Positions 1 through 64,000 of a DNA stretch of 64,000 nucleotides are shown piece by piece (the first letter of the stretch is position 1; every line of letters starts with the position of its first letter). The position numbers and the translations under genes are program-made. The DNA is from Eledone cirrhosa (Eukaryota): assembly GCA_964016885.1 (NCBI GenBank), contig OZ024741.1, positions 154,938,001 to 155,002,000 on the forward strand, in the 5' to 3' direction. The notes below the pieces were generated by a model that saw only the letters and a list, made by a program, of their open reading frames with translations, did not search any database and was not told where the DNA came from.

Positions 1-99
1 GTTGTTGGAAAAATGGTTAATCTTTTGGGTGTCTACCAAGTCAGTTACCAGATGGAGCCTTAATGTGTCCATTGCCAAGGGAAGTAAGGCATTCAGAGT

Positions 100-1095
100 A
101 TGGTAGATACTATACACTTTTGTAAGTGTCCCATCTGTATTGCAATCCCTATTTGTTTAATAAATTTCTCAAGATCTTTACTCACTGTTTCCAAGACTCC
201 AACTATTATTGGTATTACCACCACCTTTTCCAGTGACCACAACTGCTTGACCTCCCAAGCTAACCTGTCATAACTATCAATTTTCTTTCCTTCTTTATTG
301 CATATCTTCTTATCAGCTGGACAGGCTATATCTTTGATCCAACACTATTTGCTTTCTTTCTCACAATATCTAGTCTCATATGCTCATTCTCATGGTTATA
401 CTGTATCACAAAGTCCCACAGGATATTTGCATCATCAGTTTTGATAACACCCTCAGGGTTATATTCATTCGACTTTTCTGTTCTGTCAAGTGTATATTTG
501 ACACAAAGTGCCCAATGGACAATCCTTGCTATGTTGTTGTGACATCTCTTATATTCTCCCTGAGCTAGTGGTGTGCATTGACTGGTAACATGCGACACAG
601 TTTCTCCATTCATATAACAAATTCCACACTTATCACTTTCTGCTGTGTGGTTTACTCTATACTTGATGTAGTTAGTTCTTAGTGTTTGTTCTTGAGTAGC
701 AGAGATTAAGTCTTCTGTTTCCAGTTTTAGATCACTTTTAGCGATCCACAACAAAATTTTTCTCTGTCTGTCCTATCTTCAACATCTCTATGGAATTGTC
801 CATACATTCTTTTTTTCTGTCCATCTTCTGTCAGTTTTATCCATCTTCAAATGCTTGTACTGTGTTTTTCTTTACAATCTTCTATTTTGCACATCCCTGA
901 CCTTCTTACTTCCAGCAACAGCTTTTCTGTGGAAGTTTTAATGTTATTTCCTTGTGTTCTAATACTGTCTTTGCACCCCATCAGCCCTCCTCCTCCTCCT
1001 CCTCCTCCTCTTTTTCTTGGTACATATAATCTGTCTGTGTCGCTCTTTGGGTGAAATACCCCATATCTAGTCAATAACTTTGTCTTTTTGTCTAA
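100..1095 (-). mobile_element. R4/Dong-like non-LTR retrotransposon 3' fragment (RT thumb, CCHC knuckle, restriction-like endonuclease), degenerate
   Basis: Minus ORFs give HPKSDTDRLYVPRKRGG..GL, LKLETEDLISATQEQTLRTNY, CGIC..ETVSHVTSQC, HNNIARIVHW, ILWDF..RLDIV; motifs typical of R4-clade RLE LINEs; stops and frameshifts. Confidence 0.8.
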
Positions 1096-1097
1096 AA

Positions 1098-1510
1098 GCA
1101 GTATCGGGAGACGGTCAGATGCCATGCTTTGCAGCATAGAGTTACGCTCTTTTATGGTCTGAGTTCAAATCCCGCTGAGGTTAACTTTGCCTTTCATCCT
1201 TATGGGGTCGTTAAAATAAAGCACCAGTAATACACTGGGATAATTGCTGGCCTTGTGCCTAAAGTAGAAAGAATTATTATTATTATTATTGTTATGGCAG
1301 TGTTGGTAGAGCATCAGATAAAATGTTTGTGGTAATTGGTTATGATGTTTTATGTTCTGAGTTCAAATCCTGCTAACTTCAGTTTCGCCTTTCATCCTTC
1401 CAGGCTCAATAAAATAAATTACCTGTAAAGTACCTGGGTCAATATAATTGATCTTTCCTTTTCCTTCAAATTGATGGTCTTGTGCCAAAATTAAAAACCA
1501 TTATTATTAT
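1098..1510 (+). mobile_element. Two tandem copies of tRNA-derived SINE family A
   Basis: B-box-like GAGTTCAAATCC, core GCCTTTCATCCTT..GGGGTCG..AAAATAAAG..CCAG, tail GGCCTTGTGCCTAAAGTAGAAA plus (TTA)n. Confidence 0.85.
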
Positions 1511-1854
1511 TTGAAGAAAAAAAATAAAAGAAGGAAGAATAAGAAATGAAATAAAAGTAGAGCGAGGATGGAAAGAAAGAAAGATGGAAAGAATGGAGAA
1601 AAAAAAAATCAAAGAAAATGAAAATAGATATAAAGAAAGAGAAGGGGAATTAGTAAGATGGCCATGGGCAATGAATTTGTCTTGAAGTAAGCAAGGAATG
1701 AGATGTAGAATGCCTCATAGACAATAGGGAATCAATCTTTGGAAAATACTGAAGATTTCACAAGTGTTAGAATCCTAGCAAACAAACTGGAATTTAAAAA
1801 GAAAAAGTGATATGAAAACTTCATACAATTTATGCTAGAAGGTATGATTGTAAT

Positions 1855-2070
1855 AATGGTTTCTGATTTTAGCACAAGGCTAACAACTTTGGGGGAGGGG
1901 AAAGTCGATTAAATCAACCCCAGTGTGTTTCTGGTATTTTATTTTATTGACCCCGTAAGGATAAAAGGCAAAGCTAACCAAGGTAGCATTTAAACACACA
2001 ACATAAAGGGACATAACTATAAGCTGCAAAACATGCTGTCTGTTGCTCTGCCAATACTGCCAATACTGCC
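1855..2070 (-). mobile_element. SINE family A copy
   Basis: Reverse complement of the family A core and tail (GACCCCGTAAGGATAAAAGGCAAAG). Confidence 0.8.
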
Positions 2071-2074
2071 CAGG

Positions 2075-2580
2075 TTTGGACCATACCAGACCTCAAGCAA
2101 CTTCAAGGGTCTGTCTGTCCAATATTTGATGAAGCTGTTGAACAGCATGGATTTGTCTCTCTAGGTGCTGATCTGGAAACCCATCATCGACTAGTCCAGG
2201 TTGATTTTGCTCCTGTCAATGTTTTATAATCCTCTAAGCAGTTGCTGACCACATGGATTTCTGAGGTGTTTGACACCATCATGGTTACATTGTCCTCAAA
2301 TGCTGTAGCAGCCCTTCTAGTCTGAGTGGGATGCACTGCAACAACTCCAGCTTCTGCAGTAGTGACTTGAAAGAGGAGAGAGGGCATCCTTGATGGACCG
2401 AGACCATGGTCTGGAATGGTTCCGATCAGTAATTATTTACTTTGACCACCAAGCGGATGATGGACAAAAGCCAGCTGCCTTGAGGACAGCCTCCAAGTAT
2501 TGATGATTGACTGTATCAAAAGCTTTTGATTGATCAAAATTGATCAGAGCCCCACAGAAGATTTACTCTTAGCTCTAACA
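2075..2580 (-). mobile_element. Tx1/L1-clade LINE ORF2 reverse transcriptase fragment, degenerate
   Basis: Minus strand reads ALINFDQSKAFDTVNHQYLEAVL, VHQGCPLSPL and AFEDNVT (decayed YADD motif). Confidence 0.75.
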
Positions 2581-2869
2581 ATGCAGCCTTGAGCCATTCA
2601 GGCAGCTATCATGTTGCAATGCCACTCCTGATTCTCTCTTCTAATTTAGTTACTAAGATCCCCCACTCCTTTCTATTTTCCCTATGACTACTTCTTTATG
2701 AAATGCTATTGATTCTACTCTAATCACTCTCTTGAGATCACCCCCACCACCTGTTGTTGACTACTGCTCCTGTCAACATACACTTAACTAACATGGTTGA
2801 CCCTGTCTCTGTAGGCTTTACACACCAGGAATGATGCATTAAGCTTCCAATAACCAGGTTCTTGCCTAC

Positions 2870-3930
2870 AAATTCTATCTAGGCCAACCATGCAGATCAC
2901 AAATTTGTGGTATAAATAAACTTACTCTCTGGGTTTCGGATGTTTGTCTGTACCTCGAGATCCAGGTTTTTTCCTAAACAGCACTGCAAGTCTGCTTCCC
3001 TTTCCAGACCAACTAAGAGATCCACAGATCTCAATGTCATAAAAATTGGGAGCTAGAGTGCAATGTCATCAAAATTAGAACTAGGATATCCTGGACAGCA
3101 GTCACATCCATAGCTAGTGACCTGAGATCATTGAGCAAGTGACCTTGCTTCCAGACAACCCCAGATCATGTACATTTATAGATCCAACTCTTAGAATTGC
3201 CATTTAACTGAATAGAGTTAAGAGAAAATAATGTGTGTGCTGTTGGATATTGGGTGGTTTGATTTTCATATCTGGTTGGAGTTCCTTTGGGAACCCCTTT
3301 AAAGGCCTACTTGGTGCTTTTACATTAGGAGTTCCCACGTCAAGGTTGAAGTTCTCCTTCATGGTTTTGTATGTCTGTAGGGACATGCATATGAATGTAT
3401 TTTGTTGGTTTTCTGGAGTTTGTGTTGGAAATGTACAATGACCACATGTAACTTCACACCACCTGGAAGGCAAATTAGATCTGTGATCCTGTCAATTTTC
3501 TCTGGTTTGATCTGGAAAAATATTTCCAGACTAATCCTAAACCAGTTCTCCTACCGGGTCCTCTTTACTTCCAGGAGGGTTTCATTTTGCTTACGTTGGC
3601 CTAGGTTTTGTTAACTGTGATGAGATTGGCTGCTTGAGTCAAACATTCTTCTCTCCTGCTCAAATCTATTTGAAACAATTCCGTATTTTTTGCAGTCATT
3701 GCTGCTTTTGTAGTTGTTGTTGCCATTGTTGTTGTTGTTGCCATTGTTGTTGTTGTTGATGTTGTTGTTGTTGCTGTTGTTGTTGGCGGTGGCGATGATG
3801 ACGACGATGTTGGCTTTGTTGATGATGTCTATAGTGGTGGTGGCGCTATTGTTAACCTTTTGACTCGTCACATAACAGCTCTGGCTGGATATGTAGTGGG
3901 ATATTGCTTTCATTAAAAATAATTATTTGC
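2870..3930 (-). mobile_element. Tx1/L1-like ORF1 remnant with Asn-rich (AAC)n N-terminal tract
   Basis: Co-oriented upstream of the Tx1-like RT fragment; layout similar to 4897-5290 and 10260-11480. Confidence 0.5.
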
Positions 3931-4107
3931 GTAAATTCAAAGTGCAAAGTTTAAATATTTGTCCCAAATATTATGGGGACTCCTTTCATCGTGACAAAGA
4001 CTTATGTCACCTTTGTAACAAAAAAACTATAGCAAACAGTGATTTAAATATAAGAAAACAACAAACTTACAGGAACTTACAATAACACATCTGTACAAAC
4101 CAATAGC

Positions 4108-4139
<32 letters not shown>

Positions 4140-4149
4140 GTAATCATAA

Positions 4150-4800
4150 TAAACTCTGGCTGAATAATATCTGGACGTCTATAATGAAGCTCCCACAAGA
4201 TGTGAAATAAATCAGACACCATTGACTAAATGATAGAAAATATAGCCAGAAAACGAAGAAGAATATGTTAAACAAGAACGAACAAACCCAACCAAAAATA
4301 TATTCTATGTATGTTCCTATCATATAAATTTCTTTGTTAACACTGGAAACAAGTATGAAAAATGCAGTAAGTTAAAAAAAACAGCCACTACACAATGCAA
4401 AGAGTTTACAACCAAAACAAAAATGAAAGGAAGAAAAAACAACAAACATATAAATAAAAAAGGAATACCGTTGCATGTAAGTAACATAAAATGTATTGAT
4501 TGTATTACAAGTGTTTATATGATGAAAATAGTGAAAGATGTACACAAGGGAATCACATAGATGTATGGTGTTCGTTCTTTGAACTTAAGAAAGAAATTAT
4601 ACAAAGACTGATGTGCACAAAAATGTGCAAATTTAGAAGCCCTAAGGCTAACAAAAGTTATAACATTCTAAATGATGCACCAGATTTTGCCCTTCAAGTG
4701 TCAGAAATAAAATGAAAAAGACACAAATGGACACCTGAGGAATATGCTTCGATTCTTCGTGCATATTCTACAGCAACACTATACCCTAAAAATGATGACA
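4150..4800 (+). mobile_element. R4/Dong-like LINE fragments following a (TAA)n tract
   Basis: WLNNIW-type motif at about 4158 and KWTPEEYASILRAY (Myb-like N-terminal motif) at about 4725. Confidence 0.45.
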
Positions 4801-4896
4801 CATAAAAAATCTAGCAAAAAAAAAACAACAAAACCCACACTCTGATTTAAAGCTTGACCCCTAACAAACTAGCTAGCTGGACCCCTAACAAACTAG

Positions 4897-5300
4897 CTAG
4901 CTGATCAACCCAGTGCTTAACAGGCTTGTTGATTGGCTAGCTGCTTTCTCATTTTTGTTGTTGTCACTGTTACTGTTGCTACTACTGTTGTTGTTGTTGC
5001 TGTTTTTGTTGATATTGCTACTGTCATTGTTTTTGTTGATATTGCTACTGTCATTGTTGTTGTTGTAATCATTGCTCTTGTTGCTACTGCTGCTGTTTTT
5101 GTTGTTGTTGCCATTGTTTCTGCTGCTGTTGTTGGTGGTGGTGATGGTGGCGTTGTCGGAGATGTCTATAGTGTTGATGGATGTGATGTTACTGTTACTC
5201 TTCAGTGTCCAGTCTGAATTGATGTCTTGATGCACACTTTTCTTGAGGAAAATTTTTCCGCTCTGGTTGGGTGGAACCTCCATTTTTCATAAGTTTTCTG
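4897..5300 (-). mobile_element. Second Tx1-like ORF1 5' remnant with (AAC)n Asn tract
   Basis: Shares GATGTCTATAGTG and the GTT-repeat layout with 3700-3850. Confidence 0.45.
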
Positions 5301-5312
5301 GGTGTCAACTGA

Positions 5313-6891
5313 ATTATCTGGTGGGCACTTAGAAAACTAGGTGTTGATGAATGGCTTGTGGAAGCTATACAAGCCATTTATAAAGAAACAGTCAGCAAGG
5401 TTAGAATTAACAACGAATATAGTGAAGAATTTAGTGTAAAAGTTGGTGTTCATCAAGGCTTTGTCCTTAGCCCCCTCCTATTTATTATTGCCCTTCAGGC
5501 TATAACAGAGGAGTTCAAGACTGGCTGCCCATGGGAACTTCTATACACTGATGATCTAACTCTCATAGCTGAATCAATGTTTGAACAAGAGAAGAAATTC
5601 CAAACATGGAAGCATGGCCTAGAATCAAAAGGCTTTAAAGTTAACTTGTCTAAGACTAAAGTTCTAGTTTGTAGGAAGGAAAATAGGGCACAGGTCCCAT
5701 CTGGGAAATGGCCATGCTCAGTGTGTAGGAAAGGAGTAGGCAGAAACTCCATTTTATGTCCCAAATGCAAAGTATGGGTGCATAAAAGATGTAGTGGGAT
5801 CACAGGTAAGCTAACTAAGAATATAGATTTTATATGTGGCCGGTGCTCTGGTGCAATAAGTAGCAGCAAGTGCCCACAAAATACTAGCTCATTCCATTGC
5901 ACAGATGGTTCTATAGAAATAGTGGACACCTTCCGTTACCTGGGTGAAAAAATCAGCAGTGGGGGAGGGTGCTCTGAAAGTACAGTAGCTAGAGTCAGAA
6001 TGGGATGGAAAAAGTTCAGAAAGCTTATACCACTATTGGCCGATAAAGGGTTCTCTCAAAAAATGAAAGGCAGGCTGTAAGATGCCTGCATACGAACAGC
6101 AATGTTACATGGCAGTGAGCCCTGGGCATTGTGTGCAGAGGATATACGCAGACTGGAGAGAAACGAAGCTTGCATGCTCCGCTGGATGTATAATAGTAAT
6201 ATACGTGAACGGCAAAGCATAAATGAACTAAGGGAGAAATTAGAAATAAGAGGGATCAGATGTTGTTTACTCGAGAGAAGACTACGTTGGTACGGTCACG
6301 TGATGCGCATGAAAGACGACAGCTGTATAAAAAAGTGCAGGGCGATAAAAATAGACGGTAGCCACAGAGTAGGCAGACCCAGAAAAACCTTGGACGACTT
6401 GATAAATTCCGACCTCACACACTTACACCTCTCCAAGACAATGTCACTGGACCAAGATCTTTGGCGCTACACAGTCATACAGAAGACCCGCCTTGCCTAA
6501 GTACAAAGCGAAACCTACAGTCAGTAGGTGCCTCTAACAAAATACACCCCCGTCCCACTACCTCCACCCCATCCACACCATCCCCTCAAATGTGAAGTTA
6601 TGTTGGTACTACAACATCCAGTCTGAAACAAATGAGGTTGTGTAGGTGTCATGACAAAAAAAACACACAGTCCACGCTGTAATGTGGCCATGTAGGTAAC
6701 ACAGTAAAAACCTCCCAGTCCACACTGTAAACGTGGTTGGTGTTAGGAAGGGCATCCAGCCGTAGAAAACCCGCCAGACAGTCCTATACGAGCAGGACAA
6801 CAAATCTTGCCTCAAGTGGGAAAACTCCCACCCAAACCCAGGCAAGCGTGGAAGATGGACGTTAAACGATGATGATGATGATGATGATGAT
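5313..6891 (+). mobile_element. 5'-truncated RTE-clade LINE (RT with PHD insertion, 3'UTR, (GAT)n tail), subfamily 1
   Basis: ORFs 5358-6080 and 6102-6500: GVHQGFVLSPLLF, LLYTDDL, KTKVL, C4HC3 finger, FRYLG, RLRWYGHVMR, GRPRKT; one in-frame stop; ends GGACGTTAAAC(GAT)n. Confidence 0.95.
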
Positions 6892-6924
6892 ATATTTTGG
6901 TTATGTCAACAAAATAAAAATAAT

Positions 6925-7840
6925 AATAATTGTTTCCACTTTTGGCACAAGGCCATCAAATACCCAGTACATTACTGGTACTTTATTTTATCGACCCCGT
7001 AAGGATGAAAGGCAAAGTTAACCTCGGCGGGATTTGAACTCAGACCGTAAAGGGACGTAACTATGCTGGAAAGCATGGCGTCCAACCCTCTACTGATACT
7101 GCCAATGATTTCTAGTATAGGCTCAAGGCCAGAAATTTGGGGAGAGGGGAAAGTTGATTAAATCGACCCCAGGGCATTACTGGTGGTTTATTTTATCGAT
7201 CCTGTAAGGATAAAAGGCAAAGATAACCTTGATAGGATGTGAACTCAGAACGTAAAGGGCCATAACTCTATGCTGCAAAGTATGGTGCCCGACTCTCTAC
7301 TGATATACTGCTAATCCACTGCCCTAATAATAATAACAATAATAATAATAGTTTCTGATTTAGGCACAATGCCAACAATTTTGAGGGAGAGGAAATTTGA
7401 TTAAATCATCTCCAATACGTTACTGGTACTTTATTTTATTGACCCTATAGGGATGAAAAGCACAGCTAACCTCGACAGAATTTGAACTCAGAATGTAAAG
7501 GGACATAACTACATGCTACAAAGCATGTCCGATTCTCTAACGACTCTGCCAATCCACTGCCCTAATAATAATAATAATTGTTTCTACTTTTAGCACAAGG
7601 CCAGCAATTACCCAGTGCATTACTGGTACTTTATTTTATCGACCCCGTAAGGATGAAAGGCAAAGTTAACTTCGGTGGGATTTGAACTTAGAATGGCAAG
7701 GGCCGTAACTCTATGCATCAAAGCATGGCGTCCGACCCTCTACCAATACTGCCAATCCACAATAATAATGGTTTCTAATCTAGGCACAATGCCTGAAATT
7801 TATGGAGAGGAAAAGTGAATTAGTATTTGATTGTTACTGG
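6925..7840 (-). mobile_element. Head-to-tail cluster of 4-5 SINE family A copies
   Basis: Repeated GGCACAAGGCC..TACTGGTACTTTATTTTATCGACCCCGTAAGGATGAAAGGCAAAG..GATTTGAACTCAG units separated by (TAA)n. Confidence 0.9.
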
Positions 7841-7849
7841 TCTCTAATA

Positions 7850-8290
7850 GGTGATACCAGCATGTCCCAGAAAGTGTGCTTCATAACAGAGACAAACTCA
7901 AAATACTTTAGGACTTCACCATCCAAATGAACCACTGGCTTGAACACAACTGACCTGATATTGTAGTTAAGCTGAGATATAGGTGTGAATGCCAGATTAT
8001 TGATGTTACCATCCCAGGAGACTACAACATAACCAGAAAATAAAATGAAAAACTAACAAAATATCTGACTTGAAAATAGAAATTGCAAGAATGTGATCAA
8101 TACCACATAACAGCATCATGATAATTCCAGTTATCATTGGAGCTCTTGGCTTGATACCACTAAAACTGAGAGAGTAACTTAAGTGAACAGAGCTTGAATC
8201 ACAAATTGCTCTCCTACAAAAGAATGACATGTTGGGCACTACCCATATACTCAAGAAAGTACTGTCTATCAAATGTACTTGCTGAAACCT
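7850..8290 (+). mobile_element. R4/Dong-like LINE C-terminal RLE fragment
   Basis: Reads PESVL..KIL*DFTIQ..HN*PDIV..CQIIDVTIPGD..EKLTKY..LKIEIARM..IIPVIIGALG. Confidence 0.75.
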
Positions 8291-8379
8291 CACATGCAGT
8301 AGAAGATTAACATATTCACTGTGCTGACCATCAGTAATAATAGAAATGGTTTCTGATTTAGGCCCAAGCTCTGAATGTC

Positions 8380-8680
8380 TTGCTAATGTGGTTTCATGTG
8401 GTTTGTTAATTCAACTGTTTATATTATCTTTACTAGTCAACAGATTATTACGAAAATTTGTAGTAAACTAAGGGCTTTGATTTGTGATGCGGTCCTAATA
8501 CTGTTTTACACTTTTCAACAATGTCTTGCTAATTCAACTGTTTATAGTATCTTTACTAGTAGACTGATTGTTGGGAAAATTTGTAGAAAACTAAAGTAAA
8601 TACTTTAATTTTTCATGTGATGTAGTCTTAATGCTGTTTTGTACTTTTCAAGGAAGACTTGTTAAGGTAGTTTCAAGTGG
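8380..8680. repeat. Approximately 130-bp tandem duplication of a dispersed repeat; related copies in opposite orientation at 48180-48480
   Basis: TAATTCAACTGTTTATA..ATCTTTACTAGT..GAAAATTTGTAG occurs twice; its reverse complement matches 48370-48435. Confidence 0.65.
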
Positions 8681-9029
8681 TAGAAGATGTTAAAAATTAA
8701 CTTGGTTTTGGGGACTGTGTTTCGTATGTGAGTGAGTGAGAGAGAGTATATCAGTTGATTATAAAATGATAGAGTGGTGTCAGAAAAATCTCCATTGCTC
8801 TTCTTTAAAATTTGATTTATGTGTTGCTATCTTCACTAAAGCATTACAGATTCATTGAACTAGCTTAAGATTTTGCATTATTTCTTATCTATATAGCTAT
8901 GGCATGGTGTAGGCATGGCTGTGTGGTTTAGTTAAGTAGTCTCACTTTGCAACCTTCATTCTACTGCATGGCACCTTGATATATATATATATACATATAC
9001 ATATATATGGCTGACTGAATATGCTTGTG

Positions 9030-9240
9030 TGCATTTCCCCCCGTTTTTTCAAATTTTTTCTCTGTTCCTTCCACTTCTCACTCTTTATCTTTCTATTTTA
9101 TGTTCTATTTCTAACTATCTTCTGATGAAGAACTAGTGTCCAAAATGTTAAAACTTTTTTCCTGCTATTTCAAGCATTAAACTGATATATTTCTTCAATG
9201 TACTGTGTTGTTTGCTTTGTTATTTCTGTTTACCTTTAAT
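9030..9240 (+). mobile_element. HHR-bearing short element family B copy, degenerate core
   Basis: TCTT CTGATGA AGAA CTAGTG TCC AAAAT GTT AAAA at 9118-9153; downstream sequence aligns with 16330-16420. Confidence 0.65.
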
Positions 9241-9738
9241 ATATATATAAAGTTGTAGTTCCTGTCTGTTTGTTTGTTTGTTCACGAACTCCTCCTATGG
9301 TTTTGGAGATAGACCTCCATAACCATATATATTCTGAAACTACATTGCCCAGGGTACTTGGATAAGTATACTTCATTTTAATCAAAGGGTTCCCCGGGGG
9401 CACAAATCCCCGCTGAAAAATGTTTCCCTTCGATTTACATGAAATTTAAACCATAGGTGAATAACAAGATATGATACCTATTCACAAAAGCTTTGAATTG
9501 ATATTTTGAAAAAAATTATTTGCAAGAAACAAAATAAGAATAAGATTTAATAATGCAATTATGATTTGATATATTACAAAAAATGATGTTTTCCAATTTT
9601 TCATGCATTACATTTTACATTGAGTAATATTGAAATGCAGAGTTTTTCTCCATAAATTATATCACTGATTTAAAATCAATCATCATTTTCTTACAAAAAA
9701 AATGTGTGAAACACAGCAAGGTGCGGGTAATTCCGCTA

Positions 9739-9739
<1 letters not shown>
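9240..9739 (+). mobile_element. Non-autonomous Helitron-like element
   Basis: 5' ATATATATAAAG followed by (GTCT/GTTT)n; 3' GC-rich hairpin GCGG-GTAATT-CCGC then CTAG followed by T. Confidence 0.7.
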
Positions 9740-9825
<86 letters not shown>

Positions 9826-10259
9826 TGTAAAATGGGATTTTACACATTTATATACTTACTTTACATCTTCCCAATTATTGAGTGCTCACATGATTAGTGG
9901 TCTCCTCGGTATCAGCTCTGCTGAATCTCTCTCTCTCTTATATATATATACATATATATATGTGTGTGTGTGTATCCAGTCTTTTCATCAGTTAGCTAAT
10001 ATATTTTTTCTCTTTATCTGGGTGTCAATGCTCGATTTTCTTGTTCATTTGAATCCTCAAGTTCCATAATACTTTTACTTAGTTGTTTTCAAGGACACGT
10101 TCTGGTTTGTGTTCATTTATATTTTTACTTTTCGACCATCTCTAACCTTTTGTTCCAGTTTTAAACTTGACAAAAGTTTGAAAAAACTGACCTGCTTAGC
10201 GCAGGTGGATCAGTCATATTCACAAGGCACCCCCTGAGGACGTTGTCGGCTTTGTAAAA

Positions 10260-11480
10260 TTTTGCAAAAAGAAATTATCTTTCAGCAACATTTTTATAAT
10301 GGATGCTACAGCAAAGAAGCAGTTTAGCAAAACATCTAATAGAGAGAGGGAGACATTAACACTTGACTTGGAGAAGAAAGATGACAGCATCTATATAATG
10401 GGGACGAATTTGGAGATGAAAAACAATATATTTTGAATGATATTGTTTTAAGGACAAAAAGTATAGACGGTTCCGACAGCAACAACAAAAATGATAACAA
10501 AGACAATAATAAAAACAACAACAATGGAAGCAGCAAGGTGATAAACAAGATCACTGGAAAAAATAACAACAATAACAGGAATAAGGATAACAGCAAACAC
10601 AACTATAAAAAGGAGATCAATAACAACAACAACAACAACAGCAACAATATCAGCGAACATAACAATAACAGCAACAACAACAACGAACCAACGAACAAAC
10701 CAGTTAATAGTACTACCAAAGCTTCTTTTGCTTGTGCCATCAAGTCGTCTTTCAGGAAAATAAGCTTTTCTGAAGATGAAATACAAGAAGCTAAGAGACT
10801 TGTAGAAAGACTGGTCATATTCTCAGCCTGAAGAAGCCCTAGAAACAATTCAAAACACGATATGTCGCACAGTGACATATGATATTTGGTTGAAAACGAG
10901 GAAGGTAGAGAGAGTTACAGAGGCTCATATTCAGAAGGCTTTAGGTTCAGTACTGAACCTAAAAACCTATATACAAGGCTTTTGGCACAGTGGAGGTGAG
11001 ATTTGCTATGGAAAAAGAAACAAGATCTCACTCCATGAAGCCCCTACAAAGTGACAATATCCTGCTCATTCCATTCTACTGCAGAATGAGACTAGTAAGG
11101 ATCAGAATTTCACAAATACTGCCAGAAATAGCCATTCCTTGGCTAATAACTGCAGTTACTGTAGGCATTGAGGAAAATTTGAAAATGTTGGGGGTCTACC
11201 AGACTAACAAAGAGAATTGGTTGGGAATGGGGGTTGAAATCTTTATGCAAACAACACAAAGGAATATAGACATCATCCCCAAGCAAATAAATCTTCTAGG
11301 AAGTATAATTTTACTGGTCTGAGTATAAGGGAGGAAAGCTAGATGTTACATCTGTCTTTCCACAACCCTCATAAGAGCTTTCTGCCCTTCACTGAAAGGA
11401 AATGGACAAAACCTCCACTCCTACTGACACCAACAGCAACTACCACTAAACCCTAGACAACATCACTAAGAAAAGAGATA
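10260..11480 (+). mobile_element. Tx1/L1-like ORF1 remnant (Asn-rich N-terminus, gag-type zinc knuckle)
   Basis: (AAC)n-coded N tract, ASFACAIK, and GRKARCYICLSTTLIRAFCP at about 11328-11388 (decayed CX2CX4HX4C). Confidence 0.6.
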
Positions 11481-11539
11481 CTGCACAAGTGTTAATTGCT
11501 CCATGAAGTTTAGAATTTATTTCTTCTGGTTCTCTATTT

Positions 11540-11680
11540 TTCGAGTTCATATCCTGCCAATTCAGCTTTCCCTTTCATCTATAAGGGTTAGTCAAATACT
11601 GGGGGTCAATGTAATTGACTTATCTCCACCTCAAATTGCTGGCCTTGTGCCTAAATTAGAAAGCATTATTATTACTATTA
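11540..11680 (+). mobile_element. SINE family A copy, old
   Basis: GAGTTCATATCC..CTTTCATC..GCTGGCCTTGTGCCTAAATTAGAAA plus (TTA)n. Confidence 0.7.
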
Positions 11681-12469
11681 CTACTTGTATTGATTTAAAA
11701 AAAATCTTTAAGAAACATGTTGTAATTTTGAAAAGGACAAGAATGTGGCAAATAGATGAATGCTATGTCTTATGCTGGTGTTTATATTGTTGTTGTTGAT
11801 GTTGTTGTTCATGTTGCTGTGTATTCTGTTTTTGTTGTTGTTTTTGATAGTATTATTGTTACTGTTGTGGCTGTGTATTTTGTTGTAGTTATTGTTGCTG
11901 TTAAGTAGCCCCAGGTCAGTTCTGTTTAAGAATGGTTATTCAAACAATTGTTGAATATTGTTTTTCTTCTTCTAGCCATTGCAATTGTGTTATTGTAGTA
12001 GCAGCAGTTGTGGTGGTGGTGGTAGCAGTAGTAATAGTAGTAGTAGCAGCAGTAGTAGTTGTAGCAGCAGCAGCAGCATTAGTACTGCATGGTTGCAGTC
12101 AAGTCATTGAAACTAGTAGGAAAATGAAAGAAATATTTCAAAACCTACCATCATAATTTCATGTAAAAACCTTTGTTATATTCTAAACATTAACTTGATA
12201 AGGAAAAAGTTAGTTATGTTACTAAATTTCTCTGGATTCTAGATACTTTTTTAAATAATTAAAAGATCATGTGTTTCATTAGAAATATGGTAATGGAAGT
12301 GTTAAAGAGATGTTGACAAAAGTAGTTAGGTGAGTTACTTCAATAAATGTCATCTCATTCCATAGAGATTATTTAATGTGTGCTCTTGCTGCTTATCCAG
12401 AGGAAATTGACACCTAAGACCAACTCATCATGAGAGAATATCTATGAAGTCACTTGATACACATGCATA

Positions 12470-13180
<711 letters not shown>

Positions 13181-13228
13181 ATGATGGCTGCAAACTTATG
13201 TTAAGAGTATTGCAATCACTTGTCAAAT

Positions 13229-13460
13229 TCAGATGTGTGATGCTCGGATATGGCTTTTGAAGCCTTCTAGAGACTTACACTCCTTCACACATTGACGACA
13301 ACTATGGATCTTCCTGCTCTCAGGTCTTGCATCATGTTGGCTGTGTACCGTCACAATACCATGGAGATCATAGTTCACTGGTTCTCTCTGAACATGGCTG
13401 TGACTGTGGCTCCTGAGACCAGATTTGCTCAAGCAAATTTTTCCTCACTCAGGGCACACC
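13229..13460 (-). mobile_element. Tandem C2H2 zinc-finger remnant, probably the C-terminus of a BovB-like RTE LINE
   Basis: CPE*GK.C.SKSGLRSHSHSH and [24 protein letters not shown], followed by a stop. Confidence 0.5.
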
Positions 13461-14130
13461 AATTCAATGGATACACCAATGGTTTCGAGAGATATAGAGC
13501 ATTGCTTATATATACATACATACAAACATACATATATACATATATATGCTCTCTTCAAGACCATTCCCGCTTACTTTCCCCTTGCCCCCACGTCCTTGAT
13601 TCCCTCTTCCTCATCCAACCCAGGCCAGAATGGAAAGATAGATGCATTCTTCAATGTACTGCTAGATGTCACTCATTCTTTTGAAGGCCGCTCTCACAAT
13701 CCAATGCTTACAATCTCTTCCATCTCCCATTGTGGGATTACTTGGTCCCTTGCCAAGCAATATGTACTTTGCCCCCACTCCAATTATTGCCTTTCCTGGC
13801 CTATATTATACTGGGAACGTTTTATCATGGCACCAACACTGGTCATCAGCTCTTGAAATAGACTTACAGTTTCAACTCCTGCGACAGTACTACTGGTCTA
13901 TTTGGAATCACAATGTCTGACAAGATAGTTAAACACTGTTCTAAAGTATTTTAAGATAAAAGAAATGGGAAGAAAACACACACACACTAGCAATATATAT
14001 ATATATATATATATGCCTATACATATACCGTCTCTGCCCACATACCACAACAAAAATATATCGTTTATGTATTTCCGTAGAAAAGGTAAAGGAAAGAAGA
14101 GTGCTCTATGTATAGTACAGAGCTATTTAA

Positions 14131-14328
14131 TTACATAATAAGCAACACAATATAATTATTCCATTACCAAAGGTTTCAGGAAACTAGACGATCCTAACAG
14201 AAACGTCCAGTACGCTCATCAGATTAAATATTTCATCTGATGAGCATCCTGGATGTTTCTGTTAGGATCGTCTAGTTTCCTGAAACCTTTGGTAATGGAA
14301 TAATTATATTGTGTTGTTTATTATGTAA
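14131..14328. repeat. Near-perfect palindrome (about 94-bp arms, 10-nt loop) containing an HHR
   Basis: 14131-14224 is the reverse complement of 14235-14328 with a few mismatches. Confidence 0.9.
14229..14302 (+). ncRNA. Type I hammerhead ribozyme motif with extended stem II
   Basis: Stem I TATTTCAT/ATGGAATA, CTGATGA, stem II CTGGATG..CGTCTAG, GAAA, stem III CC-TTT-GG, UA cleavage site after 14294. Confidence 0.7.
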
Positions 14329-14503
14329 ATATATATATACATGTAATAAATGTAATCCGAGTTTTTCGAATATTGATAATAATATTCGATTCGTTTGCAA
14401 TTATGCAAACAGCCTCTTTTAAGCCATGTCAGTAGAATGAGCCCATCATTCTTGCTCTTGTGTTGGCATGTAAACAGTTAGTAGTTATTATATATATATA
14501 TAT

Positions 14504-16113
14504 ATCATCATCATCATCATCATCATCATCGTTTAACGTCCATGTTCCATGCTTGCATGGGTTTGGACGGGAGTTTTCCCACTTGAGGCAAGAGTGGTTG
14601 TCTTGCTCGCATAGGACTGTCTGGCGGGTTTTCTACAGTTGGATGCCCTTCCTAACACCAACCACATTTACAGTGTGGAGCTGGGAGGTTTTTACCGTGT
14701 TGCCTACACGGCCACATTACAGCGTGGACTGTGTGTTTTTTGTCGTGACACCTACACGATCTCATTTGTTTCGGCCTAGATGTTGTGGCACCAACATAAC
14801 TTTACATTGAAAGGGGCGGTGTGGATGGGGTGGGGCTGGTGGGACGGGGGTGTATTTTGTTAGAGATGCCTACTGACTAGTAGGTTTTACTTTGTATTTA
14901 GGCAAGGCGGGTCTTCTCTATTACTGAGTACCGCCAAAGATCTCGGTCCAGTGACATTGTCTTGGAGAGGTGTAAGTGTGTAAGGTCGGAATTTATCAGG
15001 TCGTCCCAGGTTTTTCTGGGTCTGCCTACTCCGTGGCTACCGTCTATCTTTATTGCCCTGCACTTTTTTATACAGCTGTCGTCTTTCATGCGCATCACGT
15101 GACCATACCAACGTAGCCTTCTCTCGAGTAAACATATTTCTAATTTTTCCCTTAGTTCGTTTATGCTTTGCCGCTCACGTATATTACTATTACACATCCA
15201 GCGGAGCATGCAAGCTTCGTTCCTCTCTAGTCTGCATATATCCTCTGCACACAATGCCCAGGTCTCACTGCCATGCAACATTGCTGTTCGTATGCAGGCA
15301 TCATACAACCTGCCTTTCATTTTTAGGGAGAACCCTTTAGCGGCTAATAGTGGTATAAGCTCTCTGAACTTTTTCCATCCAGTTCTGACTCTAGCTACTG
15401 TACTTTCAGAGCACCCTCCCCCACTGCTGATTTTGTCACCCAGGTAACGGAAGCTGTCCACTATTTCTATAGAACCCTCTGCGCAATTGAAAGAGCTAGT
15501 ATTTTGTGGGCACTTGCTGCTACTTATTGCACCAGAGCACCGGCCACATATAAAATCTATGTTCTTAGTTAGCTTACCTGTGATCCCACTACATCTTTTA
15601 TGCACCCATACTTTGCATTTGGGACATAAAATGGAGTTTCTACCTACGCCTTTCTTACACACTGAGCATGGCCATTTCTCGGAAGGGACTGGCGCCTTAT
15701 TTTCTTTCCTACAAACTAGTACTTTAGTCTTAGCCAGGTTAATTTTAAGGCGTTTGATTCTAGGCCGTGCTTCCATGTTTGGAATTTCTTCTCTAGCTCG
15801 GCCATTGATTCAGCTATGAGCGTTAGATCATCTGCGTATAGGAGTTCCCATGGGGAGCCGGTCTTGAACTCCACTGTTATAGCCTGAAGGGCAATAATAA
15901 ATAGTAGGGGGCTCAGAACAGAGCCCTGATGTACACCAACTTTTACACTAAACTCTTCACTATATTCGTTGTTAATTCTAACCTTGCTGACTGTTTCTTT
16001 ATACATGGCTTGTATAGCTCTCACAAGCCATTCGTCAGCACCTAGTTTTCTAAGAGCCCACCAGATAATGGAACAGGGACTCTGTCGAAGGCTTTCTCCA
16101 AGTCGACAAAAGC
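14504..16113 (-). mobile_element. 5'-truncated RTE LINE with PHD insertion, subfamily 1
   Basis: ORFs 14898-15776 and 15716-16210 (AFVDLEKAFD, LLYADDL, PHD, RWYGHVMR); (CAT)n tail at 14504-14530. Confidence 0.95.
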
Positions 16114-16152
16114 TATATATATAAATATATATAAATATATATATATATATAT

Positions 16153-16197
<45 letters not shown>

Positions 16198-16199
16198 AA

Positions 16200-16420
16200 C
16201 AGATTTCCAAAAGATGGAAACATGAATGGACCTGTTATTTTTCCATTTCCACCCTACTCGTCTCCATAATGTTTCTATCAATTTTTCATTCTATTTTCTG
16301 ATGAAGGATTAGTGTCCGAAACGTTAAGACCCTTTTCCCACTATATCAAGCATAAAACTAATAATATATTTCTTCATTGTTTTGTTTTCTTGCTTTGTTA
16401 TTTCTGTTTGCCTTTTGCAT
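16200..16420 (+). mobile_element. HHR-bearing short element family B, best-preserved copy
   Basis: Lies between (CA)n and (TG)n tracts; homologous to 9030-9240, 21971-22066 (-) and 51520-51720. Confidence 0.7.
16294..16329 (+). ncRNA. Minimal type I hammerhead ribozyme motif
   Basis: TTTT CTGATGA A GGA-TTAGTG-TCC GAAAC GT T AAGA: intact core, palindromic ACGT stem III. Confidence 0.75.
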
Positions 16421-17145
16421 ATATGTGTGTGTGTGTGTGTGTATGCGTGTGTGTGTGTCTGTCTGTGTACATACACACACACATAAACATCTCTGTACCA
16501 AAATGTGTGTGGTTATTCTAATTTCTAATTTTCAATTTTCAATTTGTATGTATTTATATATTGTAAAATATGAGATGATTTAATGGAAGAGGTTGTTTGT
16601 GGTAGGTTGGTGTTGCAGGTTTATTTGTTTGTTATTTTTATTTAATCAATTTAAGTATCCATCTAGAGCTGGTAAGCCATGACAGAGTGGTAAAGGTAGC
16701 TAATACTCCTTATAATTAAGAAACGGGAGGGAGTGAGATAGAAGAGACACAAAAATAAGATAAAGATGAAAAACAAGGAGGGTTAAATGAAATGTTTATT
16801 CTTAATACATGTGTTTCACTCAGAAAGTTGGCTTAAAAACCATTGATAATTACATAAATATAAAAAAGAAAGATAAAAACAGAATTAAGTAACGAGAAAT
16901 CTTTTCATAGTTTCCATGTACTGGAAGACCTTACTAAATGGTTGGTAGATTCTTGACAATATATTGCACCTCCAGTGTGTAACTCAGTCTTGTTTTGGAA
17001 ATGGTAGATTAGTTTTATTTTTGTGTTGATTTGGGTGATATATGAGGTATATACATGTGTGTGTGTATGTGTGCGTGCGTGCATGTGTGTGTTTATATCC
17101 CCTAATCGATCAGGTCACAGATATTGATAAAATAGTTACCATACT

Positions 17146-17372
17146 TTAAACCTTTAGCATTTACATTACTCTATATTTACTATTGTATTTTCACGGTAAA
17201 GGCTTTACCTCACATAATATCTCACATAATATCAAATCTATGAGATTTTGATATTATTTATTTTGAGAACAATACCTTAACATCAGTATGAGCGGCCGAT
17301 TACAGCCAGTTTGAACAGAAAGTGGTGAGAGAATTCTGGCAGGATACGGCTGATTTAAATGCTAAAAGGTAA
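17146..17372. mobile_element. piggyBac-type (TTAA) MITE
   Basis: Imperfect TIRs TTAAACCTTTAGCATTTA ... TAAATGCTAAAAGGTAAA. Confidence 0.6.
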
Positions 17373-17959
17373 AATAAAAAATCTTGAGCTAATAACTTGT
17401 CTACCATTGGAATCAAGGCTGGTTGACATTAGTGATTGCTGTGCATGGGTGGCCCCAATGATGCTGTAGGTAAACTGGTTGGAGGTGACTCAACCTATTC
17501 TGGGTGAATGCCAACAAAAATACAAATACAATATGGCTGACTATACCCCATGATGGAAGTACCCCAATATGATTGAAACCAGTAAAAGCATAAAGGAATA
17601 ACACTTCTGCATACACATACACACACATACACATATATAAACACTTACACACACACATATATATATATATATATACATGCACACACACACATACAAACAC
17701 ACACACATACACACATACACATACATACACATACATACACATACACACACACCTATATATATATATGTATACACATACACACATACATACATATGCACAT
17801 ACATACATATGCACATACACACTTATGATCACATATATGCACAGATACACATGCATACATACATCACACACACACACACCACACACACCATACACTGACT
17901 TACACATTCTTCTGCAAAGTTTCTAAGACTTCTTGTTTAGCTTTTACTGTTGTTGACAA

Positions 17960-18093
17960 TAGCAGCTACTACTACTACTACTACTGCTGCTGTTGCTACT
18001 GCTGCTTCTACTACTGCTGCTGCTTCTACTACTGCTGTTGCTTCTACTACTGCTGCTATTACTACTGCTGCCTCCACCACCACCACCACCACC

Positions 18094-18146
<53 letters not shown>

Positions 18147-18270
18147 TACCACTACTACTACTACTGCTGCTGTTGCTACTGCTGCTTCTGCTATTGCTGC
18201 TGCTTCTACTACTGCTGTTGCTTCTACTACTGCTGCTATTACTACTGCTGCTGCCACCACCACCACCACC

Positions 18271-18325
<55 letters not shown>

Positions 18326-18450
18326 TTACTACTACTTCAACAACAACAACAACAACAACAGCAGCAGCAGCAGTGTTAGAAGTAGCAGTAACAGCCTCAG
18401 CAGCAGCAGTAGTAACAACAATACCAGCACTGTCAGCAGCAGCAGTACCA
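17960..18450. repeat. Compound trinucleotide repeat (CTA/CTG/CCA/CAA/CAG) with an internal duplication of about 180 bp
   Basis: The 17975-18070 block recurs at 18155-18250. Confidence 0.9.
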
Positions 18451-18610
18451 AGTCATTAATATTTCAGTCTGTACATTGAGTCTTGACTAGTAGCATAGTA
18501 TGGCAAAAGTTCCTTGCAAGACATAACACTGCTACTAAAAGAAAACAATAACAATAACAATAACAGCACCACAGTAACGACGGCAACAACCACAACAAAC
18601 ATACACAAAC

Positions 18611-18652
<42 letters not shown>

Positions 18653-18839
18653 CTACATAGTAATAATAATTGTTTCTACTTTTGGCACAAGGCCAGCAAA
18701 ATACCCAGTGTATTACTGGTACTTTATTTTATCGACCCCGTAAGGATATAAATGTGAAAACTAAAATCCAAAGAGGGCTCGATAAGGATAAATATATATA
18801 TATCAAGAACCCAAGAGCAAACTATATATACACACACAC

Positions 18840-19150
18840 ACACACACACATATTGTATATATATATATACACACACTCATATATTGTATATATATACACA
18901 TACAGATATATATATATATATACACACATACACACAGAGACACACATATTGTATATATATATACACACACTCATATATTGTATATATATACACATACAGA
19001 TATATATATATATATACACACATACACACAGAGACACACATATTGTATATATATATACACACACACTCATATATTGTATATATATATACACATACAGATA
19101 TATATATATATACACACATACACACAGAGACACACATACATATATATATA
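18840..19150. repeat. Higher-order minisatellite (about 90-bp unit x3) built from TA/CA repeats
   Basis: CACACTCATATATTG..CACATACAGATAT..CACACAGAGACACACATA repeated three times. Confidence 0.85.
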
Positions 19151-19229
19151 TAAGCTGGGAGTTGTGTGGGTCTTTGAGGTAGTGGAGAAGTTTTGTGTGT
19201 GTATTTGAGGTGTTGGCGGTGGTAAGTTA

Positions 19230-19268
<39 letters not shown>

Positions 19269-19494
19269 TAAAGTAAAATACTGTAAAGTAATATAAAGAC
19301 TGTCAGTGGTGGTGGTGGCCACCAATGGATCGTATTTCTGTTTCTCGGTTCTCATTCCGACGTAAGGGAAGTTTCCGCAAGGACAAAGAGAAAGATAAAG
19401 AAAAAGAGAAAGAGAAGGTGACAACAGGACCTCTGTGCCAGTTTAATTTCTCTATTCTCTCATATCTCAGGTAGGTGTAAATATGATTTACTTA

Positions 19495-19612
19495 AACATA
19501 TATATATATATATATATATATATTGTATAATATAATACCTATACACACACATACATACATACATACATATATATATATATACACACATACATATATATAT
19601 ATACACACACAT

Positions 19613-19683
<71 letters not shown>

Positions 19684-19708
19684 TACATATATATATATAT
19701 ACACACAT

Positions 19709-19761
<53 letters not shown>

Positions 19762-19784
19762 TACATATATATATATACACACAT

Positions 19785-19852
<68 letters not shown>

Positions 19853-19896
19853 ATATATATATATACACACATACATATATATATATATACACACAT

Positions 19897-19958
<62 letters not shown>

Positions 19959-20014
19959 ATATATATATATACACACACACATACACACACATACATATAT
20001 ATATATACACACAT

Positions 20015-20070
<56 letters not shown>

Positions 20071-20082
20071 ATATATATATAT
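19495..20082. repeat. Compound (TA)n/(CA)n microsatellite
   Basis: Direct reading. Confidence 0.95.
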
Positions 20083-20154
20083 AAGCTGGGAGTTGTGTGG
20101 TCTTTGAGGCAGTGGAGAAGAGAAAGAAATATACATATATATAATATATAATAT

Positions 20155-20343
20155 AATTGTTTCTACTTTTGGCACAAGGCCAGCAATTATACCAGTGCAT
20201 TACTGGTACTTTATTTTATCGACCCCGTAAGGATGAAAGGCAAAGTTAACCTCGGCGGGATTTGAACTCAGATCATAAAGGGAGGTAACTCTATGCTTCA
20301 AAGCATGGCGCCCGACCCTCTACCGATACTGCCAATCCACCAC
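20155..20343 (-). mobile_element. SINE family A, young copy
   Basis: Near-consensus reverse complement. Confidence 0.9.
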
Positions 20344-20380
20344 TCTATATATATTGTATAATATAATACATGTATTTAAC

Positions 20381-20458
<78 letters not shown>

Positions 20459-20597
20459 CATCATCATCATCATCATCATCATCACCGTTTTACGTCCGTT
20501 CTTCCACGCTAGCATGGGTTAGACGGGTTGTCCTGTTGTGGGCAGTGTCTGGTCAGCTGACCATGCCTTGCTCATACAGGAACTGTATATATATATA

Positions 20598-20887
20598 TAT
20601 AAAGAAAAATAGATGAAATCGAAAATGCAACTGGAGTCTTATTTAAAAAAAAAAAATATATATATATTTATTTGGTTCCTTTACCGGTTTCGCAGTTCTT
20701 CTGCTTTTCAAAAGGTGAGTTGAGATGGAGGGTCTGTGAGAAAAACCACAGACCCTCCATCTCAACTCACCTTTTGAAAAGCAGAAGAACTGCGAAACCG
20801 GTAAAGGAACCAAATAAATATATATATTTAAAAAAAAAAAAAATAAGACTCCAGTTGCATTTTCGATTTCATCTCTTTTTCTTTATA
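20598..20887. repeat. Palindrome (about 140-bp arms, 8-nt loop) carrying an HHR in each arm
   Basis: Arms are reverse-complementary except for the poly-A run; loop at 20739-20746. Confidence 0.9.
20770..20807 (+). ncRNA. Minimal type I HHR with U3-A8 compensatory core (mirror copy 20678-20715 on -)
   Basis: CCTT TTGAAAA GCAG-AAGAA-CTGC GAAA CCGG TA AAGG. Confidence 0.75.
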
Positions 20888-20942
20888 CTTTCACTCGTGT
20901 AGGACACCTCGGTTATTTTTCATTTTGTAAAAAAAACCTCAC

Positions 20943-21005
<63 letters not shown>

Positions 21006-21009
<4 letters not shown>

Positions 21010-21152
21010 GGTTACACAACAGTTAGTTCACCATTCCGAGAACAATTGTTTCACCTTAGCGGATCTTCAGGTCGGAAAGTTTCCGAGCTGAAGATCCGCT
21101 AAGGTGAAACAATTGTTCTCTGTATGGTGAACTAACTGTTGTGTAACCACTT
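21006..21152. repeat. Palindrome (about 72-bp arms) carrying an HHR, inserted in (TA)n
   Basis: AAGTGGTTACAC..GTGTAACCACTT, centre near 21079. Confidence 0.9.
21083..21122 (+). ncRNA. Minimal type I HHR motif
   Basis: CCGAG CTGAAGA TCC-GCTAA-GGT GAAAC AATT GT T CTCTG; the mirror arm gives CTCGG for stem I. Confidence 0.7.
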
Positions 21153-21679
21153 CTACCTAACTCGTCCTTTGGACTGAGTGCTCTACTACTACGGATATTA
21201 CCTTCCAGTGTTCCACCACTATATATATATATATATATATATATATGGTGTCATGAATAAATTCTTTTATTCTTTTACTTGTTGAAGTTAGTAAGCTCTG
21301 GCCACCTTGATTTAGTCAATTATATCAACCCCAGTACTTATTTTTTAAGTCTGGTACCTATTTAATTAACCTTGTTTTTGTCAATCCTCTAAGTTACAAA
21401 ACATAACGAGAGACACTACAAACATCAACATACATGCCTGCCCCGCCTCACTCACACTTAATTTATAATATATATACTGTATATATATATATATAAATAA
21501 TATTATAAGTAATATTATTAATATATACATATATAGTAATAAGAATATTTATATGTATATAATAAAATTTATGTTTAATACAACTATAAATATGGAGGGT
21601 AGTACTAAGTACTAGCCGGTTACCAGTATGACAAAAGGCTCAATGCAAATTTTCAAGTGTTTTACAAAGCCGAGATACA

Positions 21680-21761
<82 letters not shown>

Positions 21762-21803
21762 CAAAGTGTTAAAACGATCAAATTTTAGTTTAGAACATTT
21801 ATT

Positions 21804-21849
21804 TGCTGACATTTGTTTCTTCCAGAGGGAAGTCTGGAATCATCGGAGC

Positions 21850-21850
<1 letters not shown>
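21804..21850 (-). ncRNA. Type I HHR motif with CCGAUGA core
   Basis: Minus strand: TGCT CCGATGA TTCCAGA-CTTCCC-TCTGGAA GAAAC AAAT GTC AGCA. Confidence 0.75.
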
Positions 21851-21880
<30 letters not shown>

Positions 21881-21970
21881 TTAGCTCTGTTACTTACATA
21901 GAGCACTCTTCATTCCTTTTGCTTTTTCCACGGAAACTTCAACACATATATACATATACATATATATTTA

Positions 21971-22066
21971 AAAGGTAAACAGAAATAATAACACAATCAG
22001 TACAGTATATGGAAGGAATATATTAGGTTAACTCTTGAAATAACAGGAAGAGGGTCTTAACATTTA
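21971..22066 (-). mobile_element. Family B element 3' portion, truncated within the HHR
   Basis: Minus strand AAATGTTAAGACCCTCTTCCTG..TATTTCTGTTTACCTTT matches 16320-16415 and 9143-9237. Confidence 0.65.
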
Positions 22067-22092
22067 TATATGTGTGTATATATATATATATA

Positions 22093-23848
22093 TGAAATGC
22101 AGTTCGGGTTTGTGTCAGGCAAAAGTACCACAGACGCTCTTTTCATTGTACGACAACTACAGGAGAAGTACCTAGCTAAAGGTAAACCCCTCTACTTAGC
22201 TTTTGTCGACTTGGAAAAAGCCTTCGACAGAGTCCCCCGCTCCATTATCTGGTGGGCTCTTAGAAAACTAGGGGTTGACGAATGGCTTGTGAGAGCTATA
22301 CAAGCCATGTATAAAGAAACAGTCAGCAAGGTTAGAATTAACAACGAATATAGTGAAGAGTTTAGCGTAAAAGTTGGCGTCCATCAGGGCTCTGTTCTCA
22401 GCCCCCAACTATTTATTATTGCCCTTCAGGCTATAACAGAGGAGTTCAAGACCGGCTGCCCATGGGAACTCCTATACGCAGACGACCTGACACTCATAGC
22501 GGAATCAATGGCCGAGCTAGAGAAGAAATTCCAAACATGGAAGCACGGCCTAGAATCAAAAGGACTTAAAATCAACCTGGCTAAGACTAAAGTTCTAGTT
22601 TGTAGGAAAGAAAATAAGGCGGCGGTCCCTTCTGGGAAATGGTCGTGCTCGGTGTGTAGGAAAGGCATAGGTAGAAACTCCATTTTATGTCCTAAATGCA
22701 AAGTATGGGTGCATAAATGATGTAATGGGATCACAGGTAAGCTAACTAAGAACATAGATTTTACATGTGGCCGGTGCTCTGGTGCAATAAGTAGCAGCAA
22801 GTGCACACAAAATACTAGCTCTTTCAATTGCGCAGAGGGTTCTATAGAAATAGTGGACAGCTTCCGTTACCTGGGTGACAAAATCAGCAGTGGGGGAGGG
22901 TGCTCTGAAAGTACAGTAGCTAGAGTCAGAACTGGTTGGAAAAAGTTCAGAGAGCTTATACCACTATTAGCTGCTAAAGGGTTCTCCCTGAAATTGAAAG
23001 GCAGGTTGTACGATGCCTGCATACGAACAGCAATGTTGCATGGCAGTGAGACCTGGGCATTGTGTGCAGAGGATATACGCAGACTAGAGAGGAATGAAGC
23101 TTGCATGCTCGGCTGGATGTGTAACAGTAATATACGTGAACGGCAAAGCATAAACGAACTAAGGAAAAAATTAGAAATAAGAGGGATCAGATGTTGTTTA
23201 CTCGAGAGAAGGCTACGTTGGTATGGACACGTGATGCGCATGAAAGTCGATAGCTGTATAACAAAGTGCAGGGCAATAAAGATAGACGGTAGCCACGGAA
23301 TAGGCAGACCTAGAAAAACCTGGGACGAGCTGATAAACTCCGACCTCACACACTTACACCTCTCCAAGACAATGTCACTGGACCGAGACCTTTGGCGGTA
23401 CTCAGTAACAGAGAAGACCCGCCTTACCTAAATACATAGTAAAACCTACTACAGCCAGTAGGCATCTCTAACAAAATACCCCCCCCCCCACCCTCCCACC
23501 CCCACCCCCTCCCACCCCCCCACCCCATCCACACCACCCCGTTCTATGTAAAGTTATGTTGGTGCCACACCATCCAGGCCGAAACAAATGAGATCGTGTA
23601 GGTGTCACGACAAAAAAACACACAGTCCACGCTGTAATGTGGCCGTGTAGGCAACACGGTAAAAACCTCCCAGACCCACACTGTAAATGTGGTTGGTGTT
23701 AGGAAGGGCATCCAACTGTAGAAAACCTGCCAGACAGTCCTATGCGAGCAAGACAATCACTCTTGCCTCAAGTGGGACTACCCCCATCCAAACCCATGCA
23801 AGCGTGGAACACGGACGTTAAACGTTGATGATGATGATGATGATGATA
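22093..23848 (+). mobile_element. 5'-truncated RTE LINE with PHD insertion, subfamily 1
   Basis: ORFs 22070-22720 and 22853-23431 (EMQFGF, DLEKAFD, YADD, PHD with one stop, RWYGH); 3'UTR and (GAT)n tail. Confidence 0.95.
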
Positions 23849-23923
23849 TATATATATATATAAACGGAAAAAATGAAACGAAATTTCTTTTCCCACTCTT
23901 AGTACGGATGTTACGTGTACATA

Positions 23924-23958
<35 letters not shown>

Positions 23959-24167
23959 ATAAATAGCTGTCAAAACGGCTTGAGCTCTGCCGTCGGGGTC
24001 CTGACTATTTTCCTATATATATAAATATATCGTTTCGCTATTGATCAGGCTTTCAAAGCCCTAAGAGGTTCATTCTGTCATTACCACTACAGAAGTTGAT
24101 TCTAGAATCGGTATAGATCGATACAGATTTAACCTTGAGCTGATCAATAGCGAAGCAGGCATCACTA

Positions 24168-24441
24168 CTCATCATCATCATCATCATCAACGTTTAACGT
24201 CCGTGTTCCACGCTTGCATGGGTTTGGACGGGGGTTTTCCCACTTGAGGCAAGAGTGATTATCTTGCTCGCATAGGACTATCTGGCGGGTTTTCTACAGC
24301 TGGATGCCCTTCCTAACACCAACCACATTTACAGTGTGGGGCTGGGAGGTTTTTACCGTGTTACCTACACGGCCACATTACAGCGTGAACTGTGTGTTTT
24401 TTTGTCGTGACACCTACACGATCTCATTTGTTTCGGCCTGG
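24168..24441 (-). mobile_element. RTE subfamily 1 3'UTR-only fragment
   Basis: Matches 14520-14780; (CAT)n tail. Confidence 0.9.
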
Positions 24442-24545
24442 ATTACACTCTGCTTAGTACTACACCTCTATACTTACTGGAAGCAATGCATTGAGTGCTC
24501 ACTCTGGTGAACCTACAGTAACTGGACATTACGATCCCTAAATAC

Positions 24546-24619
<74 letters not shown>

Positions 24620-24624
<5 letters not shown>

Positions 24625-25005
24625 CAATAGGCTTCTGTAGTTTCCTTCCATCCAATTCTAATCATAAGGCATAGGTCAATCCGAGGCCAAAGTAGAAGAC
24701 AGTTACCTATGGCACCACAAAGCAGAACTGAACCTAGAATCAACTGCTTGTGCAGTGAGTTCCTTAACCACTCAGTCATACATAAAAATATACAGAAAGA
24801 TATGTTTATATGCAAGTTATATATATATATATATATATGTTATTACATATATATGTGTGGTTAATGTGAGTCGACTTTGCAAACACATGGTTTTGGGTTT
24901 AGTCACACTGCATGGCATCTTGGGCATATGCCTCCCACTATCGCCTCAGGCTGATCAATATATTGTAAGTGGAATTCTATAGATGGAAGCTGAAGAAGCC
25001 CATCA

Positions 25006-25010
<5 letters not shown>
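24620..25010. mobile_element. Inverted pair of SINE family C copies (24620-24780 -, 24855-25010 +)
   Basis: tRNA-like head GTGGTTAAG..GGTTCAGT, CORE-like TGGGCA..TGTCTTCTAC, end GATGGAA.CTGAAGAAGCC. Confidence 0.65.
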
Positions 25011-25046
<36 letters not shown>

Positions 25047-25051
<5 letters not shown>

Positions 25052-25243
25052 GAAGGAATTGTGGTAAGGAACCAGATGGACCATAACGCACCAGAGTACT
25101 CAATACTTAGGGTAGTAGAGTGGGTAATGGGAAAAAGTATGACCCCGACGGCAGAGCTCAAGCCGTTTCGACGGCTATTTCTGGACAGTCCAGAAATAGC
25201 CGTCGAAACGGCTTGAGCTCTGCCGTCGGGGTCATACTTTTTC

Positions 25244-25247
<4 letters not shown>
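25047..25247. mobile_element. (TA)n-embedded element ending in a perfect 115-bp palindrome (25130-25244)
   Basis: 57-bp arms with a 1-nt centre at 25187; related copies at 46238-46378 and 23957-24013. Confidence 0.9.
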
Positions 25248-25289
<42 letters not shown>

Positions 25290-25495
25290 GTGTGTGTGTG
25301 TGTGTAGAGTCTGCTACAAAACCACTTGGCACCACAGTCGGGATATTACATATGTATGTATGTATGTGTGTATATCAAAGTTATATATTGAGTTAGAAAC
25401 TCAAAATAGACTCTTACAATAAAATAGCTCTAGGAAAGAGATTTTTCTGAGCCGTGTATATATATATATGAGAGAGAAAGAGAGAGAGAGAGGGG

Positions 25496-25533
<38 letters not shown>

Positions 25534-26274
25534 CACATGAGCAGATAAATAGATGGACAGTTAGATAAATAGCTTTACTATTCAAAAGTTTAATAAATAT
25601 TTATATTATCTTCATTTAAAATCAGCTTTCCTTGTTACCAAAGATTGGACTCGGATATATATATGTGTGTGTGTGTATATGTGTGTGTGTATATATGTGT
25701 GTGTGTGTGTGTGTGTATGTGTATATATGTATGTGTATATATGTGTGTAAATATATGTGGGGGTGTATATATATATGTGTGGGGGTGTATATATATATAT
25801 ATATGTATGTATATATATATATGCGTGTGTGTGTTTATATGTGCATATATTTGGGCTTGTATATATGTACATATTTGTGTGTGTGCATAAATGTATGTTT
25901 TTTTATCATTTTCAGGATGTGTATAGCTATATATATATGTGTGTGTGTATGTTTGTGTATGTGTGTGTGTGTTTTTGTGGTTGTATGTATGTGTTTAGAT
26001 GTGTTTGTATATGTTTGCCTGTATATTTATGTATATATGTTTTTGTATGTATATATGTGTGTTTGTATTGTGTGTGTATCCATGTGTGTATATATATGTT
26101 TGTGCTTGTTTCTGTGTATGTTTGTATATGTATGTTAGTGTGTGAGTGAATCAGACACAAATTAAAATATTGAAGCATGTAGTGTATCTCTATTATTCCC
26201 TATATCCTTTCTTTTTTAGCTCCTTTGATACCAAATTCTAAAAACCTTTGTTAAGTTACTTTCCAAACATGTGT

Positions 26275-26528
26275 TTAACCCTTTTGTTACTAACTTGGCT
26301 GAAACCACCCCTGGTTCTATGATACAAAACTTTATTTTCAAATATTTTATTATCTAAAAACTTTTCATCATAATATTATATAAGAAACTTTGTTATGTTC
26401 CAAACACCAACTTAATAACAAAAAAGTTAATTATATTATATAATCCTTTCAAATTCTTGATTATTTTCCAAATTATTTGAAAATCTAGGTAGTATCTTTC
26501 ATTAAAACTATGCTAATGAAAATGTTAA
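26275..26528. mobile_element. piggyBac-type MITE family; other copies 28457-28927 (SINE-interrupted), about 12150-12305, about 38785-38955
   Basis: TTAACCCTTTTGTTAC ... GCTAATGAAAATGTTAA termini; shared GAAACCACCCCTGGTT internal motif. Confidence 0.6.
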
Positions 26529-26539
26529 GATACGTCCTC

Positions 26540-27102
26540 AATTTTCCCAAGCTTCTTCTTCCACCCTCCCTAGTTCCCATCCCACACCACGAAGCAGCCC
26601 CATGGAGCTATGACAAAACTGTCCAGCTCTCAATGTATAGTGGTCACATATGTGTCAAGACAAAAGCAACCAGTCAACACTGTAAAGTGGTAATGTCAGT
26701 GATGTGACAAAAAAGTGCCCAGTTCACACAGTAAAGGGGTCATGTCGGTGACATGTCAAAAAGTGCCCAGTCCACACTGTAAAGTGGCCGTATAGGAGTC
26801 ACGACAAAAAGCACCCAGTCCACACAGTAAAGGGGTCATGTCGGTGACACAACAAAAAGTGCCCAGTCCATACTGTAATGTGGTTGTGTGGGTGACATGA
26901 CAAAAAGTGCTCAGTCCATACTGTAATGTGATTGGTGTTAGGAAGAGCATCCAGCTGTAGAAGCCAAGCCAAAATCAGCTCGGGGTGAGTGAAACATGTT
27001 CCTTTGACCTGATTCTTTCCCAAAGGGTCAGCTTGTCCTACCCATGCTAGCGTGGAAAATGGACGTGGAAAATGGACGTTAAATGATGATGATGATGATG
27101 AT
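26540..27102 (+). mobile_element. RTE 3'UTR with an internal tandem array (about 41 bp x 6-7) and (GAT)n tail
   Basis: AAAAGTGCCCAGTCCACACTGTAAAGTGG units followed by GGTGTTAGGAAG.GCATCCAGCTGTAGAA. Confidence 0.8.
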
Positions 27103-27254
27103 AATGTTGAGTAGGGTGCAATTTTAAGAAAATTTGGCTGCTGTATATTCCCAGTAGGTGAAACAACTGCATATATTCTCCCTCATTTGGCTTGGATATG
27201 TCTCTGTAATTCTGTAGGGTTTCTTGAGTGTTTTAATGATAGGCACCCCAGGCT

Positions 27255-27835
27255 TGCTTAACATCCATTTTTCCATGCTAGCATGGGTTAGAGTAGTTGT
27301 CCCATTGTGAGGCAAGCCAGATCAGATGACTGTGTCTTGTTCATATAGAATTGATTTTGGCTTGGTTTCTATGGCTGGATTCCCTTCCTAACACAAACCA
27401 CATTTACAGTGTGTACTGGGTGCTTTTTATCATGGCACCAACTCAACCAATTTACAATGTGAACTGGAGGGTGGAGTGGATGAGGTACATCTAGGGGGTG
27501 TTAGCGTGTGGGTTGAGTGTTAGGATGTGGATGGGGGTGTTAGGACGTGGGAAGTGTATGGAAGAAGGTATAGAGGGTAAAGTAGGGTAAAGTGGTGCAT
27601 ACTAGTTGTATGCTTCAACTCATGCACATGGGAAAGCAGGTCTTCTGTAAAAACTCAGAGATCTCGATCCTGTGTCATTGCCTTTGAGAGATGTAATTGA
27701 ATGTGGTCAGCTTTGACCACCTCATCCCAACTCTTCCTAGGTCTTCCTACAACATAGCTTCCATCAACTTTGGGCACCCTGCACCTCTTTATGCAGACAT
27801 TGTCCTTCATATGTATTGCATATCCATACCCAGAA
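27255..27835 (-). mobile_element. Degenerate RTE 3' fragment
   Basis: YGYAIHMKDNVCIKRCR..GRPRKSWDEVVKAD plus 3'UTR. Confidence 0.8.
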
Positions 27836-28612
27836 TAAATACTTTTTCTTCTTGTCAGTTTTTCAAAGCGTGCATGGGCGTCATATAACAGCAATCCAGC
27901 TCCCCACATAGTTCTTTGTATTTTCATTGAAATCTTCAAGTTCATTTGAGCTGCATGGGTTGGTTAGCAGTGAGCAGACAAGGCAATTTTGCTCCATAGT
28001 CTGGTTTGTTTCTCTACCTTCACAGGTAGCTTTTGATCACCCCATTCTTGTTCTCATGAAGTTGATTGCCTTCCACTGATCCCTCACTGAACCAGAAGGG
28101 AGATCTTCAAAGGGGAGGCTTTCCATGTCAGTTAGAGAAGGTTCTTGAAAATAAATCCTGTATGGTATCTAATCCAATACTAATTTGCCTCTGGCAAATG
28201 TGTGAGTCAGAGTCTAGCATGTTTCTGCTTGGAATCACAGCTTTGTATAATTTTGTTAAACCTCTGTTTGTTTATGTGCCTTGTTTTTGCTCTATGATCT
28301 AGTCTTTTATGAATGATTGATTTTATCATAGAATTAGTAATTCTATCACAGTAGTAGAACTCCATCTAACAATGTTACTTTTATATATTATCTAATTGGC
28401 ACAATTTCAACTTTTTTTTTTATTTTTAATTTGTTTTGCTCTTTTTTTTTCACACTTTAAAACATTTCTGATACCATACTGACGGAAACTGCCCCCTGGT
28501 TTATGATAAAAAAATGTTTTAAAGTGTTTGTTTTTATTAAAAAACAAAAAAGAAAACTTTCTATCAAAATTTTATGTGAAACCCTAGTGTTACGTTCCAA
28601 ATAACAGACTAA

Positions 28613-28825
28613 TAATGATTTCTGATTTAGGCACAAGGCCAACAATTTTTGGAGAGGGGAAAGTTGATTAAATCGACCCCAGTGTGTTACTGGTGCTTTA
28701 TTTTATTGACTCCAAAAGGATGAAAGGCAAAGTTAACCTCGGCGGGATTTGAACTCAGAACATAAAGGGATGTAACTCTATGTTACATAGCATGTTGTCT
28801 GACCACCGCCAATTCACCGCCCTCA
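28613..28825 (-). mobile_element. SINE family A inserted in a MITE
   Basis: Family A reverse complement inside the 28457-28927 TTAA element. Confidence 0.85.
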
Positions 28826-29139
28826 AATAACAGTACTAAATCCCTCTAAATTTTGTATTATTTTAAAAATTATTTGAAAACCCATAAGCAGTGTCATACA
28901 TTAGAAATATGGTAAAGAAAGAGTTAAAATGTTTATATTTATCTAAAAATCTTCTACTATAATTTTATGTTAGAGCCTTTAAGTTGTGTTTTAAGCACCA
29001 GCTCAATAAGAAAGTTAGTTATATTTCTAAATCCCTCCAAATTCTTGATTATTTTCAAAATATTTTGAAAACTTTAATAGTGTCTTTCATTAGACTTTGG
29101 AGGGATTTACTAAAATCACTTATTATTTCATTATTAAAA

Positions 29140-29330
29140 GGGCGGTGGATTGGCAGTATCGGTAGAGGGTCGGACGCCATGCTTTCCAGCATAGTTATGT
29201 CCCTTTACGATCTGAGTTCAAATCCCGCCAAGGTTGACTTTGCCTTTCATCCTTACGGGGTCGATAAAATAAAGTACCAGTAATGCACTGGGTAATTGCT
29301 GGCTTTGTGCCTAAAGTAGAAACAATTATT
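29140..29330 (+). mobile_element. SINE family A, young full-length copy
   Basis: GGCGGTGGATTGGCAGTATCGGTAGAG (A-box-like), GAGTTCAAATCCC (B-box-like), core and tail. Confidence 0.9.
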
Positions 29331-31258
29331 TCATTATTAAAATAGAATTTGTAACATAATTTAACAAAAGTATGAAATTATGTTGGAAGATTTTAATTTT
29401 GTTTCATAAAATCTGAGGCAATTTTGGATAGGTTGTATCAAAAAGATTAATGCAAAAATATTAAAAAAAACTTATTTCTCTTCATAGGCAATGAATTGAC
29501 AGAGTTGTTAGGATGTTGGGTTAAGTACCTCAGTATTTGTTATGGCTCTCTGTTCTCTGAGTTCAAATCCTACATCCTTTTACCAGGAGTTGTGATCAGC
29601 AGATCGTATCAGCTATGGAAAGATCAGTGAAAACATTGTTTCCTTGATCTGTCAATCGGTTCCTTTATTTTCATTATGAAGGATATATTTGTAATATAAC
29701 TTAATAAAAGGTTCTTATATCAAATTATATTGAAAGATTTGAATTTAGATAGGAACCCTTTAAAATGGGTGGTTTGCTTTATAAAACCAAAGGCAATTTT
29801 GGACAGTTTGGTATTGAAACAATTATTTGATAATCATATTTTTAATAAGTGAATGGATAAACAAATCTAAAAGCTTAGTTTTATTTATTGGTGGCAAATA
29901 GAGAGAGTTGTTAGGACATCAGATTTAATGGCCCTAGCTCATTATACTCTGAATTTAAATCCGGCCTCCTGCCAGGAGTTGCAACTGATAGCTAGTATCA
30001 GCAATGAAAAGATCAATGGAAACATAGTTTTCATGGTCAGATCTGATAATTGGCTCCTTTCTGTTCCTTTCTTGTTTTCTGTTTCTTAGATTTATTTCTT
30101 AGATTTGTTTCTACCTTTGTTTACCATTTTGGTGTTGTCTCTCTTCTCGAAAAATAAATATTGAAGATAACTTGGCAAATATTTTCTGAGCACTTGTGTG
30201 GTTTTTCAGTTGGTATTATACAAACAGCAGGAACCCCTTTCCAGTTGTTGTGTTGTCTTATGTCCTTTGGTAATTCCTCTGTTTCTGTTGTTCTCTGATT
30301 TTGTTATACCATATCCAGAATTGTTTATGGGTGGTTTTTGATATTTTTTTTTGCTTCTCTTATATTCTTAGATATATTTCTAAAAGTATGTTGCAATATT
30401 GACTGATACATCTTTGTGATTCATGGGGGATTTTTTGTTGTTGTTTATTTACATATATTTTGTTGTGTTGTTCTATCCAAAGGGATCCCTTGTTGTTGTT
30501 TTTTTAATTATTATTCATCTGATTCCATCACATGCTGGTTTCTTCAAGAACTCTTCAAGTTCTTTGTCTGTTGGGGATTCCTTCTGTTTTATTGTTGTTG
30601 TTTGTTTAGTCAAATACTATGGATGCAAGATATCCAAATGATTAAAAAGATTGTTTTGCAATCATTAGGTCATGGGTTTGATTCCACTATGGAGCAACTT
30701 GGGCAAATATCATTTCCCACAGCCTTGTGTTGAGCCAAATATTGTGAGTAAAACTGAATAGACTAAAACTGTTTGGAAAAGCATCAAATGAACGGTACCT
30801 GTAATTGAAAAAGCCAGCCATGTCATACACTGTGCCGCACTGTATCTTCCTGAGAATGACGTTAATGATATATGTGTTTGTGGAATACTCAGTCACTTCC
30901 ATGTTAATTTCATGAGCTGAATGTTCCCTTGATCTAACTACTGAAACATACATAGAATCAATGGAAGTCCAACAGTATCTGTGTGTCTGTCATTTTTTTC
31001 TTTAGATAGAAATACTGAGATGGAGAAGGAGAGAGAGGAGGGAGAGAAAGAAATAGATATGTAGACAGGACAGGTAGATACATAGAGAAAGGGAAAGAAG
31101 TAGAGAGAGAGAGAGAATGACAGACAGATAGGGAGAAAGATAGAAAGGAGATTATTTAGCTGAGAATTCAAAGAAACGATTGGTTGGCAATTTTCCATTT
31201 CATTTCACTAATCTAAAATCTAGGAAAACTTGGATATTTCACTAAACTAAAGTGGTTC

Positions 31259-31351
<93 letters not shown>

Positions 31352-31367
31352 GTGTATGTATTTATTT

Positions 31368-33615
31368 AAACCCAAATGAAAACTATGGGTACACAAGAGA
31401 TGTAGTGGGATTTCAGGCAGAATAGCAAAGAATGCACGTTTTATATGTGGTTGTTGCACAGTTGCAGTAAATAGCAAAGCACACAACATACTAGCTTCTT
31501 TAAATTTCCAGAGGGCTCAGCAGAAATAGTTGACAGTTTCTGATACTTGGGTGACCAAATTAGTAGTGGAGATGGGTGTTACAAAAGCACAGTAGCCAGG
31601 GTGTGAACGGGAAGGAGAAAGTTCAGGGAGCTACTACTGCTGCTAGCTACAAAAAATTTTTTTCCTCAAAATGAAGGTCAGATTGTATGATGTGTGTATA
31701 CAAGTAGCAATGTTGCATGTTAGTGAGACCTGGGCACTGTGTGCAGAGGACCTGTAAAGATTGAAAATAAATGAAGGTTGCATGCTTCAATGGATGTGTA
31801 ATAGTGATATACATGAATGGCAAAGTGTAAATGATCTGAGAGAGACACTGGGCATAAGAGGAATCAGACGCAGTGTGCAGGAGAGGAGATTGTAGTGCTA
31901 TGGACATGTGATGTGTATGAAGGATACACATAAACGATGCTGGGAGCTCAAAGTTGATGGTAGCTATGGAGTAGGAAAATCTAAGAAAGCTAGGGATGAG
32001 GTGATAAAAGCTGACCTCTCAAAGGCAATGACACAGGCTCGAGATCTCTAGTGTTATGTGCACTGGATAAAGCAACATCTTGTAGTCTCTAGTATGCACC
32101 ACTTCTCTCTCCTCCTCCTTCCGTACTCCTCCCACTTCTTAACACTCCACCCTTCACCTACCTCTCCAGTCTTCACCTGGTAATTAGAATAGAAAATAGA
32201 ACCCTGATCCCCTCGAGGAAATGACTCTGCTCAGTGTGTAGGAAAGATGTAGGTAGAAATTCCATCCACTGTCCCAAATGCAAATTATGGGTACACAAGA
32301 GATGTAGTGAGATTTCAGAAACATTAGCTAAAAATGTAGGTTCTACATGTAGCTATTGCACCAAAGCAATAAGCAGGAAACAAGTGCTATCAAATTCTGG
32401 GAAGGTTCGGTAGAAGCAGTAGATAGCTTCTGCTACCTGGGTGACCAAATTGGCAGCGGAGGTGGGTGTTCTGAAAGTATAGTAGCCAGAGTAAGAAAAA
32501 GATGGAAGAAGTTCAGGGATCTATTTCTGCTAGCTACAAAAGGCTTTTCCCTCAAAATGAAAGATAGACTGTATGATGTGTGCATACGAACAGCAATGTT
32601 GTATGGTAGTGCGACCTGGGCACTGTGTGTGGAAGACTTGTTAAGATTGGAAAGAAATGAAGCTTGCATGCTCCGATGGACGTGTAATAGTAATATTCGT
32701 GAATGGCAAAGCCCCCAGCGCACACTGTAAAGTGGTCGTGTAGGTGTCATGCTATAAAACACCCATCTCACAGTGTAAAGTGGTTGTGTAGGTGTCACTG
32801 TAAATGGGGTTGGCATTGGGAAAGTTATCCAGCTGTAGAAACCAGACCAAAATCAGTTTTGTATGAGCAATTGATGGAAGTAATGGAGTAGGAAGATCTA
32901 GGATGAAGTGATAAAAGCTGACCTTGCACAATTGCCCCTTTCAAAGGTGATGGCACAAGATTGAGATCCCTGGCATTATTTAGTAATACAGAAGACCTGC
33001 CTTCCCATGTGCATAGGTTGAAGCATACATCTAGTATGCACCACTTTCCCCTACTCAACCTTCCATCTCCCCTTCCATACACCTCCCAACCCCTAACACC
33101 CCACTCTTCACCCACATCCTAACACTCCACCCATGTTGTAATACCCCCACTTTCCACCCACGTCCTTACACTCTACCCTTCACCAGTTAAGTACCCCACC
33201 CTAGATCTACCATTCTAATCCTCTCCACCCATCCCCCTGTCCACACTGTAAAGTGGTCATTTTGGTGCCATAACAAAAAGCACCTAGTCCACACTATAAG
33301 GTTGTGTTGGTGCCACAACAAAAATGTGCCCAGTCCACATTATAAAGTGGTTGTGTTAGTGCCACGACAAAAATGTGCCCCAAACACACTGTAGAATGGT
33401 TGTATTGGTGCCACAACAAAAAGCACCCAGTCCACATTATAAATGTGGTTGGCATTAGGAAGGGCATCCAGCTGTAGCAACCAAGCCAGAATCAGTTCTG
33501 TATAATATGGTCATGTGCAATAACTTGTCTCATAATGGGGCAACTCGTCTAACCCATGTTAGCAGAGGAAAATGGATGTTAAATGGTTATGATGATGATG
33601 ATGATGATGATGATG
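31368..33615 (+). mobile_element. Two degenerate tandem RTE-PHD fragments plus a 3'UTR with tandem array
   Basis: WVHKRCSG at about 31386 and about 32287, FCYLGD, LERNEACMLRW; 41-bp array at 33240-33450; (GAT)n tail. Confidence 0.8.
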
Positions 33616-33889
33616 TTGGTGTAAAGTACCAGATTAAAATGCCTCAGTATTTTTTCCAGCTTTCTTTCCTCTAAGTTCAAATCCCACCAAGGCTAACTTT
33701 ACCTTTCATCCTTTTGGGGTTGATAAAAGAAGTACCAATCCAGTTCTGGGGTTGAATCCTCATTTATCATCCCCTCTCTCCTTCTCTCTAGAAGAAATCA
33801 GCTGCATTAAGACCTGGGAAGGGATGGGCTCCACCATGTTCAAAATGCCAAAGACACCATGCATCAGGAAGATGTCTTTCTGACATCAT

Positions 33890-34230
33890 CACGAGATATG
33901 GACTCTTTTTTTTTTATATGGAGTGACCTTCATCCATTTCAATGATGAGTGTATCAGAGGTATGTTCAACTGAACAGCCTTCTAATAAAACTTGAATGGA
34001 TCTCTGCCAGTTTCGATGAGGAGTGTTCCAGTTGCATGCAGAACAATGAAAACAATTTGCATGCACTCACCCAGTGTTCATGCATTGCTTACTTTGGGAG
34101 TTTTGTCAAACAGCTATTGTCACATATACGATGGATCTGGCTATTGGCTGACCCCATTGTAAAGATTGCCCCACTGCCTTCTTTTAGTTAGGAAAGTCAG
34201 ACAATTTTCTTCTGTCTGGTGGCCAAGGTG
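33890..34230 (+). mobile_element. Tx1/L1 ORF2 C-terminal fragment
   Basis: CSSCMQNNENNLHALTQC CCHC knuckle; similar to 36180-36440. Confidence 0.6.
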
Positions 34231-34509
34231 AGAAACTCATTGCATACATAGATAAGCTACAAAAATAAACACACCAGATTGTTCACGTCATGCACTTTAC
34301 ACAGTTACAAGTATATCATTTGCTTTATACATGTACACATAATCTGTTTAAAACCATATTTACAACTTACATAATTATGGAATATAATAAAATAAAGTTA
34401 TGTAAAAAAATTACCAAGATGATTATCATTCTCACGATAGTGCTCTTCTCAATACATGTTCTGTACCTATTAAGACAATTTTTTTCGCTTCTTGCAGAGA
34501 TGGTAAGCT

Positions 34510-35330
34510 AGAGATCATTCTAAATTAATTTTCTGTTCCTTTTTTATCATTCTTAGTGCTCCTACAATCACTGGTATTGTAACCACCTTAGGATACCATC
34601 TTTTTTCCCATTTTGATGAGCAAATCTTTATATTTTCTAAGCTTATCAAATTCTTTTGCCACAATATTGTGATCACATAGAATGCTCATCATCATCATCA
34701 TCATTATCATCACTGTTTTATGTCCATATCAATCAATAAACAGACTTTGTTATTTTGGTCTTTTACAATAATATCCGGTCTGTTAGTTTTGCTGGTTTTG
34801 TTTGTATGTACAGGAAATTCCCAAACAATTGTTACATTATCTCCCTCAGTTACAGCTGCAGGGTGATCCTTATACAGCAGTTTTGATTTTATAATGCCAA
34901 CATATTAACCAGTGTAGATACTGGCTAACTCTGTCATGCTTTGATTTATACTCTACTGGTGCTAAAACTATAGATCCAGAGATTAAGTGGTCCACTGTTT
35001 CAATCTCATCATTGCAGAATCGGCACTTTGGATCTACTTCCATTCCTCAATACATTGGCTTTATAATTCTGAGTTAATAAGCTTTAGTCTTGAGCAGCTA
35101 ATATGAAGCCTTCAGTCTCTGCCTTTAACCCTGAGCTGCATAGCCACTGATGGGTGTGCTTCTGGTCAACATCAGTTTGTTTGCTAAGGGCCACATATTT
35201 GCATGCTTGCTTTCTGCTCCCATCTCGATGTTAATTGTTCATGCCCTTTTTTCTAAGTCTTGGAAGTATCTGTTGTTTTAGGCATTCCTTAGTCTTCGGC
35301 ATTTCCTTTTTTGTTATATTTCTTTAGTAT
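34510..35330 (-). mobile_element. R4/Dong-like RLE LINE 3' fragment
   Basis: Minus strand WLCSSGLKAETEGFILAAQD, CRFC..ETVDHLISG, VWEFPV..NRPDIIVKD..CLLIDM, VTIPVIVGAL. Confidence 0.8.
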
Positions 35331-35814
35331 TTTTATTTTCTTACCTATCCTAGTTTTGCTGTTTTCTTTCCTATTTCATTTAAGATTGAGAGATTTTTTC
35401 TTTTATTTTCTATTTTTTTATCTTTGTTTTCCATGTTTGTGTGGGTTTCGTTTTTCTTGTTTGTGTAGATCTAAGTGAGGTACCCACTTTCTTTTGTAAC
35501 AACAATGGCTGTTTCTTATAATATATTATTTAACCTTGTGATACTAATGTTTTTGTGTTTATTAAATCTATGATGGCTAGACTAACGCTTTTTATAATTG
35601 TTTTTTTTTTTATTAATTTTTATCTTGGTTGGTGATGATGGATCCTTTGGTTCATAGGGAGATCTTCTATTCTTTGCAGTTCTTGGATTATTGCCAGCCT
35701 TATTGTGGTCTTGAGTTTCATTTTTAGTATTTATTTTCCCTACATCTTTCTCCTCATATTTCTTTTAATTTGTATCTTTGGTTTTGTTGTCCTGAATTGT
35801 TTTTTTATTGCACT

Positions 35815-38225
35815 AAGGCTATGCCATCACCTTTTCCTTGAAGGTGAGCAGATGCGGTTGGTATGCTCTAGAAACGTTTTTCCCTGGCTCATCTTCTTGA
35901 TGGAGCAGCAGTCCTGGGTCAAGCAAAGACTGAGAGGGAGTGCTTGGAGACTGCAATGTCTTCAAGTGCTGCTAGCCCTCTTCCAATCAAGCAATATGAT
36001 TGGTGGAAACCCCATCTTGGCATTCTATAGAGTGTTAGTGGTGGATAAAAGTGGCAACATTCTTGGGGAGACTCTGGGCATCAACGATAATGAACTAGCC
36101 AATCTTTTCTGGAGAACATTCAGTCCAGAGACCATGGATAACTTCCAGAAATCACTGGCCTGGCAGTTCAGGGATCATTACCAGTTCAAGATAAACTCTA
36201 CAGGCATGGAAGTGCCATCAACTACTCCTGTCCGAGATGCATACAGGGCGATGAAACTATCCTGCATGCATTTGTCAAGTGTCCAAGCATTGTTGATTTG
36301 TGGGTTTATTTTGAACACCTGCTGCCACATGTAGGATGGATCTAGCTATCAGCTTAGTCCATTGTAAAGATTTCCCCACTACCTTTCTTTACCCAGGAAG
36401 GGTAGGCTGTTATTATTTTCCTGGTGGCCATGGTGAAAAAAGCACTTTCCTCTTTGGCAAAGCCGTAATTAATTTTTTCATGTTTCACTTGAAGAAAAAA
36501 ATCAGGGTGGAGAGGGAAATGTTGCCTTCCAACCAATTTGTTGTGAGGTGTGTGAAAGAGGTGAGCATGGTCCAAATGAATTGGCTTTCTCTGAGTATGC
36601 ACCTATAAATAGGAGAACATCTGAGAGAGGGCAGTCAAAGTTACCGTGGTTATTTGTGGGCTTTCTCCATGATTGATCCTTGGAGGTATCTACCCTTTTG
36701 GGGAATTTGTTGTTTAATTTTTCAATGTTTATTTTTTTGTCTTCTTTATAAACCTTTCTTTCACACAAAAAACCCCACACTCTAACTAACATCTTGTACT
36801 GTCCTTATTGTCCTCATAATGTAAGCCCTGCATGGCTAATAAAGAAACCATTAGCTAGGAAGGGTAGGCAGTTTTTATCTGTCTGGTGGCCATGGTGAAA
36901 GAGATCATGTGGTGGACAAGTATGAAAGGGTTGAAGACGAGCACTTTACCTCTTCGGTAAAGCCCTGATTAACTTTTTCAAATTTCATTTCAAAAGAAAA
37001 ATCAGGGTGGAGAGGGAGGTGATCCCTTCCCAGAAATTTGTTGAGAGATGGGTGAGAGAGATGAGCATGGCCCGAGTGAATGGACCTACTCTGAGTATGC
37101 GCCTGTAGATTGGAGGTGGAAAACTAAGAGAGGGCACTTGTTCTGATGGTCAAGGTGACTGTGGGCTTTGTCCATGAGTAACCTTGGTGGTCTCCCCCCT
37201 ATTGGGGATTTTTCCTTTGTTTCCATTTTTTTGTTGTATCTTTTGTTTTTGTTTCCCTTTTTTACATGCTGAAACCCATATTTGTATCGTCCTGTACTGT
37301 CTTTAATGTATTTTTTGTTAAACCTTTGTGGTTAATAAAGAAATCATTATCATTATTTGGAGACTGGAATGTCTTCAAGTGCTCACAACACTCAGTCGGA
37401 CAGTACAATCAGTGGAAACTCCACCTTAGCGTTCTATAAAGAGTTAGGGGAGAGTAAGAGTGATGACGTCCTTGGGGAGAATCTAGGAGTTGACGATCAA
37501 CTAGACACTCTTTTCCAGTCCAGAGCCCATGGATAACTTCCAGAAATCACTGGCCTGGCAATGCTACCAGTGAACTTTGTCAGTTCGAGATAAACACTAC
37601 AGTGCCATCAGTCAGGTTTGACTGAGGTGCCCACAAGGCAATGGAACCATCCTGCATGCACTTGCTGAGTTTCAGAATATTGCTGACTTGTCACATGTAG
37701 GACGGATCCTACTATCAACTAAGTCCATTGTGAAGATCGCCCCGCTGTCCTCCTTTAGAGGGGAAGGACAGGCAGTTTTTATCTGTCTGGTGGCCGCGTT
37801 TGAAAGGGTTGAAGACAGCCGTTTTTCTCTTTGGTGAAGCCCTGATAAACTTTTTCAGGTTTCACTTGAAGAGGAGCATCAGGGTGGAGAGGGAAGTGCT
37901 GCCTTCCTACCAGTTTACTGAAAGGTGGGTGAGAGAGGCAAGCATGGTCCAAGTGAATGGGCCTGCCTTGAGCATACGCCTGTCGATAAACTGGGAGAGT
38001 GCACTTTGTCCTAGCAGACAGGATGACCTTGGCTTTTGTGGGATTTCTACACAAGTGACCCTTAGAGTCTCCTCACCTTTGGGGAATTTGTTATGTTTGT
38101 TTTAAATGTTTATTTTCTTAGTCTCTGTTCTGAATTTTATTTTACACAAAAAAACCCACACTGTATCGTCCTGAGCCATCTTTAATGTTCTTTAATGCGA
38201 ACCCTGTATAGCTAATAAAGAAATT
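35815..38225 (+). mobile_element. Three head-to-tail 3' ends of a Tx1/L1-clade LINE (35815-36848, 36850-37345, 37360-38225)
   Basis: PVQDKLYRHG..CPRC..DETILHAFVKCP knuckle; repeated CACTTGAAGA..ATCAGGGTGGAGAGGGA; each ends AATAAAGAAA. Confidence 0.85.
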
Positions 38226-38419
38226 ATTATTATTGTTGTTATTGTTGTTGTTGTTGTTGTTGTTGTCATCATCATCATCATCATTTTGTATTTTACAAAA
38301 TTTACATTTCTTTTTTAAAAAAAAGGCCAAAAACTAGTGGAATTATTTTTTTAATTTAAAATCAGATTAATAAATTTGTTAATCTGATGTCCTGCTGTGG
38401 TTCCCATGTTATGTTGCAT

Positions 38420-38785
38420 GACAATCTTCCACCTCCACCATTAACCCCACCACCACCAATACCATCATAACCAACACTACAGCACTACCATTAACACCAC
38501 TGCCAATAACGCCACAACCACCACTACTGCCACCGCTATCACCACAACTACTGACACAACCAATACTACTACACACCATCACTAATACTACCAATACTCC
38601 TGTTACTGCCACCACCAACATCACCATCACTAACACCACTGCATCACCACTACTGCCATCACAACATACAACATCATCACACCTACACCACTACTGCTGC
38701 TACTGTCACCACTATTACCACCACTGCTATACACCACTACCATAACCATTACCACTATGCACTCCAACAATACTACACCATCATA
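38420..38785. repeat. Degenerate (CAC/CAT/CTA)n low-complexity tract
   Basis: Direct reading. Confidence 0.8.
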
Positions 38786-39186
38786 AGGTTCTTATATAAA
38801 ATTATGTGGGAAAATTTTAATTCAAATAAGAACCATGTTAATTTACTATCTTAGTAATGAAATAATAAATAATTTTAGTAAATCCTTCAAAATTAATAAT
38901 TAATTAATTGAAATAGAGTATATTTCATTGCAAATATGGTCATGAAAGTGTTAAGCTCTTGAAAAAAAATTTAAATCATAAAAAAGTGTTAATATATAAT
39001 GATGCCTGTCAGTTGGATTGTCTATGGCTATACATATACATTTACCAATGCCATATACACTGCTGTAATGAACCACATGTTAGTGTCACTTCTAATTAAC
39101 TCCCTTTTACCAGTTAATTTCACACTAAATGAAAATGAATATCTTCAGTTAATGTTTCATACATATATATAGGCTTTAACCTATTT

Positions 39187-39226
39187 TGTCTCTGATGGAT
39201 AAAAATCTAGAAACTGCTGTCTGGCA
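39187..39226 (+). ncRNA. Degenerate minimal HHR-like motif
   Basis: TGTCT CTGATGG AT-AAAA-ATCTA GAAAC TGCT GTC TGGCA, just after a TA tract. Confidence 0.45.
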
Positions 39227-39316
39227 TTCTTACTACTGTTGAGTTTTTGAAAAAAATTCAAAGCAAGACTCTTATATGTGTATTATGTATAAACATATTA
39301 TGTATAAACATATAAG

Positions 39317-39830
39317 GGTGGTGGATTGGCAGTATCAGTAGAGGGTCGGACGCCATGCTTTCCAGCATAGTTACGTCCCTTTACGATCTGAGTTCAAATC
39401 CCGCCGAGGTTGACTTTGCCTTTCATCCTTACGGGGTCGATAAAATAAAGTACCAGTAATGCACTGGGTATTTGCTGGCCTTGTGCCTAAAGTAGAGACA
39501 ATTATGTATAAACATATTGTATACGATTTTATATGAGCGGCACATTGGCAGAGTCAATAGGACGTTGTATAGAATGCTTTATGTTATTCGTTTCGGCTCT
39601 TTGCTCTCTGAGTTCAAATCCTGCTGAGGTCAACTTTGCCTTTCATTCTTTCAGAGATCGATAAAATAGTACCAGTCTTGTACTGGATCGATTTTTCCTC
39701 TATATCTCTTTCTCATTTCCTCTCTCTCACTCTCTATCTTTCTCTGGAAGAGATCTGCTGTACTCAGGCCTGGAGAGGGATGGTCTCCGCCAGGCTTAAA
39801 TTGCTCAAGAAACGCTCTATGTCAATACAG
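39317..39830 (+). mobile_element. SINE family A copy followed by an alternative-tail variant
   Basis: Young copy 39317-39503; the second copy ends in TCTGGAAGAGATCTGCTG..GGGATGG, shared with 33785-33835 and 58355-58400. Confidence 0.8.
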
Positions 39831-40059
39831 TGCCCCTATGACTCTATCAGAAGTTACGGGACCATACACATATGCCTTTATATACTCTATGATAAACCAT
39901 ACTATATTACTGCTACTTCTAATTACCTATTTCCCAATGTATCTATCATCAGAAAAGAATAACAATAACAACAACAAAGCATGAACTCCGATAGTAGTTT
40001 GAAGAAGTGGGATACATAGGTAGAACAAAGTCATCATAGTTTTATGGATATATTCTTGA

Positions 40060-40275
40060 TAATGATTTCTACTATAGGCACAAGGCCAGCAGTTTGTAGG
40101 GGAGGGGAAATCAATTAAATCAAGCCTAGTGCATTACTGGTGCTTTATTTTATCGACCCTATAAAGATGAAAGCCAAAGCTAACCAAAGTGGGATTTGAA
40201 CTCAGTACATAATAGGCCACCATGCAAAGCATGGTATCTGACACTCTACCAATACTGCCAATCCACTGTCCTCAA
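40060..40275 (-). mobile_element. SINE family A copy (further decayed copies 40735-40860, 41000-41130)
   Basis: Reverse complement of core and tail. Confidence 0.75.
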
Positions 40276-40521
40276 GTAATGATTAAAGAAAATATAGAAG
40301 AAAATTATTGTAATTGAAACATAACAATGGATGGAGAGTCAAAAGGGAGAAGGTCAAGGAAACTAGGATTCAAGCATCTTTAGCTAGAATTTTGTAATCA
40401 AGGAATAATTAAATTGAAATATTTTACTATAAAATCCATCATATTTCATGGGTACTAAGCTAGTACACACACACATTCTCTCTCTCACTCACCCACTCAT
40501 CCACTCACACACACACACACA

Positions 40522-40553
<32 letters not shown>

Positions 40554-41569
40554 TATATATATTTATAGGGAATGAGCGAAGCATTAGATGAGACCAAGGA
40601 AACAATATTTTCATTGTTTTTTTTCCATTGCTGATATTATCTGTTGGTCCCAACTCTTGACAGAAGTGGGGTGGGATTTAAACACAGAATGCAGAGAGCT
40701 GGATCAGATACTGTCTGACTCTTTAACAATTGCTACTTTATTTATTGGTACTTTATGGACCCTGAGTGGATGAAAGGTAAAGTTAACCTCAGTAAGATTT
40801 GAACTCAGGGCACAGAGAACTGGAACAAATATTGATGCTCTAATGACAGCCAATTTACCATCATACATAGCAGGGGATGCCATCCTGATATGTGGCATGT
40901 CTTGGGCACTTTAAACCCAGTGTGTCCTATATCTCTCCTTGTCTGAACACAGCTGAATTCTTTCAGAGAGAAAAGGAGGAGTTGTAGGGGAAAGATAAGG
41001 TTCAGTACTCAACTGGTACTTTATTTATTGCCCACAAAATGATGAAAAGTTAACCTCAGCAAGATTTGAACTGAAAATACCGAAAACCAGAACAAATACT
41101 GATGCTCGAACAACTTGGCCAATTTACTGCCTTAACTATACAAGGAAACCCAATAATTTATTCATATGCATCTCTTGTATATTTTAGAATTTTGATCAAA
41201 TGCGAAAATGTCAAGCAAAAGTGATTTAATTAGAAATGCGGTGGTGTGTTAACTCTTCTGGGAGTCTGACTAATTCTGGAGAGCTCAGTGGATTCCGGCA
41301 ATATTTTGGTAAATGTCTATAATTATATATTTACAATGTAATCCATTAAGGTTTGGCTGAGCTGCCCCAAAACCAATATTCTAATAGAAAAAACTTTTTA
41401 CTTATTTACATATTTACATACATACATATTTGTTCGCACCGACACACCTGTATATATATATTGTATTCATGGTTGTATTCTTTTGGTCATTACCCAAGAT
41501 TCATAACCATAGGGAAGAATAGGTATGAACACTGAATTGAAGATAGCATGTTTGGCTTTTACACTTACT

Positions 41570-42520
41570 TCACTTCTTTTAACAAGCAAGTGCTGAAGCT
41601 GGCACATTACTCCACTAGTTCTACAATTCTTGCACCTAATTCAGCCTCCTGCCTTCTATCACTCATGAACATGGCCCCAAGTTACTTGAACTTCTTCATC
41701 TGATTCAATGGAACTTCACTCACATGCAGAGTGTACTGTGCAAGCTTTCTTAAGAAGACAAGTGTCTTAGTCTTTGCAGCACTAATTTTCATTCTTGCCA
41801 TGCAGCCATCGATAGCAAACCTTAAGTAATACCATGTCAGTTGCAAATTCCAGCTGACTGATCCTACACCAACTAGTCTTGATACCACTTTCAACTTTGC
41901 TTCATATGTTAATCTTCTTCCTGAAGATTATGAACAGGAGACGTGATAGTATGCACATTTACTGGAGTCAGACACCTGCATTGAATGGTTTTGACTTAGC
42001 ACCATTTATCCAAACATAAGTAGCAGGGCATTCATATAGAGACTTCAAGGCAACAAGAAGCTGTTCATCGATCCCATAGTCCTGTAGAACCTTACACAAC
42101 AAGTCCCATGGAATGCGTTCGTGTACCATTTTGAGGCTCACAAAACAAGCATACACCTGTTGGCAATACTCTCATGATTTTTTGAAGACCTGCCACAGTG
42201 TGTATATTTGGTCAGCTGTGCTGTGTCCAAGGTGAAAGACACACTGTTTGTCAGCTAGTTTGGATTTGAAAACATACCTACATCTCTTTACCAAACACTT
42301 AGCTTATATGCTACTGAGCAGTCTTAACAAGGAGATTCCTCTATAATTAGAGAAATCTCTTGTATCCCTTTTGGGATTATCACTTCTGATTGCCATTATT
42401 TGGTGCTTTTCCTGAGATCCAGGCCACCCAGAACACATGAGTCAGCCAGAGCATACCTTCCCTATTTAAGATTTTTAACATTTCTGGCCGGATTTCATCC
42501 TCCCCTGAGGCTTTAGCAGA
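41570..42520 (-). mobile_element. Old RTE-type LINE RT fragment without PHD insertion
   Basis: KASGEDEIRPEMLK, NYRGISLL, YACFVSL, MKISAAKTK..VPLNQMKKFK*LG. Confidence 0.7.
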
Positions 42521-43184
42521 AAAAGATATTTGGTTAGCTATGGGTTATTTGGCTAGATGTTGTTGTTGGGTGAGTGACTTGTTGGCAAGTGAGTAAGTGA
42601 AGTTGATCTCAGTGAGTTGAGAGAAGTTATGCCATCTTTAAGGAAACAAAAACTGTACTCATTTGTTGTGGTGCGAAGTGATATTACCTTGGGGAAAATA
42701 ATTTTCCCTTATCACGTTGGGGTCACCACTTTAGCAGTTAAAGAAGTTATTTGGTTGACCCATTTTAGCAATGAGATATCTAGTTGGTTGAATAAAGCTC
42801 ATCTTAGAAGAAATATTTTTTAAGATGTGTGAAGATTCAATGGTGGCATAATTATCAGAAGGCTGTTAAAACATGCTATAGGATTTATTTTCTTCTTAAA
42901 ATATTACAATAAAATGCTAGGCACCGTTGTGACATATATCTAGGAAAGAGGTTGCTGGGCCCTTGGGACAAAGTTTCTTCTGTAAAGTACTACATCTTGC
43001 TGGTATCAACCGGGAATATAATTAGTTAGGTCTTCTCGCCTTGAAATGAAAACGGAAACTGTTTAGAAGAGAAAAAAAGTGCGAATTTGTTTTGCTGGGT
43101 GGAAATAATTTCCTGGTATTTTTACCAAGCGCAAGCCAATTGTCCCTCTGTGGTAAGTAGTGCCTTTGCTTACTACAAGGCCTC

Positions 43185-43420
43185 TTGCACACTACATCTG
43201 ATGCCTTGTATGCCCAGTTTCTCTCTCAGTTCATTGCCACTTCCGTGTTACATATCCATTGGAACATGTAAGCTTTATTTCTTTCTAATATTCATAGGTC
43301 CTCTGCACATAGTGCCCAAGTCTCACTTCCATGCAGCATTGCTGTTTGCATACAAGCATCATACAGTTTGGCTTTCATTTTGAGGGAAAAACTTTTGTAG
43401 CTAGCAGTGGTAGTAGCTCT
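43185..43420 (-). mobile_element. Degenerate RTE fragment
   Basis: LLPLLATK..LYDACMQTAMLHGSETWALCAED-like reading. Confidence 0.7.
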
Positions 43421-43564
43421 TATCAGTGGGTTTATACACCCCATTATTAGACTATATTATTCAGTCAAAATATTATGCCGAAGCTTCTATTTCGATTCCA
43501 AACTTCACTCAATACATTTCAAACATACTTCCCTTTTTTTAAATTTATTTATATATATATATAT

Positions 43565-43858
43565 ATATTGAAAGAGTGAAGAATAACATGGTCAACAGTA
43601 CACAAAAGGGTTTTATTTACAGTCTGACAATTGTTTCACTGATTAAGTTGTCTAGAAATTGCTGAACACTTGAAGCAGTGCCACTCAATTTTAAATACGT
43701 TGTTAGCTTAACCAGATCATCGGAGATAAATAACTGTTATATGTTCAGTATTTTTACGAATTCAAATTAGACACCTTAATCAGTGAAACAATTGTCAGAC
43801 TGTAAATAAATCCCTTTTTTTGTACTGTTGACCATGTTATTCTTCACTTTTTCAATAT
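43565..43858. repeat. Inverted repeat (about 90-bp arms, about 113-bp spacer) in (TA)n, carrying an HHR
   Basis: 43565-43654 is reverse-complementary to 43768-43858. Confidence 0.9.
43622..43727 (-). ncRNA. Type I HHR motif with CCGAUGA core and about 80-nt stem II
   Basis: Minus strand: ATCT CCGATGA TCTGGTTAAG...CTTAATCAGT GAAAC AATT GTC AGAC. Confidence 0.65.
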
Positions 43859-44481
43859 TATTACTCCAAGATAAACTTACATAGGAATACAAGAGAACTC
43901 ATAAACTCGCCACCTATGTAAACCCCTTGTTGAGTCAAACAACGCCGTATGCTAAAACTATCCATAATAAGAAGTATTCACAACCTCTAACTGGATTACC
44001 TATAATGATATTTTGTTATCCCTTATATATATATATCATCATCATCATCGTCGTTTAACGTCGATGATATATATATATATATAAATGAAAATAGAGAAAT
44101 TAATGTAAGCAAGAAGCCAACTATTACGTCAAGTTGAAAAATATTTAACGTAAGATATGGGAAAATAATTTAATCCCAATTCAAAACAAGTCAAGACCAG
44201 AAATTTTATCCACAGATTTTGTGTAATCCGGGGAAAAAACCAATAGAATCTTAACTCAAAATAAAATTAGGAGTAAATACTTATCCGTCAATTTGGAAAA
44301 CTCTACAAATGCACTATATAGTCTTAAAAAGACTATGTCACGAAACTTTTCAGTGGGGTTAGTCACGGTTGGAATCGTCCCTCAGTAGTGCTCAACAATG
44401 TTAACTAAGACCCACAGCTAAAATATGCCAAAGGGGAATTTAAAAGCAGGCTAGTCAAACCTTGTGTGGAATTGAATTAAT

Positions 44482-44927
<446 letters not shown>

Positions 44928-44930
<3 letters not shown>

Positions 44931-45020
44931 CTCCATCAGAATTCTACTTTTGAAAAGCAGAAGAACTATTTAAAAAAAAAAAGACTCCAGTTGTAATTTC
45001 GATTTCATCTTTTTCCCTTA
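44928..45020 (+). mobile_element. Deleted second copy of the 20598-20887 HHR element
   Basis: CTCCATC..CTTTTGAAAAGCAGAAGAACT..AAGACTCCAGTTG..TTCGATTTCATCT followed by (TA)n. Confidence 0.8.
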
Positions 45021-45185
45021 TATATATATATATATATATAACTTTGAGTATGTGTTGGTTGTTTACCGATACTTCAGTATGCAGGTTAGCGCACTCAATG
45101 AAGTGCGCAGGTTGGTCTGTTTACTCCAAAGTAATGTAAAAACAAAAAGTGTAAGTCAACATGTTAAAATCTGTTCAAGTTCTTA

Positions 45186-45242
45186 CTGCCTGATGAAATC
45201 ATAGCTGTTGAATAATGGTTATCACTGAAATATATATAGCAG
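45186..45242 (+). ncRNA. Type I HHR motif flanked by a short inverted repeat
   Basis: CTGC CTGATGA AATC ATAGCTGTT-GAAT-AATGGTTAT CACT GAAAT ATAT ATA GCAG; 45139-45160 is inverted at 45261-45282. Confidence 0.7.
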
Positions 45243-45314
45243 CGAATATGAATAAACGAAGCTGACTTACACTTCTTGTTTTTATATTCACATATATATA
45301 TATATACAAACACA

Positions 45315-45420
45315 CATATATATATAATATATGTACCATATGTACTTGAATATAAGCTGCAGTATATGTGACCAAACAATCGATGGTAAAATGGTGGGGT
45401 GAGCTTATAATCGGGGTCAA
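45315..45420 (+). mobile_element. Possible pogo/Tigger-type MITE end
   Basis: TACCATATGTACTTGAATATAAGC terminus and inverted GCTTATAATCGGGGT subterminal motif. Confidence 0.4.
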
Positions 45421-46237
45421 TATTTTGATGATTTTCAGCAACCTCAAATTCTATGTAAATAAGTTAAATTGTTAAAAAGTAAAATTGTTAAAATAATAAA
45501 TTGTTAAAATGTCTGGAATGATTCTTTTACAATGAAACTATTTTTCTGCATTTACTACATCGTTGTTGGTGTTATTGAAAATATTTCCAACAAACTTTTA
45601 TAATTTGAACTTTTAACACATACATATTGCATATACATATACTCACATGCATGCACACACACACACACATACACACACATGCATACACACACACACATAC
45701 ATGTTTTTTACTGACAATATTTTTTTCTTTCAATCTTACTTCTGATTCTATTTTATTACTCTCTCTCCCTCTCTCATCTTGCCCTCTCTTTTTCTCATTC
45801 AGTCTCTCCTCTCTCTCACTTGCCATCTCCCTCTCTCTCTTCTACTCTAATGTATCCCTATACACAGTCCTCTTATTTGATCTTTTGCTTTCAAAGTATT
45901 CATATCATGTGAGTGGCTGGAAGTACACAAAAATTCAAGAAACTTGTTGAAACTTAACATAATGGAAACTCATTTTATAATGGAGTTGTGAAACAAAAAC
46001 TATACTCTAACTGACACTTAAAACATTTTTAACATCAAAATATTAGAACCTCATAAATATATTCTATACTCATGACAATTTCAAAACCACACCATTTAAA
46101 CATAATGTGTTGATTAGCTGCCTCGACTCATAAATGGGATTTGGATTTTTGTTCATTTCTCAGACATAAAATAGGAGGGTTGACTTATATTTGGATCAAC
46201 TTATATTTAAGTATGTAGAATATATATATTGTATATA

Positions 46238-46378
46238 TAACGAAGGAATTGTGGTAAGGAACCAGATGGACCATAACGCACCAGAGTACTCAATACTTAG
46301 GGTAGTAGAGTGGGTAATAGGAAAAAGTATGACTGCGATGGCAGAGCTCAAGCCGTCGGGGTCATACTTTTTCCTATT
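46238..46378. mobile_element. Copy of the 25047-25247 element with the palindrome centre deleted
   Basis: GAAGGAATTGTGGTAAGGAACCAGATGG.. matches; hairpin collapsed at GCCGT. Confidence 0.9.
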
Positions 46379-46482
46379 GTATATATATATATATTGTATA
46401 TATATATATAAATGATGATATTGTATATACTTATATATATATATATATATTATATATACTTAAATATTGTATATATTTAAAC

Positions 46483-46716
46483 CCTCATGGAGGATGACTG
46501 GTGGGTAAAGAAGTGCTAAGAAATCCCAGTAGAAGGAAGACACAGTAGAGGAAGACCACGAAAAACATGGGTGGAGGTGGTGAGAGCAGACCTCAGATCG
46601 CTGAAGCTCGTGGAGGAGATGACGATGGACTGTGACAAGTGGAGAGATGCTGTGCTGAATAGGACCCATCCCATCCTTGCAAGCAGGAAAAAGTGGACGT
46701 AAAATGATGATGATGA

Positions 46717-46720
<4 letters not shown>
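46483..46720 (+). mobile_element. 3' end of a third RTE family
   Basis: Reads approximately MEDDWWVKKC*EIPVEGRHSRGRPRKTWVEVVRADL; tail CTTGCAAGCAGGAAAAAGTGGACGTAAAAT(GAT)n. Confidence 0.8.
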
Positions 46721-46782
<62 letters not shown>

Positions 46783-46890
46783 AATTAATATATCTACCGA
46801 CATATGTATACAGATGCATACCTATGCTAGCAGATATATATGTTTTGTCTTAGTAACTTTGTGGTTCTATGCAGGGGAATGCAGAACAAT

Positions 46891-47299
46891 TATATGAAAG
46901 ACGTAAATAAGAAAGTTATGAAAATTGACTTACTTACTAAAATTTCACTCCAACTAATTAGTTTTTGTAAGGGGATAAATATAGTTACGTAATAACTATA
47001 GAGAAGCCTTACGTCATCAGAGAGTCTATTCTCAGCCAAGTTACCAGGCAATGCGGGGACACTGGGAACTTATATAAAAATAATTCAGTGGATGGAAAAA
47101 AGCGAGCGGGGCTAGATTCCAAGCCATTGAAAAATTCACTGCCTTCCTGGTTAGATGAGAATAGACTCCCTGATGACGTAAGGCTTCTCTATAGTTATTA
47201 CGTAACTATATTTATCCCCTTACAGAAACTAATTAGTTGGAGTGAAATTTTAGTAAGTAAGTCAATTTTCATAACTTTCTTATTTACGTCTTTCATATA
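46891..47299. repeat. Inverted repeat (about 143-bp arms, about 122-bp spacer) carrying an HHR in both arms
   Basis: 46891-47033 is reverse-complementary to 47156-47299. Confidence 0.9.
47165..47243 (+). ncRNA. Type I HHR motif with extended stem II
   Basis: ACTCC CTGATGA C GTAAGG..TATAGTTA-TTACG-TAACTATA..CCTTAC A GAAAC TAATTA GT T GGAGT. Confidence 0.8.
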
Positions 47300-49502
47300 T
47301 ATAAATATATATATAACTGATAAACTGAGGACAAGACAACAAACGAAAACAAGGCAGCTTTGAATCCTACCAATGGTACTGCTGGTTTCCACAGGGTCAC
47401 AGCGTCCGACACAAGCCAAAGCGCTGTCCAGTGGAGTAAGAGACAAGACAAAACAATAACTTATAGCAATTAAGCTATAACATGTACACATAGAGTTTTT
47501 ATGTGACATCAGGGAGAAGGCATGTGTGTTTTATAGCATGAAAGTCTCATGAGTGAAACAAAGGAAAAGAAGGAAAGAAAATGGAAAAGGAAGGAGAAAA
47601 AGTCAAGAAGAAAAAAGTAAAATATTGTGATAAAAATGTAAGCCATTGAAATTAGTGTGGGTGGGTGGAGAACACGTTTGTCACAGATTAGTAATGATAA
47701 ACTTAGGAAAATTGTGCATTTGTGTATGTGTGTATGTATGTAATGTTTATATATTCAATTTATATATATACTTATATATACATATATACATATATATATA
47801 TATATGTATATAGCTTTAAAAACTAACAGCACCAGGAACAGAGGCCACCTATGTACAGTGATCATAAGTTAGAAATACAGGAGTGAAAACTAGAGGACAG
47901 TGTGTCAAACATGACAACACTTACACTTGTATTTCTTGATATTTTGAGGTTAATATTCTTTTCAAAATAAAAGAACTGAAGTGTAGTGTTGGTAATGAAT
48001 GGCACTCTACTGCAAAAGATTTTCAAGAGTGAAGTTCTTGTGTAATGCAGAGAGATACATTTATAAAATAACATCTATTTCATTAAAATCTTTTAACATC
48101 CTGAACTGCATGAAACTGCATTAGCAAAACATTCTTGAAAATAACAAAGCCGCACTATGACTGAATCACATTGAAATTTATGTTTATACTCTAATACTAC
48201 AAATTTTCCCAACATACTATCTACAAATAAAATACTATAAACATTGAAATTAAAAAATCTTTTCTGCTAAATCATTACAGAATGCTAAGGCTCATTTAAC
48301 AACCACATATATGCAACTTTATTTGTAGCACTATGATTGCACCATATAAAATATTGACGTCTTTAATGTGATACTGCAAATTTTCACAATGATCTATCAA
48401 CTAGTAAAGATACTACAAACATTTGAATTAACAAACTTGTTTTAGATTCCTTCTATTAAATCATTATACAATGCAAAGTTGTGAAGATTTAAAAGATAGA
48501 GAAGAGGCTACATTGAATATCATTTCATGCAAAATTCTAGTTTTCAAAGATCCAATAAGTCTTTTAATGGCATAACCAAACATTCAGCTGCTGTAAATGG
48601 CATATATTCCCATATCTGCTATCTCACGCAACATAATTGATAGTGTTCTCAATTGACAGAAGATAGCAATGATATCAATCATTATTTAAATGATTCGGCT
48701 TTTAATATGTTAGTGTCCTTTATTCTTTTACTAGTTTCAATGTTTCAGTCATTAGACTGTGGCTATTCTGGGGCACTGCCTCAGAGGAATTTTAGTTGAT
48801 CATATCGATCCTCTAGATACTTTACTCTCTATGTGTACATGTATGTATGTGTGTGCATGTTTGTGCTTACATTTACTTACTGGTTTCATAAAAAGATATC
48901 AATAAACTATGTACCATGACTGGGAAGGAAAAAAGAAATGAAGTATAATGGTTAATATGATTGACTAAAATCCCTTCAAGGCTGTGACCTAGCATGACAA
49001 CAATTTAATAACTGAAGCCAGTAGGGGGAAAAACCCCCAACAGAATAAAGTACTGGCAATATGATCAACCTTTACTTGGCAGTGCTCTAGTATGGCCACA
49101 AACTAATGACTGAAACCAGTAAAACAAAAAGTAAAATAAATAAACTACATTACAAAAATAAAAAAAATGTAAAATACTAAAAACCAATACAGCCCCAATG
49201 TGAAATATAAATATATTTATATTCAGGTCGCATTTTTTAATAAGTTGTTGGGGACTGACATTTCCCTAAATTGCTGTCAGATACATTTAATTCTAATCTT
49301 TTTTGTTTGATTTTATTATTATTATTATTGGGTATTCGAAGAACTGTCAAAAATTAATATTAAGTGGTTGCTTTGAAAAATGGTTATTTCTCACACTGCC
49401 ATAATAATCCTCAGTGTATTCAGTAATGTAACACTAAAGCCCCTCTTGTTTTCCCTGTCTGTCATGGCCACCTCCTCTACTAAAAACTTAAAAGTGCAAA
49501 TA

Positions 49503-49670
49503 GGCACAGACATGGCTGTGTGGTTAAGGATTTGCATCGCAACCACATAGTTTTATGGTTGTGAATTCAGTTTCACTGTGGTTGCAAGTGTCTTTCAGTA
49601 TAGCTTTGAGTTGATCAATACCTTGAGTGAAATTTGGTAGGTGGTTGAAATTGTGTGGAAGATCATCATA
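49503..49670 (+). mobile_element. SINE family C copy (also 8910-8980, 53803-53970)
   Basis: CATGGCTGTGTGGTTAAG..GCAACCA head. Confidence 0.65.
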
Positions 49671-50639
49671 TATGTGTTTGTGTCTGTGTTTAAACCCTGT
49701 AACTTAGTTCAACAAAAAAGAACTGGGTTGAATATTATCATCTTCCTATGTCCACTTTCCATGCTCACATGGGTTGAATGGGTTGTCATTTTTGAGATGA
49801 GAAAGGTCGAGAGACTTCTTCTTACATTTAAATTTAATTCTTGCCACACCAAGAAAAATATCATGCCTCTGCCAAAGATCTTCAAGTGTTTCTGCATGGA
49901 ATGTATCCTAATATTAAGAACATGGTGAGAAACTATAGGCTACAGTGGTAGTGATCAAATGTAGACAATTAAGAGTTTGAAAAGATTCTTCAGTCTGAAC
50001 AATCTCTCTACTGTTGGTGCCATGATAAAATGCATTCAGTACACTTTGGTGCCAGCATAAAACTTACCTAGTACACACTGTAAAGTGTAATGGGGGTGTC
50101 ATGAAAAAATACACCCAGTACACCCTATTAGGTGGTTGGCATTAGGAAAGGCATCTAGCCATAGAAACCATGTCAACTATGGAATGTATAAGCTAGATGA
50201 GGTTGCTCCAACCTGTCTAGTTTTGGACCCTGACGATATATCCAGCCCATGCCAGTGTGGAAAATGGACACGGAATGATGATGATGATGATTTAAAATTA
50301 AAATAATTTTTAAATCTATTAAAATATAATTAAATTTAACAGCCTGTTCTTCCCTTATCTTTATTTCATTCATTGTGATATGCAAATTTTCTCATTGTCC
50401 CTCTCATAAATCCCAACACTTCTTTTGGAAGAAGCACAGGCTCTTTTGGGAAAAAATCTACCTTAAATAGCTTATAATATCATCAACAATGTTCTCTGTC
50501 ACATATATATATATATAATGTGTATCTGTGCCATTCTCATGCAGCTATAGGGATAGCTATAACATACACAGTGAAACTTAGGTATGTTTATCATAGATAG
50601 ACATATTGTATATACCTTCACATATGATTCTAACAACAT

Positions 50640-51345
50640 ATATCTTCTCTCCTAACTACCCCAGAGTATTTGGGATACCATCCAGTGCAACCTGGCCTCA
50701 GACAGGCTAGCGTGCCAGCTCGACCATGTTTTCGCACAGCCTCACAACCCCACAGTGGTGCCTGGCTCCATGCCTTACCCTCCTTCTCTACTGGCATGCA
50801 ACTGGACAATGATAGCCTGCACATTGGGTTTTCTCTGGGGCTCAGCCTCCAGATCTGTGAGCCACACAAATATTGCTGTAGATCCACTGTAGACTCTTTC
50901 GGCCTCCACCTGCTTCCCTGTTGCTACAGTGCTAGCCACCTTCCATGCCATGCTGTTCTCAACGAGGTCATAAAGCATGGTTTGGATGCTGCAGGCTTCC
51001 CCTTCCAGCTCGAACCAGTGGGGCTGTGGGGCTGGACCAAGGGGATGGCAAAAGGCCAGACTGCATGACCATCTTTCCATTTCGCAGTCGTAAACCCCTA
51101 TCTGGGATGACACATGCAGCAACATATTCTCCCACTGCAACCTGATGCAGTCTCCAACAGGCTTGCAGTCGAGCCCCTAGCAGGGTAGACTTCTGGTGTC
51201 CTTGGCCTTAGGGATAGCTTCCTACTCACCACCGTAGGCGCTGAGCTGGCTAGCTGCTGGTGTGAGCCTCGCGAGATGGAATGGCTCTTCCAGCGCATCT
51301 CCCTTACCAGCTGTCTGCTGGGACCATGGGGTGGCCAGCGCGTGG
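50640..51345 (+). mobile_element. CRE-clade-like RLE non-LTR retrotransposon C-terminal fragment
   Basis: SGAWLHALP..QLDN..LQICEPHKYCC..VDSFGLHLLPC..HAVLNEVIK..EPVGL..DGKRPDCMTIFPF. Confidence 0.7.
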
Positions 51346-51519
51346 GACCTCATTTTCTCATAATAGTGAGAGATTGAGTGCATGAGAGAGAAGGAGGTGA
51401 TGACAGTGGGAGTTTGGCTCCTCTATATTCAGACCTGATGTAATTGTGTGTGTATGTTTACTTCTATTCATTTGATATGACAGTAACAAGTAGTACCATT
51501 AATACTACCCTGTTTGCTG

Positions 51520-51720
51520 TTTTTTTTTAAATCTCATCGGTTCTACTTTCTCTTCTCTCTCTCTCTCAAACATCCTCTCTTCTCCCTTTCTTTATCTTCT
51601 GATGAAGTATTAGTTTCTGAAACTTTAAGCTTCTTTGCCACCTCTATCAAGCACTTACCTAATAACTAACATTGTATTGTTCTTTTGTATTGTTTTTCCT
51701 TATTGACTTTTCTTATATGT
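51520..51720 (+). mobile_element. Family B HHR element, degenerate
   Basis: TCTT CTGATGA AGTATTAGTTTCT GAAAC TTT AAGC at 51595-51630, then TATCAAGCA..CTAATA. Confidence 0.6.
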
Positions 51721-52099
51721 TACAATACAATAAATTACTTATTGTACTTCCTACATTGAAAAACTAAATGTAACCTTTATTAAAATGGCTACAACACGAC
51801 ATTCTAAACTGGAGAAGCAAGGCTATAATAGCTACTCAATTATGAGATATTTACAAACACTTAAACTAAATATTTCTGTCTCATCGTTTATTCTGTTGTA
51901 TTAGGAATGGCAGAATCATGAGAATATCAGACAAATGCCTTGCTGTGTTTGTTATGGCTCCTTATGTTCTGAATTCACATCCAACTGAGGTCAACTTTGC
52001 CTTTCATCTTTCTGGAGCTGATAAAATAAAGTACCAGTTAAATACCAATGTTGATATAATTGACTTTCTTCTTCCCCTTACAGGCCTTAGAAGAACTTG

Positions 52100-52340
52100 T
52101 TATTTTAATGGTTTTAGTAATTAGGCTGCAGCCATACTGGCCAATATTCTTTCACTGGTTTTAAATCATTAGGCTGAGCCCATGCTAGGGCAATATTCTG
52201 TTCATGGTTTCAATCATTAAGCTGTGGACTTGCTGGGATAAAATTATTTTACTGGTTGTAATCATTAGACTGCAACCATACTGAGGCAGAACATTCTTTT
52301 TCTGGTTTCAGTCATTAGACTGCAGCCTTGCTAGGGCATT
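52100..52340 (-). repeat. Tandem array (about 50 bp x5) of a SINE-type 3' tail
   Basis: TGGTTT..TCATTAG.CTG..GCCAT.CT.GG units; single copies at 48720-48780 and 48980-49140. Confidence 0.75.
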
Positions 52341-53569
52341 TTTCAAGACAGGTACTTATATCATTTTCTTTTTATTGAATCAGTAAGTTACATAGAGAGA
52401 GTCAGTACAATACAAGTTAGAAAAACAAGAGTGAAAACTAGTGTAACTATAAACAAGACAAAACAACAGATTAGGCTTTTACTATATATTTATATCGGGG
52501 CTTGTCCAGCTGCACCAATTCACATGAGTTGCCGTTGTGATCTCACTCATCCTTGGACACCGAACTGCCAAGGTCCTCCATAAAATCAAATTGTCAGCAG
52601 CCTGTCTGAGGAAGGAACCCCATAAGGTAGGTTGGCTGTTGACGGAGTGTCATGGGCCATAATCCGTGACTTTGCAGTTTTGTCCATGAGGCACAGCCTA
52701 AACACCGCCCCGCCCCAGGCATAGAGTCTATCACCCTCTCCCCTTCTCCCTCCCTTTCTTCTGTGGCTTCATAGTCCTTGCTTTTCCCTCCTTTTCCTCT
52801 CATTATGGCATTTATAGCCCTTTTTCCTACTTACCTATACAGTCAGATCTGCCCTTCTTTGCCCCTTCCCCCTTTGTTCATTACTTGTTTTTTTTATGCT
52901 TTTTATCTTTTTTCTTTCTTTTTCATATTTCCATCAATATTTATATTATTTATACAACTTTCATGATATCTTGTTGTTAAACCCCTTTCTCTAAAGGCTC
53001 ATTACCACCACCACCACCACCACCATCACTACCACAATTACTATGAACATCACTACCACCATTACCATCAACATCCCCACCATCATCATAACCGCCATCA
53101 ACATCACCACCATTACCACTATCACCATCGCACTATATTTTGTTATATTTTGTTTTACTTCACCCTTATTTTCATTCCTGTATTTTTAACTTGCATTTTA
53201 CTAGCTTTCCTAAAACAATCCTAACTACATATTTTACGATGTTTCATATAAACTATACAAACATATACACACACACACACACATATATATATGTACACAT
53301 ACATAGATTTATTTATACATATAGTGCTTTCAACTTCCACATTTTTATGTAGATTACTCATTTCTTGTATTCATACCCACACCTATATACTTATATAAGA
53401 AAGCAGGTATACTGATTCAACTTATTCTACCTATACATCTGTCAAACTCTAATTGAGAATGAATTTATTTGTGTATCTCATTTTTCAGCTAAGCTTACCT
53501 GCCCAACTCTAATTGACAATTTATTTATCACCTGAACTTTTTAGCTTTATATTGAGTGTAGATAGTTAA

Positions 53570-53760
53570 TAATTGTTTCTACTTTTGGCACAAGGCCAGC
53601 AATTATCCCAGTACATTACAGGTACTTTATTTTATCGACCCCATAAGGATGAAAGGCAAAGTTAACCTCGGCGGGATTTGAACTCAGATCGTAAAGGAAC
53701 GTAACTCTATGCTGGAAAGCATGTCCAACCCTCTACCGATACTGCCAATTCACCGCCCTT
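53570..53760 (-). mobile_element. SINE family A young copy (also 55435-55620 +, 59590-59768 +, 51905-52090 +)
   Basis: Consensus match; flanked by the direct repeat GTAGATAGTTAATAATT (53558-53574, 53765-53781), a probable TSD. Confidence 0.9.
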
Positions 53761-54042
53761 CACCGTAGATAGTTAATAATTTTACATAATGTTAAAGGTA
53801 TAGGCATGGCTGTGTGGTTAAGGAGTTCACTTTGCAACCATATGGTTTCCAGTTCAGTTACATTGCATAGCAACATCTTCAGTAAATGTCTTCCACCATA
53901 GTCTCAGTTTTACCAATGCTTTTGTAAGTGAAATTTGAAAGACAGAAACAGCAGAAGACTATCGTAAATATATATATACTAGAATTCTTTTTAACAGGGC
54001 TTACATGTATGTGTATATGTGTGTACATGTGCATACATTTAT

Positions 54043-54888
54043 ATCATCATCATCATCATCGTTTAACGTCCATATTCCACGCTTGCATGGGTTTGGACGG
54101 GAGTTTTCCCACTTGAGGCAAGAGTGGTTGTCTTGCTCGCATAGGACTGTCTGGCGGGTTTAATACGACTGGATGCCCTTCCTAACACCAACCACATTTC
54201 CAGTGTGGAACTGGGAAGTTTTTACCATGTTACCTACACGGCCACATTACAGCGTGGACTCTGTGTTTTTTTGTTGTGACACGTACACGACCTCATTTGT
54301 TTCGGCCTGGATGTTGTGGTACCAACATAACTTTACATTGAAAGGGGTGGTGTGGATGGGGTGGGGGTAGTGGGACGGGGTGTATTTTGTTAGAGGTGGC
54401 TACTGACTGTAGTAGGTTTTACTTTGTATTTAGGTAAGGCGGGTCTTCTCTATTACTGTGTAGCGCCAAAGATCTTGGTCCAGTGACATTGTCTTGGAGA
54501 GGTGTAAGTGTGTGAGGTCGGAATTTATCAAGTCGTCCCAGGTTTTTCTGGGTCTGCCTACTCCGTGGCTACCGTCTATTTTTATTGCCCTGCACTTTTT
54601 ATAAGCTGTCGTCTTTCATGCGCATCACGTGACCATACCAACGTAGCCTTCTCTCGAGTAAACAACATCTGATCCCTCTTATTTCTAATTTTTCCCTTAG
54701 TTCGTTTATGCTTTGCTGTTCACGTATATTACTATTACACATCCAGCGGAGCATGCAAGCTTCGTTCCTCTCTAGTCTGCGTATATCCTCTGCACACAAT
54801 GCCCAGGTCTCACTGCCATGCAACATTGCTGTTCATATGCAGGCATCATACAGCCTGCCTTTCATTTTTAGGGAGAACCCTTTAGCGG
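54043..54888 (-). mobile_element. 5'-truncated RTE LINE subfamily 1
   Basis: ORF 54599-54826 MLHGSETWALCAED..RWYGHVMR, 3'UTR and (CAT)n tail. Confidence 0.95.
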
Positions 54889-55130
54889 ATATGTATGAGT
54901 ATATAAATATAAACGCGCAAACAGATACACTTATAAAAATATACACTCACAGACATACATTCACACAAATACACATACATTCACACAAACAAACCCATAC
55001 ATTCACACACACACACACACATACATTTACACAAACACAAACACATACATACACATACACTCACACACAGCAGAGTATTTCACCATCACCTTCCTTCCTT
55101 CCTTTTACACAACACATACATTCACACAGG

Positions 55131-55195
55131 CAGCAGACGTAAAGAGAGAGGAGTAGTATGAGGTTGTGAAACTACTCCTCTCTCTTTACCTGTTG
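55131..55195. other. Isolated hairpin (19-bp perfect stem, 13-nt loop, extendable to about 25 bp)
   Basis: GTAAAGAGAGAGGAGTAGT-ATGAGGTTGTGAA-ACTACTCCTCTCTCTTTAC, with outer CAGCAG/CTGTTG pairing. Confidence 0.8.
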
Positions 55196-55330
55196 TGACA
55201 GAATTGCAGAAATTTATATATAGAAGATAGAATGAGAAAATAACAAACAAAAAACAGAAAGATAGAGAGTAAGAAGAGGAAGGTACGGAAAATTTGTTTT
55301 GGAAAAAAAAAAACGTGTGTGTTCAGTCAG

Positions 55331-55384
<54 letters not shown>

Positions 55385-55619
55385 TGTTGTTGATATATAT
55401 ATATATCAACATCATCATCATTATGTCCTTTTTCCGGTGAATTGGCAGTGTCGGTAGAGGGTTGGACACCATGTTTTCTAGCATAGTTACGTCCCTTTAC
55501 AGTCTGAGTTCAAATCCCGCCGAGGTTAACTTTGCCTTTCATCCTTACGGGGTTGATAAAATAAAGTACCAGTAATGTATTGGATAATTGTTGGCCTTGT
55601 GCCTAAAGTAGAAACAATT

Positions 55620-56830
55620 ATGTCCTTTTTCCCTGCTAGCAATGGTTGCACAGGCCTTTGCATACTGAATCAGTACTGAAGCAGTTCACATCTGGCTTAC
55701 ATATGATCACCTATTCTACAGTGTGTATTTTATCAGGACACCAGCACTAGAGAGGTTTTCATGTCTTTGACACAACTGAAGGATTTTCTCAACTCTTTGT
55801 TTAGCAAGTTTTCTACTTCTGGATGCACTTCTTATCACCAACCACATTACAGAGAATCATAGGTGCATTTATCATGTATCAGATGCCAGACAGGTTGTCA
55901 TGGTGTTGACTCTTTTTGGCAGCGTTTCTAGAAGCTAGGGCCCTTCCTCTCAACAATGTCCTTACAGGTACTTTGGGTGCACTTTTGTGGCACCAACACT
56001 CTAGAGATCTTTAATTATTGTCCCAACTGAGGAGCCCTCTCTGCTTGGGGTGGAGAGGTGGGGAAGGGACATAAGTATGGCAAGTGCAGTGGAATTTGAC
56101 AGGGTGATCAGGGCAAAGGAAAGGGTGACCTCTGATAGCATAGGGGGAGTAATCAGATGTGTGTCAGGATTTTTGAGGCAGGGATGTAGTGATGGTGAAA
56201 AATAACTAAAAGGTGATAGTGGTGGTGAGCATGGATGGGGTCGGCATTAGCATAGGGGATACTCACCAATGTGTCAGGATTTGGTCGAGGCATGTAGTGA
56301 TGGAAGAATAGCTAAGAAGTGGCAGTGGAGGGGGAATGGTCAAGGTGTGTGGGCACTGGGATTTGAAAGAGTATCTACTAAGGTGTGATAAGGAGTGCCA
56401 GAAGAAGGAACAAGGATGGAGTTGGGGTGTACAGTGATGGGGAGAATAGCTACTAGGGAGTGCTGGTGGTAAGAATAGCTAGGGGAAGGCAGAACATGGG
56501 GATGGGTCTGGTCACATTGTATGCTGGTGACCCAGTATTCATCAGCACAGCATAACACCAGTCCTTTGTCATCTCTGTTGTGATATTCAGCTTCATTATC
56601 TCATCACAAGTTTTGCTAGGTTTGCCTTTTCGAAGGCTCCCGTCTATCTAGATTTCTCTGCATTTCTTCATATGGTTATCTTCCACAGGCATCACATGTC
56701 CATACCAAGGCAGTCTTCTCTCTTGCCCACTACATCCAATTCCTTTTATGCTAAGTTTTTCTCTCAGTTCATTTATGCTACATCATTCACGCACACTGAC
56801 ATTACACATCCATCAGAGCATACTCATTTC
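55620..56830 (-). mobile_element. Old RTE 3' fragment with long 3'UTR
   Basis: 56550-56830 minus reads LRKNLA..RRLPWYGHVM..GKPSKT; the UTR carries CTGGATGC.CTTC motifs. Confidence 0.6.
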
Positions 56831-57139
56831 AGAGGCAGAAAAGAAGTTTGCACATGTCCTGCATATATTTCTGTGTGTGAAGATATATATATATATATAT
56901 ACATACGGTAAACATGTTGACTAATCAAGGTTGTGTATGCGACACATCAATCAGTGAATAATGATGCAGTTTGATTTAAGCACTCAACATCATGGGTTTT
57001 CTTCCAAATATGATTTGTTAGTCTGTGACAGAATATATGTATAATAAGTTTAATTGTGAAGTTTGGTGTAGATGTTATGAATAAAGGAATTTAAACATCT
57101 AACCGAATTTGCAATTATCCTTATTGTATGTATAAATTA

Positions 57140-57453
57140 CAACTTAAGATGATATTCTAGATTTCTTAAATCCTTTAATAACCTTACAAATGTTTCAATA
57201 CATGTTATTTAACTAATGTTTATGTTATTACAATACACTAAAAAAAAAACAGGGAAATATATATTGAATACACAAAGCATTATCAAATGTTCATCTTCAG
57301 AAGCAATATAAATTATTATATGATGACCTGGTAAACAGCAAACCCGAAAGAAAAAGATTATTGTTGTCTTGCAATCTTTTTATTTTGGGCTTGTTGTTTA
57401 CCAAGTCATTGTATAATAATTTATATTGCTTCTGTAGAAGTACATTATTTGAT

Positions 57454-57489
<36 letters not shown>

Positions 57490-57624
57490 TTTATAATACT
57501 TTGTTATATTCTATATATTTTTTGTTTACGATATTGTAATAACATAAGCATTAGTTAAATAACTTGCATTGAAACAATTGTAAAGTTATTAAATGATTTA
57601 AGAAATATATTCTATCTTAATTTG
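57140..57624. repeat. Old diverged palindrome (about 220-bp arms) with an HHR-like motif in each arm
   Basis: 57140-57360 vs 57372-57624; minus GCTT CTGAAGA..GAAAC ATTT GTA AGGT; plus GCTT CTGTAGA..GAAAC AATT GTA AAGT; (CAT)n expansion in the right arm. Confidence 0.75.
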
Positions 57625-58631
57625 TTGAATATGCTATAGTATTACTTGTTACTTATTATTTCTTTTCTTAAGCAACACCTCTTTTAAATTTCTATTTATA
57701 ACAATATAAGCACATTGAGCTAGAAAATATTATTAATGAAAAACCTCTCCTTTTAGATATATGAATAACAAAAAGAATCAAAACTAGAAACTGATATACA
57801 TTTTAGAACCATCGACTCCCAACAAAATTTCCTTTTTCATCTCATCCAACATACACCCATACTAATATTCCACTTAACTTAGCCAAACAAATTTTCAGTG
57901 ATGAGGATGGTGATGATGTCTTGTCTTAAGGCCAACAACAGGAGATCACAGACGAGAAGAGATGGAAAAATATAACCAGTAAAAAATATAATAATATTCA
58001 AAAAGCAAAACAAATTAACATCCAGGAACTACGGGAAACAAAAATAAAATAGAAAAGAGGGTTCCATGCTAAGCATGGAAAATGGACATTAAATGATGAT
58101 AGTGATGATTATGATTTCAACTTTGAAATCAAAGAGCACCAGAATCTATGCTCACAGACTACGTATTTACTACGTATTTACTAAAAGAAACAAAAAGAAA
58201 AGAAAAATATTGAAAACCTCTTACAGAACTATCCAATTATAAAAAGTTTAATTTATAGAAAAAACCAGAGTTGCCTCAACTTTGCCTTTCATTTTGAGCT
58301 TGATAGATAATGTACCAGTACAGTACTGAGGTTGATTCTTCCTTTCTATCACTTTCTCTGAAAGAAATCAACTATGTTCTGACCAGGAGAAAGATGGGCT
58401 TCACTGACTCCATCAAGAGTTAAGTAGCCGTGCATGCAAGCACAGTTTTCTAGACATCTTTTATATTTAAAGAATTCCAATAAAAAGCTATTGAACCCTG
58501 GTTTCCAATAGCAGCAGAGTTCTTCATTGTTTAGCTAAGCATCTGTTTTGGAAGTGATGTCACCAACACTATTGTACAATTGTGATCACACACACACATC
58601 TCTCACCCTCATATCTCTATTCAGGTTTAGA

Positions 58632-58666
<35 letters not shown>

Positions 58667-58829
58667 TATGTATTAACTTTTACAATAACAGCAACTATAA
58701 CACATCTCTTTTTCTCCTTCTCTCTCAGCTGAGGTTTACAATAGCAACCACAACAACAACCCTCATTTAGCATTATTTATCTTAACATTTCATGAAGACA
58801 TTGAACACATGCCATGGTGTGATGTGTTT

Positions 58830-58890
<61 letters not shown>

Positions 58891-59006
58891 CCATTTCAGG
58901 TCAATGCACTGAACTCCCTCTCTATTGCAATCTACCAACACACACATGACATCTTATTGAAGAGAATAGACAATCGATTGGTAAGGGATAGGTTTGTGAA
59001 TAACAT

Positions 59007-59037
<31 letters not shown>

Positions 59038-59096
59038 GCATATATATATATTTATATATATATATATATATAAATATAAATATAAATATATATATA

Positions 59097-59174
<78 letters not shown>

Positions 59175-59820
59175 TGTGTGTGTACGTGTGCAACATTGTA
59201 TTAAATGAAACATTGAAAGAAAAAGACAATATGAAGTAGATAATGAATCCATTGATTTATGATTGTCTCACTGTTTCTGGGGATAGGCAGCAGGATGCAT
59301 GTGTTTTTTCGAGGCTAATAGTTTGGAGTTGCATAACTGCCAACAATTGGACTGCACATAGATGTTTTTGCTCTCTGAAACAATCATAAAACAATGGATT
59401 AATTAACAACATCAGCTTGTCTCATTCTTTCATTGTTTAACAATTTATATCTGACTCAACTCTATATACAGGAATATCATGTTTCCACTAATACAGATTT
59501 CACTTTGCTTCAATGGGAGATTCACACCAGCATTACATAGAATTCAAAAATGGTAGTTGCTTTCAGCTACCTGTTGAGAGAATTCCATATTGGCAGTATC
59601 GGTAGAGGGTCGGATATGCTTTCCAGCATAGTTACGTCCCTTTACGATCTGAGTTCAAATCCCGCCAAGGTTAACTTTGCCTTTCATCCATACAGAGGTC
59701 GATAAAATAAAGTACCAGTAATACACTGGGTATTTGCTGGCCTTGTGCCAAAAGTAGAAACAATTATTTATAGTAAGAAATATGTGTTGTAGATGTATAT
59801 GTAATAATATATATACATAT

Positions 59821-60166
59821 GGAGGCACAGGGCTTAGTGGTTAGAGCATTGGCCTTGCAATCGAAAGGTTGTAAGTTCAATTCTCAGACTGGGTGATGTA
59901 TTGTTTCCTTGAGCAAGACACTTTATTTCACATTGCTCCAGTTTACTCAGCTGTAGAAATGAGATGATAGGGACTGGGGTCCATATCATTCCACTGCAAA
60001 GTGGTCGTGGAGGTGCCATGGCAAAAAAGCACCCAGCACTCATTGTAAATGAGGTTGGTGTTAGGAAGGGCATCCAGCTGTAGAAATCAAGCCAGAATCA
60101 GTTCCCGTCCCACCCTTGCAAGCAGGGAAAAGCGGACGTAAAATGATGATGATGATGATGATGATG

Positions 60167-60168
<2 letters not shown>
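59821..60168 (+). mobile_element. SINE family D copy
   Basis: Same head and core as 44586; tail CCCACCCTTGCAAGCAGGGAAAAGCGGACGTAAAAT(GAT)n. Confidence 0.9.
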
Positions 60169-60207
<39 letters not shown>

Positions 60208-60556
60208 ATATATATGTGTGTATGTATATATGTGTATATGTGTGTGTATATATGTATACATGTGTATGTGTGTGTGTGTATATGTATATATGTGTGTGTG
60301 TATATTATCATCATCATCACAGTTTAACGTCCATTCTTCCACGCAAGCATGTGTTAGACGGGTTGTCCTGTTGTGGGCAGTATCCAGACTTGCTCATACT
60401 ATATGTGTGTGTGTGTGTGTATATATATATGTATATATGTGTATATGTGTGTGTGTGTATATGTGTGTGTATATATATATATATATATGTATTTATCTAG
60501 GGAGTGTAACATGCAGTTACTGTATGTTCACCTTATTATATATATGTATATTAATA

Positions 60557-60605
<49 letters not shown>

Positions 60606-60614
60606 ATATATATA

Positions 60615-60654
<40 letters not shown>

Positions 60655-60788
60655 GTGTATATATATATATATATATATTATATATGTGTATATATATATA
60701 TATATATATTGTATATGTATATATATATATATGTGTGTGTATATATATATATGTTTATATGTATTATATATGAGTATATGTGTATATA

Positions 60789-60838
<50 letters not shown>

Positions 60839-60869
60839 ATTATATTTATGTGTATATATATTATATATG

Positions 60870-61196
60870 TCATCATCATTTTACGTCCGCTTTTGCCTGC
60901 TTGCAAGGGTGGGACGGGAACTGATTCTGGCCTGATTTCTACAGCTAGATGCCCTTCCTAACACCAACCTCATTTACAGTGAATGCTGGGTGCTTTTTTG
61001 ACGTGGCACCTCCACGACCACTGGAATGATAAGGACCCCAGTCCCTATCATCTCATTTCTTCAGCTGAGTAAACTGAAGCAATGTGAAATAAAGTGTCTT
61101 GCTCAAGGAAACAACACATCACCCGGTCTGACAATTGAACTCACAACCTTTCGATTGCAAGGCTAATGCTCTAACCACTAAGCCATGTGCCTCCAT
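60870..61196 (-). mobile_element. SINE family D copy, inverted relative to 59821-60168
   Basis: Reverse complement match; head duplicated at 61249-61280. Confidence 0.9.
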
Positions 61197-61507
61197 GTAT
61201 ATGTATATATATATATTATATATATGTATATATATATTATATATATGATCTAACCACTAAGCCATGTGCCTCCATGTATATGTATATATATATATATATT
61301 ATATATATATGTATATATATATTATATATATATAACTTATATATATATATATATATAACTTGTTGAATATGAAGTGTATGAGAATATAAAGTATCAAAAG
61401 TATTGAATTAATTGTAGAATGTTCACTTTTAAGGTATATCATTAATTTCTCATCATCATCATTTTTCCAGTTTTAGACAGCTTGCCACAATATTAAACAC
61501 GCACAAT

Positions 61508-63695
61508 ATCATCATCACCGTTTTACATCCGTTCTTCCACGCTAGCATGGGTGAGACGGATTGTCCTGTTGTGGGCAGTGTCTGGTCGGCTGACCATGCT
61601 TTGCTCATACAGGAACTGATCTGGCTTGATTTCTACAGCTGGATGCCCTTCCTAACACCAACCTCATTTACAGTGAGTGCTGGGTGCTTTTTCGTGGCGC
61701 CTACACGTCCACTTTACAGTGTGGGCTGGGTGCTTTTTTGCCGTGGCACCTCCACGACCACCTTGCGGTGGGGGGTGTGGGGGCATATTGTCTATATGCT
61801 TCAGCTTGTACCCATGGGAGCTCGGGTACTCTGTATTACTGCGTGACGCCAGAGGTCACGGTCGTGTGTCATTGCCTTTGAGAGGTGTAATTGGGTAAGG
61901 TCGGCTTTTATCACCTCATTCCAGGTCATCTTGGGTCTCCCCACTCCGCGGTTTCCATCGACTTCTAGTGCTCTGCACCTTTTTATGCAGCTGTCATCCT
62001 TCATACGCATCACATGTCCATACCAGCGCAACCGCCTCTCCTGCACACAGCATTTGATTCCTCTTATGCTCAGACTCTCTCTCAATTCATTTATGCTTTG
62101 TCGTTCACGTATATTACTGTTACACATCCATTGGAGCATGCAGGCTTCGTTTCTCTCTAATCTACGTAAGTCTTCCACCTTCAGCGCCCAGGTCTCACTG
62201 CCATGCAACATCGCTGTTCGGATACACGCATCATACAGTCTGCCTTTCATTCTGAGGGAGAAGCCTTTTGCAGCTAGCAGTGGTAGTAGTTCCCTAAACT
62301 TCTTCCATCCCGTTCTTACCCTAGTTATTGTACTTTCTGAACACCCACCTCCGCTGCTAATTCGATCACCTAGGTAGCAGAAGTTGTCTACTGTTTCTAC
62401 AGAGCCCTCCCAGAGATTGGTGGTACTTGTTTCCTGTAGCTGTTTGCTGCTTGCTGTCCCAGCACAGCTGCTGCATGTGAAGCCTACATTCTTAATTAAG
62501 CTTCCTGAGATCCCGCTACATCTCTTGTGTACCCATTGTTTGCATTTGGGGCAGAGAATGGAGTTTCTACCTACACCTTTCCTACATACCGAGCAAGGCC
62601 ATTTCCCTGAGGGGATCTGGGTTCTGTTTTCTCGTCTACTTACAAGGACCTTAGTCTTTGTCATGTTGACTTTGAGACCCTTTCTTTCTAGTCCCTGCTT
62701 CCAAGTTTGGAATTTCTTTTCTAGTTCTATCATAGATTCATCTATAAGTGCAAGGTCATCAGCATACAGGAGTTCCCATGGGCATCCGGTCTTAAACTCC
62801 TCCGTTATTGCCTGCAGGACTATGATGAACAGGAGGGGGCTAAGAACAGAGCCCTGGTGGACCCCAACCTGTACGCTAAATTCCTCGCTATACTCATTGC
62901 TAACCCTAACTTTGCTGACTGCTCCCCTATACATGGCTTGTACCGCTTTCACAAGCCATTCATCAACTCCTAGTTTTCTAAGAGCCCACCAGATTACAGC
63001 ACGTGGAACTCTGTCAAAGGCTTTCTCAAGGTCGACAAATGCCAAGTAGAGTGGCTTACTTTTAGCTAGGTACTTTTCCTGTAACTACCTCACAAGGAAG
63101 AGGGCATCAGTGGTGCCTCTTCCTGGTACAAACCCAAATTGCATCTCGTCTATTTTTACCCGGTCCCTAATCAACTGTGCTATAACTCTTTCTGTTACTT
63201 TCATGACCTGGTCCATCAGCTTTATACCTCTATAGTTTGCTCTATCTAGTGCATCACCTTTACCTTTGTAGCAGTTGACAATGATGCTACTGCACCAATC
63301 TTTTGGTATGACACGTTCTAGTATTACCTGGTTAACAATACGTGTGGTTATAGTGTGACCTACAGACCCAGATGCCTTCAGCATCTCGGCAGCTATACCC
63401 GATGGACCGGTTGCTTTCCCCATCTTCATATGTTTGATTGCCTTACTTACTACGTTGCTGCTGACTTGTACTGCTGGCCCCTCTATAGGGTCTACTTGGA
63501 GTAGGGTCTCTTCTTCCCATGATTCTCCTCATTTAGTAATCTATCATAATGACTCTTCCATGCATCTTTCTTCTCAGCACTTGTGAGGGCAAGCTCACCT
63601 TTATCATTCCGGATACACTTCTCTCCAATGACATCACAACTCTCTCTGACACACTGCCTCGCAATCTTGAACACCTCCTGTTTCTTGTCCTCACG
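61508..63695 (-). mobile_element. RTE LINE subfamily 2, longest copy (RT plus PHD), 5'-truncated at (TA)n
   Basis: ORFs 63492-63701, 63085-63429 and 61801-63045: KATGPSGIAAEMLK, NYRGIKL, QFGFVPGRGTTDA, DLEKAFD, YADD, PHD, FCYLG, RWYGH; few disablements. Confidence 0.95.
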
Positions 63696-63718
63696 TTGCA
63701 AAACATGCTTGCATATAT

Positions 63719-63776
<58 letters not shown>

Positions 63777-63793
63777 CATATATATATCATGTA

Positions 63794-63845
<52 letters not shown>

Positions 63846-64000
63846 TTGGAGCTCTGAAATAGCAATATATATATAAATGTATATATAATGTATTTTGCAA
63901 TACACTTTATGCTTAATTAAAAGCACTTTGAAGACCGTATGCTATTGTTTTAGAGTAGTGACAAACTCACTTACTTTAATCTCAGCAAACAGGGGAGATA

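Follow-up and report, generated by a model that had tools for sequence, protein, structure and literature searches.

Dimeric hammerhead ribozymes of Penelope-like elements (PLEs) are said to have been described by Lunse et al. in 2017. In the account of PMC4209133 (Cervera and De la Pena 2014), PLE hammerheads have a bulge after A9, a G10.1-C11.1 pair, a larger helix II (>4 bp), a helix I of 4-5 bp and a palindromic helix III; dual hammerheads are found on opposite strands, 100-700 bp apart. The same source gives no detectable cleavage for the single minimal motif and low cleavage for dimers, and dimer dependence as well as retrozymes are summarised in PMC6765202 and PMC7229834.

As a comparison set for the insertion itself, we used the EN+ PLEs (the Penelope/Poseidon, Neptune, Nematis and Hydra clades; PMC8557442, PMC3846280, PMC11167929). 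PMC8557442 and PMC3846280 describe inverted 5'-truncated PLE copies with a one-sided tail of 30-40 bp, microsatellite targets and head-to-head junctions, as well as a TATA box in PLE insertions. According to PMC11167929, reverse transcription has two start sites, both strands are nicked and extended, targets are AT-rich, and catalytic hammerhead mutants still insert in vitro. For Octopus vulgaris, PMC13282606 lists 31 recently active Penelope-like families. Among papers judged by title and the start of the abstract, most subscription papers being outside the scope, none deals with such hammerhead motifs in octopus.

Here we analyse a hammerhead motif within an inverted repeat at 46891..47299 of the window, by which we mean the whole 64-kb stretch of Eledone cirrhosa DNA. 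The locus is very probably a truncated insertion of a high-copy Penelope-like retroelement, of which only the 3' pseudo-LTR (pLTR) with its hammerhead was copied, joined head-to-head.

The inverted repeat and its hammerhead motif

The repeat has two arms of 149 nt each (46891-47039 and 47151-47299) around a spacer of 111 nt. The arms are 97% complementary (145 of 149 positions), with exactly four mismatches, at 46965/47225, 47021/47169, 47035/47155 and 47037/47153. Comparison of the arms bears out the preliminary description of a 409-bp inverted repeat; its limits hold for the repeat but not for the element, which is larger and extends leftward to at least 46790 in family reads. We divide the locus as follows.

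46719..46779, no strand: (TA)n microsatellite, the probable insertion target, from the sequence and the target bias of PLEs in PMC8557442
46790..46890, minus strand: one-sided 3' extension ("tail", ~100 bp) beyond the left arm only, with unbroken family-level depth; its left boundary is not fixed, as the compared stretch started at 46790
46891..47039, minus strand: left arm, the 3' pLTR part of the element in its natural context, with hammerhead C3 at 47020 and N17 at 46952
47040..47150, minus strand: spacer, which is element sequence upstream of the hammerhead (5' part of the pLTR), from family reads
47043..47151, no strand: inversion junction with CCTGGT microhomology, from complementarity and spacer shuffles
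47151..47299, plus strand: right arm, a 5'-truncated inverted copy without the tail, from the arm comparison and family reads
47156..47252, plus strand: type I hammerhead motif including the stem I extension, from sequence, descriptor, folding and the text of Fig. S3 in PMC4209133
47300..47315, no strand: TA-rich flank at the tail-less end, from the sequence

The core of a type I hammerhead is intact in the plus arm, with CTGATGA at 47170-47176 and GAAA at 47225-47228. Stem I, the open helix, has 5 bp (47165-69/47239-43), then a 4x4 internal loop and a second set of 5 bp (47156-60/47248-52), and stays within the arm throughout; stem II has 6 bp (47178-83/47218-23), above which come a 6x7 internal loop and a 9-bp hairpin. 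Helix III is a palindrome of 10 nt, ACTAATTAGT (47228-47237), which would form 3 bp in a monomer and 10 bp in a dimer, and the cleavage triplet is GUU at 47236-38 (NUH). C47177 is bulged after A9, G47178-C47223 is the G10.1-C11.1 pair, and an extra A (A47224) stands directly before GAAA, as it does at the equivalent place in the other arm. These findings agree with what had been claimed for the plus arm: the two core elements are present, and so are the 5-bp stem I, the two-tier stem II and the palindromic stem III. The predicted cut lies 3' of U47238 (N17), the position after 47238 that had earlier been proposed from the motif.

In the minus arm, AAAA replaces GAAA (46965, that is, G12A), as previously claimed, and the core there is incomplete. 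The preliminary description overlooked a C-to-U change in stem I beside the core of this arm, at position 47021. The minus-arm hammerhead is thus predicted to be inactivated by the private G12A at 46965 and weakened at 47021.

A strict hammerhead descriptor matches once in the 64 kb and not at all in 150 Markov-shuffled windows. Rfam hammerhead models give no match at gathering score in the whole window or at E<=10 in 46800-47400, and the three matches that the Rfam search did return are at chance level, none of them a hammerhead; the long helix II may explain why no hammerhead match is found.

The motif fits the >80% PLE consensus of PMC4209133 (CUGANGAH-GNNNNN..NNNNNC-GAAAN-palindrome-NUH) at all positions but for one extra base. 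Like the pLTR hammerheads in that paper, it has CUGANGA with an H bulge, G10.1-C11.1, a 6-bp helix II, a 5-bp helix I, a palindromic helix III, high copy number and a variable loop II, and its two cores lie 150 bp apart from C3 to C3, against the 100-700 bp reported for opposite-strand pairs. The Saccoglossus kowalevskii(2) row of Fig. S3 in PMC4209133 has ACUC-CUGAUGA, CCUUAC and GAGUGAA in common with the plus-arm motif. Unlike the hammerheads described there, ours has a longer palindrome (10 nt), a two-tier helix II (45 nt from A9 to C11.1) and the extra A before G12. As far as the text of Fig. S3 goes, in which the column alignment is lost, the Hydra, Adineta(1) and D. willistoni rows appear to have an extra base as well (one cell reads AGAAA), and several PLE rows that retain helix III appear with a base before G12.

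As an insertion, the locus resembles the EN+ PLEs of PMC8557442, PMC3846280 and PMC11167929 in its head-to-head inverted 5'-truncated copy, its tail at one end only, its AT/TA-microsatellite target, a TATA-like box upstream in the pLTR and microhomology at the junction. It differs from them in the length of the tail (~100 bp rather than 30-40 bp) and in having no ORF. Naiads are unlikely as the clade because canonical hammerheads are absent from them. By Pfam, no RT or GIY-YIG ORF linked to the element is found among the 148 longest of the 322 frames in the window; the matches in these frames are of the RT/PHD LINE type only, none near the element. Taken together, the structural features appear to fit PLE membership except for the tail length and the extra base, and the link to a parent RT-endonuclease ORF is putative.

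Two further observations concern the sequence of the arms. In both arms, the loop II hairpin (47190-47210) is a palindrome with a 3-nt interruption, and loose ends in the family carry an uninterrupted or a different palindrome in this hairpin; it is a possible second dimerisation site. In addition, GTAAGT, a word resembling a 5' splice site, lies at 47253-47258 on the plus strand, 15 nt past the cleavage site and ahead of a pyrimidine-rich run, with its mirror at 46932-46937 on the minus strand. PLEs are known for introns in their pLTRs. The AG candidate nearest to GTAAGT, at 46868, varies among family reads.

The repeat family in public reads

We compared 46790-47700 at 80% likeness with four of the 11 listed sequencing runs, X1, X9, X4 and X8, of which X4 and X8 are from two other organisms; X2, X3, X5-X7, X10 and X11 were left out of this comparison. 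The matching pieces are 2539 X1 contigs, 3962 X9 RAD reads, 1 X4 contig and 17 X8 contigs. The summed X1 depth is ~1e5-6.6e5 in most bins of 46790-47316 and 12.7 for the exact flank contig (47465-47700), figures that are evidence of a high-copy repeat and not a copy number. Depth is lower (2e3 to 6e4) over some of the left arm and of the spacer, where contigs divide between the two arms or diverge. Family-level depth extends over the tail, both arms and the spacer and falls away sharply past 47316. The motif belongs to a high-copy repeat family. Pattern scans for relatives in metagenome contigs, viral contigs and prokaryote genomes gave no match.

The same reads show which way the element runs. 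Across the tail (46790..46890) the summed X1 depth is 0.96-2.9e5 and X9 has ~1000-1400 reads, and contigs from X4 (46817-46985) and X8 (46810-46907) cross from the tail into the left arm. On the spacer side, X9 depth rises to ~1500 at 47007-47099, X8 has a homologue, and 9 X1 contigs run past 47151 with other letters. Because the family runs past the left arm, through the spacer and beyond 47151, the natural element reads on the minus strand, in the order upstream part (spacer), hammerhead, 3' part and tail. The plus arm is an inverted copy, truncated on its 5' side, that has neither the upstream part nor the tail.

At each of the four mismatches, the family allele is present in one arm and a private allele in the other. 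The family has G12 at 46965 in 188 of 200 X9 reads and also in X4 and X8, the plus-arm allele at 47021 in 1012 of 1041 X9 reads and at 47037 in 1299 of 1471, and the minus-arm allele at 47155 in 36 of 48; these shares are rough, since reads were assigned to the best-fitting arm and RAD sampling is uneven. The left arm holds three of the private changes and the right arm one, as expected if the two arms decayed independently after insertion; the split speaks against an assembly fold-back.

Variation in the family also touches stem II. Of 352 X9 reads, 110 have A instead of C at 47219, and so do 2 of 2 X8 contigs; in X1 and X8 loose ends, the partner position, 47182, is T. The two changes were seen separately and not in one molecule, making the exchange of G47182-C47219 for U-A a probable, unphased compensatory change; they are among the variants listed for the family, which has 223 further ones. 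The consensus of a subfamily with 242 loose-end reads keeps the C after A9 and differs in stem and loop II, and the loose ends at 47012, 47023 and 47197 indicate that loop II varies strongly between subfamilies.

We considered whether the sharp molecule ends in X9 are ends of the element and rejected this: the six listed of nine (46891, 46941, 46956, 47085, 47234 and 47264) all coincide with AATT sites and are therefore library cut sites. In X9, allele shares and dips in depth are biased near AATT; at 46891, for example, T>A is found in 247 of 267 X9 reads compared to ~12% of X1 depth.

Predicted folding and likely activity

One alternative for the behaviour of the motif, which we regard as unlikely, is that it is an efficient stand-alone monomeric hammerhead, with loop-loop contacts supplied by the internal loops of stems I and II and not by the spacer. 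The intact core speaks for this, as do a helix III that can close 3 bp around a tetraloop, the 5 bp, 4x4 loop and 5 bp of stem I and the 6 bp of stem II ahead of its 6x7 loop; the C at 47155 that 36 of 48 X9 reads carry would add a closing C-G pair to stem I. However, when 47151-47260 is folded by nearest-neighbour methods, which are blind to tertiary contacts and are to be read with that limit for a monomer, a misfold in which the palindrome invades the core has P 0.87 and stem III has P ~0.11. The hammerhead-constrained share of the ensemble is ~0.009 for this stretch and 0.0006 for 47100-47300, and the fold z-score of 47151-47260 (-1.15) is unremarkable. The strong variation of loop II between subfamilies also weighs against an efficient monomer, and the metazoan PLE hammerheads tested in PMC4209133 are slow.

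The preliminary description had ranked the locus as the best candidate for experiment. This is difficult to maintain given a monomer hammerhead share of ~0.001-0.01 and the poor cleavage, even as dimers, of the metazoan PLE hammerheads tested in PMC4209133; that ranking was also made without the Penelope-like context and without the two sister hammerhead pairs in the same window. The spacer, proposed as a source of tertiary contacts through its self-complementarity, is indeed self-complementary, but only over a short stretch (CCTGGT at 47146-51 with 47043-48), and it does not suit the proposed role: it corresponds, in antisense, to the upstream part of the element itself, and mispairing with the ribozyme is predicted. 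In the 47100-47300 transcript this mispairing spans ~14 bp, and P(stem I) drops to 0.07. The arm itself holds the natural candidates for such contacts, namely the 4x4 loop of stem I and the 6x7 loop of stem II. The suggested repair of a C.A pair at the base of stem II to C-G is not supported either. C47177 is the conserved PLE bulge and G47178-C47223 is canonical, so the repair would replace both and move the motif away from the consensus; the odd base is A47224.

Turning to the dimer, the minimum-energy fold of two identical molecules contains the trans stem I and the 10-bp stem III of a dimeric hammerhead. The energy gain of -9.6 kcal/mol is not above that of shuffled sequences (-8.7 +/- 2.8 kcal/mol; 37 of 100 as good), so energy alone gives no support to dimer use, and we infer it instead from the palindrome and the literature. 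The motif most likely cleaves slowly and mainly as a dimer; for the parent element, this would probably mean slow cutting of tandem transcripts by a dimer that the 10-nt palindrome holds together.

At the locus itself, a different structure is predicted to prevail. The 409-nt transcript of both arms folds at -262 kcal/mol, and adopting the hammerhead fold costs 105 kcal/mol; a read-through transcript is predicted to form a 149-bp hairpin that excludes the ribozyme. Because the two arms would pair in such a transcript, the hammerhead is most likely silent here.

Probable route of insertion and other fold-backs in the window

Several features of the junction and flanks bear on how the insertion arose. 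CCTGGT at 47146-47151 is complementary to 47043-47048, which adjoins the inner end of the left arm, giving a microhomology of 6 nt; a 5-nt match within 13 nt occurs in 0.8% of 20000 spacer shuffles, in a test devised after the observation. TA tracts are present on both sides, a TA-rich one that contains the right end and (TA)30 facing the tail; no target-site duplication is readable within these tracts. A TATATAA box at 47076-47070 on the minus strand, 50 nt upstream of C3, may be the TATA box of the pLTR, by analogy with the one described in PMC3846280.

Under the reading that we prefer, a truncated PLE insertion, the GIY-YIG endonuclease of the element would have nicked a (TA)n tract, and reverse transcription would have begun at two RNA sites, one with the tail and one without it. 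Two cDNAs, or one folding back, would then have been joined head-to-head via the CCTGGT microhomology; fold-back self-priming would leave an identical junction. Afterwards the arms would have mutated independently, and G12A would have killed the minus copy.

A second alternative is that the locus is an inverted piece of a non-autonomous non-LTR retrozyme, an element made of tandem hammerhead repeats of 170-400 nt with a circular RNA. Animal non-LTR retrozymes as described in PMC7229834 and bioRxiv 10.64898/2026.07.22.740005 have, as here, a type I hammerhead with a weak palindromic helix III, and cleavage is dimer-dependent in some. Such a motif in a high-copy non-coding animal repeat would suit a retrozyme, and a derivation of retrozymes from pLTRs has been argued (the same bioRxiv paper and PMC7229834). 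Retrozymes, however, are arranged head-to-tail in tandem, and this locus is head-to-head with a tail. The 64-kb window holds no head-to-tail copy, no back-running joint falls within 46790-47300 among the 15 joints listed of 46, and helices I and II, with 5 bp and 6 bp, are those of PLEs and differ from the canonical pattern (6 and 4 bp, conserved bases in the loops). We therefore consider a retrozyme very unlikely.

Still less probable is a MITE or fold-back DNA transposon in which a hammerhead lies by chance within terminal inverted repeats of 149 bp. Long near-perfect inverted repeats, a short spacer and TA flanks are what such an element would show, but only one arm has family sequence (~100 bp) beyond it, and the junction at 47151 is crossed by other copies, so the ends of the repeat are not the ends of the element; moreover, the same one-sided layout recurs in the window with unrelated sequences. 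An assembly or amplification fold-back artefact is scarcely credible: such repeats are hard to assemble and no piece from the four compared runs spans the whole stretch, but an artefact would copy one arm exactly, and the arms differ at 4 sites with a 3/1 split against the family allele.

Returning to the PLE insertion, we find that the window holds further hammerheads and fold-backs. With a relaxed descriptor there are 6 motifs, compared to a mean of 0.36 and a maximum of 2 in 200 shuffles.

14124-14335, both strands: second head-to-head hammerhead pair, of unrelated sequence, with cores at 14237 (plus) and 14222 (minus) and no spacer
21006-21152, both strands: third head-to-head hammerhead pair, of unrelated sequence, with cores at 21088 (plus) and 21070 (minus) and the palindrome ACAATTGT
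43565-43858: fold-back whose arms have only the 3' half of a hammerhead (GAAA-CAATTG-TC), with its left end on a TA run
45186-45242: single hammerhead motif, probably decayed, with its core at 45190, helix III ATATATAT and an extra T before GAAA
9122, 16298 and 51599, plus strand: three related minimal hammerhead-like motifs, intact at 16298 (GAAA-CG-TT) and decayed at the others
20598-20887, 25012-25244 and 46202-46378: fold-backs without a hammerhead core, with one end on (TA)n and a one-sided extension of 60-120 bp

The pair at 14124-14335 has a stem I of up to 8 bp, a helix III of the form ACC-TTT-GGT, an extra T before GAAA and its right end in a TA run. In the region 21006-21219, GAAA is likewise preceded by an extra T, and there are (TA)n tracts on both sides and a 67-bp one-sided extension; its plus core at 21088 is intact, and stems I and II are short. 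The single motif at 45186-45242 lies 1.6 kb to the left of the 46891..47299 repeat, and two of the fold-backs without a core are 92% identical to each other (25012-25166 and 46202-46356). One end lies <=2 bp from a (TA)4+ run in 7 of the 9 examined fold-backs, which are self-palindromic matches in some of which the arm's own last bases belong to the TA run; 3.9% of other bases lie within 10 bp of such a run.

The motifs with a long helix III (47170, 14237, 21088 and 45190) all have an extra base before GAAA, and the minimal motif at 16298 does not. At the place equivalent to A47224, three other motif families of the window have an extra T. A MAFFT alignment of 7 motif stretches gives no meaningful match across families and shows only that their primary sequences are unrelated.

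The surroundings are AT-microsatellite-rich, repeat-dense, animal-type DNA, and Pfam finds no host exon in the 148 of 322 frames of the window that were covered. The left neighbour of the locus, 46500-46718, is presumably the 3' end of a LINE with a (TGA)n tail, and the right neighbour, 47390-47570, is another repeat family with lower depth. LINE-type copies are present at four places.

5313-6895 (plus), 14502-16234 (minus), 22061-23851 (plus) and 61800-63528 (minus): copies in which a PHD finger comes after the RT (Pfam RVT_1 and PHD), putatively RTE-like

These four RT+PHD clusters were considered as parents of the element and rejected, as their RT is of the LINE type, with no GIY-YIG match and no DNA match to the element. 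The idea of a coding spacer was also rejected: the one overlapping frame covered, 46971-47360 on the plus strand, has no Pfam match, and family reads carry single-base insertions at 47103-47111.

These results show that the locus is real, beyond chance and ordinary, another PLE hammerhead family of known type. PLE hammerheads and inverted pairs have been in print since 2014, so it adds just one more family to those described. The catalytic mutants of PLE hammerheads described in PMC11167929 are without effect on insertion in vitro. The 10-nt palindrome, together with loops in both stems, makes the motif a fair test of cleavage as a monomer versus a dimer and of the extra base before G12.

A broader reading, which we think doubtful, is that several PLE families of this genome form a sub-class marked by a long palindromic helix III, loops in stems I and II and an added base ahead of G12, that these are fast ribozymes stabilised by tertiary contacts, and that their insertions supply fold-back dsRNA across the genome. 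If true, the ribozymes of this sub-class would be fast, unlike the slow minimal PLE hammerheads, and the insertions would mostly be tiny head-to-head fold-backs with tails of 60-110 bp, about seven of them in 64 kb. They would be easily mis-annotated as MITEs, and they would provide long dsRNA hairpins genome-wide for A-to-I editing or small-RNA silencing.
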